Shown: one piece after another, positions 1 through 64,000 of the stretch
How positions within the stretch are numbered: the first letter of the stretch is position 1
Layout of the letters: the number at the start of each line of letters is the position of its first letter
From: Minisyncoccota bacterium
Lineage (GTDB): Bacteria; Patescibacteriota; Minisyncoccia; Phycocordibacterales; UBA9973
DNA length: 64,000 nucleotides
Direction of reading: 5' to 3'
Assembly (NCBI GenBank): GCA_017991395.1
Contig: JAGOQQ010000002.1
Coordinates: 61,925-125,924, forward strand
Position numbers and translations under genes: made by a program
The notes under the pieces: model-generated
What the model was told of the DNA's origin: nothing
The model's database searches: none
The model's input: only the letters and a program-made list of their open reading frames with translations

Positions 1-843
1 CTCGTTTCAGGATCTCAAGTATTTTTCCCTCCTGCCAAGGCGGGGTGCCTGAAAGGCGGGGTGGTGTATTCCAGTTAGTTTGGTTTCCCAAAATCACCAT
101 CCTTCCTCATTTAAAACATTGCGCAAGGCTGACGAGCCGAGCATAGGAATTTTTCAGCAGAAAAATATACGTGTTTTAAATGGGGAAGGATAATAAACTT
201 TGACATTTTTTAAATCCATTGTCCAAATAATATCCTTGTAACATAAGCCTATAACCGTCGTCATAATAAGTGTAGTGCGGTGAGTATCTGTCATTTAGCC
301 AGATACGATCCAACTGCCTCTTTGTTGGCAGTCGATCAAAACGTAATTCGTGGAGATTTCCACATATTTATTACTTGTTTTGAAAGATGTGCTCTATAAT
401 AAAGAGTGCATAAGAACTGGTGTTTTAGCGAACATTATGGTATTATGCGTTTACGTATTTCGTCCGCGCATCTTCCGGAATGATAGGATTCCTGAAGTAC
501 CGCGATAACGAAACGCGTGTTCACAAGCAAGAACAGATCGATCATTGAAAACTAAACTTAGGATTTTTCTCAAATTACTTGAGAATATTTTTAGTAGTTT
601 TCTTTCGAAGTTTTGCTCTTGTCTGTATGCCCTGTCGACAAGGCAGACACAACGCTTAACATACATAGATATATGTATGGGTAAGTTTATTCAGAAAGAA
701 ACCAAACCCGATTTGTGATAAAGACAAATCGGATCAGGTATGTATGCAGTGATATGTCGGTATCACAATTTTAAATGCATACACTATGTGATTGATATGA
801 GTAAAATCGTAGCAACTCACGTAGGACTTATAAACGATAAATT

Positions 844-2733
844 ATGAAGAACATTACAAAGTTCGCAGTAAGTTTCGTTGCAGTAGCAGCTCTTTTTGTA
901 GCAGCAAACGCACAAGCTTACACACACATGGGAACCCTCAAAATGGGTTCAACTGGTTCACAAGTTATGGAGCTCCAAAAAGCTCTTAACGCAAAAGGAT
1001 TCGTTGTTTCATCAACTGGTGCTGGTTCACCAGGAATGGAATCATCTTATTTCGGTGCAAAGACAAAGGGAGCAGTTGTTGCTTTCCAAACAGCTAACGA
1101 TCTTGGAAAAGACGGTATCGTTGGACTTAACACAGGTGCTAAGCTTTCTTCAGGATCATCAACAGGTGGAACTTCAACAGTTCCAGGATGTACAGCAGGT
1201 GCAGCATTCAGTTCAACAACTGGAGCACCATGTACTGGAGGATCAACACCAACAACTCCAACAGGACCACTAGCTGGAACTGTTGGAACTATCGACTATT
1301 CTCTTACAACAGGTCTTTCTAATGAAGAAGTTGGAGAAGAAGATAGTGATGTTAAGGTTGCTGGTCTTGAGCTTGATCTCGATGACAGTGATTCAGATGT
1401 ACAAGTTACAGCAATCAAGCTTAACTTTGACGTTGGAACAGCAGGAAACGATTTTGAAGACTATGCAGATGAAGTATCTGTATGGCTCGGATCAACTAAA
1501 GTAGCATCTGTTGAGGCTGATGAATTTAACGATGATAATGACTTTGAAAAGACTGTATCTCTTTCAAATGCAGTAATTCGAATGGGTGATACTAAGGATC
1601 TTTACGTAGCAATTTCAGGTGTTTCTAATCTTGATACTGCTGATGTAAGTGATACTTGGACTGTTGATTTTACTCTCGTTCGTTTCACTGACGCACAGGG
1701 TGCAACTACATCTGAGGATCCTACGGAAACTGCAGTAACATTTTCATTCGAATCATTTGCTACAGCAACTGATGCTGAATTGAAGATTTCTGAAGGAGAT
1801 GATAGTATCAACGATGCTCATGTTATCAATGTAGACGCTACAGATGATACTGACAACGTTGAAATCCTTTCATTCAACATGGAAGCAGAAGGTGATTCAG
1901 ATCTTACAATTGATGCTCTTCCAATCACACTTACTTCAGTAGAAGCAACAGGTAATGACCCTGATGATCTCATTTCAATTGTTTACCTCTTTGCAGGTGA
2001 CACTGAAATCGGTTCAGAAAACCTATCTACTGGGGATGCTGATGGAAGTACAGAAGTAGTTGTCTTTGATGACCTCGATTACACAATTGATGCTGGTGAA
2101 GAGGAAGAATTTACTGTAAAAGCTAAGTTCTACTCTATCGCTGACACTCTTGATTCTGGAGACACACTCCAAGCAACATTTGGTGAGACTGAAACTGATC
2201 TTGCAACATTTGAAGTTGAAGACGAATCAGGTGAAGAACTCGCAGACGGAGACAAGACTGGTACAGTTGCTGGTGGTGCTCACGGTGTATACGATGTTGG
2301 TATAATGGCTAAATACATTTCTTCTACAGCAACAGCGACTCCAAGTGGAGTAGCTACTGTTGATGATAACGGTACATTTACTATCGTATTTGACGTAAGT
2401 GCATTTGATTCTGATATCTACGTAGATGGAACTGCTATTGCAGATGAAACAGGTGGGGCGACTTACCAAGACATTGATGCTTCTACTACAAGTGTAGCTA
2501 GTGGTGTTCTATCATGTTCAGGATGTGCTGATGCAGCTAACTCTACTTTCAAAGTAGCAGAAGGCGAGACTGAGAGATTCACAGTTACAGTTGCTGGTTC
2601 AGGAGCTGACGTATTTGCGATGGCTTCTCTTACAAGTATCTTGTATGCTACAACTGCAATTGATGGTGATACTTTGTACGCTTTCAACATGACAGACTTC
2701 AAGACAAACAGCGTATGGTTGGACAGTAACTAA
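844..2733 (+). CDS. secreted surface protein with an N-terminal peptidoglycan-binding-like domain, a Ser/Thr/Gly linker and long acidic D/E-rich repeats
   Basis: Signal-peptide-like N-terminus (MKNITKFAVSFVAVAALFVAANA). A PG_binding_1-like segment (GSTGSQVMELQKALNAKGF...GKDGIVG). The rest is acidic and repetitive. Confidence 0.55.
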   Translation: MKNITKFAVSFVAVAALFVAANAQAYTHMGTLKMGSTGSQVMELQKALNAKGFVVSSTGAGSPGMESSYFGAKTKGAVVAFQTANDLGKDGIVGLNTGAKLSSGSSTGGTSTVPGCTAGAAFSSTTGAPCTGGSTPTTPTGPLAGTVGTIDYSLTTGLSNEEVGEEDSDVKVAGLELDLDDSDSDVQVTAIKLNFDVGTAGNDFEDYADEVSVWLGSTKVASVEADEFNDDNDFEKTVSLSNAVIRMGDTKDLYVAISGVSNLDTADVSDTWTVDFTLVRFTDAQGATTSEDPTETAVTFSFESFATATDAELKISEGDDSINDAHVINVDATDDTDNVEILSFNMEAEGDSDLTIDALPITLTSVEATGNDPDDLISIVYLFAGDTEIGSENLSTGDADGSTEVVVFDDLDYTIDAGEEEEFTVKAKFYSIADTLDSGDTLQATFGETETDLATFEVEDESGEELADGDKTGTVAGGAHGVYDVGIMAKYISSTATATPSGVATVDDNGTFTIVFDVSAFDSDIYVDGTAIADETGGATYQDIDASTTSVASGVLSCSGCADAANSTFKVAEGETERFTVTVAGSGADVFAMASLTSILYATTAIDGDTLYAFNMTDFKTNSVWLDSN

Positions 2734-2782
2734 TACGCAAGTATTTAGTTAAATGTTCTAACAATATCTGATTGCTTAGAAA

Positions 2783-2818
2783 ACAAAAAACCACCCTTTT
2801 GGGTGGTTTTTTGTTTTC
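2783..2818 (+). terminator. rho-independent terminator (ccaccc-tttt-gggtgg followed by a T-run)
   Basis: GC hairpin followed by tttttgtttt, directly after the stop codon of 844..2733. Confidence 0.6.
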
Positions 2819-2872
2819 TAAGGAAAATGAATGCGACATCACTGAAAAGAATTTTGATCAGTTAAAAGAAAA

Positions 2873-2901
2873 ACTCAGGCAAGTAATTGCCTGAGTTTTT
2901 C
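2873..2901. terminator. second hairpin plus T-run (actcaggcaagtaattgcctgagttttt)
   Basis: Perfect inverted repeat followed by ttttt. Confidence 0.45.
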
Positions 2902-3030
2902 TTTGTCTATACCCCTTGCGGGGGAGGGCCGAAGCCATTTGCGCCGTAATTATAGATTATGTAGCATTGGAAGTCAACATCTTGTACCAACAAGCACCCT
3001 GTCACTAACGTGTCGTTCCTTCTCATCAAG

Positions 3031-3096
3031 GAGGGGAAGAAATACAACTAAAGTCTAAAGACTAACTACTAAAGACTTCCTTCTCCTTCCGCGTCT
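3031..3096. repeat. dispersed ~66 bp intergenic repeat (ggggaagaaatacaactaaagtctaaagactaactactaaagactt...ccgcgtc); second copy at 17063..17128
   Basis: Near-identical copy upstream of truB, seen by direct comparison. Confidence 0.7.
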
Positions 3097-3152
3097 GTCA
3101 GCGTTCAGGCTTTGCATAAGTGTTCCCTTATCCGCGTAAGTCTGCGATTACT

Positions 3153-3181
3153 TTGACAAAACCCCCTAAAAAATGTAGTAT
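3153..3181 (+). promoter_or_regulatory. sigma70-like promoter: TTGACA, 17 nt spacer, TAGTAT, upstream of rpsN
   Basis: -35 TTGACA at 3153-3158, a 17 nt spacer, -10 tagtat at 3176-3181. About 135 nt upstream of the rpsN start. Confidence 0.5.
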
Positions 3182-3317
3182 GTAGCTTGTACGGACGAGA
3201 TCCGTTTTTCTCCTTGAGAGAGGCCAGTACGGCTTGATTCAAGAACCAAAACGAGATATCTCCTGTACGAACATTAGCAAAAGGCCACAGGTCAATGGTC
3301 TTTAATATTTTATTTCT

Positions 3318-3503
3318 ATGGCAAAAAAGTCAGTAATTGCACGATCAGAAAAAAAGCCAAAATTTAGCACTCGGTCAAAAAACCGATGTTTTAAGTGTGG
3401 TCGCGGAAATGCGTTCATGCGTGATTTTGGACTTTGTCGTATTTGTTTCCGAGAACTTGCAAACGAAGGAATGATTCCAGGAATTCGCAAATCAAGTTGG
3501 TAG
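3318..3503 (+). CDS. rpsN: 30S ribosomal protein S14 type Z (zinc-binding, 61 aa)
   Basis: 61 aa with the CxxC...CxxC motif ([25 protein letters not shown]), typical of S14 type Z, and spc-operon context. Confidence 0.9.
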
Positions 3504-3505
3504 AC

Positions 3506-3591
3506 CTAAAAGCTGAAAGTTTAAAGTTAAAAGCTTAAAGAAGAAGATTCTAAGCTAAAATTTTAAATCTGAAAGTTAAAAGTATGCTCGT
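3506..3591. repeat. tandem array of A-rich heptads (AAAGCTG/AAAGTTT/AAAGCTT...) between rpsN and rpsH; same family at 4039..4084, 7437..7476, 12714..12749 and 16675..16709
   Basis: aaagctgaaagtttaaagttaaaagcttaaagaagaag... recurs at five intergenic loci. Confidence 0.75.
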
Positions 3592-3631
3592 ATTTTTTAG
3601 ATTACTTATTACTTATTACTAATCACTAGTT

Positions 3632-4021
3632 ATGACAGATCCAATCGGAGCTATGCTCAACATGCTTAAGAATGCAGGGAATGCTGGGAAACCAACAATC
3701 ACTGTTCCATTCTCTAAGATCAAATTCGCGATTGCCGAGTGTTTGAAGGCACAAGGTTATGTCGAATCAGTCTCAAAAAAGACTAAGAAAAATCTTCCGT
3801 ACCTTGAAGTAGGTGTGAAGTTCGAAGGAAATGCTCCTCGAATCAACGAAGTAGCACGTGTGTCAAAACCTTCACGAAGAATGTATATGGGTGTAAAGGA
3901 TATCAAGCCGATGAAGCACGGAAAAGGTATGTTTGTCCTTTCAACACCAAAGGGAATATTACGAGATAAGGATGCCCGCAAGGAAATGGTCGGAGGCGAG
4001 GTGTTGTTTAGTATTTGGTAA
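3632..4021 (+). CDS. rpsH: 30S ribosomal protein S8
   Basis: 129 aa with S8-like sequence and position after S14. Confidence 0.9.
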   Translation: MTDPIGAMLNMLKNAGNAGKPTITVPFSKIKFAIAECLKAQGYVESVSKKTKKNLPYLEVGVKFEGNAPRINEVARVSKPSRRMYMGVKDIKPMKHGKGMFVLSTPKGILRDKDARKEMVGGEVLFSIW

Positions 4022-4038
4022 CAAAAAAAGGGGATAGA

Positions 4039-4084
4039 AAAAGCTAAAAGCTGAAAGTCAAAAGCTGAAAGAAGAAATTCAAAG
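4039..4084. repeat. A-rich heptad array (aaagctaaaagctgaaagtcaaaagctgaaagaagaaa) between rpsH and rplF
   Basis: Same motif family as 3506..3591. Confidence 0.7.
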
Positions 4085-4137
4085 CATAAGGCCAGTCGCT
4101 AGAAGCTTAAAAAATAACTATCCGCTAATAAAAATTT

Positions 4138-4671
4138 ATGTCACGTATAGGAAAACAAATCATACAAATTCCACAAGGAACAGAAGTTACTCTTTCAAAG
4201 GGAATTCTTCGTGTGAAAGGTCCAAAGGGTGAACTCATCAAAGAGTTCAAAGACGACATTGTTGTTACAATTGAAAACAACACAGTCGTATTCGTTCCAA
4301 AAGACAACACTCCATTTTCTCGAGCACTCTGGGGAACATATGCTTCACATGTGAAGAATATGATCAAAGGGGTAAATGAAGCTTTCGTAAAGAAACTTAT
4401 TCTCGAAGGAGTTGGATTCAAATCAGAATCAGACGGGAAGACTCTCAAGCTTGCACTCGGATTTTCACATCCAGTACTCGTTCCAATCACAGATGGTCTC
4501 ACTGTCACAGCTGAAAAAAATATTATTACGGTAACTGGTATTGATAAAGAAATGGTCGGCCAGTTCACAGCGGATGTTCGCGCAATGAAGAAACCAGAAC
4601 CATACAAAGGTAAAGGATTTCGATACGATGGCGAAGTTATCCGACGTAAGCAAGGTAAAAAATCAGCATAA
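4138..4671 (+). CDS. rplF: 50S ribosomal protein L6
   Basis: [19 protein letters not shown]...KGPKGEL is an L6 signature. Confidence 0.9.
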
Positions 4672-4676
4672 CGTTT

Positions 4677-5027
4677 ATGAAAATAACACAGAAAAAAACT
4701 CAAAAGCGAATGCGATTGAAAGCAAAGATTCGAACAAAGATCTTTGGTACAGGTGCTACACCTCGACTTTCAGTCTTTCGTTCAAATACATTTATCTACA
4801 CCCAGCTTATCGATGATGAGAATGGTGTTACGCTTGCATCAGCATCTGATGTTAAGATAAAGAAAGGTACAAAAGTAGAACGCGCAGCACAAGTAGGCGA
4901 AGAGCTTGCAAAGAATGCACTTGCAAAAGGAATTTCAAAAATTGTGTTCGATCGAAATGGTTTCAAATATACAGGTCGTGTATTAGCACTTGCAGAAGGA
5001 GCTCGAAAGGGTGGCTTGCAATTTTAA
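4677..5027 (+). CDS. rplR: 50S ribosomal protein L18
   Basis: 116 aa. PRLSVFRSN...YTQLIDD...[30 protein letters not shown]. Confidence 0.85.
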
Positions 5028-5030
5028 TTT

Positions 5031-5633
5031 ATGGAAACAAACACAACAACTCAAACAAAATCTGGAGCATATGTCGCTCCGTCAGGTGCATCACGTGCAC
5101 CGCGAAGTGGTGGAGGTTTTAGATCTGGAGGCGGACGCTCACCTCGAGCATTTGCAGAAAGACCAAAGCCAGAATTTGATCAAAAAATTCTTTCTATCCG
5201 ACGTGTGACTCGTGTGGTTGCCGGAGGACGACGATTTTCATTTGCAGTATCTATTGCGATTGGAGACAAGAAAGGAGCTATTGGTGTAGGTACAGGAAAA
5301 TCTACTGACACATCACTTGCAATCAACAAAGCAGTTAAGACAGCAAAGAAAAACATGATTCGAATCAAGCTTACAAAAGATGGCTCAATTCCTCATGACG
5401 TCAAAGCAAAATACGCGAGTTCACGAATCTGGCTTATGCCAAACAAGGGACGAGGAATGGTGGCAGGTTCAGCTATTCGAGACATGCTCGTACTTGGAGG
5501 TATTCACAACGTGACTTCAAAAGTACTTTCAGGAAGTAAGAACAAGCTCAATATAGGTCGAGCAACAATAAACGCTCTTTCAGCTTTTGCATTGCCTAAA
5601 AAAGTGGCAGTAGTAAAAGAAGAAGAGAAATAA
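5031..5633 (+). CDS. rpsE: 30S ribosomal protein S5
   Basis: RRVTRVVAGGRRFSFAVSIAIGDKKGAIGVGTGKS...GRGMVAGSAIRDMLVLGGIHNV is the S5 core. Confidence 0.9.
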   Translation: METNTTTQTKSGAYVAPSGASRAPRSGGGFRSGGGRSPRAFAERPKPEFDQKILSIRRVTRVVAGGRRFSFAVSIAIGDKKGAIGVGTGKSTDTSLAINKAVKTAKKNMIRIKLTKDGSIPHDVKAKYASSRIWLMPNKGRGMVAGSAIRDMLVLGGIHNVTSKVLSGSKNKLNIGRATINALSAFALPKKVAVVKEEEK

Positions 5634-5636
5634 TTT

Positions 5637-6074
5637 ATGCAACTTCATACATTAAAGCGAAAGACAAAAAACAAGAAAGATAGAGAAGTGGGACGAGGAG
5701 GCCGACATGCCAAGACTTCAGGTCGTGGAACAAAAGGTCAAAACGCTCGTGCAGGACGAAAGCTCCGACCGCAACTTCGTGATATCATTAAGAAGCTTCC
5801 AAAGCGACGAGGACGAGGAAAGAATGTCAACAAGTCATTTGAAATTCGACCGGCGGCTGTGAGTCTCACAAAGCTTTCAGTATTTTCTGCAAAGGATATT
5901 GTCACAAATACTTCACTCTTTGAAAAAGGAGTTATCCAAAAAGTAAAAGGACGAATTCCACAAGTCAAAATATTGGGAACAGGAACAATCGCAATCGCAG
6001 TCACAGTGACTGGATGTACAGTTTCAAAATCTGCAAAAGAAGCAATTGAAAAAGCTGGAGGAAGCGTGAACTAG
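5637..6074 (+). CDS. rplO: 50S ribosomal protein L15
   Basis: Gly/Arg-rich N-terminus (GRGGRHAKTSGRGTKGQNARAGRKLR). It follows rpsE with a 3-nt gap, so there is no room for L30. Confidence 0.85.
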   Translation: MQLHTLKRKTKNKKDREVGRGGRHAKTSGRGTKGQNARAGRKLRPQLRDIIKKLPKRRGRGKNVNKSFEIRPAAVSLTKLSVFSAKDIVTNTSLFEKGVIQKVKGRIPQVKILGTGTIAIAVTVTGCTVSKSAKEAIEKAGGSVN

Positions 6075-6103
6075 TTCATCATTACTTATGGTAACCATGC
6101 AGG

Positions 6104-7399
6104 ATGGTAACATCTTGCTCAAATAGAATGCGAAACGTATTACACAAACTTCGAATAATTTTTGGTGACAAGTCACTCCGAAACCGTATTTTCTTTACGC
6201 TCGGAGCACTTGTGGTATTTCGACTTCTTTCAGCAATCCCAATTCCAGGAGTTGATCAAAACCAACTCGCAGCATTTCTCGCAAGTAACCAACTTGTTGG
6301 AGTGTTGAATATTTTCTCTGGAGGAGGACTTTCAAATCTTTCTATTATCATGCTTGGAGTAGGAGCATACGTGACATCATCAATCATTATGCAGGTGATG
6401 ACAATCATGTTTCCAAAACTCAAATCAATGTATCAGGAAGAAGGTGAGGCAGGACGAAAGAAATTTACTCAGTACTCTCGAATGCTCACAGTACCACTCG
6501 CTGCGATTCAAGGTTTTGGACTTCTGACTCTTCTTGAAAGACAAGGTGCACTCGGCACAGTGACGACATTTCAAATGATTACAAATCTTTCGATTGTGAT
6601 TGCTGGTGCAATGCTCACAATGTGGATCGGCGAACTCATCTCTGAATACGGTATTGGAAACGGTGTTTCTGTACTTATCTTTGGAGGTATCGTGGCGTCA
6701 TTTCCAACAAGTGTTAGTCAGGCATTGTTTACGTATACTCCGGCAGATTTGCCACTGTACATCGCGTTTGTCCTAGTAGGACTGATTGTGATTGCAGGTG
6801 TGGTGCTCGTGACTGAAGCAGAGCGTCCTATTCCTGTGACGTATGCAAAGCAAGTACATGGAAACCATGTCACAGGTGGAACATCAACATATATTCCACT
6901 TCGACTCACACAAGCGGGAGTTATCCCAATTATTTTTGCGCTCTCAATTCTGTTGTTTCCGCAAATTATTGCAAACTTCTTGGCTGGCTCAACAAATGCG
7001 ATTCTGCTCTCGATTTCAAATTCGATGACAGCGTTTTTGCAAAATCAATTACTTTACGGTGCTGTGTACTTTGTACTTGTATTTCTCTTCACATACTTTT
7101 ATACCGCAGTTACCTTCGATCCAGAATCAATGTCTCACAATCTACAAAAGAATGGAGCGTTTATTCCAGGAGTTCGACCAGGTCAATCTACTGCAGAATA
7201 CGTAAGTAAGATTCTGACACGTGTGACATTGGTAGGAGCACTGTTTCTTGGTGTGATTGCGATCTTGCCACTCATAATGCAAAGCATTACAGGTATTACT
7301 CAAATCGCGCTTGGTGGTACATCACTCTTGATTGTTATCAACGTTGCAGTTGATCTCGTAAAGAAAATTGATGCACAGATTGCAATGAGGGAATACTAG
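6104..7399 (+). CDS. secY: preprotein translocase subunit SecY (true start may be the internal Met at ~6128)
   Basis: 431 aa polytopic membrane protein with SecY motifs (GALVVFRLLSAIPIPGVD, GGLSNLSIIMLGVGAYVTSSIIMQ), located after rplO. Confidence 0.9.
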   Translation: MVTSCSNRMRNVLHKLRIIFGDKSLRNRIFFTLGALVVFRLLSAIPIPGVDQNQLAAFLASNQLVGVLNIFSGGGLSNLSIIMLGVGAYVTSSIIMQVMTIMFPKLKSMYQEEGEAGRKKFTQYSRMLTVPLAAIQGFGLLTLLERQGALGTVTTFQMITNLSIVIAGAMLTMWIGELISEYGIGNGVSVLIFGGIVASFPTSVSQALFTYTPADLPLYIAFVLVGLIVIAGVVLVTEAERPIPVTYAKQVHGNHVTGGTSTYIPLRLTQAGVIPIIFALSILLFPQIIANFLAGSTNAILLSISNSMTAFLQNQLLYGAVYFVLVFLFTYFYTAVTFDPESMSHNLQKNGAFIPGVRPGQSTAEYVSKILTRVTLVGALFLGVIAILPLIMQSITGITQIALGGTSLLIVINVAVDLVKKIDAQIAMREY

Positions 7400-7478
7400 G
7401 GAGCAGTTTATAGCGAATAGGTTTTAGGGAATAGTGAAAAAGCTGAAAGCTAAAAGTTTAAAGTTGAAAGAAGAAATT

Positions 7479-7520
7479 GTGTCATCCTGAACTTGTTTCA
7501 GGATCTCAAAACTATTTTCC
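7479..7520. repeat. palindromic dispersed element GTGTCATCCTGAACTTGTTTCAGGATCTCAAA; reverse-complement copy at 12890..12921, partial copy at 1..25
   Basis: Exact reverse-complement match between 7483-7512 and 12891-12920. Internal hairpin atcctgaa/ttcaggat. Confidence 0.8.
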
Positions 7521-7531
7521 AATCCAATTAC

Positions 7532-7566
7532 AAAAGAGCGGCGCCTAGGGCGCCGCTCTTTTGTAA
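7532..7566. terminator. bidirectional rho-independent terminator (agagcggcgcc-tagg-gcgccgctct), A-run upstream and T-run downstream
   Basis: Perfect 11-bp GC-rich stem followed by ttttg, after secY. Confidence 0.65.
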
Positions 7567-7605
7567 TTAACCCTGTTCCCTTATCACTAATCCCTAATTA
7601 CTCGC

Positions 7606-8211
7606 ATGTGTTATAATGTCGTCATGACATCAAATACCTTTATATTCTTCGGGCGGTCGGGGTGCGGGAAAGGTACTCAGGCCCACCTTTTGCAACAAAA
7701 ACTAGAGCAGGCAGGCGGTAAGGTTCTTTATATCGAAACTGGAGCTAAGTTTCGTGAGTTTATGGAAAAAGGCAACCACACAAGCAATCTTACAAAAGAA
7801 GTCATCGACAATGGTGGTCTTTTGCCAGCGTTTTTGCCGGTGTGGGTGTGGTCAAATTTTTTGATTGAAAATTTTACTGGCACTGAGCATCTTATTCTCG
7901 ACGGATTATCACGACGAGCTTTTGAAGCTCCAATACTTGATTCGATGATTGGTTTCTACAAACGCGATCGACCATATGTGATTTTGATTGATGTGTCTCG
8001 TGAGTGGTCAAAAGAGCGATTGATGGGAAGAAAGCGAGAAGATGATACCGATGAATATATCGAAAGTAGACTCAACTGGTACGACCGCGATGTTGTGCCC
8101 GCGATTGAATATTTTAGAAATCATTCCGGCTATCATTTTGTTGAAGTGAATGGAGAAAAATCAATTGAAGAGGTGCATGATGAGATTGTAAAAAAGCTAG
8201 AAATATTTTAA
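7606..8211 (+). CDS. adk: adenylate kinase (likely start at Met 7624)
   Basis: P-loop FGRSGCGKGTQ, LID-like region, and the conserved secY-adk-map order. Confidence 0.8.
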   Translation: MCYNVVMTSNTFIFFGRSGCGKGTQAHLLQQKLEQAGGKVLYIETGAKFREFMEKGNHTSNLTKEVIDNGGLLPAFLPVWVWSNFLIENFTGTEHLILDGLSRRAFEAPILDSMIGFYKRDRPYVILIDVSREWSKERLMGRKREDDTDEYIESRLNWYDRDVVPAIEYFRNHSGYHFVEVNGEKSIEEVHDEIVKKLEIF

Positions 8212-8214
8212 ACG

Positions 8215-8262
8215 GTCGCGGACCTAACGCGGAAGGTCGCGGAACGGACGCGGAATTTTGCA
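8215..8262. repeat. GCGGA-type short tandem motif cluster (ggtcgcggacctaacgcggaaggtcgcggaacggacgcgga)
   Basis: Same motif family at 17126..17170, 24661..24700 and 25139..25170. Related CGTAGAACG clusters at 19855..19893, 45675..45712, 46088..46180 and 54547..54585. Confidence 0.65.
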
Positions 8263-8291
8263 GCTTACGTTTTACGTATAACTTATCGCCA

Positions 8292-9056
8292 ATGATTATA
8301 ATTAAGACAGAGAAAGAAATAAAAAATCTACGTATCGCCGGAAAACATCTCGGTGAGATTCTTTCAATTCTTGAAAAGGAAATCAAGCCAGGCGTCACAC
8401 CAAAACAGCTCGATGCAAGATCACGAGAGCTCATACAAGAGAGAGGGTGCACACCTGCGTTTCTTGGATACACACCGCATGGAGCACCGCGTCCTTATCC
8501 ATCTGCACTTTGTACTTCTGTAAATAGTGAAGTAGTTCATGGTATTCCCACAAACACACCACTTAAAGAAGGAGATATTATTTCGATTGATCTTGGACTT
8601 TGGTACAACGCCGTGGTGGTGGATTCAGCACGCACAGTTCCTGTTGGGAAAATTTCACCCGAACTTGAAAAGCTTTTACAAATTACACGCGAATCACTCT
8701 ATGTCGGTATACAACAAGCAGTGGCGGGTAATCGCACAGGAGATATAGGAAATGCAATTGAGACGTTCATCAAACCTCATAACTATGGAATTGTGAAAGA
8801 ACTCGCTGGTCACGGAGTGGGACGTGAAATTCATGAAGATCCCTATGTACCAAATTATGGGAAAAAAGGCACAGGGTCACTTTTGAAAGAAAACATGGTT
8901 ATTGCAATTGAGCCAATGATCAATCTTGGGAAAGCAGGCGTAGTGTTCCACAAAGATGGGTACACCGTCACTGCAAAAGACTCTCTTCCAAGTGCACACT
9001 TTGAGCACACCGTACTGATCACAAAAGGTAAACCAGAAATTCTCACAGATTATTAA
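8292..9056 (+). CDS. map: methionine aminopeptidase type I
   Basis: 254 aa with the pita-bread fold metal ligands in context (DLGLWYN...HGVGREIHE...AIEPMI...FEHTVLIT). Confidence 0.85.
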   Translation: MIIIKTEKEIKNLRIAGKHLGEILSILEKEIKPGVTPKQLDARSRELIQERGCTPAFLGYTPHGAPRPYPSALCTSVNSEVVHGIPTNTPLKEGDIISIDLGLWYNAVVVDSARTVPVGKISPELEKLLQITRESLYVGIQQAVAGNRTGDIGNAIETFIKPHNYGIVKELAGHGVGREIHEDPYVPNYGKKGTGSLLKENMVIAIEPMINLGKAGVVFHKDGYTVTAKDSLPSAHFEHTVLITKGKPEILTDY

Positions 9057-9157
9057 ATAATTAGTTAAGTATATGCCAGGAATAGTTGTATTTATTATAC
9101 TTTTTTCACTCGTTGTATTTCTAATAAAGGATTGAACTTGTTATACTTACAGTATCT

Positions 9158-11896
9158 ATGGAAGGTTACCTAAAAGAAGTTCCTCAATTTAATACACCAG
9201 AAGAAGAACTTGCGTATTTGCGTGAGCATGTTTCTCGTCGTGAAAAAGAACTCTATGAAAATGGATTTGAAGCAGAAAAAGCAAAGATAGCACACGAAAC
9301 TCTTCGTTCATATGGAAATATTCCAAAAGCTCAAGCACTAGAACGCAGTCAAATGATACAAGACGGCGAAGCACACGAGATAGTTCTTCGCCTCAAGCCT
9401 GAACCACATGATCACAAAATGGAAGAATTGCTTGGTATTTTACTCGAGCGAGGAATTCGAAATGTTCTTGATATTATAGAAAAATCAAAAAACCCACATC
9501 TTGACGATGACTTCCATCGCTTTTTGGTGCAATATCTTATTTCGTCTGACCAAATACCAGGGTTGAAAGAGGGAACGGAAATTTGGAAATCTCTCCATAT
9601 GAAATTGTTTGAAGTGACTCTCCCAGAAAAATCTGGAAATGACACTCGTGGATTCAAGGATTTTCTCGGAGGAATGGAACAGTTTTTTGCTGGAATGAAT
9701 TCAATTGCTTCAGACAAAGACAATACGAAGAAAAATTATTTTACTATTGAAGTAGCACTTTCAAATCAAAGTGATGAAGTCGTGGTGTATGTGGGTGTGC
9801 CAAATGAAAAGATTGATTTGTTCGAGAAACAATTGAACGCATCATTTCCAAATTCAAAAATCCGCGAAGTCGTGGATGACTACAATGTGTTTATGGAAGG
9901 CGGTGGATCTGCAGGCTCATATGCAGTACTTGAAGAAAGCGAAATTTATCCACTCAAGACTTTTGATACCTTTGATCACGATCCAATTAATGCACTTTTG
10001 AATGCGTTTTCTAAACTCAAAAAAGAAGGCGAGGGAGCGTCAGTACAGTTTGTGATTGCACCGACCGGGACTACTCACATCAAGCGATTTCAGGATGTAC
10101 TTAAACATGTTGAAAAAGGTCTTTCCGCAAAAGATGCTCTCAAAAAAACTTCAAGCGCAATCGATGATGCACTTATTGAGATCGGAAAAGGATTATTTTT
10201 TGGACATACTTCAAACAAGGACGAAAAAGAACCACCAAAAATAGATGACCGCACAATCAAGCGAATTACAGAAAAAATGAAAGCGACGATGGTGCTTTCA
10301 AATATCCGCATAATTTCTGGTGCTCGTGATGTTGTTCGAGCAGAACAAATAGTGGCAGAAATTGCGTCATCATTCAATCAGTTTACCGAAGCAGGAAGCA
10401 ATAGTCTTGTCTGGAAAAAAGTTGAGGGAAATTCTGCAAAGGAACTTTTTCATATGTTTTCATATCGCATTTTTGACGATTCAAAAAAGCTGGTGCTCAA
10501 TCTCCACGAGCTCTCAACTATGATTCATTTTCCATATGGCATCACCAGCGCACCACAGCTCAAGCAAGCACGTGCGGGTACTGCATCAGCACCACTTGAA
10601 CTTATTGGCGAAGGGACGCTCCTTGGTGTCAATCGTTTTCGAGGATTTGAAACTCCGGCATATCTGACAAAGGAAGATCGCGTGAGACATTTTTATTGTA
10701 TTGGACAAACCGGTACTGGTAAGACGACTCTATTGAAAAATATGATAGTCCAAGATATCGAAGCAGGCCACGGTGTGTGTTATATTGATCCGCACGGAAA
10801 TGATATCCAAGATATTCTTGCTTCTATTCCACGAGAGCGTATTGATGATGTGATTTATTTTGACCCCGCATACACAGCTCGACCAATGGGTCTCAACATG
10901 CTCGAATACGATCCACGATTTCCTGAACAAAAAAGTTTTGTGGTGGATGAGATGCTTTCGATTTTCAATAAGCTTTTTGATATGAAAACTGCGGGAGGTC
11001 CTATGTTTGAACAATACTTCAGAAACGCTACGATGCTCGTACTTGAAGATCCAGAAAGTGGAAATACACTTCTTGATATTTCACGCGTGCTTGCAGATGA
11101 AAAATTTCGCGCGCTCAAACTATCAAAGTGCACCAATCCGGTAATCCTTCAGTTTTGGAATAATATTGCAGGGAAGGCAGGAGGTGAAGCGTCTCTTCAA
11201 AACATCGTCCCTTATATCGTCTCAAAATTTGACGTGTTTCTATCAAATGAAATAATGCGTCCGATTGTTGCTCAAGAAAAATCCGTATTTAATTTTCGAG
11301 AAATTATGGATAACAAAAAGATTTTGCTTGTGAATCTCTCAAAGGGTCGTCTCGGTGAAATCAATTCGAGCTTGCTCGGACTTGTGATTGTAGGAAAAAT
11401 TTTGATGTCGGCACTTTCTCGCACGGATGCGATGGGACAAAAGCTCAATGATTTTTATTTGTATATTGATGAATTCCAAAATGTGACCACAAACTCAATT
11501 TCACAAATTCTTTCTGAAGCACGAAAATATAGACTTTCGCTCAATATCGCTCACCAATACATTGGTCAACTTGAAGAGGGAATCAAAAATGCGGTGTTTG
11601 GAAACGTCGGATCAATGGCAGTATTTCGTGTTGGACCAGACGACGCAAAATATCTTGAAGCACAGCTTGCTCCGGTATTTTCATCTGATGATATTATTAA
11701 GCTCGAAAATAGAAATGCGTATTTGAAACTTCTTGTGAATGGTCAACCAGTAAAACCATTTAATATAGAAACACTTCGCCCGCCAGAAGGTCGCCCGGAA
11801 ATTATCGACAAGCTGAAAGAGCTTTCATACCTCACATACGGACGCGACAGAGCTGAGGTAGAGGAAGAAGTGGCGCGTAGATATCGAGCACTCTAA
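9158..11896 (+). CDS. 912-aa cytoplasmic FtsK/HerA/VirD4-superfamily P-loop ATPase (T4SS coupling-protein-like, TraG-D_C-like C-terminus) with no predicted TM segments
   Basis: Walker A GQTGTGKTT at roughly aa 515. Walker B YLYIDEFQN followed by ARKYRLSLNIAHQYIGQL, as in TraD/TraG/VirD4 C-terminal domains. The ~480-aa N-terminal region is soluble with no recognisable motif. Confidence 0.5.
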   Translation: MEGYLKEVPQFNTPEEELAYLREHVSRREKELYENGFEAEKAKIAHETLRSYGNIPKAQALERSQMIQDGEAHEIVLRLKPEPHDHKMEELLGILLERGIRNVLDIIEKSKNPHLDDDFHRFLVQYLISSDQIPGLKEGTEIWKSLHMKLFEVTLPEKSGNDTRGFKDFLGGMEQFFAGMNSIASDKDNTKKNYFTIEVALSNQSDEVVVYVGVPNEKIDLFEKQLNASFPNSKIREVVDDYNVFMEGGGSAGSYAVLEESEIYPLKTFDTFDHDPINALLNAFSKLKKEGEGASVQFVIAPTGTTHIKRFQDVLKHVEKGLSAKDALKKTSSAIDDALIEIGKGLFFGHTSNKDEKEPPKIDDRTIKRITEKMKATMVLSNIRIISGARDVVRAEQIVAEIASSFNQFTEAGSNSLVWKKVEGNSAKELFHMFSYRIFDDSKKLVLNLHELSTMIHFPYGITSAPQLKQARAGTASAPLELIGEGTLLGVNRFRGFETPAYLTKEDRVRHFYCIGQTGTGKTTLLKNMIVQDIEAGHGVCYIDPHGNDIQDILASIPRERIDDVIYFDPAYTARPMGLNMLEYDPRFPEQKSFVVDEMLSIFNKLFDMKTAGGPMFEQYFRNATMLVLEDPESGNTLLDISRVLADEKFRALKLSKCTNPVILQFWNNIAGKAGGEASLQNIVPYIVSKFDVFLSNEIMRPIVAQEKSVFNFREIMDNKKILLVNLSKGRLGEINSSLLGLVIVGKILMSALSRTDAMGQKLNDFYLYIDEFQNVTTNSISQILSEARKYRLSLNIAHQYIGQLEEGIKNAVFGNVGSMAVFRVGPDDAKYLEAQLAPVFSSDDIIKLENRNAYLKLLVNGQPVKPFNIETLRPPEGRPEIIDKLKELSYLTYGRDRAEVEEEVARRYRAL

Positions 11897-11959
11897 GTTT
11901 GATTTTGTACGTGATTGTATGGTAGGATACACACACTTATTCAATAATTCATATTTGTT

Positions 11960-12436
11960 ATGTCACAACCAATTCACGAGAGGTCTTTAATAATCATCAA
12001 GCCAGATGCAGTTCAACGAAACCTAATCGGCGAGATAATCAGTCGTTTTGAAAGAAAAGGATTGAAAGTAATTGGTCTAAAAATGATGAGTGTTGAAGAC
12101 GCGACACTAGAAGAACATTACTCACACATTAAAGATAAACCATTTTTCCCAGGCATTCGAGATTTTATGAAATCATGTCCTGTGGTGGTGATGGCGCTTG
12201 AAGGTATCAATGCAGTATCATCAATTCGTATTCTCGTTGGTCCAACCAAAGCATGGGAGGCAGACGCGGGAACAATTCGAGGAGATTTCTCTCTTTCAAC
12301 TCAATCAAATATTGTGCACGCATCTGATTCTGTAGAAAATGGTCTTATTGAAGTTGATCGATTTTTCAAGAAAGAAGAACTCTTTGTATACAAGAAAATT
12401 GATATCGATTTTGTGTACGCTGAACACAAAGAATAG
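11960..12436 (+). CDS. ndk: nucleoside diphosphate kinase
   Basis: ERSLIIIKPDAVQRNLIGEIISRFERKGLKVIGLKMM...NIVHASDS is the NDK signature including the active-site His region. Confidence 0.9.
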   Translation: MSQPIHERSLIIIKPDAVQRNLIGEIISRFERKGLKVIGLKMMSVEDATLEEHYSHIKDKPFFPGIRDFMKSCPVVVMALEGINAVSSIRILVGPTKAWEADAGTIRGDFSLSTQSNIVHASDSVENGLIEVDRFFKKEELFVYKKIDIDFVYAEHKE

Positions 12437-12529
12437 CATTAGGCTTTAGAGTATATTTTTTGAAACATTTTTACTCGTGTGTACAGATTGCGTCCAATTG
12501 TAGATTTTGTATATACTTAAGGTACGGTT

Positions 12530-12700
12530 ATTTGGAAAAATTACCTAGAAACAATATCACTATGGGAACTTGGAATGGACGCATTCCTAATGTAGTACAC
12601 CACTTTGGTGATGTACTCAGGTGCCCACCTAGCTTTCATGCTAAGGTAATTTTACCCAGATAGCCGTAAGAAAAAACTGTCGCGCAAGCGACAGTTTTTT
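12530..12700 (+). ncRNA. candidate structured RNA: long-range helix (aaattacct / aggtaattt) enclosing three hairpins, ending in an intrinsic terminator
   Basis: ggaaaaattacctag (12537-12551) pairs with ctaaggtaattttaccc (12640-12656). Internal hairpins ggaatg-gacg-cattcc, agtacaccac-tttg-gtgatgtact and ggtg-cc-cacc. Terminator aaaaaactgtcgc-gcaa-gcgacagtttttt at 12671-12700. Confidence 0.3.
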
Positions 12701-12790
12701 CTAATAACCACCAAGCTCAAAGTTTAAAGCTGAAAGCTAAAAGAAGAAAAATATAGTATCTAGCTTTGCATTTAGTGAATCACTGAATTG

Positions 12791-12836
12791 AAGCCTCCCC
12801 TTGAGGGGAGGTGTCCGAAGGACGGAGGGGTAAGGA
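12791..12836. repeat. double-hairpin dispersed element (cctcccc-ttga-ggggagg then tccgaaggacgga then ggggtaag); copy at 54591..54634, degenerate copy at 2921..2953
   Basis: Near-identical palindromic sequence at three intergenic sites. Confidence 0.7.
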
Positions 12837-12889
12837 AACAGGTTATAGCAAATAGTTTATAGGTGATAAAGAAATACAAATAAATACAT

Positions 12890-12921
12890 TTGAGATCCTG
12901 AAACAAGTTCAGGATGACACG
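12890..12921. repeat. reverse-complement copy of the 7479..7520 palindromic element
   Basis: Exact match seen by direct comparison. Confidence 0.8.
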
Positions 12922-12994
12922 GAATCCTGAATTTTCCTATTTCCTACTACCTACTTATTATTTCCTATAATCTTTATGTTAAACTATATCCATA

Positions 12995-13420
12995 ATGACA
13001 GTACAGAAACGAATTTTGACAGAAATATTCCTTCTCATTGCGGGTATTTTTTTGGTAAATATCATGGCAATGAAATTTCATTGGTATAGTATCGTATGGT
13101 GGTTTGATATGCCGATGCACACGCTCGGAGGAATGTGGATTGCGCTTACGAGTCTTTTTGTATACAAATATCGCCGTACGACATACGATGATATTACAAA
13201 CCCAAAAAAGTTGTTTTTTGTTGCACTCATCTGTGTGATCATAATCGGATTACTCTGGGAAATTTTTGAGTTTGGGATGGAGACGGTGGGCACTCTAGAT
13301 CTTGCTAATCCTATTGATTCAATTTCTGATCTATGTTTTGACTTGGTTGGTGGCGTTGTAGGGACAATGTATTTTATTTACAAATATGAACGTGTCATAA
13401 AATCAATAGACAAGGTATAA
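12995..13420 (+). CDS. small aromatic-rich integral membrane protein, function unknown
   Basis: 141 aa with about four hydrophobic helices and no recognisable motif. Confidence 0.4.
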   Translation: MTVQKRILTEIFLLIAGIFLVNIMAMKFHWYSIVWWFDMPMHTLGGMWIALTSLFVYKYRRTTYDDITNPKKLFFVALICVIIIGLLWEIFEFGMETVGTLDLANPIDSISDLCFDLVGGVVGTMYFIYKYERVIKSIDKV

Positions 13421-13427
13421 TAAAAGT

Positions 13428-14798
13428 ATGGAATCAGAAAAAAAGTTGAAACTCACATTTTGTGCGGGCGCTGGCTCTGTAACCGGAGCGAATTTTCTTT
13501 TGGAAGGCGAGGGTAAAAAATTTCTTATTGATTGTGGTCTGACACAAGGGACAAAAATGGCGGAGGAGGTAAACTGGGAAGATTTTTCATATGATCCGAA
13601 AACTATAGATATTCTTTTTATTACACACGCACACATTGACCACATCGGGCGTATCCCAAAACTCTATCATGATGGATTTCGAGGACGAATCATCTCGACC
13701 GATGCTACAAAAGACATAGTGTTGCCGATGTTGCTTGATACATGTGGAATACTTTCAAAAGACAAAGAACGTGGACTTGATACGATTTATGATGAGACCA
13801 AAGTAAAAAACATTTTGCATCTTTGGGAAGGCGTGCCCTATCATCAAAAAATCAATATTGATCATGGCTTCCAAATGACACTTAAAGACTCAGGACACAT
13901 TCTCGGCTCTGCAATGCTTGAGATAGCCTACAACGGTAAAAGGATTGTATTTACAGGTGACTTGGGAAATTCGCCGTCGCCACTACTTCGTGACACTGAA
14001 GAACTCACCGATGTTGATTATTTGATAATGGAATCTGTGTACGGAGATAGAAATCATGAATCACGTGATGAAAGAAAAAAGCGTCTTGAGGCGGTGATAG
14101 AAGACAATTTCAATCGAAAAGGTGCACTCGTGATACCAACATTTTCACTCGAGAGAAGTCAGGAGCTTTTGTATGAAATAAATGATTTTGTGGAAGACAA
14201 ACGTATTCCATTTATGCCCGTATATTTTGATTCACCACTTGCGATCGAGCTCACAAAAGTCTACAAAAATTATACAAAGTATTTCAATGAAGAAGCACAA
14301 TCACGAATAAAGGGAGGGGATGATATTTTTAAATTTCCAGGTCTTCGTGTGACTGCAGAAACTGAAGAATCAAAAAGAATTTTTGGTGAACCAAATCCAA
14401 AAATAATCATCGCCGGTTCTGGTATGTCAAACGGCGGACGAATCATTCACCACGAAAAGCATTATTTGCCAGACCCAGACAGCACACTTCTTTTGATCGG
14501 GTACCAATCTGTGGGGACGCTCGGTAGGCTTATTGAAGACGGCGAGAAGGAAGTCAGAATCAATGGTGAAATGATTTCAATCAAAGCAAAAATCGAGAAA
14601 ATTAGTGGCTATTCCGGGCACAAGGATTCTGACCACTTGATTGAATTTGTAGAGAAAATGGCAGATAAAGTGAAGCGGGTGTATGTGGCAATGGGTGAAC
14701 CAAAATCATCATTGTTTCTTGCTCAGAGGCTTCGGGATTATCTTGGTGTAGAGGCATATGCGCCGGAACAAGGTCAGGTGGTAGAATTAGAATGTTAA
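13428..14798 (+). CDS. MBL-fold metallo-hydrolase of the beta-CASP family (RNase J/CPSF-like RNA-processing nuclease)
   Basis: HxHxDH motif (ITHAHIDHIG) and beta-CASP layout (GDLGNSPSP...MESVYGDRNHE...GYSGHKDSDHL). Confidence 0.7.
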   Translation: MESEKKLKLTFCAGAGSVTGANFLLEGEGKKFLIDCGLTQGTKMAEEVNWEDFSYDPKTIDILFITHAHIDHIGRIPKLYHDGFRGRIISTDATKDIVLPMLLDTCGILSKDKERGLDTIYDETKVKNILHLWEGVPYHQKINIDHGFQMTLKDSGHILGSAMLEIAYNGKRIVFTGDLGNSPSPLLRDTEELTDVDYLIMESVYGDRNHESRDERKKRLEAVIEDNFNRKGALVIPTFSLERSQELLYEINDFVEDKRIPFMPVYFDSPLAIELTKVYKNYTKYFNEEAQSRIKGGDDIFKFPGLRVTAETEESKRIFGEPNPKIIIAGSGMSNGGRIIHHEKHYLPDPDSTLLLIGYQSVGTLGRLIEDGEKEVRINGEMISIKAKIEKISGYSGHKDSDHLIEFVEKMADKVKRVYVAMGEPKSSLFLAQRLRDYLGVEAYAPEQGQVVELEC

Positions 14799-14802
14799 AA
14801 CT

Positions 14803-15402
14803 ATGGAAGAGAACACAAAGCACAATCATCTAAAATTAAAATTGGGAGTATCAGGTGCAGCCGAAACGGGACACTGTGGTATTGACGCACTTTCAAAGGC
14901 AAAAGAGCTCGGACGGGAGATTGTTCGTCAGGGTGGAATTCTTGTCACTGGTGCGACTACTGGATTTCCTCTGTGGTCTGCGATGGGAACAAAAGAAGAA
15001 CGAGGAATATCAATCGGCCTTTCGCCTGCATCAAATGAACGAGAACATGTGGGTGTGTATCGACTTCCGCTTGATTATATGGATTTGATTGTCTATACAG
15101 GGTTTGGATTTCCTGGAAGAGATCTTCTCTTTACACGCTCGTGTGATGCCTTGTTTGTAGGATGTGGACGAATTGGTACTATTCACGAGTTTACTATCGC
15201 GTTCGAGGACAACAAGCCTATTGGGGTACTTGAAGGAAGCTGGGACATGGATGAGACCATCAAAGATATTCTTTCAAAAGGCCATCGTCCAAATGACAAA
15301 ATTGTGTTTGATTCTGACCCAAAACGTCTTGTAGAAAAAGTCATCGCACTTGTGCTCAAGGACAAGGTAGACGAATACAAAACTATCTCAAACGATAAAT
15401 AA
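14803..15402 (+). CDS. LOG/TIGR00725-family Rossmann-fold protein (SLOG, lysine-decarboxylase-like)
   Basis: GVSGAAETGHCG...GGILVTGATTG...IVYTGFGFPGRD pattern as in TIGR00725/LOG proteins. Confidence 0.5.
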   Translation: MEENTKHNHLKLKLGVSGAAETGHCGIDALSKAKELGREIVRQGGILVTGATTGFPLWSAMGTKEERGISIGLSPASNEREHVGVYRLPLDYMDLIVYTGFGFPGRDLLFTRSCDALFVGCGRIGTIHEFTIAFEDNKPIGVLEGSWDMDETIKDILSKGHRPNDKIVFDSDPKRLVEKVIALVLKDKVDEYKTISNDK

Positions 15403-15431
15403 AAAAAATCCCTCGAAAGAGGGATTTTTTT
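15401..15431. terminator. bidirectional intrinsic terminator (aaaaaaaatccctc-gaaa-gagggattttttt) between convergent genes
   Basis: Perfect hairpin flanked by an A-run and a T-run. Confidence 0.75.
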
Positions 15432-15774
15432 ATGAGAGAGATTTTACAACTCGTTCAAATGATGAAGGATTGTTTTCTGCCAAGTCAGCAAGAATTTTTC
15501 GATCTACACCAATTGATTTCTTTGTAAGAATATCAATAAATTTTGAGTATGAGTATCCAAGTGGTCGAAGTGCTGCATTGATCTTGACTTGCCAGAGGCG
15601 TCGTCGGTCAGACTTCTTGTCTCGTCGGTGAGCAAAGGCATGAGTTCCAGCGTGAAGGAGTGCTGTCTTTGCTTCGATTTCCTTTGTTCCTCGTCCAAAT
15701 CGGAATCCTTTTACTCTTTTTAGAATGTTTCGGCGTCGCTTGAGAGCGGTCACGCCTCGTTTTACTCGTGTCAT
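15430..15774 (-). CDS. rplT: 50S ribosomal protein L20
   Basis: TRVKRGVTALKRRRNILKRVKGFRFGRGT...LHAGTHAFAHRRDKK. Confidence 0.9.
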   Translation of the reverse strand: MTRVKRGVTALKRRRNILKRVKGFRFGRGTKEIEAKTALLHAGTHAFAHRRDKKSDRRRLWQVKINAALRPLGYSYSKFIDILTKKSIGVDRKILADLAENNPSSFERVVKSLS

Positions 15775-15806
15775 ATACTAGTTGATAAGTGATTTATAAT
15801 AATTGG

Positions 15807-16001
15807 TTATTTTACACCAGGAAGCATTCGGCTTTTTGCCTTTGGTTTGATACTAAAATCTGTTGCTACTCGTCCTCCGAGTTGTGTTGCGCGAGATTGT
15901 TTTGCATTGAAGTGGTTGAACCCAGGCTTTCGTGCCTTGATCTTGCCATTCTTTGTGACCTTCAAGCGTTTTGAATATGATTTGTTGGTTTTGATACTCA
16001 T
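15807..16001 (-). CDS. rpmI: 50S ribosomal protein L35
   Basis: 64 aa basic protein in infC-rpmI-rplT context. Confidence 0.85.
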   Translation of the reverse strand: MSIKTNKSYSKRLKVTKNGKIKARKPGFNHFNAKQSRATQLGGRVATDFSIKPKAKSRMLPGVK

Positions 16002-16036
16002 AAATGTTTCTTTAACTTTGGATTTGTGTCTCGTAA

Positions 16037-16549
16037 TTATTTTTTACTTTCTTTCTCGAGTGTTACCATGAGGCCTTTTGGACTTCGTTTAACCGGTTCG
16101 GAAATTTTGTAATGCTCAGTAATAAGGTGAAGTACTCGATCGAGTCTTTCTCTCAAGAAGTCTTCCTTCATGTATTTCGCTCTTCCTGCAAGGAAAAGTT
16201 CAACTTTGATTCGGTGACCTTCTTTCAACCACTGTGATGCCCGTTTTGCTTTGAGTTCAAGATCATGATCACCTGTGGCGATTTTGATTTGGATAGATTT
16301 TGTTTCTGTTGTCTTTGCTCCTGCTTTGGCCTTTTTTTGTTTCTTATTTTCGAGATATTGGTACTTACCAAAGTCCATAATCTTTGCGATTGGTGGGTTG
16401 GTGGTTGCCGAAATTTCAATAAGATCAAGACCTTTTGTTTGTGCAAGAGAAAGAGCCTCTTCTCGAGATAATACCCCGAGATTGTTTCCTTCATCATCTA
16501 TGATACGAAGCTGTAAGGCGCGTATTTGGTTGTTTATTCGTTCCTTCAA
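16037..16549 (-). CDS. infC: translation initiation factor IF-3
   Basis: INNQIRALQLRIIDDEGNNLGVLSREEALSLAQTKGLDLIEIS...GKYQY... is an IF3 N- and C-domain pattern. Confidence 0.85.
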   Translation of the reverse strand: MKERINNQIRALQLRIIDDEGNNLGVLSREEALSLAQTKGLDLIEISATTNPPIAKIMDFGKYQYLENKKQKKAKAGAKTTETKSIQIKIATGDHDLELKAKRASQWLKEGHRIKVELFLAGRAKYMKEDFLRERLDRVLHLITEHYKISEPVKRSPKGLMVTLEKESKK

Positions 16550-16674
16550 CGTAAATTAAAAAATCGTGAGACACGATTACCTTGGCTTTCATAATAGCGA
16601 ATTTAAGCCTGAAAGTCAAATCGATTGGGCAGGCCATAGGGGGGGGGATAGTTTATAGGGGATAGGCGAGGGAG

Positions 16675-16709
16675 CTCAAAGCTAAAAGTTTAAAGCTGAA
16701 AGAAGAAAA
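16675..16709. repeat. A-rich heptad array (gctcaaagctaaaagtttaaagctgaaagaagaaaaa)
   Basis: Same family as 3506..3591. Confidence 0.7.
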
Positions 16710-17062
16710 ATGCGGTCTTTGGTGGATTTTCCCCTCCTGCCAAGGAGGTGAGAAAGTGTGGGACACTTTCGCAAGACCTTTTGAGATAGATTTCGAACTC
16801 GTGAAGAAATATATCCAAAAGGTATACAGCTTCTGTAAGAAGTGCCTGAAAGGCGGGGTGGTTCCTCTCCTAGACAGGTGAGCTTGGGAGAGGGACCCAA
16901 GCGCAAGTACTTTTGAGATTTTATTGGAGGTACTTCGAACAATAAAATCCAAAAGTTAAACAGTTTCTGTAAGAAAAGGACGACACGAAGTGACTGGTGA
17001 GGTTGTTTGAATACTCTATACATATACACCACCCCGTCGCTTCGCGCCACCCCTCCTTGAAA

Positions 17063-17128
17063 AGTAGGGGAAGAAATACAACTAAATTCTAAAGACTAAC
17101 TACTAAAGACTTTCTTCTCCTTCTGCGT
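17063..17128. repeat. second copy of the ~66 bp dispersed repeat seen at 3031..3096
   Basis: Direct comparison shows a few mismatches only. Confidence 0.7.
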
Positions 17129-17190
17129 CCGTTCCGCGTAGGTCTGCGTTTAGTCCGCGACTTCCGCGATTTGTGTGTTAGATTTGAGAT

Positions 17191-17955
17191 ATGAGTGAAG
17201 GAATTCATAATCTATACAAAAAGCAAGGAGAAACACCACTCGCGTGGATTAAGCGATTTCAGGAAGAATTTCCACAATACAAAGATATCCCGATGACATA
17301 CGCGGGCAGGCTTGATCCTATGGCAGAAGGGGTACTTTTGGTGCTTTCAGGAGAAATGACGAAAAGGAAAGATGAGTATTTGTCTGTAGATAAAGAGTAT
17401 GAGATTTCTGTACTTGTCGGCGTCTCAACAGACACGGGCGATGTGCTGGGTATTGTAGAAGAAGTGGATGGTGTGGGCGAGATAGATGATTATTTGATTT
17501 TAGAAAAAAATGCACAACTGGTAGGAACTCACGAAGAACCATATCCAATTTTTTCTTCAAAACCTGTAAATGGAAAACCGCTTTTTGAATGGGCACGAAA
17601 TGCACCACTTTTGGCAAAAGATATTCCGCTTCACACTGTGGTGATTGATACGATAGAATTACTTTCAAAAAAATATTTCACACTAAGTGAATTGCTCGAT
17701 GAAATAAAAAATAGAATTGAATATGTCGAAGGAGATTTTAGACAAGAAGCGATAATGCGAAAATGGGAAAGTACGATTGAAGAGTATGGTGAGAATAATG
17801 TATGTATGATAAAGCTACGAATCAAATGCGGAAGTGGTGCGTATATGCGAGTGGTGGCACAGAAGCTTGCGCGAAGTCTTGGGTATGGAGGACTTGCGTA
17901 TCATATAAAAAGGACAAGGGTGGGGGATTTTATAATTGAAGAAAGTGAGAAATAA
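17191..17955 (+). CDS. truB: tRNA pseudouridine synthase, TruB family
   Basis: Catalytic motif YAGRLDPMAEGVLLV (the conserved Asp) plus a C-terminal extension. Confidence 0.7.
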   Translation: MSEGIHNLYKKQGETPLAWIKRFQEEFPQYKDIPMTYAGRLDPMAEGVLLVLSGEMTKRKDEYLSVDKEYEISVLVGVSTDTGDVLGIVEEVDGVGEIDDYLILEKNAQLVGTHEEPYPIFSSKPVNGKPLFEWARNAPLLAKDIPLHTVVIDTIELLSKKYFTLSELLDEIKNRIEYVEGDFRQEAIMRKWESTIEEYGENNVCMIKLRIKCGSGAYMRVVAQKLARSLGYGGLAYHIKRTRVGDFIIEESEK

Positions 17956-17983
17956 AAAAACATCTCATCGTAAAGATGAGATG
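17954..17983 (-). terminator. intrinsic terminator for the minus-strand gene 18000..18476 (catctcatc-tttac-gatgagatg then a T-run on the minus strand)
   Basis: Hairpin followed by ttttttt when read on the minus strand. Confidence 0.55.
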
Positions 17984-17999
17984 CTGAGAGTGGATAGTT

Positions 18000-18476
18000 C
18001 TAGTAAAGAGGACTCCACACAAGCATAGATTTTTTTATTGCAGCAAAAAAAGAAGCGTTGAGTCTGTCTAACTGCGTTTGGTTTATTCTGCTGGAATTGA
18101 ACCACGTCTCGATTTCTTCCTGATCAAGCACCTCCGATAATATTTTTTGGATTTGGAGGCGTACAGTGTCGATGTCCGAAGGTGTTCCAACCGGTGTTTT
18201 CACTATGTGAAGAATGCCGAGGTCATCACAGATATCAAGAACGGATTCGACAGATGCTTTACTTTCAATCATGAATTCAATTTTGAATGCGATTTGAGAA
18301 GCGATTGTTCCAATAGGTAAACCGCTTTTAAGTAGAACCGAAAGATTGATTTCACGGTTTGAGAGCAAGTGGCGTAGGCCATCATTTTCTTTTTCAAGTT
18401 TCTTATTTTTTCTTGTTTCTTGGGTAAGAAAAAGAATAAGAAATAGAGTAATAATTCCAAATACTAATGCTGTCAT
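18000..18476 (-). CDS. membrane-anchored hypothetical protein (N-terminal TM, coiled-coil)
   Basis: Single N-terminal hydrophobic helix and no known motifs. Confidence 0.35.
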   Translation of the reverse strand: MTALVFGIITLFLILFLTQETRKNKKLEKENDGLRHLLSNREINLSVLLKSGLPIGTIASQIAFKIEFMIESKASVESVLDICDDLGILHIVKTPVGTPSDIDTVRLQIQKILSEVLDQEEIETWFNSSRINQTQLDRLNASFFAAIKKSMLVWSPLY

Positions 18477-18572
18477 GTTTTCTTGTTTTTAGATGTTTAA
18501 TATATTATAGCACATAATATACTGTTTTGTCAAATAAAAATGCCCCGTCTTAAACGAGGCATCAATTCGAAT

Positions 18573-19007
18573 CTAGCTTACAATTGAAGGACTGTGGTAA
18601 CACGTAACAAATGGTGAAATCGCAATTTCGATGAGTTCTAGGTCTTTTTCAACTCGTCTTAGGTGTTTGAGAACTACATGAATTCCGTCATTGGCAAAAT
18701 AAACTCGCTCGATCAATTTGTGTTTGGAGTTTTCAATTTCTATACCAAGCAGGGCAAGGGCAATTTTTTCTTGCAATTCGTTCATTTTGATTGCATTGTT
18801 CATTTTGCCGATAGTACGATCAATAATTTTTAGACATTTACTTTCATCGCGATCTTTTTCGTATTGAAAGTATTCTCTGTTGTCGCTTACAACTACAATT
18901 TCAGGATGTGTAGTCTTGAGGTCAATCCAATATTGATTGTTCGATCCGCCTGTAATTTCTACTCTATACAAGTGATCTGGTTTCTGGTCTGTTTTCATTT
19001 TTTTCAA
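18573..19007 (-). CDS. hypothetical protein
   Basis: 144-aa ORF with consistent codon usage and no recognisable motif. Confidence 0.35.
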   Translation of the reverse strand: MKKMKTDQKPDHLYRVEITGGSNNQYWIDLKTTHPEIVVVSDNREYFQYEKDRDESKCLKIIDRTIGKMNNAIKMNELQEKIALALLGIEIENSKHKLIERVYFANDGIHVVLKHLRRVEKDLELIEIAISPFVTCYHSPSIVS

Positions 19008-19058
19008 TTTTTCTTCATAATACTGTTTTTGAGAAAAAATGCAAAAGGAGGGAATTGG

Positions 19059-19301
19059 TCACGGAAGCAATCTTTTTCTTGAGAATGCATGACCAGAAGA
19101 ACTTTTTAGATATTTTTCAAAATCGATTGCCTTTTGTTTTTCAACAAATGCACCATACCAAACTATTACATAGGGTAATTTACTGCTTGTATATTTTGAA
19201 TATCCACTATTGTGCTCAGATAGTCGTTTTTTTAAATCATCGGTATGACCATAATAGAAAGTATTATCTTTTTTACTTTGAATAATATATGAATAGTACA
19301 T
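19059..19301 (-). CDS. GIY-YIG nuclease family protein (stand-alone, 80 aa)
   Basis: YYSYIIQSKKDNTFYYGHTDDLKKRLSEHNSG matches the GIY-YIG motif (YxYIL...YxGxTxDLxxRLxxHN). Confidence 0.7.
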   Translation of the reverse strand: MYYSYIIQSKKDNTFYYGHTDDLKKRLSEHNSGYSKYTSSKLPYVIVWYGAFVEKQKAIDFEKYLKSSSGHAFSRKRLLP

Positions 19302-19436
19302 ACTATAAATATAACAAAAAGCCCCACTACGCTAAAGCTACGCGGGACACCACTTCTCTATCTTTTAAATATTGAAGTGTATTTTGTTGTGCCTGCACCG
19401 CGTAGCCAAATGAAGTGACAACGTAATGAGGCGAAG

Positions 19437-19826
19437 TGGTGGAGATGGGGGGATTTGAACCCCCGTGCAAGAGTGTTTCTCAAATGTTTCTACATGTGTG
19501 TCGTGTTTCAATGATTTAAATTCATATTCTTGGAAACACGCAAGATAAATATGAATCGAGTTCTATGATTGTCGAAAATGTGGCGAACACTCACATTTCG
19601 TAACCCGATAACATGTTGCCCCTCAATCACTATCGGATGTCGTGACGAGAGACACCGGCGACGCTATTAAGCGAACGCTGGAGCAAAACCAAACTTACTT
19701 GCGTAAGGAGACTTTACTGAACTAAATGTTTTTCCATTTAGAAAATATACGATGATTTACGAGCTATACGTATGTGCTCGACATGCACAAGAGAGAAGTA
19801 AACAATTGTCGATGCCTGGCATCCCC
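19437..19826 (-). ncRNA. ssrA: tmRNA (SsrA), about 390 nt, one-piece
   Basis: Minus-strand 5' end GGGGATGCCAGGCATCGAC and 3' end ACGGGGGTTCAAATCCCCCCATCTCCACCA. The acceptor stem has the G3:U70 alanine identity pair and a T-arm GGGGG-TTCAAAT-CCCCC. The internal tag frame ends ...SKFGFAPAFA with a double stop TAA TAG. It lies adjacent to smpB. Confidence 0.7.
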
Positions 19827-19921
19827 AAAGTTTTAGCGGATAGGGAATAGTGACGTTGTACGTAGAACGCAAAGCGTAGAACGTACATACGAAAAAATGC
19901 GCACTCGATATCACTAGTCTA

Positions 19922-20377
19922 CTAGCTATCCTTTCCTGTTTTCAAAGTTCTACGAACCTCACGATCTGTATCACGTTTTTTGATACTTTCTCGTTTGTCG
20001 AATTTCTTTTTTCCTTTCGCAAGACCAATTTCTATCTTAATCTTGGGACCTTTATTGTACAACGAAATAGCTATAAGTGTCAAACCTTTGTTTTTGAGCG
20101 ATTCCTCAATACTTTTAATTTGTTTTTTATTTAAAAGAAGTCTTCGAGTTCGGTCTTCGATATATGTCACTTGAGTATTGTTGGCTTGATATGGCGGTAT
20201 AGTGAGTCCAGTGATATATGCTTCACCACCTCGAATAATCACAAAACTTCCAAGAAGTTGCGCGCGTCCGAGCCGGATAGACTTCACTTCATTTCCAAGT
20301 AGCTCAATTCCCGCCTCGTGTGTTTCAAGGATTTCGTAGTCAAAATGTGCTTTTTTGTTGGTTGCAAATGTTGCCAT
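19922..20377 (-). CDS. smpB: SsrA-binding protein SmpB
   Basis: KKAHFDYEILETHEAGIELLGNEVKSIR...LLLNKKQI is SmpB-like. Confidence 0.9.
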   Translation of the reverse strand: MATFATNKKAHFDYEILETHEAGIELLGNEVKSIRLGRAQLLGSFVIIRGGEAYITGLTIPPYQANNTQVTYIEDRTRRLLLNKKQIKSIEESLKNKGLTLIAISLYNKGPKIKIEIGLAKGKKKFDKRESIKKRDTDREVRRTLKTGKDS

Positions 20378-20443
20378 ATAAATTATTCTATCATGATACG
20401 GAAGGGTTTATGTTTTGTCTACTTCCGTGTATAATGCGCCTAC

Positions 20444-22360
20444 ATGGAAACCAACACAAAAATACCAAATAAATCAAAAAAGAACCCTCCAAAAATGGGA
20501 ACTCAGATGATTGCGGTCATTCTGTTTTTTATGGCATTGACGGCTATCTATACTCTAGTCGCAGAAGATAAAAAGGAAATCAAAGAAGTCGCGATTTCAG
20601 ACGTGGCTTCGTCTGTCATAAAAGGTGAAATAAAATCAATTCTCATCGAAGGCGAAACACTTTCTATAGAAAGACTTGATGGCACATTTGAGAAAACAAA
20701 AAAAGAAGCTGATGCGTCTGTCACAGAAACTCTTTCATCATATGGTGTGACACCAGAACTGCTCGGCAAACTGACAATCAACGTAAAATCTGAAAGCGGA
20801 TTTGGATATTGGGTACTCGCAATACTTCCGATTGCACTTCCAGTACTATTTATTGTACTTTTCTTTTGGATGCTCACACGCCAAGCAAAAGGCGCAGGTA
20901 TGCAAGCATTTAGTTTTGGGCAATCAAAAGCAAAACTTACTGATCCAAACGACAAAAATAACAAAGTCACTTTTAAGGATGTTGCGGGAAATCGTGAAGC
21001 AAAAGAAGAACTCAAGGAAATTGTGGACTTTCTTCGAAATCCAAAAAAGTTTCTTGATATTGGTGCAAGAATTCCAAAAGGTGTGATATTGACCGGAGCT
21101 CCAGGTACAGGAAAAACGCTTCTTGCACGTGCTGTTGCAGGAGAAGCAGGTGTGCCATTTTTTCATCTTTCTGGATCTGAATTTGTGGAAATGTTTGTGG
21201 GAGTAGGAGCATCACGAGTACGTGATCTTTTTCAAATGGCAAAACGCTCATCACCAGCAATTATTTTCATAGACGAAATTGATGCGGTTGGACGAGTACG
21301 AGGTACAGGAGTTGGCGGAGGAAATGATGAACGCGAACAAACTCTCAATCAAATTCTCGTGGAGATGGATGGATTTGAACCAAATGAAAAAGTGATTGTG
21401 ATTGCAGCAACAAACAGAAGCGATGTGCTTGATCCTGCACTTCTTCGTCCAGGACGTTTTGATCGCCGAGTGATGCTTGATTTGCCAGACCGAAAAGATC
21501 GAAAAGAAATTTTGGCAATTCACTCACTCAAGAAGCCTTTTGCTGAAGATGTAAACTTGGATGTTATTGCAGAGAGAACACCTGGATTTTCTGGTGCGGA
21601 TTTGTTTTCATTGATGAACGAAGGTGCTATTTTGGCTGCACGTGAAGATAGAAAAACAATTGGGCAATTTGACCTTGTACGTTCAATCGAAAAAGTAATG
21701 ATGGGACCAGAAAGAAAGAGCCATCTTTTTTCAAAGAAAGAAAAAGAAATCACTGCATATCACGAGGGTGGTCATGCACTCGTCGCATCAGTGCTTCCGT
21801 ATGCTGATCCTGTACACAAAGTCTCAATTGTGGCACGTGGCAGAGCAGGTGGATATACACTCAAGCTTCCACTCGAAGACCGAAAACTCCAAAGCAAAAA
21901 AGAATTTCTCGATGATATTGCAATGTCACTTGGTGGATATGTTGCCGAAGAAATGATTCTCGGTGACATCACTACAGGACCTTCAAATGACCTTCAGGTT
22001 TCGACAGCACTTGCGCGTGCTATGGTGACACGATGGGGAATGAACGAAACTATTGGGCCGATGGCACTCGAATCTGATGGCGGACGAACACTCTTTGGAC
22101 GAGGAGTAAATGACAAAGAATATTCAGAAGAAATGTCTGCAAAAATCGACAGTGAGGTGAAAAATATTATGAACACCGCACTCGCTCGGGCAAGAGAAGT
22201 GCTCACGACTCATCGCATAGTACTTGATGCGATTGCAAAAAAACTTATGGAAGTCGAGACTCTCGAACAAGCTGAATATGAGGAAATTTTGAAAGCTCAC
22301 AATATTCCGCTGAAGAAAAAAGATTCTCCTGCGATTGATATAGTAAACGATACAAAATAA
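20444..22360 (+). CDS. ftsH: ATP-dependent zinc metalloprotease FtsH
   Basis: Two N-terminal TM helices. AAA module ([38 protein letters not shown] region). Zinc protease motif HEGGHAL. Confidence 0.95.
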
Positions 22361-22388
22361 AAATCCCCGAAAGGGGATTTTTATTTTG
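22358..22388. terminator. bidirectional intrinsic terminator (aaaaatcccc-gaaa-ggggattttt)
   Basis: Perfect hairpin with A and T runs, sitting between convergent genes. Confidence 0.75.
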
Positions 22389-22390
22389 TA

Positions 22391-22900
22391 TTACATACCT
22401 GCTTTATCTTGTCCGACTTGTTCGAGTTCACTACACACCGTATCGAGAATTTCGTGATGGAAATTTTGTGCTTCTTCAGAGAGTGTCATCAAAAGTTCAC
22501 TGTTCAATCCTTCGCCTGCACCTTTGACGAGTGCCCAGTGAGCAGATCCTGCTCCGTGAAAAAATGATGACCATTCGAGAAGTTCGGTGGGATTGTCCCA
22601 CTGGTCACCAATATACATATCACGCATATCTCGAAGTTTTTTTCCTGTCGATTCAAGTTTTTTCATTACGATTTCAGATACATTGTTTTCTTCTGCAAAC
22701 TTTTTGATCTCCTCGCTATGAATTCGATTTTTATCGAGTATTCCTTCGACCTCCTCATCTCCCATTACAAGAATAAAACCTGCTTTACCTTTGGTGATTG
22801 TTTCGTTTCCAATTTCTGCAAAGGCAAGAACCTCACCAAGCTTTTTTGCTACAAATTCGTTTATCATATATCTATTATACAAAATTGCGGGAAGTCGCAA
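22391..22900 (-). CDS. hypothetical protein (possibly ferritin-like helical; start likely at an internal Met)
   Basis: 169-aa ORF with no clear motif. Confidence 0.3.
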   Translation of the reverse strand: MRLPAILYNRYMINEFVAKKLGEVLAFAEIGNETITKGKAGFILVMGDEEVEGILDKNRIHSEEIKKFAEENNVSEIVMKKLESTGKKLRDMRDMYIGDQWDNPTELLEWSSFFHGAGSAHWALVKGAGEGLNSELLMTLSEEAQNFHHEILDTVCSELEQVGQDKAGM

Positions 22901-22923
22901 AATCTTGTACTATAAGCCCATAA

Positions 22924-22997
22924 CCGTCCTTAGCTCAGTTGGTTAGAGCACAGAGCTTATACCTCTGGGGTCCATGGTTCGAATCCATGAGGACGGA
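22924..22997 (+). tRNA. tRNA-Ile with anticodon UAU (reads AUA)
   Basis: Manual cloverleaf: acceptor CCGTCCT/AGGACGG, D GCTC/GAGC, anticodon stem CAGAG/CTCTG with loop CTTATAC (anticodon TAT), T-arm CATGG-TTCGAAT-CCATG, discriminator A. No encoded CCA. Confidence 0.75.
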
Positions 22998-23046
22998 CAA
23001 ACATAAGAAGCGACACCGTCAGGCGTCGCTTTTTATGTTTGTCCGT
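22984..23046 (+). repeat. ~62 bp direct repeat (tRNA-Ile 3' end plus terminator hairpin); second copy at 23200..23262
   Basis: atccatgaggacggacaaacataagaagcgacaccgtcaggcgtcgctttttatgtttgtccg appears twice about 216 bp apart. Confidence 0.8.
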
Positions 23047-23279
23047 CCTCAGTGAACAAACTGCTTTGTTCACGTATGGATTCGAAAGGCGCAGGCATGT
23101 TTTTCAAAGTTCACACTTTGAAAAATGCCGAGCCCAGGTCAGGAGTACTTTGTAGAATTTGAGCGTCGCGAAAAATTATACTTAGTAACTCGGGACCGAT
23201 TCCATGAGGACGGACAAACATAAGAAGCGACACCGTCAGGCGTCGCTTTTTATGTTTGTCCGATAAGTATGAAATCAAC

Positions 23280-23792
23280 CTATTTCTTAAACCCGTCCCA
23301 TTGCTTCACGACAGATATTGGAGAAAATGGTGCAGACCAAATCTGTATCAGATAGTGATCATCTCCTTCTTCGGCATCTTTACCTTCTTCTTTGAGGTTG
23401 CCAAAATAAATTCGGACACGGTATTCACCCGGACTTACATTCATTACAATGTTTGCATCTCCAGGCATACCATTGCTGATTTCCAGTTCATCGTTTTGTA
23501 TTTCGATTGATGCTTCGACAATATGATCCCATGATCCTGATTCGAGACTTGGCTCACCATCTTTTAGTTCTGCCACTACAGACACATCATGCATGTCTGA
23601 ATATGGATGAAATCCAATCATTGTTTTACTTTTTGAGTCATCTACATGTGTCACTTCTGCTGACTCGTCTGATAGATTCGAGTCATCCATCATTTCTGGT
23701 GCGTCCTCTCTTGACCAAAACTTTCTGTCTTGAATATAAATATTATGAAAATCGGGAAACAATATCGCTTCTTGTTTGCTTGGTGTGTTCAT
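23280..23792 (-). CDS. acidic hypothetical protein
   Basis: 170-aa ORF with no recognisable motif. Confidence 0.35.
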   Translation of the reverse strand: MNTPSKQEAILFPDFHNIYIQDRKFWSREDAPEMMDDSNLSDESAEVTHVDDSKSKTMIGFHPYSDMHDVSVVAELKDGEPSLESGSWDHIVEASIEIQNDELEISNGMPGDANIVMNVSPGEYRVRIYFGNLKEEGKDAEEGDDHYLIQIWSAPFSPISVVKQWDGFKK

Positions 23793-23832
23793 GTTCTAAG
23801 TATAGCAAAAATTAATTTATGTCAAACTCGCA

Positions 23833-26487
23833 CTATTCAAAATGAAATGTGCTAAATTTTGAAACTTTTTCTTTGAGTATCGGGTATGAATCAAGCTCAC
23901 TATCAGATTCAACCATTTTGAGTGCTTCATTTCGGGCAGCTTCAACCATTTTGAGATTTTTGATTGCCTCCATTCCAAGGTCTGTGATACCCCACTGTTT
24001 TCCTCCTCCAAGTTCTCCCGCGCCACGAAGTTGCAAATCAAGCTCTGAAAGTTCAAATCCATTTTTCGCTGTTTTAAGTGCCTTAAGTCTGTCGAGAGTT
24101 TTTTGAGTTTTTGCATCTGCAAAAAGATAACAATACGCTTGATGATTTCCACGGATAACACGACCCCGAAGCTGGTGAAGCTGTGCGAGTCCAAATCTCT
24201 CCGCACCTTCGATGATTATCATTGTGGCGTTTGGCACATTCACTCCCACTTCGACCACCGAAGTTGCGACAAGAATATCGATTTCGTGGCGAGAAAAGGA
24301 TTGCATGATCTCTTCCTTTTTCTCTTTGGTCATTTTTGAATGAAGTATTCCAATTTTTGAACCTTTGAATACTTCCTTTGAAAGTCTCTCTGCTTCACTT
24401 GTGACTGATTTCACTTGCAGTGCCATTTCTTGATCCGGGTCTGGGTCGTTGATTCGCGGACAAATCACATAAAGCTGACGACCGGATGCCATTTCCTTTT
24501 TTATAGCGTCATAGGTTTTTTGTCTACCGTCCACACCAATAATTTCTGTGATGATTGGTTTTCGACCACTTGGCATTTGGTCGATAATACTCACGTCCAA
24601 ATCTCCGTAGATTGTAAGTGCGAGAGTACGAGGAATAGGCGTTGCGGTCATGGACAACAGGTGGGGCATGATCGCGGACTGACGCGGACTTGACGCGGAA
24701 CGAGCTTGATTTACATTTCGTGCAAGCTGGTATACTACTCTTTCAACATCGAGTGTTGATTTACCGAAATTGACTAAAAGTCCGAGTTCAAAATCTGATC
24801 CTTTGAGATATGACCACAGTTGTTTCTTTTCCTGGGTTCCGAGAAACGGAAGTGTTTTTAGCTCTACAACAATTTTATTTTCTACAACAAAGTCCGGAAT
24901 GTATGTACCCACTTTTTTACCTCTAAATTTAATATCAATTCTATGTTCTTGAGAAAATTGTATATTATTTTTTTTCAATTCTATCGCCAAAGCTTTTTGA
25001 TAAATAATTTCTTTATGCCCAAGCCCAAGTTCTTGTTTTACGTTGAATAGAGATCTTCTGATTGCATACGTAAGGTCGCGGAATAGCAATGAGTCATCGA
25101 CTGTTTTATCAAAATGAGTATTCTCGAGGTCGGATTTTTTCCGCGTGAGTTCTGCGCTGTCCGCGTCAAACTTGCCCCTAGCAAGGAGGAAGCGTTGGTT
25201 GGTTCCAAATCTATGTTGTTCATCGATTATCACAAGTGCGAGATGTTTAAACTTCACGCTTTTTTGGATGAGTGTGTGCGTTCCAATTACAATCGGGATA
25301 TCACCAGAGGCGACCCATTTCATGAGCTGAGGTTTTGAAACTGTTGTCCACGAATCTGGGTTGACCTTTGAGGGGAATTTTCTGCACCCACTTCCTGTCA
25401 TGAGTGCGATGGATATCCCTGTGTGCCTGAAATACGTGATGAAGTTTTCAAAGAGTTGTGTTGCGAGAATTTCTGTCGGTGCCATATATGCCACTTGAAG
25501 TGAACCAAATTTTTGATCATTTGGTCGACTCGAAATAATTGAGTGAGACACCACTGCGGCAACTGCAGTCTTTCCACTACCCACATCTCCTTCAAGGAGT
25601 CGTGCCATTGGATGAGGTTTTTTTAAATCAGAAAGTATTGTGTTGATTGAATCCATCTGACCTTTAGTCGGAGTGAAGGGAAATCTGCTGATGAATGACT
25701 CAGTGTCTTTTTTTGATGTGGTGACAGTGAATGCATTGTTCTCACGAAATATTTTTTTATCTTGTTGTTTTTTGAGTTGGATAACAAACACTTCTTCAAA
25801 TGCAAAACGCTTTCGTGCGACTTCAGCGTGTTCTTTTTTCTTTGGAGTATGAACCCAGACATATGCTGTTGAAAGAGAAGGAAGGTTGTACTTTTTGAGA
25901 ATCGACTCCGGAATGTATTCTTCGAGTGTGTCGAGTAATCCAGATTTAAAAATTCTATCTATTGCATGATAGAGCCATTTTGAGGTGACAAACTTTGTTT
26001 CGGGATAAATTGGATATCCAAAAACTTCATGCGAATTTCCCTCATCGCTAAATAATGATGAATGCGAATCAATAGGCAGGTCGGGTGTTTTTTCAAATTC
26101 AGGGTTGGTCAGATAAAGTCCCGTACTTCCTTCGGCGACTTTTCCTGTGATTTTTACGGTATCACCATCACGAAGCATTTTTGCAATGTATGCTTGGTTG
26201 AACCACATCACCTTCATTTTTCCAGAAAGATCTTCGATCCACGCTTCAGCCATTGGAATTTTTGTACGAAAAGACTTCTTTGTTTTTGGTGCACTGATGG
26301 TGCCGTAGATTGTGATACTTTCTCCTTTTACCGCATCAGCGATTGACTTTATGGTAGAGAGGTCGCTGTATCGTGTGGGAAAATAGCGAAGTATATCTTC
26401 AATGGTCTGAAGTTTGATTCGGGTTAGCGCTTTTTTTTGTTGTTCATCAATTCGAAAATGTTTCTCGATTGTATCGGTTAGATTCAT
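23833..26487 (-). CDS. recG: ATP-dependent DNA helicase RecG carrying an in-frame ~180-aa insertion between helicase motifs II and III
   Basis: Wedge/N-terminal domain, Walker A LEGDVGSGKTAVA, motif II IIDEQHRFG, motif III MTATPIPRTL and C-terminal helicase motifs (VATSVVEVGVNVPNATMIII, QLRGRVIRG). Motifs II and III are separated by ~185 aa, versus the ~25 aa between these motifs in E. coli RecG as recalled from memory. Confidence 0.85.
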   Translation of the reverse strand: MNLTDTIEKHFRIDEQQKKALTRIKLQTIEDILRYFPTRYSDLSTIKSIADAVKGESITIYGTISAPKTKKSFRTKIPMAEAWIEDLSGKMKVMWFNQAYIAKMLRDGDTVKITGKVAEGSTGLYLTNPEFEKTPDLPIDSHSSLFSDEGNSHEVFGYPIYPETKFVTSKWLYHAIDRIFKSGLLDTLEEYIPESILKKYNLPSLSTAYVWVHTPKKKEHAEVARKRFAFEEVFVIQLKKQQDKKIFRENNAFTVTTSKKDTESFISRFPFTPTKGQMDSINTILSDLKKPHPMARLLEGDVGSGKTAVAAVVSHSIISSRPNDQKFGSLQVAYMAPTEILATQLFENFITYFRHTGISIALMTGSGCRKFPSKVNPDSWTTVSKPQLMKWVASGDIPIVIGTHTLIQKSVKFKHLALVIIDEQHRFGTNQRFLLARGKFDADSAELTRKKSDLENTHFDKTVDDSLLFRDLTYAIRRSLFNVKQELGLGHKEIIYQKALAIELKKNNIQFSQEHRIDIKFRGKKVGTYIPDFVVENKIVVELKTLPFLGTQEKKQLWSYLKGSDFELGLLVNFGKSTLDVERVVYQLARNVNQARSASSPRQSAIMPHLLSMTATPIPRTLALTIYGDLDVSIIDQMPSGRKPIITEIIGVDGRQKTYDAIKKEMASGRQLYVICPRINDPDPDQEMALQVKSVTSEAERLSKEVFKGSKIGILHSKMTKEKKEEIMQSFSRHEIDILVATSVVEVGVNVPNATMIIIEGAERFGLAQLHQLRGRVIRGNHQAYCYLFADAKTQKTLDRLKALKTAKNGFELSELDLQLRGAGELGGGKQWGITDLGMEAIKNLKMVEAARNEALKMVESDSELDSYPILKEKVSKFSTFHFE
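24650..25200 (-). other. in-frame GxxExxY-family (PD-(D/E)xK-like, 23S-rRNA-IVS-type) domain inserted inside recG, flanked by GCGGA-repeat clusters
   Basis: Insert sequence ...LGLGHKEIIYQKALAIELKKNNIQFSQEHRIDIKFRGKKVGTYIPDFVVENKIVVELKTLPFLGTQEKKQLWSYLKGSDFELGLLVNFGKSTLDVERVV contains the literal G-H-K-E-I-I-Y (GxxExxY) and a PDF...ELK PD-(D/E)xK core. Nucleotide flanks: gcggactgacgcggacttgacgcggaac at 24661-24700, and its partial inverted counterpart at 25139-25170. Confidence 0.6.
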
Positions 26488-26496
26488 ACTAGAAAT

Positions 26497-27081
26497 TTAT
26501 TTCACCACTATAGTTCCCGCAAGTGATTGATTGTTGATGTTTTTATAGCGCCATTCACCCGTGTCTTTGAATGTGTAGCTAAAAATGCCGTCTGAGCCAT
26601 ACGCGGCTGTTGATTCAAATGTTGCCATGTTTGGGTACGTGGGATTTGGTTCAGATTTGATATATACTTCATCATCGCTGTTGTTTACAAACCGTACCGA
26701 GTCACCCTTTTTAATAGTGAGAATACTTGGAAAAAATCCATTGCTCGAATACGAGACTGTCCATGTGGCGCTCTCTTTTGGAAGGGTTACGTTTTTTGAA
26801 AGCGATGAACCTTGTATCTCACCTTGATCTTCGTTTACTATTATTGAAGCATCGCCTTCGGCTGATGGTGTGGGAGGTTCGTCGTCAATGATGTCTTGTG
26901 CCGGAGTTGTGTCATTTAGTTCACTGTTTGTATTTTGTGGTGTCTCAGCAATAGGAGTATCATCTTTTGTAAAAAAGTATATACCTGCAAGAACAAGTAG
27001 TATGATTGAGATTCGTGCAAATGTGCTCATGAGTATATTGTACCTTTTCTTGGAAACCACTGCCACCTTCATAAAAAGCAA
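26497..27081 (-). CDS. secreted/membrane-anchored protein with a possible cupredoxin-like C-terminal fold (no copper ligands evident)
   Basis: N-terminal TM or signal anchor (start probably Met at ~27028). C-terminal region ILTIKKGDSVRFVNNSDDEVYI...GEWRY resembles the cupredoxin strand pattern but lacks His/Cys/Met ligands. Confidence 0.35.
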   Translation of the reverse strand: MLFMKVAVVSKKRYNILMSTFARISIILLVLAGIYFFTKDDTPIAETPQNTNSELNDTTPAQDIIDDEPPTPSAEGDASIIVNEDQGEIQGSSLSKNVTLPKESATWTVSYSSNGFFPSILTIKKGDSVRFVNNSDDEVYIKSEPNPTYPNMATFESTAAYGSDGIFSYTFKDTGEWRYKNINNQSLAGTIVVK

Positions 27082-27083
27082 GT

Positions 27084-27113
27084 TCTCTCACACAAAAATC
27101 GCCCACATGTGGG
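27084..27113. terminator. bidirectional intrinsic terminator (aaaaatcgcccacatgtgggcgattttt)
   Basis: Perfect palindrome with flanking A and T runs, downstream of the minus-strand response regulator. Confidence 0.7.
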
Positions 27114-27131
27114 CGATTTTTGTGTAATACT

Positions 27132-27500
27132 TTAGTCAGTCAGCTCTCTTACTTTTGATACGATTTCATCAAGCGTAAAGTTTGATTTGATCATAAAATG
27201 ATTCGCACCAAGTTCTTTGGCTTGAGCGATATCTTTCTCATCACTTAGGTTTGAGAAAATAATAACAGGTGTTTCTGTAAGCTTTAGGTTCTCACGAATT
27301 TTTTTAAGAATGCCAAATCCGTCTGTTCCTGGCAAAAGCAGATCAAGCAATATAATATCTGGAGTATGCGATTCCAAGATAGTATTGAGCTCTTCAACGC
27401 TACTTGCAGGAAGTACTTCAAAGCCTTCTTTTGTAAGCTTTGTTGATGCGAGGTTTTTTAGAAATGTATCATCTTCTACGATTAGGACTTTTTTGCTCAT
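27132..27500 (-). CDS. stand-alone response regulator receiver (CheY-like)
   Basis: IVEDD...D54-equivalent (DIILLDLLLPGTDG)...K (IIFSNL...AKELGANHFMIK). Confidence 0.8.
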   Translation of the reverse strand: MSKKVLIVEDDTFLKNLASTKLTKEGFEVLPASSVEELNTILESHTPDIILLDLLLPGTDGFGILKKIRENLKLTETPVIIFSNLSDEKDIAQAKELGANHFMIKSNFTLDEIVSKVRELTD

Positions 27501-27535
27501 AATGGAAATTATTATCTTATATACTTACTATTTTA

Positions 27536-28288
27536 TCACAATTTTGATTCAAAGGGCAGGGTGATTGAAAATGTCGTACCTTGACCCTCAGTGCTTTCAA
27601 ACACCATCGTTCCTCCGTGTTTTTCAATAATATTCTTTGAGGTGTACAATCCCAATCCTGTGCCAATTTCTTCTTTTTCTTTTGCATTTTTTGAGCGGAA
27701 GAATTTTTCAAATATTTTGGCTTTGTCCTCGTCTTTTATTCCGATGCCCGTATCTTTGACCGTGATTGTCAGTGTGTCGAATTGTTCATGCAAAGAGATG
27801 AGTACTCGGTCACCATCGTTGCTGTACTTGATTGCGTTTTCAATAAGATTTTGAATCACAAACCGTATCTTACCTTGATCTACGTGGATATCTTTCGGCG
27901 TGTAATCAGGCTTCAGGAAAAGCAATTCAATTCCTCTTTTGTATGATTCTCCGACAAAGTCAAACACGATGCTGTCGATAAGTGTAATGATGTTTGTGGG
28001 TTGCGGGTTGTATGAAAGACTCGCTTCTTCTGTATGATTGATAGAGAGCATTTCATTTACGAGTCCTATCATTCTGTCGTTTCCTTCAAATGCTTTTTTG
28101 AGAAGTTTTGATTGATCCGGTGTCAGCACGCCCAAGTCGCCATCGAGACACATTTTGAGTAGCCATTTTGTAGCTCCAAGTGAGGTGCGAAGTTCGTGAG
28201 CGCTAATTGAAATAACATCAGACTTAAAAGAATTAAGCTTTTTGAGTTTCTCGTTTTCTTCTTGTAGTTTTTTTATTTCTTCGTCCAT
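27536..28288 (-). CDS. cytoplasmic sensor histidine kinase (HisKA plus HATPase_c)
   Basis: H-box SAHELRTSL, N-box QNLIENAIKYS, G-boxes DTGIGI and GTGLGL. No TM segments. Confidence 0.8.
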   Translation of the reverse strand: MDEEIKKLQEENEKLKKLNSFKSDVISISAHELRTSLGATKWLLKMCLDGDLGVLTPDQSKLLKKAFEGNDRMIGLVNEMLSINHTEEASLSYNPQPTNIITLIDSIVFDFVGESYKRGIELLFLKPDYTPKDIHVDQGKIRFVIQNLIENAIKYSNDGDRVLISLHEQFDTLTITVKDTGIGIKDEDKAKIFEKFFRSKNAKEKEEIGTGLGLYTSKNIIEKHGGTMVFESTEGQGTTFSITLPFESKL

Positions 28289-28290
28289 TG

Positions 28291-28602
28291 TTATTCTTTT
28301 TTCATATCAAGATTTTCGAGCTTGAGTGCCTTGAATCCAAAATAAATTACCGCTGCTACAATTATAAAATCAATAATACTTGAAATAAATGCTCCGTATT
28401 TGATTGACGTCGCACCAATTTCAATCGCCTTGTCCGCGAGATTTACTTTTCCAAGAAGTGCGCCGATGAGGGGATTGATAATGTTGTCGACAAGTGACGT
28501 CACAGTCTTTGAGACAGCTCCGCCAAGAATAAATCCAATCGCGAGTCCAATGACACCTTGTTTTCTAATAAATTCTACAAAACCTGTAAGTTGTTGATTC
28601 AT
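28291..28602 (-). CDS. mscL: large-conductance mechanosensitive channel MscL
   Basis: FVEFIRKQGVIGLAIGFILGGAVSKTVTSLVDNIINPLIG is the MscL N-terminal/TM1 signature. 103 aa. Confidence 0.8.
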   Translation of the reverse strand: MNQQLTGFVEFIRKQGVIGLAIGFILGGAVSKTVTSLVDNIINPLIGALLGKVNLADKAIEIGATSIKYGAFISSIIDFIIVAAVIYFGFKALKLENLDMKKE

Positions 28603-28677
28603 ACTACCTATAGTATATCCTTTCTTTTAAAATACAAAAATACACCATCAGTGTAAATAGTGTATTTTTTGGGAATG

Positions 28678-28899
28678 CTATTTGATTGGATTTTCTCCGC
28701 GAATTATGCGAACGAGGAAAAGTATAACTGCGATAACGAGAAGGATGTGAATAAATCCACCGAGGACATGAAATCCCAAAAATCCGAGTAACCATAGTAT
28801 CAAAAGTATGGTAGCGATAGTTGTAATCATAAAATGAGTTAAGTGTGAAATTGTAAGTAAGTTGACATCGACCAATTGTCTCTGTATTAAGTATACCAC
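28678..28899 (-). CDS. small lmo0937-family-like membrane protein (likely shorter, starting at an internal Met)
   Basis: ILLILWLLGFLGFHVLGGFIHILLVIAVILFLVRIIRG resembles the small GG-containing lmo0937-type membrane peptides. Confidence 0.45.
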   Translation of the reverse strand: MVYLIQRQLVDVNLLTISHLTHFMITTIATILLILWLLGFLGFHVLGGFIHILLVIAVILFLVRIIRGENPIK

Positions 28900-28943
28900 T
28901 TAATGTGGTATTTTTTGAGGTTGTAACTTATTGACGTATATGT

Positions 28944-29552
28944 TCACTTGTGAAATCTGAGGCGTTTGATGGCTTGGTGAATAAGCACGGAGATAATTGA
29001 GACTATGATTAATAGTAGAATTAATGATAAGGCGCGATCCCCAAAATACGACGTGAAAAAATTTCCTGCATACACTCCAACAACACCCCAAATCATAGAT
29101 CCAATAAAGCTGTATATAATGTATCGTTTTGTGTGGACACCGCGGACAGCTGCAAATAATGACGGCGTTGAACGTACCAAAGGTATGAGTTTGCCAAAGA
29201 TTGCGATGAGCGCCAAGTGTCTATCAAAAAGTTCCCACGATTTTTGATGTTTTTCATTTTCCACAATTGCTTTAATCCACTTGAGGTGTTTGAATCGTTT
29301 TGCTATTAAAAATCCTGTCATATCGCCAAGGAAGCTTGCGAGTCCCACTATTGTGCACGCTGTAAGTGGAGCAATAATACCTTTTGCAGATAACCCTCCT
29401 GCAAATATGGCAATCGTACCACCGGGCAGCACAGAGCCAATCACTGGCAACCCTTCCGCAAATGAAAAAAATCCAAGTACGAGCATTTGCCATTCTGTCG
29501 GAATTGTTTCAAGTAGTGAGATTATTGAATTGGAAATAGATGCCATGCACAA
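28944..29552 (-). CDS. DedA/VTT-domain family membrane protein
   Basis: FAEGLPVIGSVLPGGTIAIFAGGLSAKG and overall DedA topology. Confidence 0.75.
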   Translation of the reverse strand: MCMASISNSIISLLETIPTEWQMLVLGFFSFAEGLPVIGSVLPGGTIAIFAGGLSAKGIIAPLTACTIVGLASFLGDMTGFLIAKRFKHLKWIKAIVENEKHQKSWELFDRHLALIAIFGKLIPLVRSTPSLFAAVRGVHTKRYIIYSFIGSMIWGVVGVYAGNFFTSYFGDRALSLILLLIIVSIISVLIHQAIKRLRFHK

Positions 29553-29653
29553 ATCTTACCATGTAGACTTGTTGTACAAGAAGAGGTATGTGTCGTTTTA
29601 ATGCGGTGTCTATTGTGCAAAATTCGAACATTTTTTGACGAAAATCCTAAAAA

Positions 29654-29872
29654 CTAATTTTCTGGATAGTGTTCTAAATAAAACTCACGAAGTATTTCAC
29701 TCTTACTTTCATAATTCTTATCTTGTTCTGAAACTGCAATAACTCCCTCCAAATATTTTTTTGCTTTTGGCTCATCGTATTCCTTCATAGACAGAAAAAT
29801 TTCTACAGCTTCTTTAATGGGTAAGTATTTATTCTCAATTGGTGTTGGGCTTGATTCAAAGTTTGTATTCAT
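29654..29872 (-). CDS. hypothetical small protein
   Basis: 72-aa ORF with no motif. Confidence 0.3.
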   Translation of the reverse strand: MNTNFESSPTPIENKYLPIKEAVEIFLSMKEYDEPKAKKYLEGVIAVSEQDKNYESKSEILREFYLEHYPEN

Positions 29873-30090
29873 AAGTATGATTATATCATATAAAAATGAT
29901 CACTTTTTTCTTTGCGGAACCGGCGAGATTCGAAACTTACAGTTTCAGTACACCTTTTCGATTTGTTTGGAGAAATCTCCTCACAAACAACGAAAAGCTC
30001 TTCGAATCTCTCTCGGAAGTACCGCAGGGTACTTCCTCGTCTCCGCGAACAAAAATGGTCCGGAATGATTCCGGACTCATTTTTTGTAAT

Positions 30091-30293
30091 CGCGGTGTGT
30101 ATTGAACGAAGTTCGAATGTATTTTGAATTGAATCCTGACGACCAATGATGCGCGCCTCGGACACGCTCGCGGACTCGCGTGTGCAAAAACCAAAAAATT
30201 TCCTTGCATTTTTCTCGCGTCTCCTCCCCCCACCCCTCCGCCGCGAAGCGGAAAAAGAAATGGAAAGGAAATTTTTGGTTTTGCTTCGCCGTT
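30091..30293. repeat. inverted repeat arm A (~203 bp) with an internal long palindrome (aaaccaaaaaatttccttgcatttttc...gaaaaagaaatggaaaggaaatttttggttt around a GC-rich core)
   Basis: Reverse complement of 32270..32474. ORF-track translations on opposite strands are identical over about 65 aa (AKQNQKFPFHFFFRFAAEGWGEETREKCKEIFWFLHTRVRERVRGAHHWSSGFNSKYIRTSFNTHR). Confidence 0.85.
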
Positions 30294-30573
30294 TCAGTCT
30301 CCGAAAAGAGCAATCTTATTTTAACATTTTTGTTTGCTCTTTTCTCCACCCTCACGGCGACCGAGGCGCTTCCTCTCCGCGTTTGGTGGTGACTCTAAAC
30401 TCCGTGGCTTCGACGGAGAAAGTGCCAACTCATCAAAGTGGAGCCTCGCCATACAAAATTCTTTAAGGAATGGCGAGGCGCAAATCCTATTATGTGTTTG
30501 CCCCACCCTCCCGTGCGCACACATCATCCCCGCCGTTTTGGGAGAATATTATAAAACGGCGGGGATGGCTCCC

Positions 30574-31317
30574 TTATTTAAAATTCATAGTCCACTTATC
30601 TTTACCTTCCCAACCATCAAACATTTTTCCATGTCCCATTTCTCGGCTCAGTTTTTCAATACCAGAAAGTAAATCTTGTTGAGTTTTAAGGTCTGCTGTT
30701 TCTAAAATATGTTTTATTTTTTCTACAAATTCTTTGGGCGACCAAGGCAAATTTTCCAAAGGATACTTTTCTAGTTCTTTTTGAACATAACCGAGAAATG
30801 GTCTATGCCTGCCATTCATGGCAAATACGAGTGTAAGTAAATCAAGCATGGAGTTTACTGCCTCCAAATGAGCACCAAACATATTATTATTGCGAATACA
30901 TTTTACAGAGCGATATACACCATTTACATACCCGTCAATCCACCAATCAATAAATTTATTCAATTTATCTGGCGGTATTTGACCTTTTTCCTTAACCAGT
31001 TTTTCCAATTCTCCGTCTGTCCTGTCTACAAGAATTTTGACATGAGCGTAATTATATCTGTCCCATGATTCTGGGCTTTCCCAGCCAGCAAATGTTTTGA
31101 AATCAGAGAAAGAACGCACTGACAAATCCACATTATCTAAAGTCATCTTTTCGTATTTTTCGTGGATTGTGTTAGCGGCTTCGTCTTTAATAATCATTAC
31201 AGCATCATAATCGGAATGTTCATTTTCAAAACCCTTGCCACGCGAACCAACAAGAATGAAGCCGACAACGTCCTCGTTTTCTTGTGCCTCTTTAAGTATT
31301 TTTTCGTAGTCGTTCAT
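30574..31317 (-). CDS. ANT(6)/AadK-like minimal nucleotidyltransferase (putative aminoglycoside adenylyltransferase-family protein)
   Basis: N-terminal NTase motif VGFILVGSRGKGFENEHSDYDAVMII (GS...DxD) and a helical C-terminal domain. The layout resembles the ANT(6) N-terminal motif (GSRANINIPKDEFQDYDITYFV in ANT(6)-Ia) as recalled from memory. Confidence 0.5.
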   Translation of the reverse strand: MNDYEKILKEAQENEDVVGFILVGSRGKGFENEHSDYDAVMIIKDEAANTIHEKYEKMTLDNVDLSVRSFSDFKTFAGWESPESWDRYNYAHVKILVDRTDGELEKLVKEKGQIPPDKLNKFIDWWIDGYVNGVYRSVKCIRNNNMFGAHLEAVNSMLDLLTLVFAMNGRHRPFLGYVQKELEKYPLENLPWSPKEFVEKIKHILETADLKTQQDLLSGIEKLSREMGHGKMFDGWEGKDKWTMNFK

Positions 31318-31321
31318 AGAT

Positions 31322-31981
31322 TTATTTTAACATTTTATTAGCTAATAATAATTTTTGAATAAGTTCCGAAATATTTTTATGGACAGGCCAAATTTTTTGT
31401 ATTTCGGCACGCATATCTTGATGTTGAAGGTATCCCTCATCTCGTTTTCCATTCATTAGATCGGAAAACTCAAGATTCAAAAGTTCCGTCAAAGATTCTT
31501 TGATGTCGTTATACGCCAATTTTGAAAGTCCCTCGTCTAGCAACTTTTTACCGAAAGTGTGCCATGTGTAGAAATGTAAAAGTTCGTGCATTATCGTGTT
31601 GTTGGAAAATTCCGAGCCGATTCTGACGAAAAAATAGTTTTGCTCGATGTTGTAGGTACAACGCTCGTTGTGGGTCAAATAAACAGTAATAATCGGGGCT
31701 GGGTAAGAAATGCCGAATAACTTTTCCACTCGCTCAATGAAAATGGGTTCGGCAATTTTCCATCTTGCCTCTACAGCAACAATTTCCTTGTTAGCGTCGA
31801 AACCACTTATTTTGTCTTGTTCCCCAATAAACGCCTTGACCTTTTCCGTTTCAAAATTTTCGCCGTATTTTTCGGAAAACGAAATTTGAAACTTTGTTGG
31901 TTTCTTACTATTCGTCGCGTTCGTTCCCTTGATAAAGTTTTCAACGTCCTTATCTATATTGTATGCAAAATGTAATTTCAT
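31322..31981 (-). CDS. HExxH-motif protein (putative ImmA/IrrE-like zinc metallopeptidase), function unknown
   Basis: IMHELLHFYTWH contains HExxH. It is co-oriented and adjacent to an XRE-family HTH gene, as in ImmR/ImmA modules. Confidence 0.35.
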   Translation of the reverse strand: MKLHFAYNIDKDVENFIKGTNATNSKKPTKFQISFSEKYGENFETEKVKAFIGEQDKISGFDANKEIVAVEARWKIAEPIFIERVEKLFGISYPAPIITVYLTHNERCTYNIEQNYFFVRIGSEFSNNTIMHELLHFYTWHTFGKKLLDEGLSKLAYNDIKESLTELLNLEFSDLMNGKRDEGYLQHQDMRAEIQKIWPVHKNISELIQKLLLANKMLK

Positions 31982-31985
31982 AAAT

Positions 31986-32198
31986 TTATTTCAAAAGTTC
32001 ATCACTTGCAACTCCTAACGCTTGAGCGATTTTCTCAATGGTTGCGAGTGTTGGATTTCCTTTTCCACTCTCAATATTGCTCATTTGAGCGCGATCAAAA
32101 CCGAGAGCACGACAAATGTCGCCTTGCGACATTTTCTTTCGCTCTCGTATGCGCTTTATGTTTCTTCCCAACTTAATTGACGATGTTTTCATATCCAC
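31986..32198 (-). CDS. XRE-family helix-turn-helix transcriptional regulator (70 aa)
   Basis: LGRNIKRIRERKKMSQGDICRALGFDRAQMSNIESGKGNPTLATIEKIAQALG is a canonical HTH_XRE. Confidence 0.75.
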   Translation of the reverse strand: MDMKTSSIKLGRNIKRIRERKKMSQGDICRALGFDRAQMSNIESGKGNPTLATIEKIAQALGVASDELLK

Positions 32199-32269
32199 AG
32201 TTTATATTCTAGCAGTTTGTTGTGTCTTATATCAATAATGTGATATATTACAATAGATGAGAATGTTGA

Positions 32270-32474
32270 TAACGGCGAAGCAAAACCAAAAATTTCCTTT
32301 CCATTTCTTTTTCCGCTTCGCGGCGGAGGGGTGGGGGGAGGAGACGCGAGAAAAATGCAAGGAAATTTTTTGGTTTTTGCACACGCGAGTCCGCGAGCGT
32401 GTCCGAGGCGCGCATCATTGGTCGTCAGGATTCAATTCAAAATACATTCGAACTTCGTTCAATACACACCGCCA
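32270..32474. repeat. inverted repeat arm B (reverse complement of 30091..30293), directly fused to 32471..32587
   Basis: Sequence identity, plus shared ORF-track peptides on opposite strands. Confidence 0.85.
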
Positions 32475-32587
32475 GAAAACGAAATCGGATTTTAGAGCCG
32501 AAATGGGGTCGCGCCGAAGGCGCGACACTAGGGCATTCCCCCCGCCGAATCCAGAATCCAAAAGGGTTTTCCACGCTCCGCGTGGCT
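32471..32587. repeat. second inverted repeat: reverse complement of 33994..34110, which abuts the tRNA-Ser 3' end
   Basis: Peptide RKRNRILEPKWGRAEGATLGHSPRRIQNPKGFSTLRVA is encoded on opposite strands at both loci. Confidence 0.85.
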
Positions 32588-32609
32588 CGTCGTTTGCCAA
32601 TACAATTCT

Positions 32610-34160
32610 ATGAATAATCAAACCAAAAAGTTTTTCATATATACTCGCAAGTCTACGGACGACAAAGACAGACAAGTCCGCAGTATTTCCGACCAGTTGA
32701 GTGAGTTAAAAGAGTTAGCGCTGAAAGAGCAACTGGAAGTGATGGATGTCTTTGTCGAAAAGCAGACCGCCAAAATACCAGGTCGTCCCGTGTTTAATGA
32801 AATGATGACGAGAATGGAAGCGGGCGAAGCGTCTGGTATTTTGGCGTGGCATCCCGATAGACTTGCTCGCAACTCGGTAGATGGAGGAAAAATCATCTAC
32901 CTCGTTGATACTGGAGTAATTTCAGAAATGAAATTCCCAACTTTTTGGTTTGATCCGACACCGCAAGGCAAATTCATGCTCTCAATCGCTTTTTCGCAAT
33001 CCAAGTATTATGTGGACAATTTGAGTGAAAATATCAAGCGCGGACATAGAAACAAAGTGAAGGAAGGGATATGGCCTCAAATGTCTCCGATTGGATATGT
33101 GAACGAGAAAGGAAAAGGTATTGTGCCACATCCTGAACTTTCGATTTTAGTAAAAAAGACATTTGAGGCATATGCAACTGGAAACTTCACTTTGCGGGAA
33201 GTCCGCGACAAATTTAACGCGCTTGGATTGAAAAGAAAAAGCGGTAGAGAGCTTGCGGTGTCGAATTATCAAAAACTTCTCAAAAATCCTATTTACACTG
33301 GTCTCATGAGGTATAACGGAGAGATTTTTGAGGGAAAGCACGAACCGATTATTTCAAAGAAACTTTTTGATTCTGTTCAAGAAGTGATGAGTCGAAAATC
33401 TAAACCTCATTCCAAAGGTTTGAAACCATATATTTATCGGGGATTTTTCCGTTGCGGAGAATGTGGATGTTTTATAACTACCGAGCAACAAAAAGGTCAT
33501 AACTATTTGCGATGTACCAAACGGAAAAATCCTTGTGAGCAAAAATATGTTCGTGAGGAGCTCATCACTTCTCAAATTCAAGAGGAAATCAAAAAAGTTT
33601 CTTTGCCTCTCGATTGGACAGAATGGATGATTGCCGAAAATGCAAAGGATCGGCAATCGGAAGTCCAATCAAGTGAGATTTTTTCTCAAAAAATACAAAG
33701 TAAAATTTCTCTTTTGGATGCAAAAATGGAGAAGCTGATGTCTGCGTATTTGGAAAGTGCATTTTCGCTTGAAGAATATCGTGATGCTAAAAGTGCCATG
33801 GTTAACTCAAAACAGCTTCTCAAAGAGAAATTATCAGCTTTTGAGAAAAAATCTCATAATCGGTTCGAACTTACCGAAAAGTTTTTGAAATACAATATGG
33901 AATTGGCAAACGACCGAACAAATGAGGAAAATACTCATTTGTTCAAAAAAGTCGGTTCGAACTTTCAAATTAAGGATCGAACCGTACTTTTTGAGCCACG
34001 CGGAGCGTGGAAAACCCTTTTGGATTCTGGATTCGGCGGGGGGAATGCCCTAGTGTCGCGCCTTCGGCGCGACCCCATTTCGGCTCTAAAATCCGATTTC
34101 GTTTTCTGGCGGAGACGGAGAGATTCGAACTCTCGAGGCCATTACAGCCTGCCTCCTTAG
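32610..34160 (+). CDS. large serine recombinase (resolvase/invertase N-terminal catalytic domain, recombinase domain, zinc ribbon, coiled-coil). The annotated 3' end runs through the repeat and tRNA-Ser, so the true stop may be earlier or the C-terminus repeat-derived
   Basis: FFIYTRKSTDDKDRQVRSISDQ (catalytic Ser in YTRKS), GILAWHPDRLARN, recombinase-domain residues, and a Cys cluster RCGECGCF...CTKRKNPC. Confidence 0.8.
   Translation: MNNQTKKFFIYTRKSTDDKDRQVRSISDQLSELKELALKEQLEVMDVFVEKQTAKIPGRPVFNEMMTRMEAGEASGILAWHPDRLARNSVDGGKIIYLVDTGVISEMKFPTFWFDPTPQGKFMLSIAFSQSKYYVDNLSENIKRGHRNKVKEGIWPQMSPIGYVNEKGKGIVPHPELSILVKKTFEAYATGNFTLREVRDKFNALGLKRKSGRELAVSNYQKLLKNPIYTGLMRYNGEIFEGKHEPIISKKLFDSVQEVMSRKSKPHSKGLKPYIYRGFFRCGECGCFITTEQQKGHNYLRCTKRKNPCEQKYVREELITSQIQEEIKKVSLPLDWTEWMIAENAKDRQSEVQSSEIFSQKIQSKISLLDAKMEKLMSAYLESAFSLEEYRDAKSAMVNSKQLLKEKLSAFEKKSHNRFELTEKFLKYNMELANDRTNEENTHLFKKVGSNFQIKDRTVLFEPRGAWKTLLDSGFGGGNALVSRLRRDPISALKSDFVFWRRRRDSNSRGHYSLPP
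33994..34110. repeat. inverted repeat arm C (partner of 32471..32587), ending at the tRNA-Ser CCA end
   Basis: See 32471..32587. Confidence 0.85.
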
Positions 34161-34195
34161 CAAGGAGGTACGTTAGACCACTCCGACACGTCTCC
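34107..34195 (-). tRNA. tRNA-Ser (anticodon GCU), class II with a long variable arm and encoded CCA
   Basis: Reverse complement GGAGACGTGTCGGAGTGGTCTAACGTACCTCCTTGCTAAGGAGGCAGGCTGTAATGGCCTCGAGAGTTCGAATCTCTCCGTCTCCGCCA. Anticodon stem CCTCC/GGAGG with loop TTGCTAA, T-arm AGAGA-TTCGAAT-CTCT, discriminator G. Confidence 0.85.
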
Positions 34196-34299
34196 AGATA
34201 ACATAAAAACAATACCATATTTAGTCTCTTTTTCCCAAAAAATCTACCTCTTAAAAATCATAGAAAAAAAGCACAATATATGATATATTCTATTCGCAC

Positions 34300-34386
34300 G
34301 GAGGATTGGATGAGTGGTTTAAATCAACGGTTTACTAAACCGTCGTTCCTTAATTGGAACCGTGAGTTCGAATCTCACATCCTCCG
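34300..34386 (+). tRNA. class-II (Ser-like, G73) tRNA with anticodon loop UUACUAA, i.e. an apparent ACU anticodon; possibly aberrant or a pseudo-tRNA
   Basis: Acceptor GGAGGAT/ATCCTCC (7 bp). 3-bp D stem GAT/ATC. Anticodon stem ACGGT/ACCGT. Variable-arm hairpin GTTCC-ttaatt-GGAAC. T-arm GTGAG-TTCGAAT-CTCAC. Discriminator G. Confidence 0.55.
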
Positions 34387-34388
34387 CA

Positions 34389-34426
34389 AAAAAACCAAAC
34401 TCAGATTATCTGAGTTTGGTTTTTAA
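34389..34426 (+). terminator. intrinsic terminator (aaaccaaactcaga-ttat-ctgagtttggttttt)
   Basis: Perfect 14-bp stem followed by a T-run. Confidence 0.7.
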
Positions 34427-34509
34427 AATTTTGACAAAAAAATAATTTTATTGACTTATTGCGTAAACGTTTCGCTTCAGAAGAACACGTTGACTCGTAG
34501 TTTGTCAAA

Positions 34510-35076
34510 TTGGTACTATTAAATTCTATGATTACAACAATGCCTTATGACGTTCCATTGTATTCTCAAATAAGTGATATTTCATCCGTTGCATGGCAAC
34601 AAAAAGGATGTGGTGTGGCTGATGTGGCAATGATTGTAGAATTCTACAAGCCAAATACTACGACCGTACAAAAAGTTCTCGAAACAGCACTTGCGCAAGG
34701 CGCATATCAAAAAAATGTTGGGTGGAAACATGCGGGTCTTGCGGCACTTGCTTCAAAATACGGTCTCGTCGGAAAGACAGTGGATTTTTCTACGTATTCA
34801 AATGATTCAGCATTGAAAAATTTCAAAAAAGAAGTAGATGCGGGTCCGGTAGTGGCTTCAATTCGTCGCGGATTCAATCCAAAAAGTCCATATGGACACC
34901 TCGTGGTGATCACTGGATATGATGACAAAGTCGTGTACTACAACGATCCGGGAAAAAGAGACGGAAAAAAGTCCGTACTAATTGCAGATTTCATGAAAGG
35001 CTGGAAAAAAAGATTGATTGTTATACGTCCACCTGCAGAGAAAAAGGAAATTGTAAAAGTGACTTACTCGTACTAA
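34510..35076 (+). CDS. peptidase C39-like (papain-fold) domain protein
   Basis: VPLYSQ...GCGVADVAMIVEFY...GHLVVITGYDD gives the Cys/His layout of Peptidase_C39_2-like domains. Confidence 0.55.
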   Translation: MVLLNSMITTMPYDVPLYSQISDISSVAWQQKGCGVADVAMIVEFYKPNTTTVQKVLETALAQGAYQKNVGWKHAGLAALASKYGLVGKTVDFSTYSNDSALKNFKKEVDAGPVVASIRRGFNPKSPYGHLVVITGYDDKVVYYNDPGKRDGKKSVLIADFMKGWKKRLIVIRPPAEKKEIVKVTYSY

Positions 35077-35092
35077 TTTTAGCTTTCTAGAT

Positions 35093-36976
35093 TTAAGGTG
35101 TTTGTGTGCCCACTAAGCATACTTTTTGCCATGGTCTATAGACACTGTGAAAGTTTTTATCTTTCTTTGTTCCGTCTTTGTACAAGATAGAATACAACAC
35201 ATCGGTGGTGATGCCATCATGAGGACTCTCTATGCATTTGGTTTGTCCAATTTTCAAATCTGGTGTTGGTATGTATTTTGCTGGAGGTGCAGGAATTTTG
35301 TTGTATATTTTTGGTTCTGAAATTGTGACCGTGCGACCATCGCTATGACCATAGAGTTCCATTATTACTTCAGTACCTTCTACTCGTGCTTGAAGTAAGA
35401 GATAGCCCTCTGTGTCATTTGTAAATCGAAAATCAGGATGTGGACCATATATTGTGGCATCAAGTCCTGGCGGATCATAATAGTGAACGACAAATTTGTG
35501 ATTCATTCTCTCTGTTATGGGAAGTCCCGCATCAAGCGCAACACGAAAAAGAGTTGTGGCGATTTGGCACAATCCACCACCAAATTCCTTTGCGGTGGTG
35601 TTTTCTTTGATCACTGTTTCTTTTACGTAGCCTTCTTTTTCAGTCACCGCACCAATCGATTTGACTGTTGAAAATTCTCCACCAGGTGGAATAAGCATTC
35701 CATTTATTGCTCCTGCTCCTATTGTTATGTTGTGTGCACGATCAGCACTACTACCTTTGAAGCTTGTGCGCACTTCGCCAACAAGGTCATTGATATAATA
35801 TTTTTCTACTGTTTCTTTCGTGACACGTGGCTCAATTTCGATTGTTTCCACAGGAATAGAAAACGTACTACTTTTTGCATCATATGTCGCGGTGGTATCT
35901 TTTGTGTAGGTTTGTGAGTCTGGTGATTCTGGATTTACCAAATAACTTATTTGAATTTCATTAAATATTTTTTCTAAATCATTTCGTACTTTTTCAGCAT
36001 TTACTGCCTGACCACTTTTCCCCTTGGATATCTCTACAAGTTCACCTTCGATCATTTGGAACCTACTGTTTTTTCTTGGGTTGTTTATGTATTTAGCGAC
36101 TGTACCATTCATGTATCTATCGAATATACTCGGATCAATGCTTATGAGACGCTGTTCGTTTAATGTCAGCCACTCTACAAATTTTGGACTCGTCACTTTC
36201 CATTTTTGACCTTTGTAGGTGAATACCACATTCATTTTTTTAGCAATATGTTCTGCGAGTCCTCGAAATTGCTCAAGGTCTGATTTGACCACAGAAGGAA
36301 TGTCATCATACACAGAATGCTCACTGGGTGAAATGTCGAGAGTGGCTATTTTTGTTTCAAGAGATTTTAGTACCTCATCCATATGGACACTCTTTCCATT
36401 TTTTTCTTGTGTGATCGAAAGTGTATTATTTGAAAACGTGAATTGAGCAGGAATTTTTTCCTCAACAAATGGCAACATTTCATGATTGATGAGTGATGTG
36501 ATTGCGTCGTGTTGGATGCTGTTTGCGAAAGTGAAATATTTTTTTCTAAAAAGGAGTGATATTTTGTGCGCACTATTTTTAATCAAAGAAGGTGATCGTC
36601 CGTACATGAATGCTTCGTTGACGGTGCGTTGCCAGTCTGCAATCGTGAGATATTCGACGGATGTATCAGAAGTGAGTCCTGTATAAGAAACAGGAATTGT
36701 GATCTTGCGCTCTTCCTCGCCCATGTCGAAATATACAGAAAGCCCATCTGCTTCAAGAGAGGCAATTCGTTCGCTAAAAATAGTTGCGACTTCAGCCTCT
36801 GTGAGTCCGCCTGCGTATACATTACCGACATAAATGCCCGGGTAGAAGCGATCTTTGTACTTTATTTGGAGAACTATAAGTGAAATGATTCCGGCAAGTA
36901 GGCACACCGCAAGAAAAACACCTACTTTGAAATAAGATTTTTTTCTAAAGTATTCCAATGTGGAATGCTTTATCAT
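35093..36976 (-). CDS. VanW-family protein (N-terminal TM anchor)
   Basis: GGGLCQIATTLFRVALDAGLPITERMNHKFVVHYYDPPGLDATIY matches the VanW core. Confidence 0.7.
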   Translation of the reverse strand: MIKHSTLEYFRKKSYFKVGVFLAVCLLAGIISLIVLQIKYKDRFYPGIYVGNVYAGGLTEAEVATIFSERIASLEADGLSVYFDMGEEERKITIPVSYTGLTSDTSVEYLTIADWQRTVNEAFMYGRSPSLIKNSAHKISLLFRKKYFTFANSIQHDAITSLINHEMLPFVEEKIPAQFTFSNNTLSITQEKNGKSVHMDEVLKSLETKIATLDISPSEHSVYDDIPSVVKSDLEQFRGLAEHIAKKMNVVFTYKGQKWKVTSPKFVEWLTLNEQRLISIDPSIFDRYMNGTVAKYINNPRKNSRFQMIEGELVEISKGKSGQAVNAEKVRNDLEKIFNEIQISYLVNPESPDSQTYTKDTTATYDAKSSTFSIPVETIEIEPRVTKETVEKYYINDLVGEVRTSFKGSSADRAHNITIGAGAINGMLIPPGGEFSTVKSIGAVTEKEGYVKETVIKENTTAKEFGGGLCQIATTLFRVALDAGLPITERMNHKFVVHYYDPPGLDATIYGPHPDFRFTNDTEGYLLLQARVEGTEVIMELYGHSDGRTVTISEPKIYNKIPAPPAKYIPTPDLKIGQTKCIESPHDGITTDVLYSILYKDGTKKDKNFHSVYRPWQKVCLVGTQTP

Positions 36977-37042
36977 CTATTAAGTATATGCCTATATTAG
37001 CAAGACTGCTAATTGGCAACTATACGCAAGAGGGAATACGAC

Positions 37043-37291
37043 CTATTTTTTACTCCACCGTGGTGCAAAACGTACAAGCCATGTGAAGAATGTTGCTTTG
37101 ATTGGATTGATGCCAATACCACGCATTCCTTTGTAGACGAATTTTTTGAAACCCTTCAAATCGCCTTCGTAGGTGAATTTTCCATCTTTGAAGCAATAGC
37201 TACAATATCTACTGTCTTCTTGTACACCAGGATCTTTTGAAAATGGCATGAGACAGCTTTGGCACTGGTCTTTGCATTGTGATTCTTTCAT
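37043..37291 (-). CDS. small zinc-ribbon domain protein
   Basis: CKDQCQSC...RYCSYCFKDGKFTYEG: two CxxC pairs. Confidence 0.4.
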   Translation of the reverse strand: MKESQCKDQCQSCLMPFSKDPGVQEDSRYCSYCFKDGKFTYEGDLKGFKKFVYKGMRGIGINPIKATFFTWLVRFAPRWSKK

Positions 37292-37315
37292 ACATATATA
37301 GTATCAAATTCCTTT

Positions 37316-37960
37316 TTAGTGTGCAACTGCAATGAGGATGACTTTTTTTGCACCAGATTTTTTCAATATACTCAGTGCTTCTTTCATTGTGGCGCCCGTG
37401 GTGACTATGTCATCAATCAGGAGTATTGTTGCACCCTTGAGAAGTTCTTTGTTTTTCACACCAAATACTCCTTTGATGTTTTCGAGTCGTTCACGTTTGA
37501 GGTGAATGGAAGATTGGGGTTTTGTGTGGCCGTGTCTAAAGAGGATATTTGTGGAAAGCGAGAGTGTAGAGTCGCGCGAAGCGAAGCTTCGCGCGACGAG
37601 TTCGGATTGATTGAACCCGCGTTCGTTTAATCGCTTTTTGGAAAGCGGAATCGGCACGACCGATACTTTTTTGTGCAGTGAAAATGCTTTTTCATCAGAT
37701 ATGTCTTCGATTATTCGTTCATAGAGAAGTTCGCCAAGTATTTTTGCCAACATTTTTCTTTTTCGAAATTTCAACGCCTTGAGCACACGCTTCACAATCG
37801 GATCTTGATATGAAAATCCGATATGTATCTGCGGAGTTGTGCGTGGAAATGAATTTCGGATATGCTCGATACATTTTTCGCACAGTTCAAAACCTTGTAC
37901 GCGACATCCGGCACAGTGTGGAGGAAAAAGATATTCAATAAATGTGTCTATCCACTTCAT
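37316..37960 (-). CDS. comF: ComF-family protein (phosphoribosyltransferase domain, competence-associated)
   Basis: N-terminal Cys-rich motif (CAGCRVQGFELCEKC) and PRTase motif ILLIDDIVTTGATM. Confidence 0.7.
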   Translation of the reverse strand: MKWIDTFIEYLFPPHCAGCRVQGFELCEKCIEHIRNSFPRTTPQIHIGFSYQDPIVKRVLKALKFRKRKMLAKILGELLYERIIEDISDEKAFSLHKKVSVVPIPLSKKRLNERGFNQSELVARSFASRDSTLSLSTNILFRHGHTKPQSSIHLKRERLENIKGVFGVKNKELLKGATILLIDDIVTTGATMKEALSILKKSGAKKVILIAVAH

Positions 37961-38006
37961 ACGTTATTTATTGTATCGTACTTCATGATATACTTTTGGT
38001 ATATTC

Positions 38007-39134
38007 ATGGACAATCCTTTTAAGAAAATCTTAAGTGAAGGACTTTCTTTTTTTAACTCTCAGAAAACCGAGAGTGTTATTGGTATTGATATTGGGTCAT
38101 CTGCAATCAAGGTTGTGCAAATCAAAAAAAAGAACGGCAAAGCAGTACTTGAAACATATGGAGCCCTTGCACTTGGTCCATATGGCAAGCTTGATGTTGG
38201 ACAAGTCACAAATTTTACTTCAGATGTCGTCGGACAAGCCCTCGTAGATGTACTCAAAGAAACAAACGTCACCACAAAGGACGGTGCAGTCGCAATTCCA
38301 TCTGCATCAAGTCTTATTTTCACAATCGAACTTCCAAGTATGGTAAGTGACGCAGATATTCCAGCGGTAGTTCCCACAGAAGCACGAAAATTTATTCCAG
38401 TTCCAATTACCGAAGTATCACTTGATTGGTTTGAAGTGCCAAAACGCGAAATGGTATACGAAGATCCAAGTGTGACTGAAGGAAGTGTGAAGGATGAACG
38501 AAGAGAAGTGTTGGTTGCCGCAATCCACAATGACACAATTGAGAAGTATCGTGATATTATAAAGAGAGCAGATGTGAATGCCGGTTTCTTTGAAATAGAA
38601 GTGTTCTCAAGTATCAGATCTACACTTGGTCGCGAAGTTGGAGCGACAATGATTATGGATCTCGGTGCGTCAAAAACAAAATTGATAATTGTAGATTATG
38701 GTGTGGTGCGAAATTTTCACATCGTCAATCGTGGCGCGCAAGATATTACGAGTTCACTTTCAAAATCATTAAACATTTCTTTTACACAAGCCGAAGATTT
38801 GAAACGTGAATACGGACTCGGTGGAGGAGCACCAGATCCAAATGTCACAGAAGTTGTACGACTTGGACTCGATTATGTGTTCAACGAAACCCAAAGTGTA
38901 TTGCTAAATTACGAAAAGAAGTATAATAGAAATGTAGGTAAAATAATTCTTATAGGTGGAGGTGCACTCACACGAGGAATTGAACAGCACGCACGTGAAA
39001 GTTTTAGAAGCGAAGTCGTACTCGGTCATCCTTTCGGGAGAACAGAAGCACCCGCATTTCTCGAGCAGATACTTCAAGCAACAGGTCCAGAGTTTGCTGT
39101 TGCGGTAGGTCTTGCATTGAGAAAATTACAATAG
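38007..39134 (+). CDS. pilM: type IV pilus assembly protein PilM (actin-like ATPase fold)
   Basis: GIDIGSSAIKVVQIKK... and overall PilM length and pattern. First gene of the pilMNO block. Confidence 0.85.
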   Translation: MDNPFKKILSEGLSFFNSQKTESVIGIDIGSSAIKVVQIKKKNGKAVLETYGALALGPYGKLDVGQVTNFTSDVVGQALVDVLKETNVTTKDGAVAIPSASSLIFTIELPSMVSDADIPAVVPTEARKFIPVPITEVSLDWFEVPKREMVYEDPSVTEGSVKDERREVLVAAIHNDTIEKYRDIIKRADVNAGFFEIEVFSSIRSTLGREVGATMIMDLGASKTKLIIVDYGVVRNFHIVNRGAQDITSSLSKSLNISFTQAEDLKREYGLGGGAPDPNVTEVVRLGLDYVFNETQSVLLNYEKKYNRNVGKIILIGGGALTRGIEQHARESFRSEVVLGHPFGRTEAPAFLEQILQATGPEFAVAVGLALRKLQ

Positions 39135-39155
39135 TTCATTCAATATAGTTCATTC

Positions 39156-39818
39156 ATGGAATCAGAATTTAAAACATCATTTATCCCAAAAAAGCCAATT
39201 GTCGAGGAAAAGTTTGAGCGTCCTCGCTCTGTTGGTTTGATTTCGTTTATTGGTACAGTTATTTTTGTTGCGTCACTTGTTTCTGCTGGCGCAGTATATT
39301 TCTATAAAGTATCACTCGATACTCAGATAAAATCAAAAGGCAATCAGCTCAAGATCGCGGAAGAGCGTTTTGACTCAAATCTTGTAGAAGAAATGCAAAA
39401 GCTCGATCGACGTATCAACAGTGCACGTGATGTTCTCTCAAGTCACGTGGTTATTTCTCCTATTTTCAAAGCTCTCGAAGAGTACACACTTCGCTCAATC
39501 AGCTTCACCAAATTTACCTATGCATTTGATCCCATTTCACAACGCGTCAACGTGGAAATGTCGGGAAAGGCGACAGGGTACGATGCAATCGCGCTTCAGT
39601 CTGACGCGCTCGCGACAAATCGATACATCAAAGATCCAGTATTTTCAAATTTGAATCTCGACGACAAAGGCAAAATCACTTTTGACCTCACTTTTTATGT
39701 TGACCCAACATTCATCAACTTTGAAGATACATTGGCACGAGAGGGAACAGCGAGCATGAACACAATGGAAACAGGAAGTGAAATGCCTATTACTAGTGAT
39801 AATGGTGCAACACAATAG
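39156..39818 (+). CDS. pilN: PilN-like inner-membrane pilus assembly protein
   Basis: Short cytoplasmic N-terminus, single TM, periplasmic coiled-coil. Positioned after pilM. Confidence 0.55.
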   Translation: MESEFKTSFIPKKPIVEEKFERPRSVGLISFIGTVIFVASLVSAGAVYFYKVSLDTQIKSKGNQLKIAEERFDSNLVEEMQKLDRRINSARDVLSSHVVISPIFKALEEYTLRSISFTKFTYAFDPISQRVNVEMSGKATGYDAIALQSDALATNRYIKDPVFSNLNLDDKGKITFDLTFYVDPTFINFEDTLAREGTASMNTMETGSEMPITSDNGATQ

Positions 39819-39820
39819 TT

Positions 39821-40417
39821 ATGTTTAGATACATCGTCCCAATAATAATGATATCGATTTCACTAGGTATCTTTTTCGCATACACAGATCCTGTCTACAA
39901 AGATGTCAAAGATCTACGAACACAAGTCGCGTCATACGATGAAGCACTTGATAACTCAAAAAAGCTTGAGGAGGCAAAAAATATTCTCAATCAACAATAC
40001 AACACATTTACAGAAGATGAGCTCGAGCGCCTCCGAAAACTTATTCCAGACAATGTCGACAACATCCGATTGATTCTCGAAATCGAGAGTGTCGCTGTGC
40101 GATACGGTATGACTGTCCAAAATGTTGAATTTGATGTCGCAAAACGTGATGCAACAGGAAAAGAAATCGAAGAAACATCAAAAGACTTGAAGGAGACACA
40201 AAAAGAATACGGCGTGTTTGACCTTTCATTTTCAACCGAAGGTACATATCCAAATTTTGTCGCATTCCTTGCTGATGTTGAAAAAAGTCTTCGTATTGTC
40301 GACATAAATCAAATTGACTTCACTTCACCTGAAAATAATCCAGTTCAAGGATTTGGAAAACCGAAAGATATATACAAGTATGATATTTCATTACGAACCT
40401 ATTGGCTCAAAAACTAA
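39821..40417 (+). CDS. pilO: PilO-like pilus assembly protein
   Basis: N-terminal TM plus coiled-coil, in operon position. Confidence 0.5.
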   Translation: MFRYIVPIIMISISLGIFFAYTDPVYKDVKDLRTQVASYDEALDNSKKLEEAKNILNQQYNTFTEDELERLRKLIPDNVDNIRLILEIESVAVRYGMTVQNVEFDVAKRDATGKEIEETSKDLKETQKEYGVFDLSFSTEGTYPNFVAFLADVEKSLRIVDINQIDFTSPENNPVQGFGKPKDIYKYDISLRTYWLKN

Positions 40418-41145
40418 TTATGTCTAAAATACGAAACATCATCATATTTGTGCTCATTCTCGGAGGTGTAATTTACGCATTCAATTCTTTCTCAAAAAAA
40501 GATACTGCATCAACTGATCAATTGCTCAGCGTAGAAGGTGGCGACGAAGGTGTACTCGCAGGTGAAAGTATTCCTGGCGGAGCGGAAAATGTAGGACAAG
40601 GATTCCTCGACACACTACTTAGTCTTCGAACAATCAAGCTCGACAGATCAGTCCTCGATCGAGATTCTTTCAAAGCTCTTCGTGATTTTACAAAAGAATT
40701 GATTCCACAAAACAACCAAGGACGACCAAATCCATTTGCGCCGATTGGTACAGACGTGGAAATTGCGCCAAGTGCAGCTCCGACACCTGAGACAGGTGCA
40801 TCACTTCAAGCACAAGCAATCGCTTCGACAAGCGGGAATTCTGGTGCGACATCTTCATCTGTGGTGATTGAAACAGCAGATGCAAGTGCAGTCGCTCGAA
40901 CTACAGCGACATTAAACGGCAAGATTTTTTCACCTTCATCTACCACAGTTCGTTCTTTTGAATGGGGTACAAATCCAGACGCACTCGCAAATACAACTCC
41001 ACAAGTAAAACAAGCTACACAAGGTGCATTTACAACCGCAATTAGCGGACTTGCACCAAACACTACGTACTATTTCAAGGCAGTGGCACTCACTGGTGCA
41101 CTTGTAGCCGAGGGTGATATCTACATGTTTACGACACTTCCTTAA
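40402..41145 (+). CDS. membrane-anchored pilus-locus protein with a C-terminal Ig/FN3-like beta domain (PilP-like?)
   Basis: N-terminal TM. C-terminal TATLNGKIFSPSSTTVRSFEWGT...YYFKAVALT beta-sandwich-like. Confidence 0.35.
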   Translation: MAQKLIMSKIRNIIIFVLILGGVIYAFNSFSKKDTASTDQLLSVEGGDEGVLAGESIPGGAENVGQGFLDTLLSLRTIKLDRSVLDRDSFKALRDFTKELIPQNNQGRPNPFAPIGTDVEIAPSAAPTPETGASLQAQAIASTSGNSGATSSSVVIETADASAVARTTATLNGKIFSPSSTTVRSFEWGTNPDALANTTPQVKQATQGAFTTAISGLAPNTTYYFKAVALTGALVAEGDIYMFTTLP

Positions 41146-41162
41146 TATAGAATTTTTACATC

Positions 41163-42890
41163 ATGACTTTTCTTGAAGATTTAGCAAAGAAAGGCGTAAT
41201 TGATCAAAGCCAAGTATCACTTGTGCTTGATCGCTCACGCGAAATGCACGGGGGCAATATTGCGCTTGCGCTTATTGAGCTTGGCATGAACGAAGATGAT
41301 CTCACTCGAATGCGTGGTGAGTTTTTCAATATTCCTACCAAGAAAATCAGTATCAAATCATTCAATTTTGATGTACTCAAATATATTCCACAAGATTCAT
41401 CAGAGCACTACAATTTTGTTCCGATTGGAATGACAGACGGCGTGCTCGAAATCGGTGTTATTGAACCAGACAATATTGAAGCCATGAATGCGCTTCAGTT
41501 TATCGCATCAAAACTCAATACTCCTTTCAAACTTTTTCTTATCTCACACTCAGATTTCAAAGAGATAATGAGCAACTACAAAGGACTTTCAGGCGAAGTT
41601 GACCAAGCGCTCTCTGAGTTTGATACAAGTATTTCACAAGAAGACGCAGAAAACGTGCTTCGTTCTGCCACAAAAAGTCAGACATCAGGAAATGATGAAA
41701 ACAAAATTACCGAAGATGCACCTATCATCAAAATCGTGGCGGTGATTTTGAATCATGCGACCGAAGGAAATGCATCCGATATTCATATTGAAAACACCGG
41801 CGAAAGAGTCAAAGTGAGATTTCGAGTTGATGGAATACTTCATACATCACTTGTGCTTCCTCCAAACGTATACTCTGGAATCGTTGCGCGTATCAAAATT
41901 CTCTCAAAGCTCAAACTCGACGAAAAGCGTAAGCCGCAAGACGGAGGATTTTCAGCAAAAATTGCCGGACGAAAAGTGGATTTTCGTGTCTCAACATTTC
42001 CTGCGTACTATGGTGAAAAAGTGGTGATGCGTATTTTGGATTCCGAAAAAGGAGTGAAGCCACTCGCCGAGCTTGGACTTTCACCAGAAAACGAAAAGCT
42101 TGTTCGAGACGCACTCGCGCGTCCATATGGACTTATTTTGATTACTGGTCCGACTGGTTCCGGAAAAACGACCACACTGTATTCGATGCTAAAAGAGCTC
42201 GATCGCGAACAAGCAAACGTGGTGTCACTTGAAGATCCAGTTGAATACCACATTCCCGACATTGCTCAATCACAAGTTATGCCAGAAATTGGCTATACAT
42301 TTGCGTCCGGAATCCGTTCTATTTTGAGACAAGACCCAGACATCATTATGGTGGGAGAAATCCGCGATCTTGAAACAGCAAAACTTGCGATTCAAGCAGC
42401 GCTCACTGGACACTTGGTGCTTTCAACACTTCACACCAACAGTGCGATTGGTGTTGTACCAAGACTTGTCGATATGGGAGTAGATCCATATCTCATCGCG
42501 CCCACGCTCACACTCGCCATTGCTCAGCGACTCACTCGCACAATGTGTCCATCTGCTCGCAAAAAAATCCCGCTTGATGAAGCCACAAAGATAATGCTCG
42601 AAAAGCAATTTGCTGATTTGCCAAAAGAACACAGAGACAAAATTAAAATGGATGAAAATATGTACGAAATGGAACCGAGTTCAGAATGTCCATCTGGTAC
42701 ACGAGGACGAACTGCGGTGTTTGAGATGTTTTCAGTGGACAAGGAAATGCAAAACGTCATATTAAAAAATCCTGTCGAACAAGAAATATTCAAAGTAGCA
42801 CGAGAAAAAGGCATGCTTACCATGAAAGAAGACGGGTTCCTAAAGAGTCTCAAAGGAGAGATTCCAATCCAAGACGCATACGCACTCTAA
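41163..42890 (+). CDS. pilB: type IV pilus assembly ATPase PilB (GspE family)
   Basis: Walker A GPTGSGKTTT, Asp box, His box (LVLSTLHTN) and a tetracysteine-like segment. Confidence 0.9.
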   Translation: MTFLEDLAKKGVIDQSQVSLVLDRSREMHGGNIALALIELGMNEDDLTRMRGEFFNIPTKKISIKSFNFDVLKYIPQDSSEHYNFVPIGMTDGVLEIGVIEPDNIEAMNALQFIASKLNTPFKLFLISHSDFKEIMSNYKGLSGEVDQALSEFDTSISQEDAENVLRSATKSQTSGNDENKITEDAPIIKIVAVILNHATEGNASDIHIENTGERVKVRFRVDGILHTSLVLPPNVYSGIVARIKILSKLKLDEKRKPQDGGFSAKIAGRKVDFRVSTFPAYYGEKVVMRILDSEKGVKPLAELGLSPENEKLVRDALARPYGLILITGPTGSGKTTTLYSMLKELDREQANVVSLEDPVEYHIPDIAQSQVMPEIGYTFASGIRSILRQDPDIIMVGEIRDLETAKLAIQAALTGHLVLSTLHTNSAIGVVPRLVDMGVDPYLIAPTLTLAIAQRLTRTMCPSARKKIPLDEATKIMLEKQFADLPKEHRDKIKMDENMYEMEPSSECPSGTRGRTAVFEMFSVDKEMQNVILKNPVEQEIFKVAREKGMLTMKEDGFLKSLKGEIPIQDAYAL

Positions 42891-42936
42891 ACGTGTGGAT
42901 TGTTGATTGTGAACCAAATGCTATACTAAATATATT

Positions 42937-43329
42937 ATGGATGAACAGAAAAAACTCAAAATTCTTATAATTGATGATGACAATTTTTTGCTTGATATGT
43001 ATGCGCTCAAGTTTGGGCAAGCTGGTTTTGAAGTAGTCACCGCGCTCGGATCACAGATTGCATATGATCAACTCAAAAATGGTCTTGTAGTGGATGTGAT
43101 TTTGACCGACATCGTGATGCCGATTATGAGTGGATTTGAATTGTTACAAAAAATGAAAGACGAAAATCTTTCTTCAAACTCAATCAAAATCTTGCTTTCA
43201 AATCGTGGACAACAATCTGATATAAATCAAGGAAAAGATATTGGTGTCGCAGGATATATCATCAAAGCAAACAACACACCATCTGAAGTTATTGAAAAGG
43301 TAAACGACATCATTAAAAAATCTAACTAA
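42937..43329 (+). CDS. response regulator receiver domain protein (PilH/PilG-like) embedded between pilB and pilT
   Basis: LIIDDD...D (DVILTDIVMP)...K (ILLSN...GVAGYIIK). Confidence 0.75.
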   Translation: MDEQKKLKILIIDDDNFLLDMYALKFGQAGFEVVTALGSQIAYDQLKNGLVVDVILTDIVMPIMSGFELLQKMKDENLSSNSIKILLSNRGQQSDINQGKDIGVAGYIIKANNTPSEVIEKVNDIIKKSN

Positions 43330-43341
43330 CATATAGTACAC

Positions 43342-44403
43342 ATGGATTACAAAACAGAACTCGAGGAGCTTATTCTTACCGTCCTTCGCGAAGGAGGTTC
43401 AGACCTGCATATTTCAGCCGGTCGGTATCCTGCAATCCGTGTGACAGGCCAGCTTATATTTTTGGTCAAACGAGCAATCTTCACAAATGAAGATGTGCTT
43501 GGTATTCTCGGACAGCTTCTTGGCGACAAAGAAAAAATTGAACTCTTTCTAGAAAATCAGGAAGTAGACTTTTCGTTCAATTTCCGCGGAGAATCTAGAC
43601 TTCGAGGAAACGCATTTTTCCAAAAAGGAATGATTGGTATTGCAATGCGTTTGATTCCTCAAGTCAAAACTATTGCTGACCTCAACCTTCCGCCAATCAT
43701 CGAAACGTATGCCCGCAAAAAGCAAGGGTTCTTTCTTGTGGTGGGTCCAGTGGGTCAAGGAAAATCTACCACAATGGCGGCTATGATAAACCTCATCAAT
43801 ACTGAGCGTGCAGAACACATTGTCACCATCGAAGATCCGATTGAATTTATTTTTGAACCAAAACGTTCGATGATTGATCAACGTGAAGTGGGTATTGATA
43901 CAAAAGATTTTACCGTGGCACTCAAGTCTGCATTTCGTCAAGACGTGAATGTAATCATGATCGGAGAAATGCGTTCACCTGATACTATCGCTACCGCCGT
44001 GACTGCCGCTGAGACAGGACACTTGGTGCTTTCAACGCTTCACACCAACAACGCATCTCAAACTATCGACCGTATTATCGACTCGTTCCCACCAGGACAA
44101 CAAGATCAGATTCGAATTCAGCTTTCAAACTCTCTTCTCGGTATTTTCTCACAGCGTCTTATTCCTCGTATCACAGGAGGCCTCGTGCCCGCGTTTGAAT
44201 TTCTCGTCAACAACAATGCAGTATCAAACCTTATTCGAGAAAAGCGTACACACGAGATTGATGTGGTGATTGAAACAGGATACGAAAACGGAATGATAGA
44301 CATGAACCGTTCATTGCTTGAGCTAGTTCAAAAAGGAGAAATCAGTATCGAAAATGCATACCTGCACTCACTTAATCCAAAAGGACTTGAGCGGTTAATA
44401 TAG
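43342..44403 (+). CDS. pilT: twitching-motility (retraction) ATPase PilT
   Basis: GPVGQGKSTT Walker A, EDPIEF, VIMIGEMR, LVLSTLHTNNASQTIDRI. Confidence 0.9.
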   Translation: MDYKTELEELILTVLREGGSDLHISAGRYPAIRVTGQLIFLVKRAIFTNEDVLGILGQLLGDKEKIELFLENQEVDFSFNFRGESRLRGNAFFQKGMIGIAMRLIPQVKTIADLNLPPIIETYARKKQGFFLVVGPVGQGKSTTMAAMINLINTERAEHIVTIEDPIEFIFEPKRSMIDQREVGIDTKDFTVALKSAFRQDVNVIMIGEMRSPDTIATAVTAAETGHLVLSTLHTNNASQTIDRIIDSFPPGQQDQIRIQLSNSLLGIFSQRLIPRITGGLVPAFEFLVNNNAVSNLIREKRTHEIDVVIETGYENGMIDMNRSLLELVQKGEISIENAYLHSLNPKGLERLI

Positions 44404-44438
44404 CTACTTACTACTAATTACTATCTACTAACTAACAT

Positions 44439-45644
44439 ATGCAATTCAACTACAAAGCCATTACGGCAACGGGTGAAAAAAAAGAAGGTGTGGTGGAGGC
44501 GGTCAACAAAGACCTCGCTATTTCTGCGCTCCAGCGTCGCGGACTTGTGGTTGCAGCTATCAAGTCTACAGAAGAAGCAAAAAGTTTTCTTGAAATAAGT
44601 CTTTTTGAATCTGTTCCAATGAAAGATGTGGTGATGCTTTCTCGTCAGATTTCAACATTGTTTGAAGCCCAAGTTTCTGCCCTCAAAGCGTTTTCTTTGC
44701 TCGGTGGAAATTCTGAGAACAAACTTCTCCAAAGAACACTCAACCAAATAGTAGACGACATCCAAGCAGGATTTTCAATTTCCGGTGCACTTGCAAAACA
44801 TCCAAAAGTTTTTTCTGAATTTTATGTAAACATGGTTAAAGCCGGAGAAGAATCAGGAAAGCTCGTGCAAACATTTACCTATTTGGCGGATTATCTTGAT
44901 CGACAATACGAACTTACTTCAAAGACTCGTAATGCACTCATCTATCCAGCCTTCGTGATTTTGGTTTTTATCACAGTGATGATACTTATGTTTGTGGTGG
45001 TAATTCCAAAACTCTCACAAATTATTGTTGAATCTGGACAGGAAATTCCTGTGTATACAAAAGTAGTAATCGGTATTTCAAATTTCTTTGTAAATTATGG
45101 ACTGTTTCTATTGATTGGTGTTGTGGCATTTGGAGTATATGTGTGGTGGTTTGCCCAATCAGATCGCGGAAGAAAATACCTTGACCAAGTGAAGCTTTCA
45201 ATTCCATTCGCAGGAAATCTTTTCACAAAGCTTTATCTTTCTCGAATCTCAGACAACATGGAAACAATGCTCACCTCAGGTATTCCAATTGTGCGCTCAA
45301 TCGAAATCACTGCTCAAGTCGTGGGCAATCGAGTGTATCGAGATATTATGCTCATGTCAGCTGAAAAAGTGAAATCTGGTTCGTCACTCGCCGATTCTGT
45401 CGATAGACATGTTGAAATTCCATCTATTATGGTGCAAATGATAAAAGTGGGAGAAGAAACTGGATCTGTGGGAATGGTACTCAAAACTCTTGGAAAATTT
45501 TACAAACGAGAAGTTGATGACGCAGTAGATACACTCGTCGGACTCATCGAACCATTTATGATCGTGATGCTTGGAGTGGGAGTGGGAATTCTCCTTACGT
45601 CTGTGTTGGTGCCGATTTACAATATTGCTTCTGGAATTTCTTAA
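44439..45644 (+). CDS. pilC: type IV pilus platform protein PilC (GspF family)
   Basis: About 400 aa with two GspF-like repeats and three TM segments. Confidence 0.85.
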   Translation: MQFNYKAITATGEKKEGVVEAVNKDLAISALQRRGLVVAAIKSTEEAKSFLEISLFESVPMKDVVMLSRQISTLFEAQVSALKAFSLLGGNSENKLLQRTLNQIVDDIQAGFSISGALAKHPKVFSEFYVNMVKAGEESGKLVQTFTYLADYLDRQYELTSKTRNALIYPAFVILVFITVMILMFVVVIPKLSQIIVESGQEIPVYTKVVIGISNFFVNYGLFLLIGVVAFGVYVWWFAQSDRGRKYLDQVKLSIPFAGNLFTKLYLSRISDNMETMLTSGIPIVRSIEITAQVVGNRVYRDIMLMSAEKVKSGSSLADSVDRHVEIPSIMVQMIKVGEETGSVGMVLKTLGKFYKREVDDAVDTLVGLIEPFMIVMLGVGVGILLTSVLVPIYNIASGIS

Positions 45645-45674
45645 AAAGCGAAGCTTTTTAAGAAATTCCAGATA

Positions 45675-45712
45675 GAACGTGATACCTAAAACGTAGAACG
45701 TTCAATTCATAT
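45675..45712. repeat. CGTAGAACG-type repeat cluster (left flank of the four-helix-bundle cassette)
   Basis: agaacgtgatacctaaaacgtagaacgttc. Inverted counterpart at 46088..46180. Confidence 0.65.
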
Positions 45713-45713
45713 A

Positions 45714-46067
45714 ATGCAAAACAGTTTTCAAGAAGAACTTAAAAATCTTGCAGATGAATATGCACACAGTGTGTATTCTGTTACAAAAAAATTTCCGAAA
45801 GATGAACAGTTCGGGATAACTTCACAATTGCGTCGCTCCTCACTGTCCGTACCTTTAAATATTGTTGAAGGCTATGCACGAAATAGTAAAAATACATTTC
45901 GTAATTTTTTGGAAATTGCATTTGGATCTTTAAAGGAATCATTATATTTGATTGATTTTTCACAAAAAGAAAATTATATATCAGAGGAAAAATCATTAGA
46001 ATTGAAAAAAATAGGTGATAGAATATCTGGAATGCTTTGGGGAACAATACAAAAATTGAAAGAATAA
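45714..46067 (+). CDS. 'four helix bundle' protein (TIGR02436-like, 23S-rRNA-intervening-sequence-type protein)
   Basis: SVYSVTKKFPKDEQFGITSQLRRSSLSVPLNIVEGYARNSKNTFRNFLEIAFGSLKESLYLIDFS matches the conserved four-helix-bundle (IVS) protein pattern. Confidence 0.75.
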   Translation: MQNSFQEELKNLADEYAHSVYSVTKKFPKDEQFGITSQLRRSSLSVPLNIVEGYARNSKNTFRNFLEIAFGSLKESLYLIDFSQKENYISEEKSLELKKIGDRISGMLWGTIQKLKE

Positions 46068-46087
46068 AGCATTCCCAATTAGGATTT

Positions 46088-46180
46088 CCACGTTCTGCGT
46101 TCTACAATCCACGTAATATATTCGAATCAATCTTGCATAGAACGTTCTGCGCTCTACGTTCCGCGTTCTACCCGTAGGCG
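46088..46180. repeat. CGTTCTACG-type repeat cluster (right flank, inverted relative to 45675..45712)
   Basis: ccacgttctgcgttctac...agaacgttctgcgctctacgttccgcgttctacc. Confidence 0.65.
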
Positions 46181-46304
46181 GTTTTCCACAGTTCCTTATT
46201 TTGCAATATAAAAATGAATATGTGTTAGAATATAAGCATTACAAGGTCGTGTCTTTATTCATAAAGGCAAAGAAGTAATTTAGATTAATAAATAATTAAT
46301 TAGT

Positions 46305-46739
46305 ATGGTTAATAAACAAAAAGGTTTTACGCTTATCGAATTGCTCGTTGTTATTGCTATCATCGGCATCTTGGCATCAGTTGTGCTTGCGTCACTTAAC
46401 TCAGCTCGATCAAAGGGTGCAGATGCTGCGACAAAGTCAAACTTGTCAAACATCCGAGCTCAAGCAGAAATTGTATATGATTCTGCAACACCAAGTAATA
46501 GTTATGATGCAGTATGTGCAGATGGAACTGTATTAAATGGTCTTGCAGGTGCAACTAATTCATCAGGTGCTGCATCGGTTTGCTGGGATAGTGCAACAGA
46601 ATGGGCAGCAGCAGCTGTTCTCAAACAAACAAATGTTGTGGGCGCTTCATCAGGAACTGATTACTGGTGTGTTGACTCAGAAGGTCAATCAAAAGCAATA
46701 GACGCTGTACTCGCAACTAATGATACAAACTGCGATTAG
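46305..46739 (+). CDS. type IV pilin (major pilin candidate 1)
   Basis: Prepilin leader then GFTLIELLVVIAIIGILASVVL, followed by a strong terminator. Confidence 0.8.
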   Translation: MVNKQKGFTLIELLVVIAIIGILASVVLASLNSARSKGADAATKSNLSNIRAQAEIVYDSATPSNSYDAVCADGTVLNGLAGATNSSGAASVCWDSATEWAAAAVLKQTNVVGASSGTDYWCVDSEGQSKAIDAVLATNDTNCD

Positions 46740-46747
46740 TAAAAATT

Positions 46748-46785
46748 TAAAAAATACTCACACATTTGTGTGAGTATTTTTTAAA
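46748..46785 (+). terminator. strong intrinsic terminator after the first pilin gene
   Basis: aaaaatactcacaca-tttg-tgtgagtatttttt. Confidence 0.75.
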
Positions 46786-46805
46786 TTGCGTGATATACTT
46801 TTTGT

Positions 46806-47288
46806 ATGAGTGTTACTTTTAGAAAAGGATTTACCTTGATCGAACTTCTGGTCGTGATTGCAATTATTGGAGTATTAGCAAGTGTCGTGCTTACATCGCT
46901 TTCAACTGCAAAAAACAAAGCGCGAGATGCTGCTACAAAAAGTGGACTATCGACGCTTCGTTCACAAGCAGAGCTTTACTACACTGTAAATGGAAGCTAC
47001 CGAAACGCAGTCAATGCAATAGGAGCCACACAAGGAATAGAAGCATGCCAGACAACTGGAACAGTGTTCAATACCACAGATGGTCTCGGAGCAAAAATCG
47101 CAAAAATTTCAAATGATTATGATGCCACTGCATGGAATGCCACCTGTGCACTCGGTGATACTCCAGATAGTTGGTCTGTATCAATTCCCTTAAAGGAAGG
47201 CGGTGCGTGGTGTGTAAATCATCAAGGCGTTGCTCGAGTGGGTGTTGCATCTGGTGGTGGTCCAGGATTAGAAGCATTATGTCAATAA
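46806..47288 (+). CDS. type IV pilin paralog 2
   Basis: KGFTLIELLVVIAIIGVLASVVL. Confidence 0.8.
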   Translation: MSVTFRKGFTLIELLVVIAIIGVLASVVLTSLSTAKNKARDAATKSGLSTLRSQAELYYTVNGSYRNAVNAIGATQGIEACQTTGTVFNTTDGLGAKIAKISNDYDATAWNATCALGDTPDSWSVSIPLKEGGAWCVNHQGVARVGVASGGGPGLEALCQ

Positions 47289-47298
47289 TATTTTATAT

Positions 47299-47838
47299 AT
47301 GAAGTACAAAAATAAATTTATTTCAAAAAAAGGTTTTACAATACTTGAATTGCTTATCGTTATCGCTATAATCGGATTACTTTCTGCGGTTGTTTTGGCA
47401 GCACTCAATTCTTCTCGAAGCAAAGGGCGTGATGCAAAACGAATCGAAGAAATACGTCAGATTATAAATGCAGTAGAGCTTTCTTATAATGCAACTGGAA
47501 AATATCCAAGTCGCGCACAATTTGAGAGCACAATTAAGGCTCAAAATCCTCTTTCTCCGTATCTTTGGCCGATTCCAAAAGACCCAAAAACAAATGTAAA
47601 TTACAATTTTAGTGGAATTCGGACTGGTGCACTTAATGCACCGTGTACAGGCTATCATATTGGTGTTTCGCTGGAAAACAACAATAAGGTCCTTGAGGCA
47701 GATAGTGACTTTTCAAGTATTGCAAACAATTGCCGAGTAGCGGCTAGTGGTTCGGGTACGTCTGGCGGAAATAATGGTTTTAACGGTACAGACACTCCAA
47801 CTGGCAACAATAAATATAAGTATGATATTCGAAGGTAA
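47299..47838 (+). CDS. type IV pilin paralog 3
   Basis: KGFTILELLIVIAIIGLLSAVVLAAL. Confidence 0.75.
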   Translation: MKYKNKFISKKGFTILELLIVIAIIGLLSAVVLAALNSSRSKGRDAKRIEEIRQIINAVELSYNATGKYPSRAQFESTIKAQNPLSPYLWPIPKDPKTNVNYNFSGIRTGALNAPCTGYHIGVSLENNNKVLEADSDFSSIANNCRVAASGSGTSGGNNGFNGTDTPTGNNKYKYDIRR

Positions 47839-48634
47839 CATAATTCCATTTTTCGTCATAAGTGCGTTTGTACTCGGTACTATCATCGGAAGTTTTTTGA
47901 ACGTGGTGATACTTCGACACAATTCGGGACGCACTGTTGGTGGGCGATCGATGTGTTTTTCGTGTGGCAAAACTCTTCATTGGTATGAGCTTGTGCCTGT
48001 TTTTAGTTATCTTCTTCAAAAAGGAAAGTGTGTAAAGTGTAAAAGCAAAATCTCAGTCCAATATCCTGTGGTGGAATTTTTGACAGGTATTATATTTGCA
48101 CTACTCGCATGGAAACTGTCGTTCCTTTTCCTTATTTCACCGCTGACATTTCTTACAAAAATACTATTCTACGGATATTTACTCTCACTTCTCGTAGTGA
48201 TTTCAGTATATGATTTGAGACACGGAATTATTCCGGATCAATTTTCGTATCTGTTTTCGACGATGACATTTCTACTTCTTTTCTTTGAAACAGGGAATGT
48301 GATCCTTGCGCATGTACCAACATTTTCACAAGTGATTGCGGGACCACTCATTGCACTACCGTTTGCATTTCTTTGGTGGGTATCAAAAGGTAAATGGATG
48401 GGATTTGGTGATGCAAAGCTTGCACTCGGAATGGGATTTCTTCTTGGAGTGACGGGAGGTGTGACTGCGCTCATGATTGCGTTTTGGTCGGGAGCACTTT
48501 TATCGTTGTTCTTATTGCTTTTGAAGCGTTACAGGTTTACAATGAAAAGTGAGATTCCCTTTGCTCCATTTCTCGTCTTTGCAACATGTGTGACATTTAT
48601 TTTTAATCTCGACTTGATTGCATACTTATCTTAG
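47822..48634 (+). CDS. pilD: prepilin peptidase PilD (A24 family). Start taken at Met 47822; the track ORF begins at 47747
   Basis: Zinc-binding CFSCGKTLHWYELVPVFSYLLQKGKCVKCKS, polytopic membrane protein, catalytic Asp regions (YDLRHGIIPD; GFGDAKL). Confidence 0.8.
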   Translation: MIFEGNIIPFFVISAFVLGTIIGSFLNVVILRHNSGRTVGGRSMCFSCGKTLHWYELVPVFSYLLQKGKCVKCKSKISVQYPVVEFLTGIIFALLAWKLSFLFLISPLTFLTKILFYGYLLSLLVVISVYDLRHGIIPDQFSYLFSTMTFLLLFFETGNVILAHVPTFSQVIAGPLIALPFAFLWWVSKGKWMGFGDAKLALGMGFLLGVTGGVTALMIAFWSGALLSLFLLLLKRYRFTMKSEIPFAPFLVFATCVTFIFNLDLIAYLS

Positions 48635-49331
48635 TGTTATGAAAAGTACCTATATAAAAAATAATAAAAAATTTCTCAATTCATCTTCTCAGGCTGGACT
48701 CACGTTTATAGAACTTATTGTGGTGATGAGTATTTTTTCTATCATTGCGTCTGTGGTGCTTTTCAATTTCTCTTCTTTTAATACAAACATTACTTCTCAA
48801 AATCTCGCACAACAAATTGCCCTTCAAATCAAGCAAGCTCAGACTGAATCAATTTCAGGTACTCGAACAGTGGGTTTTGCTGAAGATGAGATTTTGAATC
48901 CAGAAGGTGCTCCGACATATGGTGTGAAATTTGATATTGATGTTACCGACGGAACAGATCAACTCGACGCAAAAAGCTTGGCGTATTTTGCAGATATGGA
49001 TGGTAACGGCACATATGACCACCCATCGAATCAAACTCCATGCGGTATTGGCATGAGCGGTACAGAATGTATTGCAATAATTGAAATCAATACAGCAGAT
49101 TCAATTGTTGGAATTTGTAGTGATGCGGATTGTGACGCAGGCAGTTATAATGAGATGCAAGCTACAATTCTTTTTCGAAGACCATTCCCAGAAGCTCGAC
49201 TTTATATTGGCACTGATCTCACTCCGCGATCAAAAATTGGAATAAAAGTGCGTTCATCAAAAGGTGCGGAGCGTGTAATCATGACAACAATTTTGGGACA
49301 AGTTAGTGTGTTTGGAATAGATACTCAATAA
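48618..49331 (+). CDS. minor pilin/pseudopilin (prepilin-type N-terminus)
   Basis: GLTFIELIVVMSIFSIIASVVL. Confidence 0.6.
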   Translation: MHTYLSVMKSTYIKNNKKFLNSSSQAGLTFIELIVVMSIFSIIASVVLFNFSSFNTNITSQNLAQQIALQIKQAQTESISGTRTVGFAEDEILNPEGAPTYGVKFDIDVTDGTDQLDAKSLAYFADMDGNGTYDHPSNQTPCGIGMSGTECIAIIEINTADSIVGICSDADCDAGSYNEMQATILFRRPFPEARLYIGTDLTPRSKIGIKVRSSKGAERVIMTTILGQVSVFGIDTQ

Positions 49332-49359
49332 TGAACATACTAATTTTACTGAATAATAT

Positions 49360-50013
49360 ATGAACAAGAACATTTCAAAAATAGAAAATCAAAAAGGATT
49401 TACACTCGTCGAAGTCATGATAGCAGTGGGACTTTTTGTTGTGGTAATGGTGTTTGGAATTGGTTCTGTGCTTTCAACAAACTCTGCTCACAAAAAAAGT
49501 CAGTCTCAACGTGCAATAAATGACAACCTAAGTTTTGTGATTGAAGATATGTCTCGAAATATTCGACTTGGAAGCAATTACCGATGCCCAATTGATTTTA
49601 GTGGAGGCATCAATCCTACTTCTTTGTATGAATTTACTGCAAATATCACTGATGCCACAGCGCAAGACTGTGAAATAGGTGATGAGTCACTCACGCTTTC
49701 ATTTGATCCAATGAATGCAAATTTTGATGATCCAGCAGATACGTCAGATCAGATGGCATATGTGATTTATGATAGTGCGATCTACAAAGCATCAGCAAGT
49801 ACCTATGATGGAAGTGCACATACATTTATTCGGATTACATCGCCAGAAATATTTATCGATATGCAAAAATCGGGGTTCACTGTCATCGGTACCGAGTCAA
49901 CTGGGACTCAACCACGTGTGATAGTGCGACTTTCTGGAACAGTGACTTACAAAAACATTACAACACCATTTGATATACAGACTACTCTCTCACAGCGACT
50001 TCTTGAAGAATAA
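49360..50013 (+). CDS. minor pilin (PilW/FimT-like)
   Basis: KGFTLVEVMIAVGLFVVVMVFGIGSV. Confidence 0.65.
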   Translation: MNKNISKIENQKGFTLVEVMIAVGLFVVVMVFGIGSVLSTNSAHKKSQSQRAINDNLSFVIEDMSRNIRLGSNYRCPIDFSGGINPTSLYEFTANITDATAQDCEIGDESLTLSFDPMNANFDDPADTSDQMAYVIYDSAIYKASASTYDGSAHTFIRITSPEIFIDMQKSGFTVIGTESTGTQPRVIVRLSGTVTYKNITTPFDIQTTLSQRLLEE

Positions 50014-50031
50014 TTATTTGCATAGATATTT

Positions 50032-50625
50032 ATGACCACTCAAAAAAACAACAAAATACGTACTCGTGGTTTTACACTCGTTGAGACACTTGTGTCTTTG
50101 GCAATATTTGCGTCTGCGATTGTGGGAATGATTGTCATTACTTCACAGGGAATCAACGACACAAACTATGCAAAAAATAAACTCGTTGCCACAGCACTTT
50201 CTCAGGAAGGAATTGAAATGGTGAGAAATATTCGTGATAGTGAACTACTAGGAGATACAGTGGGTGCAGGACAGGGTTGGCTCAATTTTCTTGGATTGAC
50301 GCAAGCTTGTGGAAATACAAATGGATGCAGTATTAACCCAATTGATTTAGTTATTGATACTTGTGATTCAGTTAGCGACTGCGTGCTTTATCGAGATGCA
50401 CAAAACGGTCCTTCGTATTTCCTAAGTGGAGATTCGACGTCTGGTGATGAATCATCGTATATTCGAACAATTCAAATAAATCAAATCCCAGATACAGATT
50501 CAGGAGAAATGACTACAGTGGAAATTATTTCAACCGTAAAATGGACACAAGGAAGTGGAGGACAAAAAGAAGTTGTCTCAAAAGAATACCTTACAAATTG
50601 GTTTGTTAATTCTGTCACTCCATAA
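50032..50625 (+). CDS. minor pilin (PilV-like)
   Basis: RGFTLVETLVSLAIFASAIVGMI. Confidence 0.65.
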   Translation: MTTQKNNKIRTRGFTLVETLVSLAIFASAIVGMIVITSQGINDTNYAKNKLVATALSQEGIEMVRNIRDSELLGDTVGAGQGWLNFLGLTQACGNTNGCSINPIDLVIDTCDSVSDCVLYRDAQNGPSYFLSGDSTSGDESSYIRTIQINQIPDTDSGEMTTVEIISTVKWTQGSGGQKEVVSKEYLTNWFVNSVTP

Positions 50626-50629
50626 TTAT

Positions 50630-51184
50630 ATGAAGCATACTAATACACACACAAAAAAAGGATTCGTCGCACTTTTCGCAGTACTACTTGCGACAGTCGT
50701 ACTTTCGATTTCGATAGGTATCGCAAATATTTCATACAAAGAGGTCGTGCTCTCATCTGCTGCACGTGAAGCAAATAGTGCGTTTTTTGCAGCAGACAGT
50801 GGAGCAGAGTGTTTGCTTTTGCATGATTTGAAATTGGGAGTATTTACAGGATCCGGTGTGGATGCAGAAATTTCATGTTTTGGACTTGATCCAACTGACG
50901 ATAAAGTGTCCAAGTTTCCTCCAGTTGAGTATGAAAATGAAGGATCAACTCCGTCGTACGCATTTGGATATCAATTTAATCTCGAAGATAGTTGTGCAAG
51001 AATCGAACTTCATAAAAATGTTGAAGAAAATGATGCTTTTTATACTAAAATCGAAGCGAAAGGATACAACATGTCATGTGATCAAATGAGCACCATTACT
51101 GCTGGTACCGCAATTGCCTCACGACTCGTGGAGCGTGCAGTCCGTGCTTCATACGTCGAACAAGTCATCACACCAGGTCCATAA
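50630..51184 (+). CDS. minor pilin (PilX-like); start at Met 50630 within the 50555 track ORF
   Basis: KKGFVALFAVLLATVVLSISIGIANISY. Confidence 0.5.
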   Translation: MKHTNTHTKKGFVALFAVLLATVVLSISIGIANISYKEVVLSSAAREANSAFFAADSGAECLLLHDLKLGVFTGSGVDAEISCFGLDPTDDKVSKFPPVEYENEGSTPSYAFGYQFNLEDSCARIELHKNVEENDAFYTKIEAKGYNMSCDQMSTITAGTAIASRLVERAVRASYVEQVITPGP

Positions 51185-51218
51185 TTTCAGTCTAAAAGTG
51201 TACAAAATATGCTATTCT

Positions 51219-51244
51219 AAAGAGGCAGAAATGCCTCTTTTTCT
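51219..51244 (+). terminator. intrinsic terminator closing the pilus operon (agaggca-gaa-atgcctct then a T-run)
   Basis: Hairpin plus tttttc, ending immediately before the ligA start. Confidence 0.6.
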
Positions 51245-53248
51245 ATGGAACAAGACACACAAATAGTCAAAAGAATACAAAATCTAGTTGATGAAATCCG
51301 CGAATTGCGGTATCGCTACCATGTCACAAATGACCCTTCGGTCACCGACGAGGTATATGATTCACTTCGCAAAGAACTCGATGCAATTTTGAAAAAGTAT
51401 CCAGCGTATATTGCGATGAAAAATGAACTCGACCGTGTGGCGGGCAAGCCACTTGATGCATTTCAAAAGGTCACTCACCGATCGAGAATGCTCTCGCTCA
51501 ATGATGCATTTTCGATTGATGAAATTCGCGAATGGGTTACTCGAATTCAGAAAATTATTCCTGATGCAAAATATGAATATTTTGCAGAACTCAAGCTCGA
51601 TGGACTTGCAGTGTCTTTGATGTATGAGAATGGTGTGTTTGTAAAAGGTGCAACTCGTGGGGACGGATTTATTGGAGAGGATATTACTGAGAATCTTAAG
51701 ATGATTAAAAGTATTCCACTAACAATTCCTGCACCATATCCTTCATATGTTGAAGTGCGAGGTGAAGCAGTTATGTCAAAAAAAGTGTGGCAGACTCTCA
51801 ATAAAAAAAATGAAAAAGAAGGGAAGTCAGTATTTGCAAATACTCGTAATGCTGCGGCAGGAAGTTTGCGTCAGCTTGATCCTCGACTCACACAAGAACG
51901 CAAGCTTGATTTTTTTGCGTATGATATTGCAGAAATTGATGGATGGAAAAATGTTCCGCGAACACACAGCGAAAAACACGCACTTCTTCGCGAGTTTGGA
52001 TTTGTGCTCGATACGCATGAGAAAATATTTTCAACAGTTGATGAAATCATTCCATATATTGAAATGATTGGAAAGAAACGTGAAGAATTTGCGTACGGCA
52101 CAGATGGACTTGTGATTGCAGTAGACTCACTTGCATTCCAAGAAGAGCTCGGCGTTGTGGGTAAAGCGCCTCGCTATGCAATCGCCTACAAATATCCTGC
52201 AGAAAAAGCTACAACGACCGTCACTGATATTACGGTCAATGTGGGACGCACCGGAGTACTCACTCCACTTGCGCATTTTGTGCCCACACTTGTCGCGGGC
52301 TCTACTGTGTCCAAATCTACTCTTCACAACATGGATCAGATTGAAAGACTTGATATACGAGTAGGAGACACTGTCGTGATTCAAAAAGCGGGCGACGTGA
52401 TACCGGAAGTGGTGGAAGTGCTCACACGTTTTCGAACTGGCAACGAGAAAAAATTTGTAATGCCAAAGAAATGTCCTGTGTGTGGTGCATCAGTCGAAAA
52501 ACGAGAAGGTGGAAGTGAGAAAACTGTAGCATTTTATTGCACAAACAATTTGTGCGAGGCACGCAATCGTCGTGGACTACAGCATTTTGTAAATGCATTT
52601 GAAATATATGAAATTGGGCCAAAGATTCTCGATCGACTTCAAGAAGAAGGGCTCATCACGGATGCGAGTGATTTGTTTATACTCGAAGAGTCTGATTTGT
52701 CGGGACTCGAGAGGTTTGGAGAAAAGTCTGCAAAAAATATTATAGAGTCTATCAAAATTCACAAAAAAGTTCCATTGTGGAGATTTTTGGTTGCGCTCGG
52801 AATTCTTCACGTAGGCGAAGAAACAGCAAAAGACCTGGCAAATCATTTTGGGACACTATCAAAAATAATGAATACAAAAGAATATGAGTTTAACGCACTT
52901 CCAAACATTGGTCCTGTCGTGGCAAAAAGTCTGACAGAGTATTTTTCACACAAAGAGCATGTACATTTCATCGAAAAGCTTATCGAAAACGGTGTGTCGA
53001 TAACAAAGCCCGACACAAAGAACAAAAAATTTGCTGGTATGACATTTGTACTTACTGGAACACTTCCGACACTTGAGCGAAATGATGCAAAAAAAATGAT
53101 TGAAGAGCGAGGTGGAAAAGTATCGAGTAGTGTGTCAAAAAATACAACCTATGTGTTGGTCGGCGAAAATCCCGGGTCGAAATTTGACGACGCAAAAAAA
53201 GTCGGCGTGCCAATTCTTGATGAGAAGGCATTTGTGAATATTTTATGA
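51245..53248 (+). CDS. ligA: NAD-dependent DNA ligase LigA
   Basis: KxDG adenylation motif (ELKLDGLAVSL), OB fold, Zn finger (CPVCGASVEK...C...C), HhH repeats, and a C-terminal BRCT (FVLTGTL...). Confidence 0.95.
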   Translation: MEQDTQIVKRIQNLVDEIRELRYRYHVTNDPSVTDEVYDSLRKELDAILKKYPAYIAMKNELDRVAGKPLDAFQKVTHRSRMLSLNDAFSIDEIREWVTRIQKIIPDAKYEYFAELKLDGLAVSLMYENGVFVKGATRGDGFIGEDITENLKMIKSIPLTIPAPYPSYVEVRGEAVMSKKVWQTLNKKNEKEGKSVFANTRNAAAGSLRQLDPRLTQERKLDFFAYDIAEIDGWKNVPRTHSEKHALLREFGFVLDTHEKIFSTVDEIIPYIEMIGKKREEFAYGTDGLVIAVDSLAFQEELGVVGKAPRYAIAYKYPAEKATTTVTDITVNVGRTGVLTPLAHFVPTLVAGSTVSKSTLHNMDQIERLDIRVGDTVVIQKAGDVIPEVVEVLTRFRTGNEKKFVMPKKCPVCGASVEKREGGSEKTVAFYCTNNLCEARNRRGLQHFVNAFEIYEIGPKILDRLQEEGLITDASDLFILEESDLSGLERFGEKSAKNIIESIKIHKKVPLWRFLVALGILHVGEETAKDLANHFGTLSKIMNTKEYEFNALPNIGPVVAKSLTEYFSHKEHVHFIEKLIENGVSITKPDTKNKKFAGMTFVLTGTLPTLERNDAKKMIEERGGKVSSSVSKNTTYVLVGENPGSKFDDAKKVGVPILDEKAFVNIL

Positions 53249-53302
53249 TGGGGTATAATATAGACATTAGTAATTTATTATAAAAATATGGAAGATAATG
53301 TA

Positions 53303-53337
53303 AAAACCTCAAAACCTCAAAACCTCAAAACCTCAAA
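53303..53337. repeat. 8-bp tandem repeat (aaaacctc) x4
   Basis: aaaacctcaaaacctcaaaacctcaaaacctcaaa, directly upstream of ORF 53356..53883. Confidence 0.85.
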
Positions 53338-53355
53338 GCAGTATTTAGTGTTACA

Positions 53356-53883
53356 TTGGCATTAATAGTTGGTTTTATTTTAGGTGGACTGTTTCCAGTA
53401 GATAATTATTTGAATTCTCAAAAGGCTACAAGTCTTGATTCAGAGTTTGCAGAGAAATCACTAAATGAAAATGGTCGTGCGCATACTAGTATCAATGACT
53501 TGAACAACACTGAGCCAACCCCTAATTCTAATTATCCATATCCATACATGTGTGGGGACGAACCTATGATTTTTGACTTACCGGACATTAATCCTCAGAA
53601 TGAAATTACATATATTACCCAGGGTGGACTATCAATAACGTGTTTTTTGATGGCTGCAAGAGTGGCAAAAGAGATTACTGATGAAGTTCTTGTTGAAGAT
53701 TTGAGTGTGGTTGGAAAATTGAATTCATCAACACAACCAAACCCATCACCTGAAAAGAAATATAAATGTACTTCACAATATGGGAGTAGTAACATTGAAG
53801 ATTTTCCATTTAATTATCAAAGTTTTAGCTACACAATATTGTATCAAGCATATAGCGTGACGTGGAATTGTGAGGCTATATAA
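53356..53883 (+). CDS. hypothetical (secreted?) protein with a TTG start
   Basis: Hydrophobic N-terminus and no recognisable motif. Confidence 0.35.
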   Translation: MALIVGFILGGLFPVDNYLNSQKATSLDSEFAEKSLNENGRAHTSINDLNNTEPTPNSNYPYPYMCGDEPMIFDLPDINPQNEITYITQGGLSITCFLMAARVAKEITDEVLVEDLSVVGKLNSSTQPNPSPEKKYKCTSQYGSSNIEDFPFNYQSFSYTILYQAYSVTWNCEAI

Positions 53884-53935
53884 TTACAACTTCCCCCATT
53901 TTTAAGTAGAAATTTCTGTGCTATTGTAATTTTCT

Positions 53936-54235
53936 ATGAACACCCCAGAATTTATTGTAAAAGCTTCAGATAATTCACGGTTTGATACTGCTGAGAGTGA
54001 CTATATGTACGGAGCATATATGACATATGAAGAAGCGTATGCAAAGTGTGAGGAAATTGTGGAAGATTTTTTGACGAGCAACAAGACGGAAGGCATGAGT
54101 GCCGAAGAGCTATACCACCACTATATTTCATTTGGTGAGGAACCATATATTGTATCTGTTGACGGAAGTGAGTGTCTTCCATTTCCTGCAATTAATTATG
54201 CAAAAGAACAAGTAAAAATTATTTGTCAAAAGTAG
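53936..54235 (+). CDS. hypothetical protein
   Basis: 99-aa ORF. Confidence 0.3.
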   Translation: MNTPEFIVKASDNSRFDTAESDYMYGAYMTYEEAYAKCEEIVEDFLTSNKTEGMSAEELYHHYISFGEEPYIVSVDGSECLPFPAINYAKEQVKIICQK

Positions 54236-54267
54236 ACTGTTTGTGTCTATTTGGGTATACTCACAAT

Positions 54268-54546
54268 ATGGAAATAAAAGACATTGAGCACCTGGCTCAC
54301 CTCGCTCGAATCGATATCGACGCTTCAGAGAAAGAAGCGTTGCTTTCTGATATGAAATCAATCATAGGATATATCGACACAATTTCAGAAGTTGATACAA
54401 GTGCTGTTGACCTGACACTTCCTCTACATCGAAACATTATGAGAGATGACGTCGTCACAAACGAAACAGGATCAAATACTGATGCGATTTTGAGCAATGC
54501 TCCTGATTCTCAAGATGGTTTTGTTAAGGTAAAGAAAATATTGTAG
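54268..54546 (+). CDS. gatC: Asp/Glu-tRNA amidotransferase subunit C
   Basis: MEIKDIEHLAHLARIDIDASEKEALLSDMKSIIGYIDTISEVDTS is the GatC pattern, upstream of gatA. Confidence 0.75.
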   Translation: MEIKDIEHLAHLARIDIDASEKEALLSDMKSIIGYIDTISEVDTSAVDLTLPLHRNIMRDDVVTNETGSNTDAILSNAPDSQDGFVKVKKIL

Positions 54547-54590
54547 ACGTGAAGCGTAGAACGTAGAACGCAGAACGTGCCTCGCTGCAT

Positions 54591-54634
54591 TCAAGCCTCC
54601 CCTAGAGGGGAGGTGCCCGAAGGGCGGAGGGGTA
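54591..54634. repeat. copy of the double-hairpin element (cctcccc-taga-ggggagg, gcccgaagggc) preceded by a CGTAGAACG cluster at 54547..54585
   Basis: Direct comparison with 12791..12836. Confidence 0.7.
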
Positions 54635-54690
54635 AAAAATATTTTCTGTATCTTCTACTCACTACTTACTAATCACTAATTACTACCCAA

Positions 54691-56109
54691 ATGATTGATA
54701 TAAAAAATCTCACAATTAAAAAAGCACACGAACATTTGAAAAGTGGTGACTTTTCGGTGCGTGAACTCGTGGATGCGTATCTTTCTGAAATCAAATCAAA
54801 AGACAAAGAAATTCATGCATACATTGAAATTTTTTCTGATATAGATGAATCAATCACTCGTGCACAAAAAATGTTCGAAGATGGCACTGCCACACTTTTG
54901 ACCGGTATTCCTTGTTCAATCAAAGACAATATGTTGTACAAAGGTCACATCACTTCATCGGGTTCAAAAATTCTCGAAAACTATGTTGCAACATACAACG
55001 GTACTGCAATAAAAAAAATCATTGATGCGGGAGCAGTGATTCTTGGACGAACAAACATGGATGAATTTGCCATGGGTTCTTCAACCGAGCATTCATTTTA
55101 TGGTCCAACAAAAAATCCCCTCGACACTTCTCGTGTACCAGGAGGATCTTCAGGTGGAGCGGCAGCGTCTGTGGCAATGGACGGTGCACTCTTTGCACTT
55201 GGTTCAGATACAGGAGGATCAATTTGTCAGCCAGCGTCACTTTGTGGAATTGTAGGATTCAAACCGACATATGGCGGAGTATCGCGATTTGGACTTGGTG
55301 CACTCGCGTCTTCACTTGATCAGATTGGACCGTTTACAAAAAGTACCGAGGATGCAGAAATTGTCCACTCATTTATTTCTGGATTTGATCCAATGGATTC
55401 GACCACAATCACCGCGGCAACTCGTGCAGATGGTGCATCACGCACACAAAAAAAGAAAATTGGTGTTCCTTGGCATTTGTTCAAAGATGGACTTCGCGCA
55501 GACATGAAAGAAAATTTTGAAAAGTCACTTGAGAATCTCAAAAAAGCTGGATATGAAATTGTGGATGTAGAACTTCCTCATGCAAAGTATGCGCTCGCGG
55601 TATATTATATTTTACTTCCCGCTGAAGCGTCTTCAAACCTCGCTCGATATGACGGTGTTCGCTATGGACTACGCGAAGAGGGAAAGGATTTGATGGATGT
55701 CTATATGAAGTCTCGTGGAAAAGGTTTTGGAAAAGAAGTTCGCCGAAGAATAATGCTCGGTACATATGTCCTTTCACACGGATACTATGATGCGTACTAC
55801 AACAAAGCACGAAAACTTCAAAAAGTAATCACTGAAGAATTTGAAAAAGTATTTGAAACAGTTGATGCGGTCATCACTCCTACCACTCCTTCACCTGCGT
55901 TTAAATTTGGTGAGAAGACCAGTGATCCTGTGGCGATGTATCTCTCTGATGTGTTCACAGTACCTGCAAACATTGCGGGAATTCCTGCGCTCACTGTGCC
56001 ATTTGGAAAATCAGAAGAAGGACTTCCACTCGATATTCACCTCATGGGACCAGCCTGTGGAGAACATATATTGTTTTCCATTGGAAAAGACTTCGAAAAC
56101 GTGGAATAA
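54691..56109 (+). CDS. gatA: Glu-tRNA(Gln)/Asp-tRNA(Asn) amidotransferase subunit A
   Basis: Amidase signature GGSSGGAAASVA...GSDTGGSIRQP-like (here GSDTGGSICQP). Confidence 0.9.
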   Translation: MIDIKNLTIKKAHEHLKSGDFSVRELVDAYLSEIKSKDKEIHAYIEIFSDIDESITRAQKMFEDGTATLLTGIPCSIKDNMLYKGHITSSGSKILENYVATYNGTAIKKIIDAGAVILGRTNMDEFAMGSSTEHSFYGPTKNPLDTSRVPGGSSGGAAASVAMDGALFALGSDTGGSICQPASLCGIVGFKPTYGGVSRFGLGALASSLDQIGPFTKSTEDAEIVHSFISGFDPMDSTTITAATRADGASRTQKKKIGVPWHLFKDGLRADMKENFEKSLENLKKAGYEIVDVELPHAKYALAVYYILLPAEASSNLARYDGVRYGLREEGKDLMDVYMKSRGKGFGKEVRRRIMLGTYVLSHGYYDAYYNKARKLQKVITEEFEKVFETVDAVITPTTPSPAFKFGEKTSDPVAMYLSDVFTVPANIAGIPALTVPFGKSEEGLPLDIHLMGPACGEHILFSIGKDFENVE

Positions 56110-56118
56110 TAGAGAGGT

Positions 56119-56712
56119 ATGCAACAACAGGTCTTTGAACCTAACTTTTTAAACCTCGAATTTATTTTCGGAGCGATCTATACTTTCTTTGGAAATCTTT
56201 TTTCCGGAGGTTCTGTTGATTTCACTCAACTTATAAATATACTCGTCGCACTTTTTTCTATTCTCGCAATACTACTTATTGCAATCATTATTTATACATG
56301 GGTACGAATATTTGAAATCAACAAAAAGGAACACGCCGAACACAAAGCACTCTTTGCAAAAGAACACGTGTCAGAAGATCCTGTTCGAATGACCGTCGTG
56401 AACCCACGCTGGGAACAAGTACAAAAGCATATACGCTCTGATACGCCTGCAGATTGGAGACTCGCAATACTTGAAGCAGACTTGATGCTTGAAGACTTGC
56501 TGGTCACGCTCGGATACAAAGAGGGAACTATAGGAGAAAAACTAAAAGCAATTGAACCAAGTGACTTTCCAGGACACGACAGAGCATGGTGGGCGCACAG
56601 AGTCCGAAACAATATTGCACACCAAGGCTCTACCTATATTCTCGGCAAAGCAGAAGCACGCAACACTATTGATATTTTCGAAGAAGTATTTAAGGCGAAT
56701 AATTATATATAA
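56119..56712 (+). CDS. membrane protein with a cytoplasmic helical domain carrying an Rx4H (HEPN-like) motif
   Basis: TM region followed by ...AWWAHRVRNNIAHQG (R-x4-H). Confidence 0.35.
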   Translation: MQQQVFEPNFLNLEFIFGAIYTFFGNLFSGGSVDFTQLINILVALFSILAILLIAIIIYTWVRIFEINKKEHAEHKALFAKEHVSEDPVRMTVVNPRWEQVQKHIRSDTPADWRLAILEADLMLEDLLVTLGYKEGTIGEKLKAIEPSDFPGHDRAWWAHRVRNNIAHQGSTYILGKAEARNTIDIFEEVFKANNYI

Positions 56713-56764
56713 GTAGCAACACCGCAATTTCTTTTGAAGGGATATTGCGGTGTTATAAGTTTGT

Positions 56765-59725
56765 ATGAAAAAAATATACAAAAGTATAATCAAGCTGTGT
56801 GTTGTATGTGCGATGTGTATGAATGGTGGTGATGTGTTCGCATTGACTGATCTTAGTGGCGGAAGTGTAATGCTTACCTCAAACACTACGTGGACACTTT
56901 CTGGTAGTCCGTATGTTGTTGATTTTGTGTACATTGATAACGGGGCAGTACTGACACTCGAGCCTGGTGTAATTGTAAAATTTACATATGGTGGGTCTGA
57001 TCAAGCTGCTCAGATAAGTATTGAAGACGGGGCAATTGTTGCAAACGGAACTGAAGCAAGTCCGATTATTTTCACTTCATACAATGATGATGTGGGAGGT
57101 GACACAAATGGTGATGGAAATTTGAGTGAACCTGCGATGTACGATTGGAATGGAATATATTTTTCAAATACTGAATCATCAGCCATGTTATTTACTGTGT
57201 TTAATAATGCACAAATAAAGTATTCAGAATTTGGATTGAAAATAAAAGAGGGAATTCTGACAAATATAGATTTCTCATATAATAACGTAGCATTGTTTTT
57301 GTTCGGTGGAGATCCAATGACAATTAGTGATATGGCTTTTGCTTCAAATGGTGTTGATTTAAAACTTGGCGGGAATAGAGAACTCTCACTTTCTGGATAC
57401 ACTTTTGATACTAGTGAAATCGCCGTTGTGACTCAAAATAATTCTCATTTTATTTGTGATGAGTGTAACTTTTTGGGAGGATATTCTGCAATTATGGTGG
57501 GTGGTGATTCGGATCTTACACTTACAAATTCGTTGATTGAAAACTATACAAATGCTGGAATATTTAATCAAAGTGTTTCGCCTACTTTCAGTCCTGAGCC
57601 AGGAGATAATGAAATAAACATTTCTAATAGTGAAATTAGAAACAATGATATTGGAATAGAATTTGGTTCGGATGGATATGGTGTAATAGTAAACAATTCA
57701 ATTCATGACAATGTGACATTCGGAGTGAAGATTCTTGATTTTGATTCACCAGCCACGGTTGACCTCAGAAACAATTGGTGGGGCCATGCCTCTGGTCCAC
57801 ATGAAGTCGTGGGGAATCCCAGTGGACAAGGTGACAATCTGCAAGTGCAGTTTATTCCGTATTCTCCATGGACAGGACAATTGTCACCTATGACTTTGCA
57901 TCAATATAAAATGGACGGCGAATTTGAATTGTCAGAAGGTAACACAAACATGAGTGACAAATTTGTATTCAAAGCGAAAGGTTCACTTGTGGCAAGTCCA
58001 AGAAAAATTGAAGTTGAAATAAAACCGCACGCACAAAGTTTTGATGGTCTGGTTACCCATCTTTCAGATTTTCAATCAAACACTGATGAGCTGAGTGTGG
58101 ACGTGAGTCCGATTGTGAAAGGTTCGTACAAATGGCGTGCGAGAATTGTTGATTCTGGCGGAGGTGAGGGGAACTGGATTGAATTTGGAACTACGCAAAG
58201 CGGAGTGGATTTCATTGCAAAACCAATTCCGCACTATACGCAAAATCAGTCCGATTTCCCAGAACCTGGATTTTCTGAGGAATGGTATAGAGAAGCTTAT
58301 GCAAATGGTAAAAGTACATATGAAGGTGGATGTGGATATACAATTAGAAGTTGTGGTTGTGCGTTAACTTCTTTAGTTATGTTGTTACGATTTCATGAGA
58401 TTGAAAATATACAAAACGAAGATATAAATCCTCTGTCATTAAATAATTGGTTAAATCAAAACAATGGTTACGGTCCACGTGGCGATGTATTGTGGTATAC
58501 CATGGCAAAGTATACAAACAATCAATTTAAAATTGTAGATTCAGTCAATTACGATACATACTTAGCAACTCGTGACAATTCGAAGCTTGACCAATATTTA
58601 GCACAAGGTTTTCCTGTGATTGCACGAATGAAGGGACAGCGAAAATTAACAGGGCAAAGTGGTGGAGGACATTTTCTGGTAATAGGAAATAAATTAAATG
58701 ATACGTATGAAGTAAAAGATCCATCACAATACAATACCACAACACTCAGTCACATTCCGGAATCAAATGAAGATCATGTAAGAACATACTTTAATGGTTA
58801 TGATGGTTTACGTTTTTTAAAACCTGTATTAAACAGTGTTACAGAAGCATACACTGCTGTTCATATGGCATCACCGGCAGATATTTTAATAACTGATTTG
58901 CAAGGCAGACGTGTAGGGCGAAATCCTATAACAGGAGAATATTTTCAAGAAATCCCGGGAAGTTTTTATGTTTCCGATAGTGTTGACGATGCGGAAAAAG
59001 AGAATCTTGAGAATTTTGACCATGACCAAAAAACAGCATACATTCCAAACTTAGGGAATGTATATGATCTCGATGTGTTTGGCACAGGTGATGGCTCGTA
59101 TAGATTGGATATAGAAAAAGTACCTGTAACAGGTGCCGAACAAACATTTGTATACGAGGGCGAGGTGGTTGAAAATGAAGTACAACCTTTTTCAGTTCTT
59201 TCTACAAATTCAGAAATACATATTAAAGATGAAAAGATTGATACAACTCCACCATCGTTGACACTTGCATTAAATGGCAACGAAGGAAAAAATTGGTTAT
59301 TGGAAGGAGTTGACGAGAATGCGCCGGTGACAAAAAATGTTGATGTGCATAACCATATATTTTCAGTTGAAGACAGATATGGAAATACTGCAAAAATAGA
59401 TTTTGATGTTGTGCCCGGATACAGAATGCCTGCGATTGGCAAACTCAATCTTGAGCTCAATCGTGTTACAATAAATGACACAGAACAGATGATTCCATAT
59501 ACATGGATTAGTTATGATTGGAGTAACAATGGAGGACCAGGAGTGATGTTCAAGCAGGTGTATTCATCGAGTGATGGATATGTTCAGGCAGTATATACCC
59601 AAGCAACAAATCAGACGGCAGTTACCATAATGAATGGAACAACAGTACAAAATCTCACATTTCCAAAATTAAAATTAATTAAGATACACATTTCACCAAA
59701 TGGACAACCAAGCTATCAACTATAA
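56765..59725 (+). CDS. large secreted protein with a right-handed parallel beta-helix (PbH1 repeats) and a central papain-like/C39-like peptidase domain
   Basis: Signal-peptide-like N-terminus. PbH1-like repeats (SNSEIRNNDIGIEFG, NNSIHDNVTFGVKI). Peptidase-like Cys (GGCGYTIRSCGCALTSLVMLL) and His (GGGHFLVIGN). Confidence 0.55.
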   Translation: MKKIYKSIIKLCVVCAMCMNGGDVFALTDLSGGSVMLTSNTTWTLSGSPYVVDFVYIDNGAVLTLEPGVIVKFTYGGSDQAAQISIEDGAIVANGTEASPIIFTSYNDDVGGDTNGDGNLSEPAMYDWNGIYFSNTESSAMLFTVFNNAQIKYSEFGLKIKEGILTNIDFSYNNVALFLFGGDPMTISDMAFASNGVDLKLGGNRELSLSGYTFDTSEIAVVTQNNSHFICDECNFLGGYSAIMVGGDSDLTLTNSLIENYTNAGIFNQSVSPTFSPEPGDNEINISNSEIRNNDIGIEFGSDGYGVIVNNSIHDNVTFGVKILDFDSPATVDLRNNWWGHASGPHEVVGNPSGQGDNLQVQFIPYSPWTGQLSPMTLHQYKMDGEFELSEGNTNMSDKFVFKAKGSLVASPRKIEVEIKPHAQSFDGLVTHLSDFQSNTDELSVDVSPIVKGSYKWRARIVDSGGGEGNWIEFGTTQSGVDFIAKPIPHYTQNQSDFPEPGFSEEWYREAYANGKSTYEGGCGYTIRSCGCALTSLVMLLRFHEIENIQNEDINPLSLNNWLNQNNGYGPRGDVLWYTMAKYTNNQFKIVDSVNYDTYLATRDNSKLDQYLAQGFPVIARMKGQRKLTGQSGGGHFLVIGNKLNDTYEVKDPSQYNTTTLSHIPESNEDHVRTYFNGYDGLRFLKPVLNSVTEAYTAVHMASPADILITDLQGRRVGRNPITGEYFQEIPGSFYVSDSVDDAEKENLENFDHDQKTAYIPNLGNVYDLDVFGTGDGSYRLDIEKVPVTGAEQTFVYEGEVVENEVQPFSVLSTNSEIHIKDEKIDTTPPSLTLALNGNEGKNWLLEGVDENAPVTKNVDVHNHIFSVEDRYGNTAKIDFDVVPGYRMPAIGKLNLELNRVTINDTEQMIPYTWISYDWSNNGGPGVMFKQVYSSSDGYVQAVYTQATNQTAVTIMNGTTVQNLTFPKLKLIKIHISPNGQPSYQL

Positions 59726-60794
59726 AAAATACTTGTTATTTGTTGTGATTGTTGGAATTTTCGCACACGGTGGATTGTATTTTCTATACCATAATATTGA
59801 GCCTCAAAATCAAGAAAAGTCACAGAATACAATTATTACTGAAAACAAACAAGTAAGTAATAAAAATTTAATTTGTCGTGACCAAATTAAGTCACTGAAA
59901 TGGGATGATAAGGTAAATGTATATAAAAATCAAAGCTCTGGTGATATGAGAGTTGAAATTACTGACCTACGCGATAAGAAGTATGATTATGTGATTAAAG
60001 ATGTGAATGTAGGTTCTATCGATTCATTCATTGAAACAGATTGTCATTTTTATACAACGAAATTCTTAAATGTGAAAAGAGAGTCATCTAAATTAACATA
60101 TGACGCTTCGTTATGGCAATATACTTATGATGGCACTGGTAAAAAGATCTTAGATTTTACAGAACGCATTGATATAAGTAGTATTAAATTTATATATAGC
60201 CTTGGCTACTCGGTGGATCCAAAGGAAAAATTTATCGCGCTTTCAAATAGACATTCCTCAAACGGAGAAATGTATCTGTTTATCAAGAGAATGGCAACAC
60301 TTGAAAATGTTTCTCAAATAAATCTTAAAAAAGATTTATTTGAGAAACATCCTGAGAAAAGAGGTGATATTGCCTTCGAGAATGGATCATGGTCTACCGA
60401 TGAAAAATTTTTCCTCGTTCCGTTTAGTGATCAAGCAAACATAACTGGCTATATAAGGGTACAATTAACTGATGGCCACTTCGATGTATTTGATGTGTAT
60501 CCAGGTACAATGGTGGGGGATAAGATAAATGTTGATTCAGGTTGGACAACATTTGATGATGGACCTGAATGGTCTGGTTGGTCTGACATTGAAGAATCAA
60601 ACAGAGATGAATGGAGAGCACAGGGTATCAAGATCAACTTTGGAATATACAATATATATACAAAACAAAAAATAGTCATTGAACAAGTGGACGACACGAC
60701 ACATTGGCATGAACCACGTTGGATTGATGACAATACACTAGAGTACCTTTCTATCACAGGTGAAAAAAAGATATTTATTGTTAGTACTAATTAG
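59700..60794 (+). CDS. membrane-anchored hypothetical protein, paralog A
   Basis: N-terminal TM. Shares blocks with the next ORF (SLWQYTYDGTGKKILDF vs SLWRYTYDGVGDKLIDL; C-terminal G[IV]YNI[YF]TK[QE]KIVI). Confidence 0.4.
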   Translation: MDNQAINYKKYLLFVVIVGIFAHGGLYFLYHNIEPQNQEKSQNTIITENKQVSNKNLICRDQIKSLKWDDKVNVYKNQSSGDMRVEITDLRDKKYDYVIKDVNVGSIDSFIETDCHFYTTKFLNVKRESSKLTYDASLWQYTYDGTGKKILDFTERIDISSIKFIYSLGYSVDPKEKFIALSNRHSSNGEMYLFIKRMATLENVSQINLKKDLFEKHPEKRGDIAFENGSWSTDEKFFLVPFSDQANITGYIRVQLTDGHFDVFDVYPGTMVGDKINVDSGWTTFDDGPEWSGWSDIEESNRDEWRAQGIKINFGIYNIYTKQKIVIEQVDDTTHWHEPRWIDDNTLEYLSITGEKKIFIVSTN

Positions 60795-60861
60795 ATTTTT
60801 TTTTGGAATTTTGTAAAACTACGTACAAAATTTAAAATTATATATTTAATTTTAAATAAAA

Positions 60862-61995
60862 TTGGATTTATGCACACTTGTTTTGAAGTATCTTATGACA
60901 TCTGATTTGAAAACAAAAAAGTATGGAAATGCCCCATTCTATATTATTGGAATTAGTGTCTTTTTGTGTACGGTGTTTGCATATTTAGGAGCACCAATAA
61001 AAATTGATGAAGATTTTAGTACAAATCAAGTACATGAAGAAAAAACTACATTGGCTGAGAAAAAGATATTATGTAAAGAACAAATTAGTTCAATTAAAAC
61101 TTTTAAAACTAATGTTAATCAGAAGCAGTACGATCAAGGTGTCAAAGTTTTTGTTGAGACGAAAACCGGACAAACTTATGAATTTGTAATTGAAAACTTT
61201 GATATTGAAAGGTTTGATGGATATTATCAGTCAAATTGTCATATTTATGCAGTTAGAATAATTCATGATTATACTAAAAGTGAAAATAAGATTCAGTCAG
61301 TTTCTTTGTGGAGATATACTTATGATGGTGTTGGTGATAAATTGATTGATCTATTTGACCGAACCAGTGTTGGGGAAAGTGGAAAACTTTTTTCATTCTC
61401 CGTGTTTGTGGACCCCCAAGAACAATTTATTATACTCGAGAACTATTTCAGCTCGCAGACACATAAATTATATTTTAAAAAACTTCCCGACCTTGAAGAT
61501 ATTTTTACTGTAGATGTGAAAGAATATTTTAATAGAAACAATCTAAATAATTTCTCTTGTTATATTGATTTTCATGAAACTGAAGTGTCTGATAATAGAA
61601 AATATATTGTCCTAGGCTCAAGTTTTACAACAGAGAAGTGTGGGTATTTTAAAATCGATATAATTAGTGGAATTATGGAGTATTTTGATTTACCAGTCGA
61701 TGAATTTACGGTTTATTCCTTAAATATTGATACGGGTTGGGTGTTTTTTGATGGAAGACCAAACTTTTTTTCATTCGACGGTGATGATTCAGAAGAAAAA
61801 GCATATGTCAAAGAATCCAAAGAAACCGGAAGAATTTTTCATCACGGTGTGTATAATATCTTCACTAAGGAAAAAATAGTAATTACAGAATATGGAGATT
61901 TTTATTTCTTTCCCCGTTTTGAATGGATAGATGAGTACTCAGCATGGTACTTTGACCCAAGTGGTGAAAAGAAGATATATACATTGCCGCAATAG
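60862..61995 (+). CDS. membrane-anchored hypothetical protein, paralog B
   Basis: Tandem duplicate of 59700..60794. Confidence 0.4.
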   Translation: MDLCTLVLKYLMTSDLKTKKYGNAPFYIIGISVFLCTVFAYLGAPIKIDEDFSTNQVHEEKTTLAEKKILCKEQISSIKTFKTNVNQKQYDQGVKVFVETKTGQTYEFVIENFDIERFDGYYQSNCHIYAVRIIHDYTKSENKIQSVSLWRYTYDGVGDKLIDLFDRTSVGESGKLFSFSVFVDPQEQFIILENYFSSQTHKLYFKKLPDLEDIFTVDVKEYFNRNNLNNFSCYIDFHETEVSDNRKYIVLGSSFTTEKCGYFKIDIISGIMEYFDLPVDEFTVYSLNIDTGWVFFDGRPNFFSFDGDDSEEKAYVKESKETGRIFHHGVYNIFTKEKIVITEYGDFYFFPRFEWIDEYSAWYFDPSGEKKIYTLPQ

Positions 61996-62046
61996 TTTTT
62001 AAATCTAACTACTTACAATTAGCTAGTAACTCAAAATTACGCATTT

Positions 62047-62087
62047 CCCGCGATAGCGGGAAATGCGTAATTTTTTTATACTATAGA
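62047..62087 (+). terminator. intrinsic terminator (ttacgcatttcccgc-gata-gcgggaaatgcgtaa then ttttttt)
   Basis: 15-bp perfect stem and a T-run. Confidence 0.75.
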
Positions 62088-62221
62088 TGGTTAATAGTTA
62101 ATAGTTAATGGATGATGAATGAAGGGTGATGGTTGATAATAGTACACGGTTGAATATGAGTGAGTCTTATATACAGTCAATTATCATCCTATTATCCAAT
62201 CTTCCTGTCTCGACCTGAAAT

Positions 62222-63127
62222 TTGCTATACTCACTCAATATGGACGCGACAGCAAAAGAACAATTACAAATGCGGATTGCCGAACTTGAAGCCAGTATGT
62301 CAGCGGCGGATTTTTGGTCAGACAAACACAAGGCGCAGGCGGTGATTAAAGAAATCCAAGAATTGAAAGACAAGATTGAAGGACTTGGAAAATACGACAA
62401 AGGTGATGCAGTGATCACGATTTTTTCTGGTGCAGGAGGTGATGATTCGGAAGATTTTTCTCGAATGCTTCTACAGATGTATATGAAATACATTTCAAAA
62501 AAAGGCTGGCAAATTTCTTTTCTTCATGAAAACAAAAATGATCACGGCGGATACAGAAATATTACTTTTGAAATAAATGGCAAAGGTGCGTACGGTACAA
62601 TGAAAGGCGAGTCTGGCGTGCATCGACTTGTGCGTATCTCTCCGTTTAATGCAAAACAACTTCGCCACACATCTTTCTCAATGGTTGAAGTAATTCCAAA
62701 ACTTCCAAAAGACAATGATCTTGTGATCAATGAATCTGATATCAAGATTGATTTTGCACGTTCGGGTGGTCCGGGTGGGCAAAACGTGAACAAGCGAGAG
62801 ACTGCAGTACGAATGGTACATACTCCGACAGGACTTGCGGTGCATGCAGATGGTGAGCGTTCACAAGAAGCAAACCGTGAAAAAGCTCTGATGCTTTTGA
62901 AGGGAAAACTTTTCAAAAGACAAGAAGACGAAAGAATCGCAAGTGAAAAAGGATTGTATATTTCCAAGACAACGGATATTGAATGGGGAAATCAAATTCG
63001 TTCATATGTACTTCATCCATACAAAATGGTCAAAGATCATCGCACAGAAGTAGAGACAAGTGATGTGGATGCGGTGCTTGAGGATGGTGAGATTGACGAA
63101 TTCATTGAAGCAGAGCGAAATATATAA
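62222..63127 (+). CDS. prfB: peptide chain release factor 2 (short N-terminus; TTG start or Met at 62240; no programmed +1 frameshift detectable)
   Basis: SPF tripeptide (RISPFNAKQ) and the GGQ motif ([18 protein letters not shown]). Confidence 0.8.
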
Positions 63128-63244
63128 TTGGTGTGATTCCTTTTTGAGAAAGACCTAAAATTTGATATACTATATTGGTTAGTTTCCGCACTCGACTATA
63201 CGACAGACTGCTTTTTCTATAAGCTATAACCATTAAACTCATTT

Positions 63245-63925
63245 ATGATTCAATTTGATAAAGTAAGCAAAGTGTATCCAAATAGTTCTGTGTCTCTTGA
63301 AGATGTGAATTTGTCTATCAAGCAAGGCGAATTTGTGTCACTCGTAGGACATTCTGGTGCCGGTAAGACCACCCTCATCAAGCTCATTCTCGCAGAAGAA
63401 TCACCAACCGAAGGTGAAGTGTGTTTTGAAGGCAAATGTATTCACAAACTTTCAAGTAAAGAACTCACCACTTTTCGAAAACGAGTTGGAGTAGTATTCC
63501 AAGATTTTCGACTTCTCCCAAACAAAACAGCGTACGAAAATATTGCATTTGCGATGGAGGCTGCAGGCAAACCAGACGAAGAAATTGCCTCAGATGTACC
63601 ACACGTGCTTGAGCTCGTGGATTTGATGGATAAGATCCACAATTTTCCACATCAAATGTCTGGAGGAGAACGACAGCGACTTGCTATTGCACGAGCAATC
63701 ATCAATCAGCCAGAAGTTATTATTGCCGACGAACCGACTGGAAACCTTGACCCAATCAATACATATGAGGTTGTCCAAATTTTGAAAAAAATAAATGATC
63801 TTGGAACAACAGTCATTTTGACCACACACAATCGTGGAGTTATTGATTCTATTGGAAAGCGTGTTATTACAATCGAAAAAGGTCGAATTACTCGAGATGA
63901 CGACAGTGGAAAATACGTCATTTAA
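63245..63925 (+). CDS. ftsE: cell division ATP-binding protein FtsE (ABC ATPase)
   Basis: Walker A GHSGAGKTT, ABC signature MSGGERQRLAIARA, Walker B IIADEPTGNLD, and FtsE-like length. Confidence 0.9.
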   Translation: MIQFDKVSKVYPNSSVSLEDVNLSIKQGEFVSLVGHSGAGKTTLIKLILAEESPTEGEVCFEGKCIHKLSSKELTTFRKRVGVVFQDFRLLPNKTAYENIAFAMEAAGKPDEEIASDVPHVLELVDLMDKIHNFPHQMSGGERQRLAIARAIINQPEVIIADEPTGNLDPINTYEVVQILKKINDLGTTVILTTHNRGVIDSIGKRVITIEKGRITRDDDSGKYVI

Positions 63926-64000
63926 TCATTATTCACACCCAAAAATCTACGCATTTTTGGGTGTGCTATAGTTAATCAATATGTTTTGGACAGACCTTAA

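What the first reader, a model, noticed from the sequence alone, without database searches (positions are those of the whole stretch)
30091..34110. Nested inverted repeats with long internal palindromes: candidate recombinase-driven invertible segments
Three repeat copies are arranged as A (30091-30293), B (32270-32474 fused to 32471-32587) and C (33994-34110). B is the reverse complement of A, joined directly to the reverse complement of C. A and B bracket the three-gene cassette NTase-HExxH-XRE (30574-32198), all on the minus strand. B and C bracket the serine recombinase gene. Each ~200-bp A/B arm also contains a ~30-bp-arm palindrome around a GC-rich core (aaaccaaaaaatttccttgcatttttc...gaaaaagaaatggaaaggaaatttttggttt), which looks like a recombinase crossover site. 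This layout would permit serine-recombinase-mediated inversion of the cargo cassette and/or of the recombinase gene itself. That would be a shufflon or invertible-promoter type switch, not just simple att sites. The hybrid structure of B (half A, half C) is what a past recombination between sites would leave behind.
Basis: seen in the sequence. Interest (0 to 1): 0.7.

Follow-up and report, generated by a model that had tools for sequence, protein, structure and literature searches.

The report
Serine-recombinase element inserted at tRNA-Ser
The nested inverted repeats are the attachment sites of a 4-kb mobile element that a large serine recombinase inserted at the end of a tRNA-Ser gene; its unusual build (identical inverted arms around each of two modules, plus an intact copy of its own attachment site in the middle) recurs across ultra-small CPR bacteria, often with anti-phage cargo.

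Summary
The repeats are real and exact. A (30092-30293) is the reverse complement of B1 (32271-32472), 202 bp at 100%. B2 (32469-32588) is the reverse complement of C (33993-34112), 120 bp at 100%. B1 and B2 overlap by 4 bp (CCGC).

A 96.6%-identical relative (L106) has an empty site: flank-GCGG-tRNA-Ser(GCT). So 30096-34112 is a 4,017-bp insertion. A is attL, C is attR, and reverse-complemented B is an intact internal attP (gamma-GCGG-alpha).

The same layout recurs in about 100 related CPR/Patescibacteria loci. Every tRNA called at the C junction is tRNA-Ser (45 of 45). Cargo is variable, mostly defence genes. A TTCGAA motif lies 5 bp further from the core in the element arm than in the tRNA, as expected for attP versus attB of large serine recombinases.

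The palindrome inside A/B is not the crossover site. Orientation is strongly biased: rec points toward the tRNA in all 65-69 resolvable genome loci. A minority of relatives have the recombinase module inverted (L116, L118 and six others).

No description was found in the searched literature.

The parts
30052..30091 (.). Host flank x: hairpin terminator of the native tRNA-Ser locus, ending ...TTGTAATC next to the core (left half of attB)
   Evidence: Terminator-like on both strands. Identical sequence is joined directly to the tRNA in the empty site L106.
30092..30095 (+). Core GCGG of attL (site A)
   Evidence: 4-bp overlap of the two alignment blocks in the empty site. Shared by A, B and C.
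30092..30293 (+). Arm alpha (site A = attL: x-GCGG-alpha). P'-type half-site with GTTCGAA at +16 to +22 from the core (30111-30117).
   Evidence: 100% reverse complement of 32271-32472. Consensus over 47 loci. 5-bp offset relative to the tRNA half-site.
30187..30282 (.). Imperfect palindrome with GC-rich core inside alpha (second copy at 32282-32377). Not the crossover site.
   Evidence: Its core is inverted between family members.
30294..32270 (-). Cargo module K: NTase 30574-31317, HExxH protein 31322-31981, XRE/C-protein-like regulator 31986-32198, promoter-like site 32235-32206, terminator hairpins 30440-30564
   Evidence: Pfam, PADLOC and NCBIfam. Promoter scan. Cargo differs between loci.
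32271..32472 (-). Arm alpha' (left half of internal site B)
32469..32472 (-). Core CCGC of the internal, inverted, intact attP (reverse-complemented B = gamma-GCGG-alpha)
   Evidence: Same junction in all canonical loci.
32469..32588 (-). Arm gamma' (right half of site B). It ends 21 nt before the recombinase start codon.
   Evidence: 100% reverse complement of 33993-34112.
32610..34160 (+). Large serine recombinase ORF (516 aa). The conserved protein ends at about residue 470. The rest is read-through of gamma and of the tRNA antisense strand.
   Evidence: Pfam Resolvase + Recombinase + Zn_ribbon_recom. Tails in homologues.
33948..33964 (+). Invariant 17-mer AAAGTCGGTTCGAACTT inside rec, exactly 144 nt before the core
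   Evidence: Present in 79 of 81 sequences despite 77-93% protein identity.
33993..34112 (+). Arm gamma (site C = attR: gamma-GCGG-tRNA). Contains hairpins 33996-34010 and 34055-34073 (c(UUCG)g loop).
   Evidence: Compensatory changes in the second hairpin.
34109..34112 (+). Core GCGG of attR = nucleotides C71-C72-G73-C74 of tRNA-Ser read on the opposite strand
34107..34195 (-). tRNA-Ser(GCT), the integration target. The gene stays intact, and its CCA end and trailer now come from the element.
   Evidence: ARAGORN and Rfam. 45 of 45 tRNAs called at this junction in relatives are tRNA-Ser.

Best explanation
Positions 30096-34112 are an integrated 4,017-bp mobile element of a widespread CPR/Patescibacteria family.

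Its large serine recombinase (LSR) recombines an element site, gamma-GCGG-alpha (attP), with the 3' end of a tRNA-Ser gene (attB = downstream flank-GCGG-acceptor end, at nucleotides 71-74). This leaves attL (site A: flank-GCGG-alpha) and attR (site C: gamma-GCGG-tRNA) and keeps the tRNA intact. That much is shown by sequence comparison.

The element has two modules, each with identical inverted ends. The cargo module K is bounded by alpha/alpha'. The recombinase module R is bounded by gamma'/gamma. Where they meet (site B) there is a complete, inverted copy of attP.

Because each module has identical ends, either module can be inverted without altering any junction. The gamma arms supply the last codons and a terminator-like hairpin of rec in either orientation.

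Inferred: the canonical state (rec convergent with the tRNA, cargo divergent from rec) is the stable, low-expression form. Rare inversion of R, either by the LSR at the cores or by homologous recombination between the arms, places rec downstream of and co-directional with the tRNA gene. The internal attP can occasionally react with a second tRNA-Ser gene. The arms are kept identical by gene conversion or are renewed during transposition.
For: - Empty site: L106 is 96.6% identical up to 30095 and then continues at 34109, with a 4-bp GCGG overlap and both tRNA-Ser genes present. L107, at 97% identity, has the same site occupied by an element with a different alpha allele.
- The four sites form a complete attB/attL/attR/attP set.
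- The enzyme has Resolvase, Recombinase and Zn-ribbon domains.
- Family-wide recurrence: a 120-bp inverted repeat brackets rec in nearly all of 80 genome loci. A roughly 200-bp repeat pair abuts it, with 4-11 bp overlap, in about 25 loci.
- Junctions read gamma-GCGG|tRNA, gamma-GCGG|alpha and variable flank-GCGG|alpha.
- Every tRNA called at the C junction is tRNA-Ser: 45 of 45, across five anticodons.
- The TTCGAA motif sits 5 bp further from the core in alpha than in the tRNA. This repeats in a sister element (42% identical LSR) at tRNA-Ala. It matches the published attP/attB rule for LSRs (PMC11722253).
- Cargo is variable and mostly defence genes.
- Tandem arrays carry gamma-GCGG-alpha joints (L097, L067).
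- Recombinase modules lie between two tRNA-Ser genes in L017, L018 and L066.
- Inverted-R isomers: L116 has tRNA-Ser→core-gamma'-rec→gamma-core-alpha. Seven loci have rec→gamma-core-alpha-XRE→cargo→. About 12% of 120 homologues carry the alpha-encoded tail.
- The gamma hairpin shows compensatory changes.
Against: - No excised circle and no alternative orientation of this particular copy was found. Reads were not available.
- A conventional LSR element does not need an internal attP. An active one should cause harmful rearrangements with the other tRNA-Ser genes, so its benefit is unexplained.
- Only one arm pair (alpha versus tRNA) shows the P/B relation. The other pair (gamma versus the host flank) does not, because the flank is not conserved.
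- No recombination directionality factor is recognisable.
- If a circle carried two equal attP sites, half of the insertions should have both modules inverted, and none was seen.
- Tandem arrays imply recombination of attP with an attL- or attR-type site, which classical LSRs avoid.
- The crossover dinucleotide is not resolved.
- The regulatory meaning of the two orientations is inference only.
Confidence: 0.78

Rival explanations
1. One reading: the locus is primarily a phase-variation device (a double inverton or shufflon). The serine recombinase flips the cargo cassette and its own gene at high frequency, and the repeats are inversion sites and not attachment sites.
For: - Both modules are bracketed by perfect inverted repeats, with the recombinase encoded inside one of them.
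- Inverted isomers of the recombinase module exist in relatives, and L014 has inverted cargo.
- Many assemblies break at the arms.
Against: - The empty site proves insertion.
- Arm C always ends at a tRNA-Ser gene.
- Orientation is heavily biased: 0 of 65-69 flipped among genome loci, and cargo is divergent from rec in 18 of 21.
- All metagenome hits with the upstream side resolved were tandem arrays.
- The enzyme is a large serine recombinase, not a Hin-type invertase.
- Contig breaks at repeats longer than the k-mer are expected without any flipping.
Confidence: 0.1
2. Two separate mobile units that merely sit side by side. One is an autonomous IS-like unit (gamma'-rec-gamma). The other is a non-autonomous cassette (alpha-cargo-alpha') that parasitises the same recombinase. 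Each moves on its own, and site B is just their joint.
For: - Recombinase units occur without cargo: L017, L018 and L066 between two tRNAs, L101 almost cargo-less, and L117 with alpha stubs only.
- Cargo is exchanged freely between otherwise similar elements.
- Gamma alleles at B and C differ in about 7 of 61 loci.
Against: - By the observed joint rule (gamma or flank on the left of GCGG, alpha or tRNA on the right), neither unit alone can fill a single attB. No flank-GCGG-gamma' or alpha'-tRNA joint was seen in about 100 loci.
- No solo cargo unit was found, although whole genomes could not be searched.
Confidence: 0.1
3. The long arms have no function. A short inverted duplication of attP arose once, was expanded and kept identical by gene conversion (as in plastid inverted repeats), and hitch-hikes with a successful element.
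For: - Arms are about 100% identical within a locus but 75-98% identical between loci, which requires homogenisation.
- The arm boundaries stop at functional sequence: the rec ribosome-binding region and the conserved end of the protein.
Against: - The design is conserved in sister families whose recombinases are only 40-42% identical and have other tRNA targets.
- The arms contain conserved hairpins with compensatory changes.
- An internal active attP should be costly and would be lost if useless.
Confidence: 0.08
4. Assembly artefact: a collapsed or chimeric repeat, or a fold-back chimera.
For: The repeats are perfect, and the 120-bp repeat is close to common maximum k-mer sizes.
Against: - The same architecture appears in 80 independent assemblies from many projects and assemblers, including closed chromosomes (OY969413.1, OZ246398.1).
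- Arm sequences differ between loci but are paired within each locus.
- Independent Logan unitigs reproduce the inner boundaries.
Confidence: 0.01

Closest known systems
Large serine integrases of phages and integrative elements (Listeria A118/LI integrase, SPbeta SprA, phiC31, Bxb1)
   Same: - Same three-domain enzyme.
- Recombination between an element site and a host site that share only a very short core.
- The outer recognition motif lies about 5 bp further from the centre in attP than in attB.
   Different: - Only remote sequence similarity (E about 1e-6 to SPbeta and A118 chains; far below the NCBIfam cut-offs for CcrB and XisF).
- The target is the extreme 3' end of tRNA-Ser, with just one conserved half-site.
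- The integrated element keeps an intact inverted attP.
- The recombinase gene is bracketed by 120-bp inverted arms that it reads through.
- No recognisable directionality factor.
- No phage or conjugation genes, and absent from IMG/VR.
Genomic islands integrated in tRNA genes, including cargo-shuttling elements such as tycheposons (bioRxiv 10.1101/2020.12.28.424599, seen but not read; the comparison rests on my own knowledge)
   Same: - Site-specific insertion at a tRNA 3' end with the tRNA kept functional.
- Variable cargo rich in defence genes.
- Tandem arrays.
- Presence/absence polymorphism between close strains.
   Different: - Classical islands use tyrosine integrases and duplicate 15-50 bp or more of the tRNA as direct repeats.
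- Here only 4 bp are shared, the enzyme is an LSR, the element is only about 3.5-9 kb, and it has the nested inverted-arm design.
Hin/Gin/Cin/Pin serine invertase switches (the hin gene lies inside its invertible segment; my own knowledge; PinQ paper PMC12529663 listed)
   Same: - A serine recombinase gene inside a segment bracketed by inverted repeats.
- Both orientations occur among relatives.
   Different: - Those enzymes are small, with a C-terminal HTH, 26-bp sites and a Fis-dependent enhancer, and the loci are not mobile.
- Here the enzyme is an LSR, the crossover cores sit at the outer tips of 120- and 200-bp arms and double as att sites, and one orientation dominates.
Yeast 2-micron plasmid (my own knowledge)
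   Same: The predicted circular form would have two unique segments separated by a pair of long perfect inverted repeats, each holding the recombinase target, and so two isomers.
   Different: - Flp is a tyrosine recombinase and the plasmid replicates autonomously.
- Here there are no replication genes, no circle has been observed, and the resident form is integrated.
LSR-driven transposons and cassettes (Tn4451 TnpX, Tn5397 TndX, SCCmec CcrAB; my own knowledge, plus NCBIfam hits)
   Same: Small non-conjugative elements moved by an LSR through a circular intermediate and a 2-bp crossover.
   Different: No inverted-arm modules or internal joint copy are described for them. Their targets differ (GA dinucleotides, rlmH).

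Membership tests
Large serine recombinase (integrase-type) | N-terminal resolvase catalytic domain with a serine nucleophile | tested here: met
   PF00239 E = 2.3e-18 over residues 9-154. An ...YTRKS... motif with Ser15 is visible in the sequence. The catalytic role is inferred.
Large serine recombinase (integrase-type) | Recombinase domain (DBD1) followed by a zinc-ribbon domain (DBD2) | tested here: met
   PF07508 E = 2e-15 and PF13408 E = 1.1e-07. Weak matches to the A118 integrase C-terminal domain structures.
Large serine recombinase (integrase-type) | attP and attB share only a short core, and the DBD2 motif is about 5 bp closer to the centre in attB | tested here: met
   4-bp shared core. 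TTCGAA lies at +12 to +17 in the tRNA and +17 to +22 in alpha, and likewise in the tRNA-Ala sister family. The rule is stated in PMC11722253. This holds for one arm pair only; the other attB arm is not conserved.
Large serine recombinase (integrase-type) | 2-bp staggered crossover at a non-palindromic central dinucleotide | tested here: inconclusive
   Native tRNA-Ser genes already read CCGC, so the junctions do not locate the cut. CC (nucleotides 71-72) is the only non-palindromic choice shared with the tRNA-Ala family (inference).
Large serine recombinase (integrase-type) | Directionality controlled by the coiled-coil motif and a directionality factor | not testable with these tools
   No candidate factor was recognised in the cargo. 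This needs biochemistry.
Integrative element / genomic island in a tRNA gene | Precise presence/absence polymorphism: the empty target site exists in a close relative | tested here: met
   L106: flank-GCGG-tRNA-Ser(GCT) with 96.6% and 98.6% flanking identity.
Integrative element / genomic island in a tRNA gene | The target tRNA gene remains intact after insertion | tested here: met
   tRNA-Ser(GCT) is called by ARAGORN and by Rfam at 52 bits.
Integrative element / genomic island in a tRNA gene | Repeated independent insertion at the same kind of site | tested here: met
   45 of 45 called tRNAs at junction C are tRNA-Ser, with five anticodons, in many CPR lineages.
Integrative element / genomic island in a tRNA gene | An excised circular form with a joined attP | tested here: inconclusive
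   The joint sequence exists only as internal site B. The 518-aa product expected from a circle or an inverted form of this copy is not in the protein collection. No read data.
Serine invertase switch (Hin/Gin type) | Small recombinase with a C-terminal HTH acting on about 26-bp sites with an enhancer | tested here: not met
   The enzyme is a 516-aa LSR with a Zn-ribbon.
Serine invertase switch (Hin/Gin type) | Both orientations of the bracketed segment coexist | tested here: inconclusive
   Across the family, at least 8 loci have the recombinase module inverted against at least 65 canonical. Coexistence within one population could not be tested without reads.
Shufflon | Tyrosine recombinase (Rci) acting on many short repeats that shuffle alternative 3' exons of one gene | tested here: not met
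   There are only three sites, a serine recombinase, and no alternative exon set.
2-micron-type plasmid | Autonomous replication and partition functions | tested here: not met
   The cargo of this copy is an NTase, an HExxH protein and an XRE regulator. Cargo in relatives is defence or accessory genes.

The most novel reading that the evidence does not exclude
The perfect arms exist because the element is activated or travels as single-stranded DNA. In one strand, alpha pairs with alpha' and gamma' pairs with gamma. The strand then folds into a dumbbell whose 322-bp stem is a ready-made double-stranded attP plus promoter region, and the flanks are set aside.

That would let a 4-kb element with no transfer genes spread by natural transformation across the whole CPR radiation. 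Repair or fill-in of the stem would also re-homogenise the arms at every passage.

This would be a serine-recombinase counterpart of the folded single-stranded sites of CTX phage and integron cassettes.
Probability: 0.06. Interest if true: 0.9.

Novelty: new variant of a known kind. Interest (0 to 1): 0.66.

Why it matters
- **Hardly described mobile DNA in CPR.** CPR/Patescibacteria are a huge, poorly understood part of bacterial diversity, and their mobile DNA is hardly described. This element family is abundant (thousands of near-identical recombinases) and crosses class-level boundaries at 80-93% protein identity. It ferries restriction-modification, Thoeris-like, Fic and other defence cargo into tRNA-Ser genes.
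- **A design not described for serine integrases.** The two-module build with identical inverted ends and an internal intact attP raises testable questions. How is directionality controlled without a known factor? How are the arms kept identical? Does orientation relative to the tRNA promoter switch the recombinase on?
- **Possible practical value.** A compact LSR with a well-defined, conserved target (the tRNA-Ser acceptor end), sister enzymes for tRNA-Ala and tRNA-Glu, and many natural attP/attB variants could be useful for genome engineering.

Tried and rejected
- **Assembly artefact.** Rejected because the design recurs in 80 independent assemblies.
- **Palindrome as crossover site.** Rejected because the exchange point maps to the GCGG core, and the palindrome core itself is flipped between relatives.
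- **RNA gene in the arms.** No Rfam family matches at E up to 5 except the two tRNAs.
- **Phage origin.** The recombinase is absent from IMG/VR.
- **Exact-protein look-ups of rec and of TTG-start neighbours.** These found nothing. ATG-start neighbours worked.
- **Logan unitigs.** They break at the arm boundaries and give no orientation information.
- **Metagenome pattern for a flipped recombinase module.** It gave 15 hits. Those with the upstream side resolved were tandem arrays. Only cargo orientation and two further contigs revealed true inverted isomers.
- **Locating the crossover dinucleotide from junctions.** This failed because native tRNA-Ser genes already end in CCGC.
- **Exact look-up of the 518-aa alternative product of this copy.** Negative.
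- **Literature.** Four searches and one paper read found no description of this family.
- **Models worked through but not shown.** These were integration through site B, a circle with two equal attP sites, and dumbbell integration. Each predicts orientations or junctions that are rare or absent in the data.

Full report
**Observation.**
- A (30092-30293) and B1 (32271-32472) are exact reverse complements over 202 bp.
- B2 (32469-32588) and C (33993-34112) are exact reverse complements over 120 bp.
- B1 and B2 overlap by four bases, CCGC, which read GCGG at the outer ends of A and C.
- No other copy exists in the window.
- A and B1 enclose three minus-strand genes: a nucleotidyltransferase, an HExxH protein and an XRE regulator.
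- B2 and C enclose a 516-aa large serine recombinase (LSR) with Resolvase, Recombinase and zinc-ribbon domains.
- Two details were missed. The recombinase ORF runs through C. C also ends exactly at the 3' end of a tRNA-Ser(GCT) gene on the minus strand (34107-34195), with a second tRNA-Ser(ACT) 105 bp further on.

**What the three sites are.** Reverse-complemented B reads gamma-GCGG-alpha. A reads host flank-GCGG-alpha. C reads gamma-GCGG-tRNA. This predicts an ancestral site host flank-GCGG-tRNA.
- That site exists. Contig JAHZTE010020498.1 (L106), found through a flanking histidine-kinase gene, is 96.6% identical to the window up to 30095. It then continues at 34109 (98.6%) with a 4-bp overlap, and carries both tRNA-Ser genes.
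- So 30096-34112 is a 4,017-bp insertion. A is attL, C is attR, and B is an intact, inverted copy of the attP that a circular form would carry.
- A third strain (L107, 97% identical flank) has the same site occupied by an element with a different alpha allele. The site is therefore polymorphic in nature.

**A conserved family design.**
- The recombinase has more than 7,000 database relatives at E <= 1e-20. The best 120 are 80-100% identical and vary in length from 494 to 647 aa.
- Eighty loci from species-representative genomes, all CPR/Patescibacteria lineages or unclassified bins, were fetched.
- A roughly 120-bp inverted repeat brackets the recombinase gene in nearly all of them, mostly at 98-100% identity. 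Where enough upstream DNA is present, a roughly 200-bp inverted pair abuts it with 4-11 bp of overlap and encloses 1.5-5.4 kb.
- Junction sequences are uniform: gamma...T(T/G)GCGG followed by the antisense of a tRNA 3' end; the same gamma end followed by TGTNTATTGGACNAAGTTCGAA (alpha); and a variable flank followed by GCGG-alpha.
- All 45 tRNAs that ARAGORN calls at junction C are tRNA-Ser (GCT 16, GGA 14, TGA 10, CGA 4, ACT 1).
- The variable protein lengths arise because the ORF reads through gamma into whatever lies beyond. Only EPRGAWKxL at the start of gamma is conserved as protein.
- The family is absent from IMG/VR viral contigs.
- Four full-text searches and one Patescibacteria gene-exchange paper gave no description of it.

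**Recognition logic.**
- Over 47-49 loci, the alpha arm is strongly conserved next to the core (TGT.TaTTGgAC.AAGTTCGAAtg). The tRNA arm shows AGag.g.ggGATTCGaAC. The host flank on the other side is not conserved beyond the CA of CCA.
- The shared TTCGAA (the tRNA T-loop) lies at +12 to +17 in the tRNA and +17 to +22 in alpha.
- A second element in L019 has a recombinase only 42% identical and sits at tRNA-Ala. It has the same nested repeats (154 and 132 bp, 4-bp overlap, core GTGG) and the same offset: CGAACCC at +14 to +20 in the tRNA and +19 to +25 in the arm.
- Further sister units lie at tRNA-Glu and at a degenerate tRNA-Ser.
- A 5-bp (4 bp in SPbeta) inward shift of the zinc-ribbon-domain motif in attB relative to attP is the published hallmark that distinguishes the two site types of large serine integrases (PMC11722253). 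Alpha therefore behaves as a P-type half-site and the tRNA end as a B-type half-site.
- The crossover must lie within GCGG (tRNA nucleotides 71-74). Because native tRNA-Ser genes already end in CCGC even without an encoded CCA, the junctions cannot place it more precisely. CC (71-72) is the only non-palindromic dinucleotide shared with the tRNA-Ala family, which makes it the likeliest choice (inference).

**Cargo.** Between the alpha arms, relatives carry different genes:
- a Fic protein;
- a UvrD helicase with a GmrSD/HNH nuclease and an EcoRI-type methylase;
- an AAA_13 ATPase with DpnII and a Dam methylase;
- a ThsB-like TIR protein;
- an AAA_15 ATPase;
- a D-Ala-D-Ala ligase.

A 70-aa XRE protein resembling restriction-modification control proteins and CapH is often the first gene next to the arm that joins the recombinase module. 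In this window it has a good promoter-like site (TTGATA-18-TAGAAT, 32235-32206).

**Do the modules invert?**
- Among the 81 local sequences, an anchored pattern was used: an invariant 17-mer in rec, 144 nt, the core, then either tRNA-type or alpha-type sequence. It found 65-69 canonical cases and none with alpha downstream.
- Cargo genes point away from the recombinase gene in 18 of 21 loci.
- A scan of the metagenome collection for the alpha-downstream pattern gave 15 contigs. Those with resolved upstream sequence were tandem arrays or a cargo-less variant.
- However, 13-15 of 120 database homologues end in the alpha-encoded tail (...FWRCVLNEVRMYFELNPDDQ) instead of the tRNA-antisense tail.
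- Contig L116 shows tRNA-Ser(CGA) on the same strand, then the core, gamma', rec, gamma, the core and alpha.
- Seven contigs (L088, L089, L091, L095, L098, L100, L118) continue after rec-gamma-core-alpha with the XRE gene and cargo on the same strand as rec. A canonical tandem or a canonical circle would have the cargo on the opposite strand there.
- These contigs fit an isomer in which only the recombinase module is inverted. In every case the XRE-proximal alpha arm is the one joined to a gamma arm.
- So inversion has happened repeatedly in the family, but the canonical state predominates (roughly 90% or more).
- The predicted 518-aa product of an inverted or circular form of this window's copy is not in the 15-billion-protein collection.
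- Whether inversion is made by the recombinase at the cores or by homologous recombination between the perfect arms cannot be told from sequence, because both give the same product.

**Other rearrangements.**
- In L017, L018 and L066 the recombinase module lies between two convergent tRNA-Ser genes of different anticodon, with no cargo. In L034 a tRNA-Ser also precedes gamma'. This is what recombination of the internal attP with a second tRNA-Ser gene would leave.
- L117 has the module between two alpha stubs amid host genes.
- Tandem arrays carry gamma-GCGG-alpha joints (L097, L067).
- Every joint seen obeys one rule: gamma or host flank lies to the left of GCGG, and alpha or tRNA to the right. 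Under that rule neither module alone can fill one attB, but the pair can, in the order flank-K-R-tRNA that is observed.

**The arms.**
- Within a locus the arms are almost always identical, whereas alpha differs by up to 25% between loci. In 48 of 61 loci the two gamma copies are identical right up to the core, and about seven loci carry different alleles.
- So the copies are homogenised or renewed, apparently without frequent crossing-over.
- Gamma contains a hairpin with a constant TTCG loop. Three of its stem pairs are kept through changes on both sides in 12-15 of 47 sequences. In many members it is followed by a T-run.
- Both arms face outward. Whichever way the module lies, rec therefore receives the same last codons and the same terminator-like end, which suits an invertible gene.
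Its arms are conserved, but its GC-rich core is inverted between members, and other members have a different hairpin around a similar GGAGGGGTNTGGGGAGGA core. Its function is unknown, and Rfam has no match.

**Conclusion.** The finding is a real, precisely bounded integrated element of an undescribed but very common CPR family. The mechanism of insertion (an LSR acting on attP and the tRNA-Ser 3' end) is well supported by comparative sequence evidence. The nested inverted arms and the internal attP are a conserved design feature that allows module inversion, and occasionally secondary recombination with other tRNA-Ser genes. Their selective value is not established; candidates are regulation of the recombinase by orientation relative to the tRNA promoter, modular exchange of cargo, or a single-stranded folded intermediate.

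The enzyme is only remotely related to studied LSRs. I rate this a new variant of a known kind and of clear interest to mobile-element and CPR biologists.

Noticed in passing
window 33948-33964: The 17-mer AAAGTCGGTTCGAACTT inside the recombinase gene is invariant in 79 of 81 sequences despite 77-93% protein identity. It lies exactly 144 nt from the core and contains a T-loop-like GGTTCGAAC. This suggests a DNA-level constraint, possibly an accessory binding site.
   Followed up: partly
window 29907-29934 (minus) and 29990-30047 (plus): The host flank left of the element holds two tRNA 3'-end fragments. One resembles the 3' half of the same tRNA-Ser(GCT), is interrupted by a 22-nt hairpin, ends CCGC, and lies in the opposite orientation to the real gene. 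These may be relics of earlier recombination at this locus.
   Followed up: no
window 34300-34387 and 22924-22998: There is a tRNA-Ser with the unusual anticodon ACT and a tRNA-Ile with anticodon TAT. tRNA-Ser(ACT) recurs next to tRNA-Ser(GCT) in several relatives and is itself used as a target (L018, L058).
   Followed up: no
window 34388-37042 versus L106: To the right of the two tRNA-Ser genes, the C39-peptidase and VanW genes of the window are replaced in the empty-site strain L106 by about 1.2 kb of other small genes (DUF1801 and others). Similarity resumes at the Zn_ribbon_2 gene (37043). This is a second variable region next to the tRNA pair.
   Followed up: partly
window 30212-30257 and 32307-32352; L023, L031, L033, L041, L056, L058, L064: The GC-rich core of the alpha palindrome is inverted between family members while its arms stay put. 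Unrelated alpha variants carry a similar GGAGGGGTNTGGGGAGGA motif in a hairpin loop. The motif contains two Shine-Dalgarno-like GGAGG and could form a G-quadruplex.
   Followed up: partly
L019 7632-10994; L080 7713-9375; L009 4882-8276: Sister elements have recombinases only 40-42% identical but the same nested inverted-arm design. They are inserted at tRNA-Ala(GGC), tRNA-Glu(TTC) and a degenerate tRNA-Ser, sometimes directly beside a tRNA-Ser element.
   Followed up: partly
L107 (JGI 3300043411 Ga0451708_0023518), last 120 nt: A 97%-identical strain has the same tRNA-Ser(GCT) site occupied by an element with a different alpha allele. This points to independent insertion or replacement at one site within a species-level population.
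   Followed up: partly
tRNA genes in L001-L080: Many tRNA genes in these CPR genomes encode discriminator-C-A (for example GCACA) and not a full CCA. Insertion of the element supplies tRNA-Ser with an encoded CCA in many loci.
   Followed up: no
L117 9787-11575 (JGI Ga0163152_10000023): A recombinase module is flanked on both sides by 75-nt alpha stubs, giving a 195-bp inverted repeat. It is embedded among ordinary host genes with no tRNA nearby. No simple model explains this arrangement.
   Followed up: no
window 32113-32131 region of B (alpha') and 32571-32585 (gamma'): Alpha and gamma each contain a CACGC...GCGTG hairpin. The two are mutually complementary in the single-strand fold of site B. 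They could be paired binding sites for a regulator.
   Followed up: no

Follow-up and report, generated by a model that had tools for sequence, protein, structure and literature searches.

A serine-recombinase element in tRNA-Ser(GCT) of Patescibacteria carries an XRE-led operon with two accessory enzymes

Introduction

The tycheposons of Prochlorococcus are small elements located at the 3' ends of tRNA genes in a streamlined genome, and they combine a recombinase module with variable adaptive or defence cargo (bioRxiv 10.1101/2020.12.28.424599). A large serine recombinase is present in only 27 of 937 tycheposon-type elements (bioRxiv 10.1101/2020.12.28.424599). Elements based on large serine recombinases also include SCCmec, with its Ccr enzymes, and phages with serine integrases. 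In the ImmR/ImmA pair of ICEBs1 and in Xre-COG2856 modules, the gene of an XRE regulator adjoins that of an HExxH protein on an integrative element.

Here we describe an element that is similar to each of these systems in part. It is located in a 64,000-nucleotide stretch of a Minisyncoccota bacterium genome (GCA_017991395.1, contig JAGOQQ010000002.1), referred to below as the window. The element differs from tycheposons and SCCmec in that it is built from two adjacent modules bounded by inverted repeats, the arms of which are 120 and about 200 bp long and approximately 100% identical within the element. Furthermore, a copy of the attP deduced for the element is kept in inverted orientation inside the integrated element. 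A literature search found no description of this twin-repeat layout, and these inverted repeats stand out as unusual more than the enzymes that the element carries. Its cargo is an XRE-family regulator, an HExxH protein, and a nucleotidyltransferase (NTase).

Results

Architecture and boundaries of the element

The boundaries of the element (Table 1) are fixed by two near-identical genomes, L143 (GCA_020050275.1) and L146, which contain the empty site. They join window position 34109 straight to position 30095, and their flanks are 96.6–100% identical to those in the window. A contig from SRR11088367 matches window positions 27096–30121 with 100% identity. The initial annotation had called the three genes cargo, and the term is literally right, because the genes sit within an exactly delimited insertion.

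The recombinase contains Resolvase (2e-18), Recombinase (2e-15), and Zn_ribbon_recom (1e-7) domains and matches the integrases of PHROG 95 (3e-79). Its final ~55 codons extend through the right arm of repeat B into the tRNA gene. The domains, the empty-site allele, and a 4-bp GCGG core are all present, which on sequence grounds indicates a large serine recombinase integrative element, and the recombinase would drive the site-specific insertion into the 3' end of tRNA-Ser(GCT). The proximal arm of repeat A and the left arm of repeat B together form the internal inverted attP copy. The same repeat layout and attP copy are present in locus L002 and in 21 complete sibling elements, and repeat B was found in nearly all of the 80 siblings described below. 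Misassembly was rejected as the source of the inverted repeats, since dozens of independent assemblies show the same arrangement in diverged sequence. A tRNA-like fragment at positions 29907–29934 was rejected as an attachment-site remnant of the element; the empty-site genome has it too, so that it is older than the insertion.

Table 1. Coordinates of the element and its features in the window
Feature	Position	Strand	Remarks
Inverted repeat A, distal arm (202 nt)	30092–30293		Outer end is attR with GCGG core 30092–30095; empty-site junction here
Whole integrative element	30096–34112		4,017 bp including one 4-bp core copy; from empty-site comparison
Conserved non-coding tail of cargo segment	30294–30573		Element backbone; conserved in siblings
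15-bp G+C-rich hairpin	30525–30567	-	Probable operon terminator or insulator, from folding; directly after NTase stop codon
Two-domain NTase gene	30574–31317	-	247 aa; N-terminal pol-beta NTase domain and C-terminal helical HEPN/KNTase_C-like bundle
HExxH zinc-hydrolase-like gene	31322–31981	-	219 aa; gluzincin fold, uncharacterised family
XRE-family HTH regulator gene	31986–32198	-	First gene of cargo operon; element backbone
Sigma-70-like promoter (predicted), cargo operon	32206–32235	-	TTGATA, 18 nt, TG-n-TAGAAT
Inverted repeat A, proximal arm	32271–32472		100% complementary to distal arm; CCGC core 32469–32472
Inverted repeat B, left arm (120 nt)	32469–32588		Just upstream of recombinase start codon; 100% complementary to 33993–34112
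Large serine recombinase (integrase) gene	32610–34160	+	Three Pfam domains; PHROG 95
Inverted repeat B, right arm	33993–34112		Carries attL with GCGG core 34109–34112
tRNA-Ser(GCT) gene, integration target	34107–34195	-	ARAGORN and Rfam; crossover in 3' terminal CCGC

The predicted promoter agrees with the consensus in 10 of 12 positions, has an extended -10 element, ends 7 nt before the GTG start codon of the XRE gene, and is the best site in the region; it may serve the cargo operon. The hairpin after the NTase gene is kept in sibling elements with one compensatory change. The tail of the cargo segment is 70–92% identical, in blocks, across sibling elements with differing cargo, and is hairpin-rich, with fold z-scores of -5.6 and -7.4 for the tail plus arm A. 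An Rfam search of the repeats and tail found no known RNA.

The three cargo genes

The co-oriented, closely packed arrangement of the three genes was confirmed: all of them lie on the minus strand, and both gaps are 4 bp long. Full-length homologues are numerous (139 for the NTase and 231 for the HExxH protein) and their catalytic residues are invariant, which shows that the genes are real and not chance open reading frames. The same three genes occur together in three independent metagenome contigs at 87–88% nucleotide identity. The XRE gene may start with GTG at position 32198, resulting in a protein of 70 residues, or with ATG at position 32192, resulting in 68 residues. The ATG is the more likely start, because the 68-residue gene calls in sibling contigs agree with it.

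Sibling elements share the regulator and exchange cargo

About 460 relatives of the recombinase were found in one metagenome scan. The sibling set consists of 80 contigs and includes 21 complete elements. Among the 72 sibling loci with a scorable pair of B arms, 52 abut the 3' end of tRNA-Ser and one abuts tRNA-Trp, and there are tandem arrays of elements at the same target. The possibility that the recombinase segment is a frequently flipping switch was rejected, since the tRNA is located at the 3' arm of the recombinase in every scored tRNA-abutting sibling, the 3' arm being the only one covered by the tRNA search.

The first cargo gene belongs to the XRE family, as annotated initially, with a full-length match to HTH_3 (PF01381, 4e-14). 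Its best PADLOC match is the restriction-modification (R-M) "Control_protein" (1.6e-15). Relatives of this regulator, with sequence identities of 33–94%, lead unrelated cargo in 37 of the 80 sibling contigs, and in at least 12 of the 21 complete cargo segments the gene nearest to the recombinase comes from a single XRE cluster. Even regulators that are 82–94% identical to that of the window lead quite different cargo, and the gap after the XRE gene is 1–4 bp whatever gene comes next. The cargo of the siblings includes R-M systems, Mrr, ThsB-TIR (Thoeris), an SLFN-like helicase, HMA/P-type ATPase (metal efflux), APH, and hydrolases, and neither this NTase nor this HExxH protein was found in any of the 80. 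Because the XRE genes of siblings head unrelated cargo, the regulator is a recurrent part of the backbone of the element family and is not tied specifically to the HExxH protein. It would autoregulate the cargo operon and probably also control the divergent recombinase gene.

The HExxH protein has a gluzincin fold

The HExxH protein is cytoplasmic and forms a single domain. The motif reported in the initial annotation, HELLH, occupies residues 132–136, and a glutamate follows 25 residues downstream. According to structure comparison, the fold is that of gluzincins, closest to the catalytic domains of M1 aminopeptidases. The modelled HExxH helix and downstream glutamate are placed on a thermolysin-like scaffold, as in clan MA. 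The closest known proteins are M1 enzymes (ERAP1, LTA4H, PepN) and thermolysin. In contrast to M1 enzymes, however, the protein is one domain of 219 residues, lacking the M1 N- and C-terminal domains and the GxMEN motif. The spacing from the HExxH histidine to the glutamate is 18–20 residues in M1 enzymes and thermolysin, as opposed to 25 in the window protein. Invariant residues peculiar to the HExxH family, which comprises 689 representatives at 50% identity, include W74, N105, R107, Y110, Y184, and R191.

The protein has no Pfam family match, and SprT/WLM profiles gave no match above the threshold. Similarly, the ImmA-like identity proposed for it was not borne out: it matches neither Peptidase_M78 nor COG2856, and its fold is not that of M78. 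It has no match at all in PADLOC, and no members of the family were found in viral contigs, nor relatives in a plasmid search.

The nucleotidyltransferase resembles antibiotic-modifying enzymes

The NTase has the GS...DxD signature of its superfamily (G24, S25 ... D36, Y37, D38), with a spacing of ten residues instead of the nine annotated originally. A Pfam profile search matched residues 5–70 to NTP_transf_2 (4e-6). The closest structures are kanamycin nucleotidyltransferase ANT(4') and LinB. Membership in ANT(6), the family named in the initial annotation, was not supported, as PF04439 scores 12.9 bits, below its cut-off of 22. The KNTase_C profile gave no match, and all sequence-family thresholds failed. 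When the NTase profile was compared with the ANT(4')-Ia sequence using hhalign, only the GS...DxD nucleotide-binding motif was aligned, and an equivalent of the catalytic base of ANT(4') could not be mapped in the NTase. The protein resembles ANT(4')-Ia, LinB/Lnu(B), ANT(4')-IIb, and ANT(6) without belonging to their sequence families. It is acidic (pI 5.4), and aminoglycoside NTases are likewise acidic. Sequence and profile searches of both enzymes against the PDB found nothing significant, and PHROGs, NCBIfam, and PADLOC contain no family for either.

The NTase family is distributed among CPR, Asgard archaea, Chloroflexota, Acidobacteriota, and actinomycetes and, unlike the ANT enzymes, has no resistance phenotype on record. 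From Asgard archaea to CPR the identity is 38–50%, with about 20 invariant residues, a conservation that a drug and a conserved cellular substrate would explain equally well. Relatives on Streptomyces plasmids are annotated as "hypothetical protein" and located in uninformative contexts, near recombinases and transposase fragments. In a species-level genome collection, we identified 44 loci with NTase relatives. Their neighbours include metallo-beta-lactamase-fold (4), VOC/bleomycin-resistance-fold (4), APH (2), GNAT (2), and MatE (1) proteins; these are raw counts from few of the 44 loci, and the enrichment of detoxification-type neighbours is modest. In locus L011, the gene order is XRE, APH/AAA, NTase, kinase, VOC, and GrpB, inside a related tRNA-Arg element.

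Discussion

Function of the cargo operon

The reading that we prefer, and in which we have slightly more trust than doubt, is that the three genes are the cargo operon of a serine-recombinase element of Patescibacteria (CPR), in which the XRE regulator belongs to the backbone and the two accessory enzymes most likely have a role of the detoxification or resistance type. The NTase would move NMP from NTP-Mg onto an acceptor hydroxyl, and the zincin would hydrolyse an amide or peptide-like bond; their substrates are presumably small molecules, the processing of which may benefit the host. The two enzymes may act independently or loosely together. In addition to the neighbours of the NTase relatives listed above, a GNAT gene adjoins an NTase-GrpB fusion, and a class A beta-lactamase gene adjoins an element whose cargo includes an HExxH gene. 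Each of the two families is common in Patescibacteria and is also found on its own in housekeeping contexts. The enzymes are best read as uncharacterised accessory proteins with separate histories, loosely linked to each other, that belong to no known resistance or defence system.

A closer functional tie than that between independent enzymes is hinted at by other cargo sets. An HExxH domain is fused to GrpB, a family with the NTase fold, behind the same XRE leader, and in two other sets the HExxH gene is followed by a LigT/2H phosphoesterase gene with a 4-nt overlap. The NTase-GrpB fusion is a further case. It is conceivable, if unlikely, that the HExxH zincin and an NTase-fold partner, either KNTase-like or a fused GrpB, constitute an unrecognised two-enzyme resistance or defence cassette. 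Such a cassette would be spread in Patescibacteria by undescribed tRNA-Ser-specific serine-recombinase elements, whose twin perfect repeats and internal inverted attP would enable cargo inversion or exchange.

We regard as rather unlikely a true two-enzyme system for anti-phage defence or abortive infection, or for nucleotide signalling or nucleotidylation, in which the NTase would make or attach a nucleotide product and the zincin, elsewhere the 2H phosphoesterase, would act on the same target. The fusions and overlapping genes fit such a system, as does the frequency of defence cargo in siblings (R-M, Mrr, ThsB-TIR, and PDC-S41/SLFN). However, no HExxH gene is located within 6 kb of the NTase relative in any of the 44 genomes, both genes occur solo, and viral contigs are without relatives of the HExxH family. 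The PADLOC matches of the NTase (Cyclase, E 0.025; PDC-S09, E 1.4e-4) are confined to its motif, and there is no effector-like neighbour. Neither an MntA profile match nor a HEPN partner with Rx4-6H, which define MntA/HepT type VII toxin-antitoxin systems, was found. The C-terminal domain of a third HExxH fusion, P0203, contains a GS...DxD-like string recognizable by eye, but it is not counted as evidence because no Pfam or PDB entry matched the domain.

Two further explanations appear improbable to us. In the first, the cargo repairs or modifies RNA and counters ribotoxins: the NTase would tail the 3' ends of RNA or tRNA in the manner of RlaP or CCA-type enzymes, and the zincin would be a YbeY-like metallo-RNase or a protease of an RNA-linked target. 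The NTase matches RlaP weakly (E 0.024), HExxH genes are paired with genes of 2'-5' RNA ligase/2H phosphoesterases, and solo copies of the enzymes adjoin translation and transcription genes. Nevertheless, every family match is below the threshold, structure comparison favours small-molecule NTases and peptidases, and the HExxH...E ligand set is of the gluzincin peptidase type, whereas YbeY has the set H-x3-H-x5-H.

In the second, both enzymes are conserved CPR housekeeping proteins, extra copies of which were merely acquired by the element. The NTase is found solo between rpoBC and trmD, and the HExxH protein solo in a complete CPR genome and also between tuf and fusA. These solo orthologues, 48–79% identical and located also in tRNA-synthetase operons, could have a housekeeping role next to ribosomal and RNA-polymerase genes, and sequence conservation is high. 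Against this stand the patchy distribution, with NTase relatives at only 44 loci in the species-level collection, the lack of a conserved neighbour, the occurrence of the genes on elements and on the Streptomyces plasmids, and the absence of the window copy from near-identical strains.

The interpretation given in the initial annotation is supported in part, but its ImmR/ImmA-type control is largely refuted: that XRE and HExxH form a repressor and anti-repressor pair controlling a drug-modifying NTase is highly improbable, since, in spite of the XRE gene directly upstream of the HExxH gene within a mobile element and a sub-threshold Peptidase_M78 match (E 0.0044) in one of 41 distant family members, the window protein itself is not an M78 peptidase, the same leader heads R-M, APH, hydrolase, and other genes, the HExxH family often lacks an XRE neighbour, and the genes are not co-inherited outside the element lineage.

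Implications

Genome engineers might take an interest in the recombinase and in its attB, which is short, well defined, and part of a universal tRNA. If the NTase of the cargo operon inactivates an antibiotic, it would add a new class, from an environmental reservoir, to the ANT enzymes, and the assignment of substrates to the HExxH and NTase families would annotate thousands of genes. Patescibacteria are reduced episymbionts in which few mobile elements have been described and accessory genes of the resistance or defence type are little known. The element described here belongs to a very abundant family that ferries small, interchangeable gene sets into their tRNA-Ser genes.

Insertion site and boundaries of the element

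The genes of the XRE regulator, the HExxH protein, and the nucleotidyltransferase (NTase) form a cargo operon rather than a conserved three-part system, and belong to an integrative element located in tRNA-Ser(GCT). The initial annotation described the three genes as co-oriented and tightly spaced, and both gaps are indeed 4 bp. The ATG at 32192, which gives an XRE protein of 68 aa, is the likelier start, and gene calls of contigs with related elements also have 68 aa. A strong promoter-like site, TTGATA-18-TGnTAGAAT, is positioned just upstream of the XRE gene. The genes are real, because the homologues found for the NTase (139) and the HExxH protein (231) are nearly all full length and their catalytic residues are invariant. 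Those with a source name are mainly from Patescibacteria.

Features of the element and its surroundings in window coordinates
Feature	Position	Strand	Length	Description
XRE gene	32198..31986	minus		ORF
HExxH gene	31981..31322	minus	219 aa	ORF
NTase gene	31317..30574	minus	247 aa	ORF
Large serine recombinase	32610-34160		516 aa	Adjoins trio; Resolvase, Recombinase, and Zn-ribbon domains
tRNA-Ser(GCT)	34107-34195			Overlapped by recombinase 3' end
Repeat A	30092-30293 and 32271-32472		202 nt	Perfect inverted; brackets three cargo genes
Repeat B	32469-32588 and 33993-34112		120 nt	Perfect inverted; brackets recombinase gene
Arm A and tail	30092-30573		482 nt	Conserved, G+C-richer, non-coding
Native sequence downstream of tRNA-Ser	29900-30091
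Hairpin terminator	30057-30077			Bidirectional
tRNA-like 3'-end fragments	about 29907-29934 and about 29990-30045
Second tRNA-Ser	34300-34387			Unusual anticodon ACT; adjoins target tRNA (ARAGORN)
tRNA-Ile(TAT)	22924-22998			Anticodon UAU; uncommon in bacteria

The recombinase matches the PHROG 95 integrase (3e-79). Contigs of near-identical genomes were obtained by look-up of a neighbouring 72-aa protein, and two of them, L143 (GCA_020050275.1) and L146, contain the empty site, in which the tRNA-Ser 3' end (window 34109) is joined straight to window 30095. The flanks of the empty site are 96.6-100% identical to the window. Therefore, the element has a length of 4,017 bp, including one copy of the core, CCGC, which is common to all three repeat junctions. 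Its domains, empty-site allele, and short core place it among the large-serine-recombinase integrative elements, with recombination itself predicted. The attB site consists of the tRNA 3' end and its native hairpin terminator, and the deduced attP results from joining the outer ends of A and B. Surprisingly, the integrated element also has an intact inverted copy of the deduced attP in the interval that separates the XRE gene from the recombinase gene.

The recombinase ORF takes its final ~55 codons (33993-34160) from arm B' and then from sequence antisense to the tRNA-Ser gene. Therefore, the 5' leader, formed by arm B, is a perfect reverse complement of the 3' end of the same coding sequence, and which tRNA is the target determines the extreme C-terminus. 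The terminator and the two tRNA-like fragments in the native sequence downstream of tRNA-Ser are also present in L143, and are thus probably scars of older insertions. The anticodon ACT of the second tRNA-Ser was also called for the target tRNAs of three related elements (L084, L094, and L128).

Interchangeable cargo of sibling elements

A metagenome scan identified 460 relatives of the recombinase, the best 80 of which, with amino-acid identities of 81-92%, were kept as siblings. In nearly all of these 80 the recombinase is flanked by the B repeat, and in many a variable segment is flanked by the A repeat. Within one element, the identity of the arms is almost always 98-100%, but between elements it is only 70-100%, which implies concerted evolution. 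The 3' end of a tRNA-Ser, of any anticodon, adjoins 52 of the 72 loci with a scorable B-arm pair (8 of the 72 run off the contig end), and that of tRNA-Trp adjoins one. The tRNA is at the recombinase 3' arm, the only arm searched for tRNAs, in every scored tRNA-abutting sibling.

The 21 complete cargo segments recovered from siblings have sizes of 1-6 kb. In at least 12 of them an XRE relative is the recombinase-proximal gene, and the gene that follows it starts within 1-4 bp, whatever its identity. The tight spacing of the trio, which had suggested functional coupling, is therefore typical of the cargo slot in general. The sibling cargo includes defence genes (type II and type III restriction-modification, Mrr, a ThsB-like TIR protein, and an SLFN-type helicase), as well as HMA with a P-type ATPase, APH, alpha/beta hydrolases, and NUDIX. 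Neither the window NTase nor the window HExxH protein is carried by any of the 80 siblings. XREs 82-94% identical to that of the window head quite different cargo, and siblings with other cargo also have a conserved form of the 280-nt non-coding tail that in the window follows the NTase gene; thus the XRE gene, promoter, tail, and both repeats constitute a backbone.

Several sibling contigs (L081, L108, L115, L116, L122, and L123) contain two or three recombinase genes, which in L116, L122, and L123 occupy successive repeat-bounded modules. This suggests tandem arrays formed by repeated insertion at a regenerated target.

Twin repeats and non-coding backbone

The layout of two adjacent inverted-repeat-bounded modules, one for cargo and one for the recombinase, is kept in dozens of siblings (for example L002, L066, L072, L080, and L136). 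Both orientations of the cargo relative to the recombinase and flanks occur in independent metagenome contigs. L137 is an exact flipped isomer of L136, with identities of 100% and 99.96% across the two joins, and in L064, L071, and L086 the tail, not the XRE gene, adjoins the recombinase. Either the cargo has truly been inverted through the A arms, or the assembler mis-resolved the ~200-nt repeat, which is possible for any single contig. Inversion, cassette exchange, and regulation are candidate roles of the twin repeats and internal attP copy. A literature search found no description of twin-repeat serine-recombinase elements; the nearest concept is the tycheposon, and among serine-recombinase integrative elements the carrier is an unusual variant.

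Arm A and the tail are predicted to form a chain of hairpins, with fold z-scores of -5.6 and -7.4 and several compensatory changes among seven siblings. Rfam gave no match to this segment, which could be a structured RNA, a set of protein-binding sites, or a replication or recombination region.

Families and probable functions of the cargo proteins

The XRE protein carries an HTH_3 domain (Pfam, 4e-14), and is by this profile assigned to the XRE/Cro-C1 helix-turn-helix regulators. The HELLH motif noted in the middle protein comprises residues 132-136. H132, E133, H136, and E162 are invariant, distant members included, and make up the set of ligands typical of gluzincins. Clustered at 50% identity, the family comprises 689 representatives, and its full-length members among the 150 matches listed are nearly all single-domain proteins of about 205-240 aa. 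No Pfam model matched the family; the suggested SprT profile gave a sub-threshold match around the motif alone. The proposed ImmR/ImmA pair is contradicted by family, fold, and co-inheritance.

The GS...DxD signature of the NTase is present from G24, with a spacer of ten residues instead of the nine initially given. The N-terminus matches NTP_transf_2 (4e-6), and the nucleotide-binding motif alone aligns in sequence comparison. The suggested ANT(6) family was not borne out (PF04439, 12.9 bits; cut-off 22), and the NTase fails the tests of known defence and toxin NTase families. The observation of the initial annotation is confirmed, and part of its interpretation is supported. Each cargo enzyme represents a new family of a known superfamily.

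NTase relatives occur in 44 genomes, among them CPR, Heimdall and other Asgard archaea, Chloroflexota, Acidobacteriota, Deinococcota, and actinomycetes. Further copies, on Streptomyces plasmids, are annotated as hypothetical proteins. The HExxH gene is located within 6 kb of the NTase relative in none of the 44, and the neighbours include no fixed partner. Detoxification-type superfamilies recur among them: metallo-beta-lactamase fold (4), VOC/bleomycin-resistance fold (4), APH (2), GNAT (2), and MatE (1). A related element at tRNA-Arg (L011) carries XRE, APH/AAA, NTase, kinase, VOC, and GrpB genes, and an NTase-GrpB fusion adjoins a GNAT gene. In L011 (JAGWIT010000012.1, 2711-8511) the recombinase is 37% identical, the target is tRNA-Arg(CCT), and one ~160-nt inverted repeat pair spans the recombinase and resistance-like cargo.

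The best-supported reading is that the NTase and the zincin are two accessory enzymes of a small-molecule-modifying kind. The NTase would be an O-nucleotidyltransferase of the ANT/Lnu type, and the zincin would hydrolyse amide or peptide bonds. A defence or signalling system, in which the zincin is more closely tied to nucleotide-handling enzymes, is unlikely. This link is kept open by an HExxH-GrpB fusion (P0143) directly behind an XRE leader, GrpB being an NTase-fold family by its Pfam clan, and by an alternative pairing in other sibling elements (L133, L136-138), where the HExxH gene is followed, with a 4-nt overlap, by a LigT/2H phosphoesterase gene. The HExxH gene also occurs solo in a complete CPR genome (L006) and between tuf and fusA (L135), and beside unrelated genes at further loci; one NTase relative is solo between rpoBC and trmD. 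An RNA-repair function of the pair is improbable. The stand-alone copies at core loci speak against a toxin role for either protein. In L142, a further HExxH (HELVH) protein (212 aa; 4358-4996), which is distantly related and directly upstream of a family member, is a possible tandem paralogue.

The interest of the accessory-enzyme cargo and its carrier rests mainly on the unannotated enzyme families and on an abundant, cassette-like family of elements in Patescibacteria.

Follow-up and report, generated by a model that had tools for sequence, protein, structure and literature searches.

The window, by which we mean the whole stretch of 64,000 nucleotides that was analysed, has a GC content of about 40% and carries genes for ribosomal proteins, SecY, Adk, Map, Ndk, L20, IF3, TruB and SmpB with tmRNA, as well as for FtsH, RecG, LigA, GatA and type IV pili. 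At positions 34300 to 34386 of its forward strand lies the gene of an elongator-type class-II tRNA with the anticodon A34-C35-U36, the discriminator G73 and no encoded CCA, which was recognized by ARAGORN, Rfam RF00005 and family covariation and is termed tRNA-Ser(ACU) here. ARAGORN called a tRNA-Ser with the anticodon act at 34300-34387(+). The Rfam RF00005 model matched 34300-34386 over its full length (model positions 1-71 of 71) with 56.1 bits at a gathering score of 29, and no non-canonical pairs were flagged in this match. The acceptor stem comprises 7 bp (GGAGGAU/AUCCUCC) and the D stem 3 bp (G10-C25, A11-U24 and U12-A23), with G18 and G19 kept; the anticodon stem of 5 bp (ACGGU/ACCGU) carries the 7-nt loop UUACUAA. 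The variable arm has a 5-bp stem (GUUCC/GGAAC) and the T arm reads GUGAG-UUCGAAU-CUCAC. An earlier note, made from the letters, had described an 87-nt class-II cloverleaf with a 7-bp acceptor, a 3-bp D stem, a long variable arm and G73, and ARAGORN, Rfam and the sequence confirmed all of these features. Its reading of the loop as UUACUAA with the anticodon ACU also stood when ARAGORN was run on the region, and we agree that ACU is abnormal as a bacterial serine anticodon. The acceptor and T stems of tRNA-Sec and allo-tRNAs have 8/5, 9/4, 8/4 or 9/3 geometry. The standard 7/5 geometry of tRNA-Ser(ACU) and an anticodon other than UCA ruled out such an identity.

The gene is flanked by putative signals of its own. 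A consensus scan revealed a sigma-70-like promoter candidate at 34261..34289(+), with 9 of 12 matches (TAGAAA, 17 nt, then TATATT with TG before it), whose TG-extended -10 element ends 10 nt upstream of the 5' end of the tRNA. An intrinsic-terminator-like hairpin (CCAAACUCAGAU / AUCUGAGUUUGG, lengthened by A/U pairs and followed by a U run) was predicted by RNA folding at 34390..34429(+) and begins 4 nt past the 3' end; its folding energy is -20.9 kcal/mol (z = -8.0) and 0 of 200 shuffled sequences were equally stable.

On the reverse strand, at 34107..34195, ARAGORN identified the partner isoacceptor tRNA-Ser(GCU), which encodes its CCA end and has the same loop except for G34. Its Rfam score (52.0 bits) is lower than that of tRNA-Ser(ACU), and the T stems of the two (GUGAG/CUCAC in tRNA-Ser(ACU)) differ in one pair. 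The two genes are divergent and 104 nt apart, so that the closeness noted earlier was confirmed. The FtsH of the window is 84% identical to that of the Nomurabacteria MAG L038, where the same Ser(ACU)/Ser(GCU) pair comes after FtsH, tRNA-Ile(UAU) and RecG. The tRNA-Ser(ACU) gene of the window is chromosomal in a bacterium of the Patescibacteria (CPR), with housekeeping genes flanking it.

A gene for a large serine recombinase with Resolvase, Recombinase and Zn-ribbon domains (32610-34160) ends inside the tRNA-Ser(GCU) gene. It is bracketed by a perfect inverted repeat of 120 nt (32469-32588 and 33993-34112), and the final 6 nt of the GCU gene form the end of its right arm. The ACU gene could therefore be a product of a mobile element, namely a tRNA-like decoy or a duplicated attachment site brought in with the recombinase, and homologous recombinases (64-76% identity) indeed overlap or abut the 3' end of ACU genes in the loci L024, L006, L026 and L091, while in L015 a homologue of 88% lies just downstream of the ACU gene. 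However, the ACU-GCU pair stands without any recombinase in most loci examined, and the window contains no direct repeat or partial copy of the 3' end of either serine tRNA elsewhere, barring the 6-nt overlap with the inverted repeat. Such an origin is very improbable, and the decoy linked to the element, which the earlier note had considered, was given up because the pair occurs in many genomes that lack the recombinase. The proposal that tRNA-Ser(GCU) is the integration site fared only partly: the abutting recombinase, its sole basis, is there, but no direct repeat of the 3' end accompanies it in the window. As homologues sit at ACU 3' ends, the serine tRNA genes, ACU included, can be regarded as insertion targets of this recombinase family, and the ACU gene is by its context a resident gene, the predicted target rather than the cargo of serine-recombinase elements.

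Selection on the fold and descent of the gene

Taken as a single sequence, tRNA-Ser(ACU) folds moderately better than its shuffles (z = -3.1); it is the comparative evidence that makes a chance origin of the cloverleaf untenable. In an alignment of 113 distinct homologues from the matches listed, 98.9% of the cells were paired in the canonical cloverleaf with the 7-nt loop, whereas only 34-61% were paired when the 3' partners were slid by 1-3 columns. Another register of the loop, which the earlier note had considered as a way to a standard anticodon, is therefore unsupported. Double compensatory changes were found in 18 of 25 pairs of these sequences, and the covariation score of 0.586, compared with at most 0.097 for the slid controls, was reached by 0 of 500 shuffles. 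The viral ACU set described below showed covariation in 19 of 27 pairs. These patterns indicate that the fold is held by purifying selection and that the gene is no pseudogene.

The features by which seryl-tRNA synthetase (SerRS) recognizes its substrates are largely present. In E. coli the SerRS identity set includes G73, G2:C71 and A3:U70. All 113 ACU sequences have G1:C72, G2:C71 and G73, 112 of them have A3:U70, and the long variable arm is present and covarying in all 113. By these features tRNA-Ser(ACU) is of the serine type and a predicted substrate of SerRS. The pair C11:G24 in the D stem is a further identity element of the E. coli enzyme. It is absent from the window gene, which has A11:U24 instead, and over the ACU family the position is C:G in 52, A:U in 42 and G:C in 19 sequences; this mismatch counts against reading the gene as a serine elongator.

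For a comparison of lineages, the anticodon and variable arms were masked and the remaining tRNA body was compared. Cellular ACU genes were nearest to another gene of this kind in 161 of 172 cases. The GCU gene of the same locus was about as similar to the ACU gene (identity 0.683) as GCU genes elsewhere were (0.676), and the masked comparison gave no signal of co-evolution of ACU and GCU genes within a genome. When the anticodon arm is set aside, ACU genes of viruses resemble those of cells no more than either resembles other serine tRNAs. The nearest-neighbour and identity results indicate that the ACU isoacceptor of the CPR is a lineage of its own, apart from the adjoining GCU gene, and that it is probably old and inherited as such instead of being regenerated by recurrent G34A change or gene conversion. 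They bear directly on the idea, also raised in the earlier note, that the gene is a decaying duplicate, that is, a recent G34A copy of tRNA-Ser(GCU) drifting towards a pseudogene. The short distance to the GCU gene and anticodons that are one transition apart speak for this idea. Nevertheless, the ACU gene is intact and scores above the GCU gene in Rfam, it resembles the adjoining GCU gene no more than those of other genomes, its nearest relatives are ACU genes, and among the at least 301 distinct sequences of the family the pairs show compensatory changes and are almost never broken. We therefore abandon the decaying duplicate, which retains next to no probability.

Occurrence in cellular genomes and viral contigs

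One genome per species from 185,579 species was scanned with a pattern composed of the ACU anticodon arm, class-II spacing and the T loop. ARAGORN called tRNA-Ser(act) in 118 of the 120 loci listed, corresponding to at least 118 species-level genomes. Among these matches nearly all carriers are labelled Patescibacteria, with the CPR labels Paceibacteria, Nomura-, Taylor- and Zambryskibacteria, Saccharibacteria, Microgenomates, Levyi- and Roizmanbacteria and Minisyncoccia. In addition, four loci in MAGs of the PVC group (Planctomycetota/Verrucomicrobiota; L010, L011, L030 and L107; GC 51-60%) appear to be chromosomal, since metabolic genes are present in L010, L030 and L107 and L011 is a close match of L030. 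Loci labelled Gammaproteobacteria/Pseudomonadales have a GC content of 35-44%, and 9 of 13 gave protein-level matches, the best being to CPR-labelled loci, while 4 matched nothing; on account of the GC content and the best matches these labels are probably mislabels. Two further loci, L037 (Flavobacteriales) and L070 (Pirellulales), both match viral contigs and are for this reason probably phage DNA in MAG bins.

In 69 of 119 cases among the matches listed, the source of the ACU gene also contained a GCU gene, with 39 divergent and 31 tandem pairs and a typical spacing of 50-115 nt for divergent pairs (the type of the window) or 3-21 nt for tandem ones. Some relatives, such as L056 and L068, contain all five serine anticodons UGA, CGA, GGA, GCU and ACU inside 8 kb, which indicates that ACU is an addition to a complete standard serine set and replaces no missing member. 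The earlier note had considered a pseudogene accompanied by the full standard set; the full set was thus found beside ACU in relatives, but the ACU gene is not a pseudogene.

An independent sample was drawn from metagenome contigs picked by the CPR-type GCU anticodon arm. For 51 of 118 GCU genes (43%) an ACU gene lay in the same, often short, metagenome locus, and it was at most 300 nt from the GCU gene in 28 of 81 cases flanked by 300 nt or more on each side. In the reverse direction, sampling by ACU gave a GCU partner in 46 of 120 among the matches listed, which is close to 28 of 81. The similarity of the forward and reverse figures suggests that most genomes with a CPR-type GCU gene also carry ACU, and as a rough estimate that ACU is near-universal where this GCU gene occurs. 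As this sampling took no regard of the ACU loop, it also measured the constancy of the loop: UUACUAA was found in 51 of 52 ACU genes, on anticodon stems that were CGGU/ACCG in 39 and the covarying CAGU/ACUG in 12. Cellular and viral genes together yielded at least 301 distinct ACU sequences (154 cellular and 148 viral, one being common to both).

IMG/VR viral contigs were searched with the same pattern as the genomes and then scanned a second time without the U31-A39 pair. The first scan gave tRNA-Ser(act) in 120 of the 120 loci listed, hence in at least 120, and the second, from which U31-A39 was excluded, gave 106 more ACU loci with many different stems. In total at least 230 viral-contig loci carry tRNA-Ser(ACU), mostly in tRNA clusters: 131 of the 231 ACU-bearing viral loci listed have at least 5 tRNAs, and the ACU tRNA is surrounded there by ordinary decoding tRNAs, for example Thr UGU, Gln UUG, Asn GUU, Glu UUC, Lys UUU and Arg UCU. 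In phage tRNA clusters serving A/U-ending codons the ACU tRNA is thus a regular member, standing beside U34 tRNAs in the viral contigs, whereas the copy in the window is chromosomal. A viral scan free at position 34 (UURCUAA) returned 19 ACU and 93 GCU genes, so that about 17% of the AGU/AGC serine tRNAs carry A34, compared with less than 1% (446 G34 vs 4 A34) when Phe, Tyr, His, Asn, Asp, Cys and Ile, the other seven split boxes, were counted in the same viral loci. This contrast fits an explanation through SerRS, which is set out in the last section.

A BLAST search against annotated cultured phages, which is unable to select by anticodon, returned mostly tRNA-Ser(UGA) and tRNA-Ser(GCU) genes, and only the gene of Ralstonia phage RP13 (LC554890.1, 138609-138698) proved to be ACU. 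It is annotated merely as tRNA-Ser, an example of ACU genes that are present unremarked in genome annotations. A 7-kb stretch of the viral contig L126 matched cultured phages only in tRNA genes and in one short unannotated/HNH-endonuclease stretch.

Staphylococci have tRNAs for glycine that are dedicated to the cell wall. By analogy, Ser-tRNA(ACU) could feed a tRNA-dependent transferase for the aminoacylation of cell wall or lipids and be kept from translation. In the window the gene adjoins genes of the cell envelope, which encode a C39-like peptidase and a VanW/PG-binding/G5 protein, and SerRS would charge a tRNA with any anticodon. The genes around tRNA-Ser(ACU), however, vary from locus to locus, the phage copies lie inside arrays of ordinary decoders, and the near-invariant loop of the loop-blind sample fits decoding. 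Moreover, tRNA-Gly of the Staphylococcus type has lost G18 G19 or the T-loop consensus and has a T stem that is weak for EF-Tu, whereas tRNA-Ser(ACU) keeps the GG of the D loop, a canonical T loop (UUCGAAU) and a canonical T stem close to that of its GCU partner. A role as a non-ribosomal serine donor is on balance quite improbable.

Codon use, genetic code and the state of A34

The codons of the AGN box are all in use in the window (AGU 237, AGC 80, AGA 161 and AGG 27), and AGA has a frequency of 12-17 per 1000 in related loci. AGU accounts for 0.66 of the AGY codons in CPR and viral loci, and there is no AGU-specific enrichment in these loci beyond the general preference for U-ending codons, the share being 0.60-0.71 in other NNY boxes. 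Codon bias makes a demand for an AGU reader. Since the preference for AGU equals that of other NNY boxes, it alone cannot explain an extra tRNA in this box only; in the four PVC loci of high GC content, AGC is at least as common as AGU and the gene is present all the same.

A serine tRNA with A34 or I34 might in principle reach AGA, and reassignments of arginine codons occur in other uncultivated bacteria. The earlier note had accordingly thought of a recoding tRNA, and a change of the code would mean that AGA or AGG, or all AGN codons, are read as serine. Conserved proteins of the window were therefore aligned with those of E. coli K-12. The 24 aligned AGA codons faced arginine in 11 cases, lysine in 4 and serine in none, the proportion of arginine matching that of CGA, CGU and CGC, whereas AGU and AGC faced serine most often. 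In addition, a tRNA-Arg(UCU) gene adjoins the ACU gene in the CPR locus L263. The AGN box is thus read in the standard way, which leaves a recoding role unsupported and a changed code extremely improbable.

The deaminase TadA targets the motif UACG (U33-A34-C35-G36) presented on a stem. In the window gene and in 51 of the 52 genes of the loop-blind sample the corresponding positions are U33-A34-C35-U36, and a loop with UACU instead of the TadA target favours an unmodified A34. In the relatives of the window genome, the arginine tRNA of the CGN box was GCG in 9 of 9 informative ACU-bearing CPR loci and ACG in none. A search for the TadA motif [HC]AE...PCxxC, run on about 1.6 Mb of CPR DNA (a small sample made up of 240 cellular loci and the window), found nothing TadA-like; the sole match was one cytidine-deaminase-like ORF in L062.

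The alternative is that A34 is converted to I34 by TadA or a relative, in which case the tRNA would read AGU and AGC, and AGA weakly, like tRNA-Arg(ICG) in its own box. The loop of tRNA-Arg(ACG) is CUACGAA, from which UUACUAA differs at positions 32 and 36 only, and PVC genomes as well as phage hosts such as Ralstonia probably have TadA. Bacterial A34 is nearly always deaminated where it is present, and tRNA-Arg(ACG) is tied to the presence of tadA (PMC8007984); the sole split-box A34 tRNA assayed in E. coli, Phe-AAA, became I34 (bioRxiv 10.64898/2026.05.15.725136). In contrast, the ACU loop has U36 in place of the G36 of the TadA core, the informative CPR loci carry tRNA-Arg(GCG) and not the TadA substrate tRNA-Arg(ACG), and the motif search, a weak argument, found no TadA-like protein. 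With inosine, furthermore, there would be no need to retain the GCU gene, and AGA, a frequent codon that clearly stands for arginine, would be misread. We regard the inosine version as unlikely, though well ahead of the other alternatives, and consider A34 in the CPR tRNA-Ser(ACU) to be probably unmodified because of the 9 of 9 loci with tRNA-Arg(GCG), the UACU loop and the consequences that inosine would have for the GCU gene and AGA. Unmodified A34 can superwobble, as discussed in bioRxiv 10.64898/2026.05.15.725136, and with AGA being common, a serine elongator of this kind would risk the incorporation of serine at AGA.

Proposed function and relation to known A34 tRNAs

We consider it likely that tRNA-Ser(ACU) functions as a serine elongator, an extra AGU/AGC isoacceptor specialised for AGU. 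It would be transcribed from its own promoter and stopped by its own terminator, and CCA would be added after transcription. SerRS would charge it with serine via the long variable arm, G73 and the first acceptor pairs while leaving the anticodon unread. AGU would then be read through the Watson-Crick pair A34:U, and the adjoining tRNA-Ser(GCU) would cover AGC, plus AGU by wobble. In Patescibacteria A34 probably stays unmodified, the CGN box being served by tRNA-Arg(GCG) and not by the TadA substrate, and AGA and AGG would remain arginine codons. The expression of this tRNA, its charging with serine, its preference among codons and the state of its A34 are here what we infer from the gene and its relatives.

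The SerRS enzyme does not read the anticodon, whereas position 34 is among the identity elements recognized by the enzymes that charge the tRNAs for Phe, Tyr, Asn, Asp, Cys and Ile. An anticodon starting with A may thus be tolerated in this split box and almost never in those of Phe, Tyr, His, Asn, Asp and Cys. The broader reading, for which we see even chances, is that ACU is an old, vertically inherited split-box elongator with unmodified A34, kept across Patescibacteria and some PVC bacteria and accounting for about one sixth of phage AGU/AGC serine tRNAs. If true, it would be a natural, lineage-wide exception to the exclusion of A-starting anticodons from split boxes, permitted because SerRS ignores the anticodon and because the A-to-I system of the CPR (TadA with Arg-ACG) appears to be lost.

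The standard AGU/AGC decoder of bacteria, tRNA-Ser(GCU), shares with the ACU tRNA the class-II build, G73, G2:C71 and A3:U70, and the two genes are usually adjacent or co-transcribed. They differ in A34 instead of G34 (loop UUACUAA vs UUGCUAA), in the anticodon stem (CGGU/ACCG vs CCUCY/RGAGG) and in the lineage of the tRNA body. Mycoplasma tRNA-Thr(AGU) is likewise an elongator in which bacteria naturally retain A34, here in lineages whose capacity to modify tRNAs is reduced; it belongs to a four-fold box, where misreading is harmless, whereas ACU stands in a split box shared with arginine. Its A34 is unmodified (cited in bioRxiv 10.64898/2026.05.15.725136). [quoted passage not shown] These tRNAs, however, serve four-fold boxes; their A34 is converted to I34, and the gene with A34 stands in place of the one with G34. 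Genomes with ACU, by contrast, retain the G34 gene and apparently lack tRNA-Arg(ACG), and in the ACU loop the UACG motif is disrupted by U36. An engineered E. coli Ser-tRNA(ACU) (G34A) was tolerated and raised fitness, and little mistranslation was predicted for it (bioRxiv 10.64898/2026.05.15.725136); it has the same anticodon on a serine body but is a laboratory construct.

According to a 2021 review, A34 is universally missing from the Ser-Arg box (PMC8007984). A GtRNAdb survey of 4,047 bacteria in a preprint of May 2026 found split-box A34 genes to be sporadic, half of them Phe-AAA or His-AUG, with no lineage conserving one, and because natural ones were only sporadic there, the split-box A34 tRNAs of that study were all built in E. 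coli (bioRxiv 10.64898/2026.05.15.725136). Patescibacteria are not among the 13 phyla in the bacterial list of the review and are never named in the text of the preprint, and neither dataset appears to sample the CPR. In the literature searched, which lies outside subscription journals, no paper was found on tRNA-Ser(ACU) in bacteria or phages or on the tRNA sets of the CPR, nor one describing the conservation of tRNA-Ser(ACU). As judged from the sequences, tRNA-Ser(ACU) is a conserved isoacceptor family whose type of anticodon is supposed not to occur in split boxes.

It is an old question why anticodons so rarely begin with A, a rarity that Crick anticipated in 1966 (quoted in bioRxiv 10.64898/2026.05.15.725136). 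The question may now be tested in nature, since at least 301 distinct natural genes under clear purifying selection are available in a major bacterial radiation and in phages. Should the tRNA be inosine-modified or untranslated, the finding would be less fundamental, but still an unreported conserved feature. Serine-recombinase elements, moreover, use the ACU gene as a site of insertion. The natural ACU set bears on the modification of A34, on how misreading of AGA is avoided, on the limits that the anticodon arm sets to wobble and on the loss of TadA, and the annotation of tRNAs in CPR bacteria and phages, as well as models of codon adaptation, should count ACU as a real serine decoder.

Serine recombinases at the tRNA-Ser(ACU) gene

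Homologs of the large serine recombinase encoded in the window (32610-34160), with 64-88% identity, overlapped or abutted the tRNA-Ser(ACU) gene in five other CPR loci. In four of them the recombinase gene converged on the 3' end of the tRNA gene (L024:5208-5822, L006:6-527, L026:2-508, and L091:2-424), and in the fifth (L015:3733-5169) the gene start was located just downstream of the tRNA. Since homologs occupy this position in other CPR genomes, the gene arrangement indicates that the tRNA-Ser(ACU) gene is an insertion hotspot for this serine recombinase family.

In the window, the recombinase gene is enclosed by a perfect inverted repeat of 120 nt (32469-32588 and 33993-34112). The right arm of this repeat overlaps in part the 3' end of the recombinase ORF and includes the last 6 nt (CCGCCA) of the neighboring, divergent tRNA-Ser(GCU) gene (34107-34195, minus strand). 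The repeat pair could mark a segment capable of inversion or a unit resembling an IS element, or could have arisen as an artifact of assembly. The short-read Logan contig SRR11088448_121152 (L001) carries the same VanW and C39-peptidase genes as the window and stops approximately at the expected position of the ACU tRNA; this end hints either at strain variation or at an assembly break at the tRNA pair/recombinase junction.

Further features of the window

A hairpin-forming element of approximately 95 nt was observed in two copies 2.09 kb apart (30188-30282 and 32282-32377). Between the copies lie genes for a nucleotidyltransferase (30574-31317) and a SprT-like protein (31322-31981), and the whole may therefore constitute a small cassette. 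The RecG protein (23833-26487, minus strand) contains a PD-(D/E)XK nuclease domain (PF13366, residues 471-583) as an insertion between the two helicase lobes. An ORF of 912 amino acids (9158-11896, plus strand) lies amid housekeeping genes; it had no Pfam match, and its single relative among the fetched loci was found in L008 (35% identity over 622 amino acids).

The tRNA-Ile(UAU) (22924-22998) reads AUA without lysidine, a rare means in bacteria, and was found again in CPR loci and viral loci. A stretch of 66 nt (22980-23045), made up of the 3' end of this gene and the hairpin-forming sequence that directly follows it, is repeated 217 nt further on (23197-23262) with 98% identity.

A34 anticodons and arginine tRNAs in other genomes

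A tRNA-Ser(ACU) identical in its anticodon arm was also present in four MAG loci of Verrucomicrobiota and Planctomycetota with a high GC content of 51-60% (L010, L011, L030, and L107). L030 is a close match of L011, and metabolic genes were found on L010, L030, and L107. In none of the four loci was AGC rarer than AGU. Other anticodons starting with A were rarely predicted in the fetched loci. One tRNA-Cys(ACA) was predicted in a metagenome locus (L271:2992-3061), and the predictions among the viral loci listed (L125-L244 and L380-L604) comprised Thr(AGU) (10), Leu(AAG) (3), Ile(AAU) (2), and one each of Phe(AAA), Cys(ACA), and Ser(AGA).

Among the matches listed, all nine ACU-bearing CPR loci with a CGN-box arginine tRNA (L039, L042, L046, L048, L056, L068, L080, L115, and L116) encoded Arg(GCG), accompanied by Arg(CCG) in three, and none of the nine encoded the near-universal Arg(ACG), the substrate of the A34 deaminase TadA. 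The ACU-bearing CPR lineages with Arg(GCG) may lack the TadA/inosine system.
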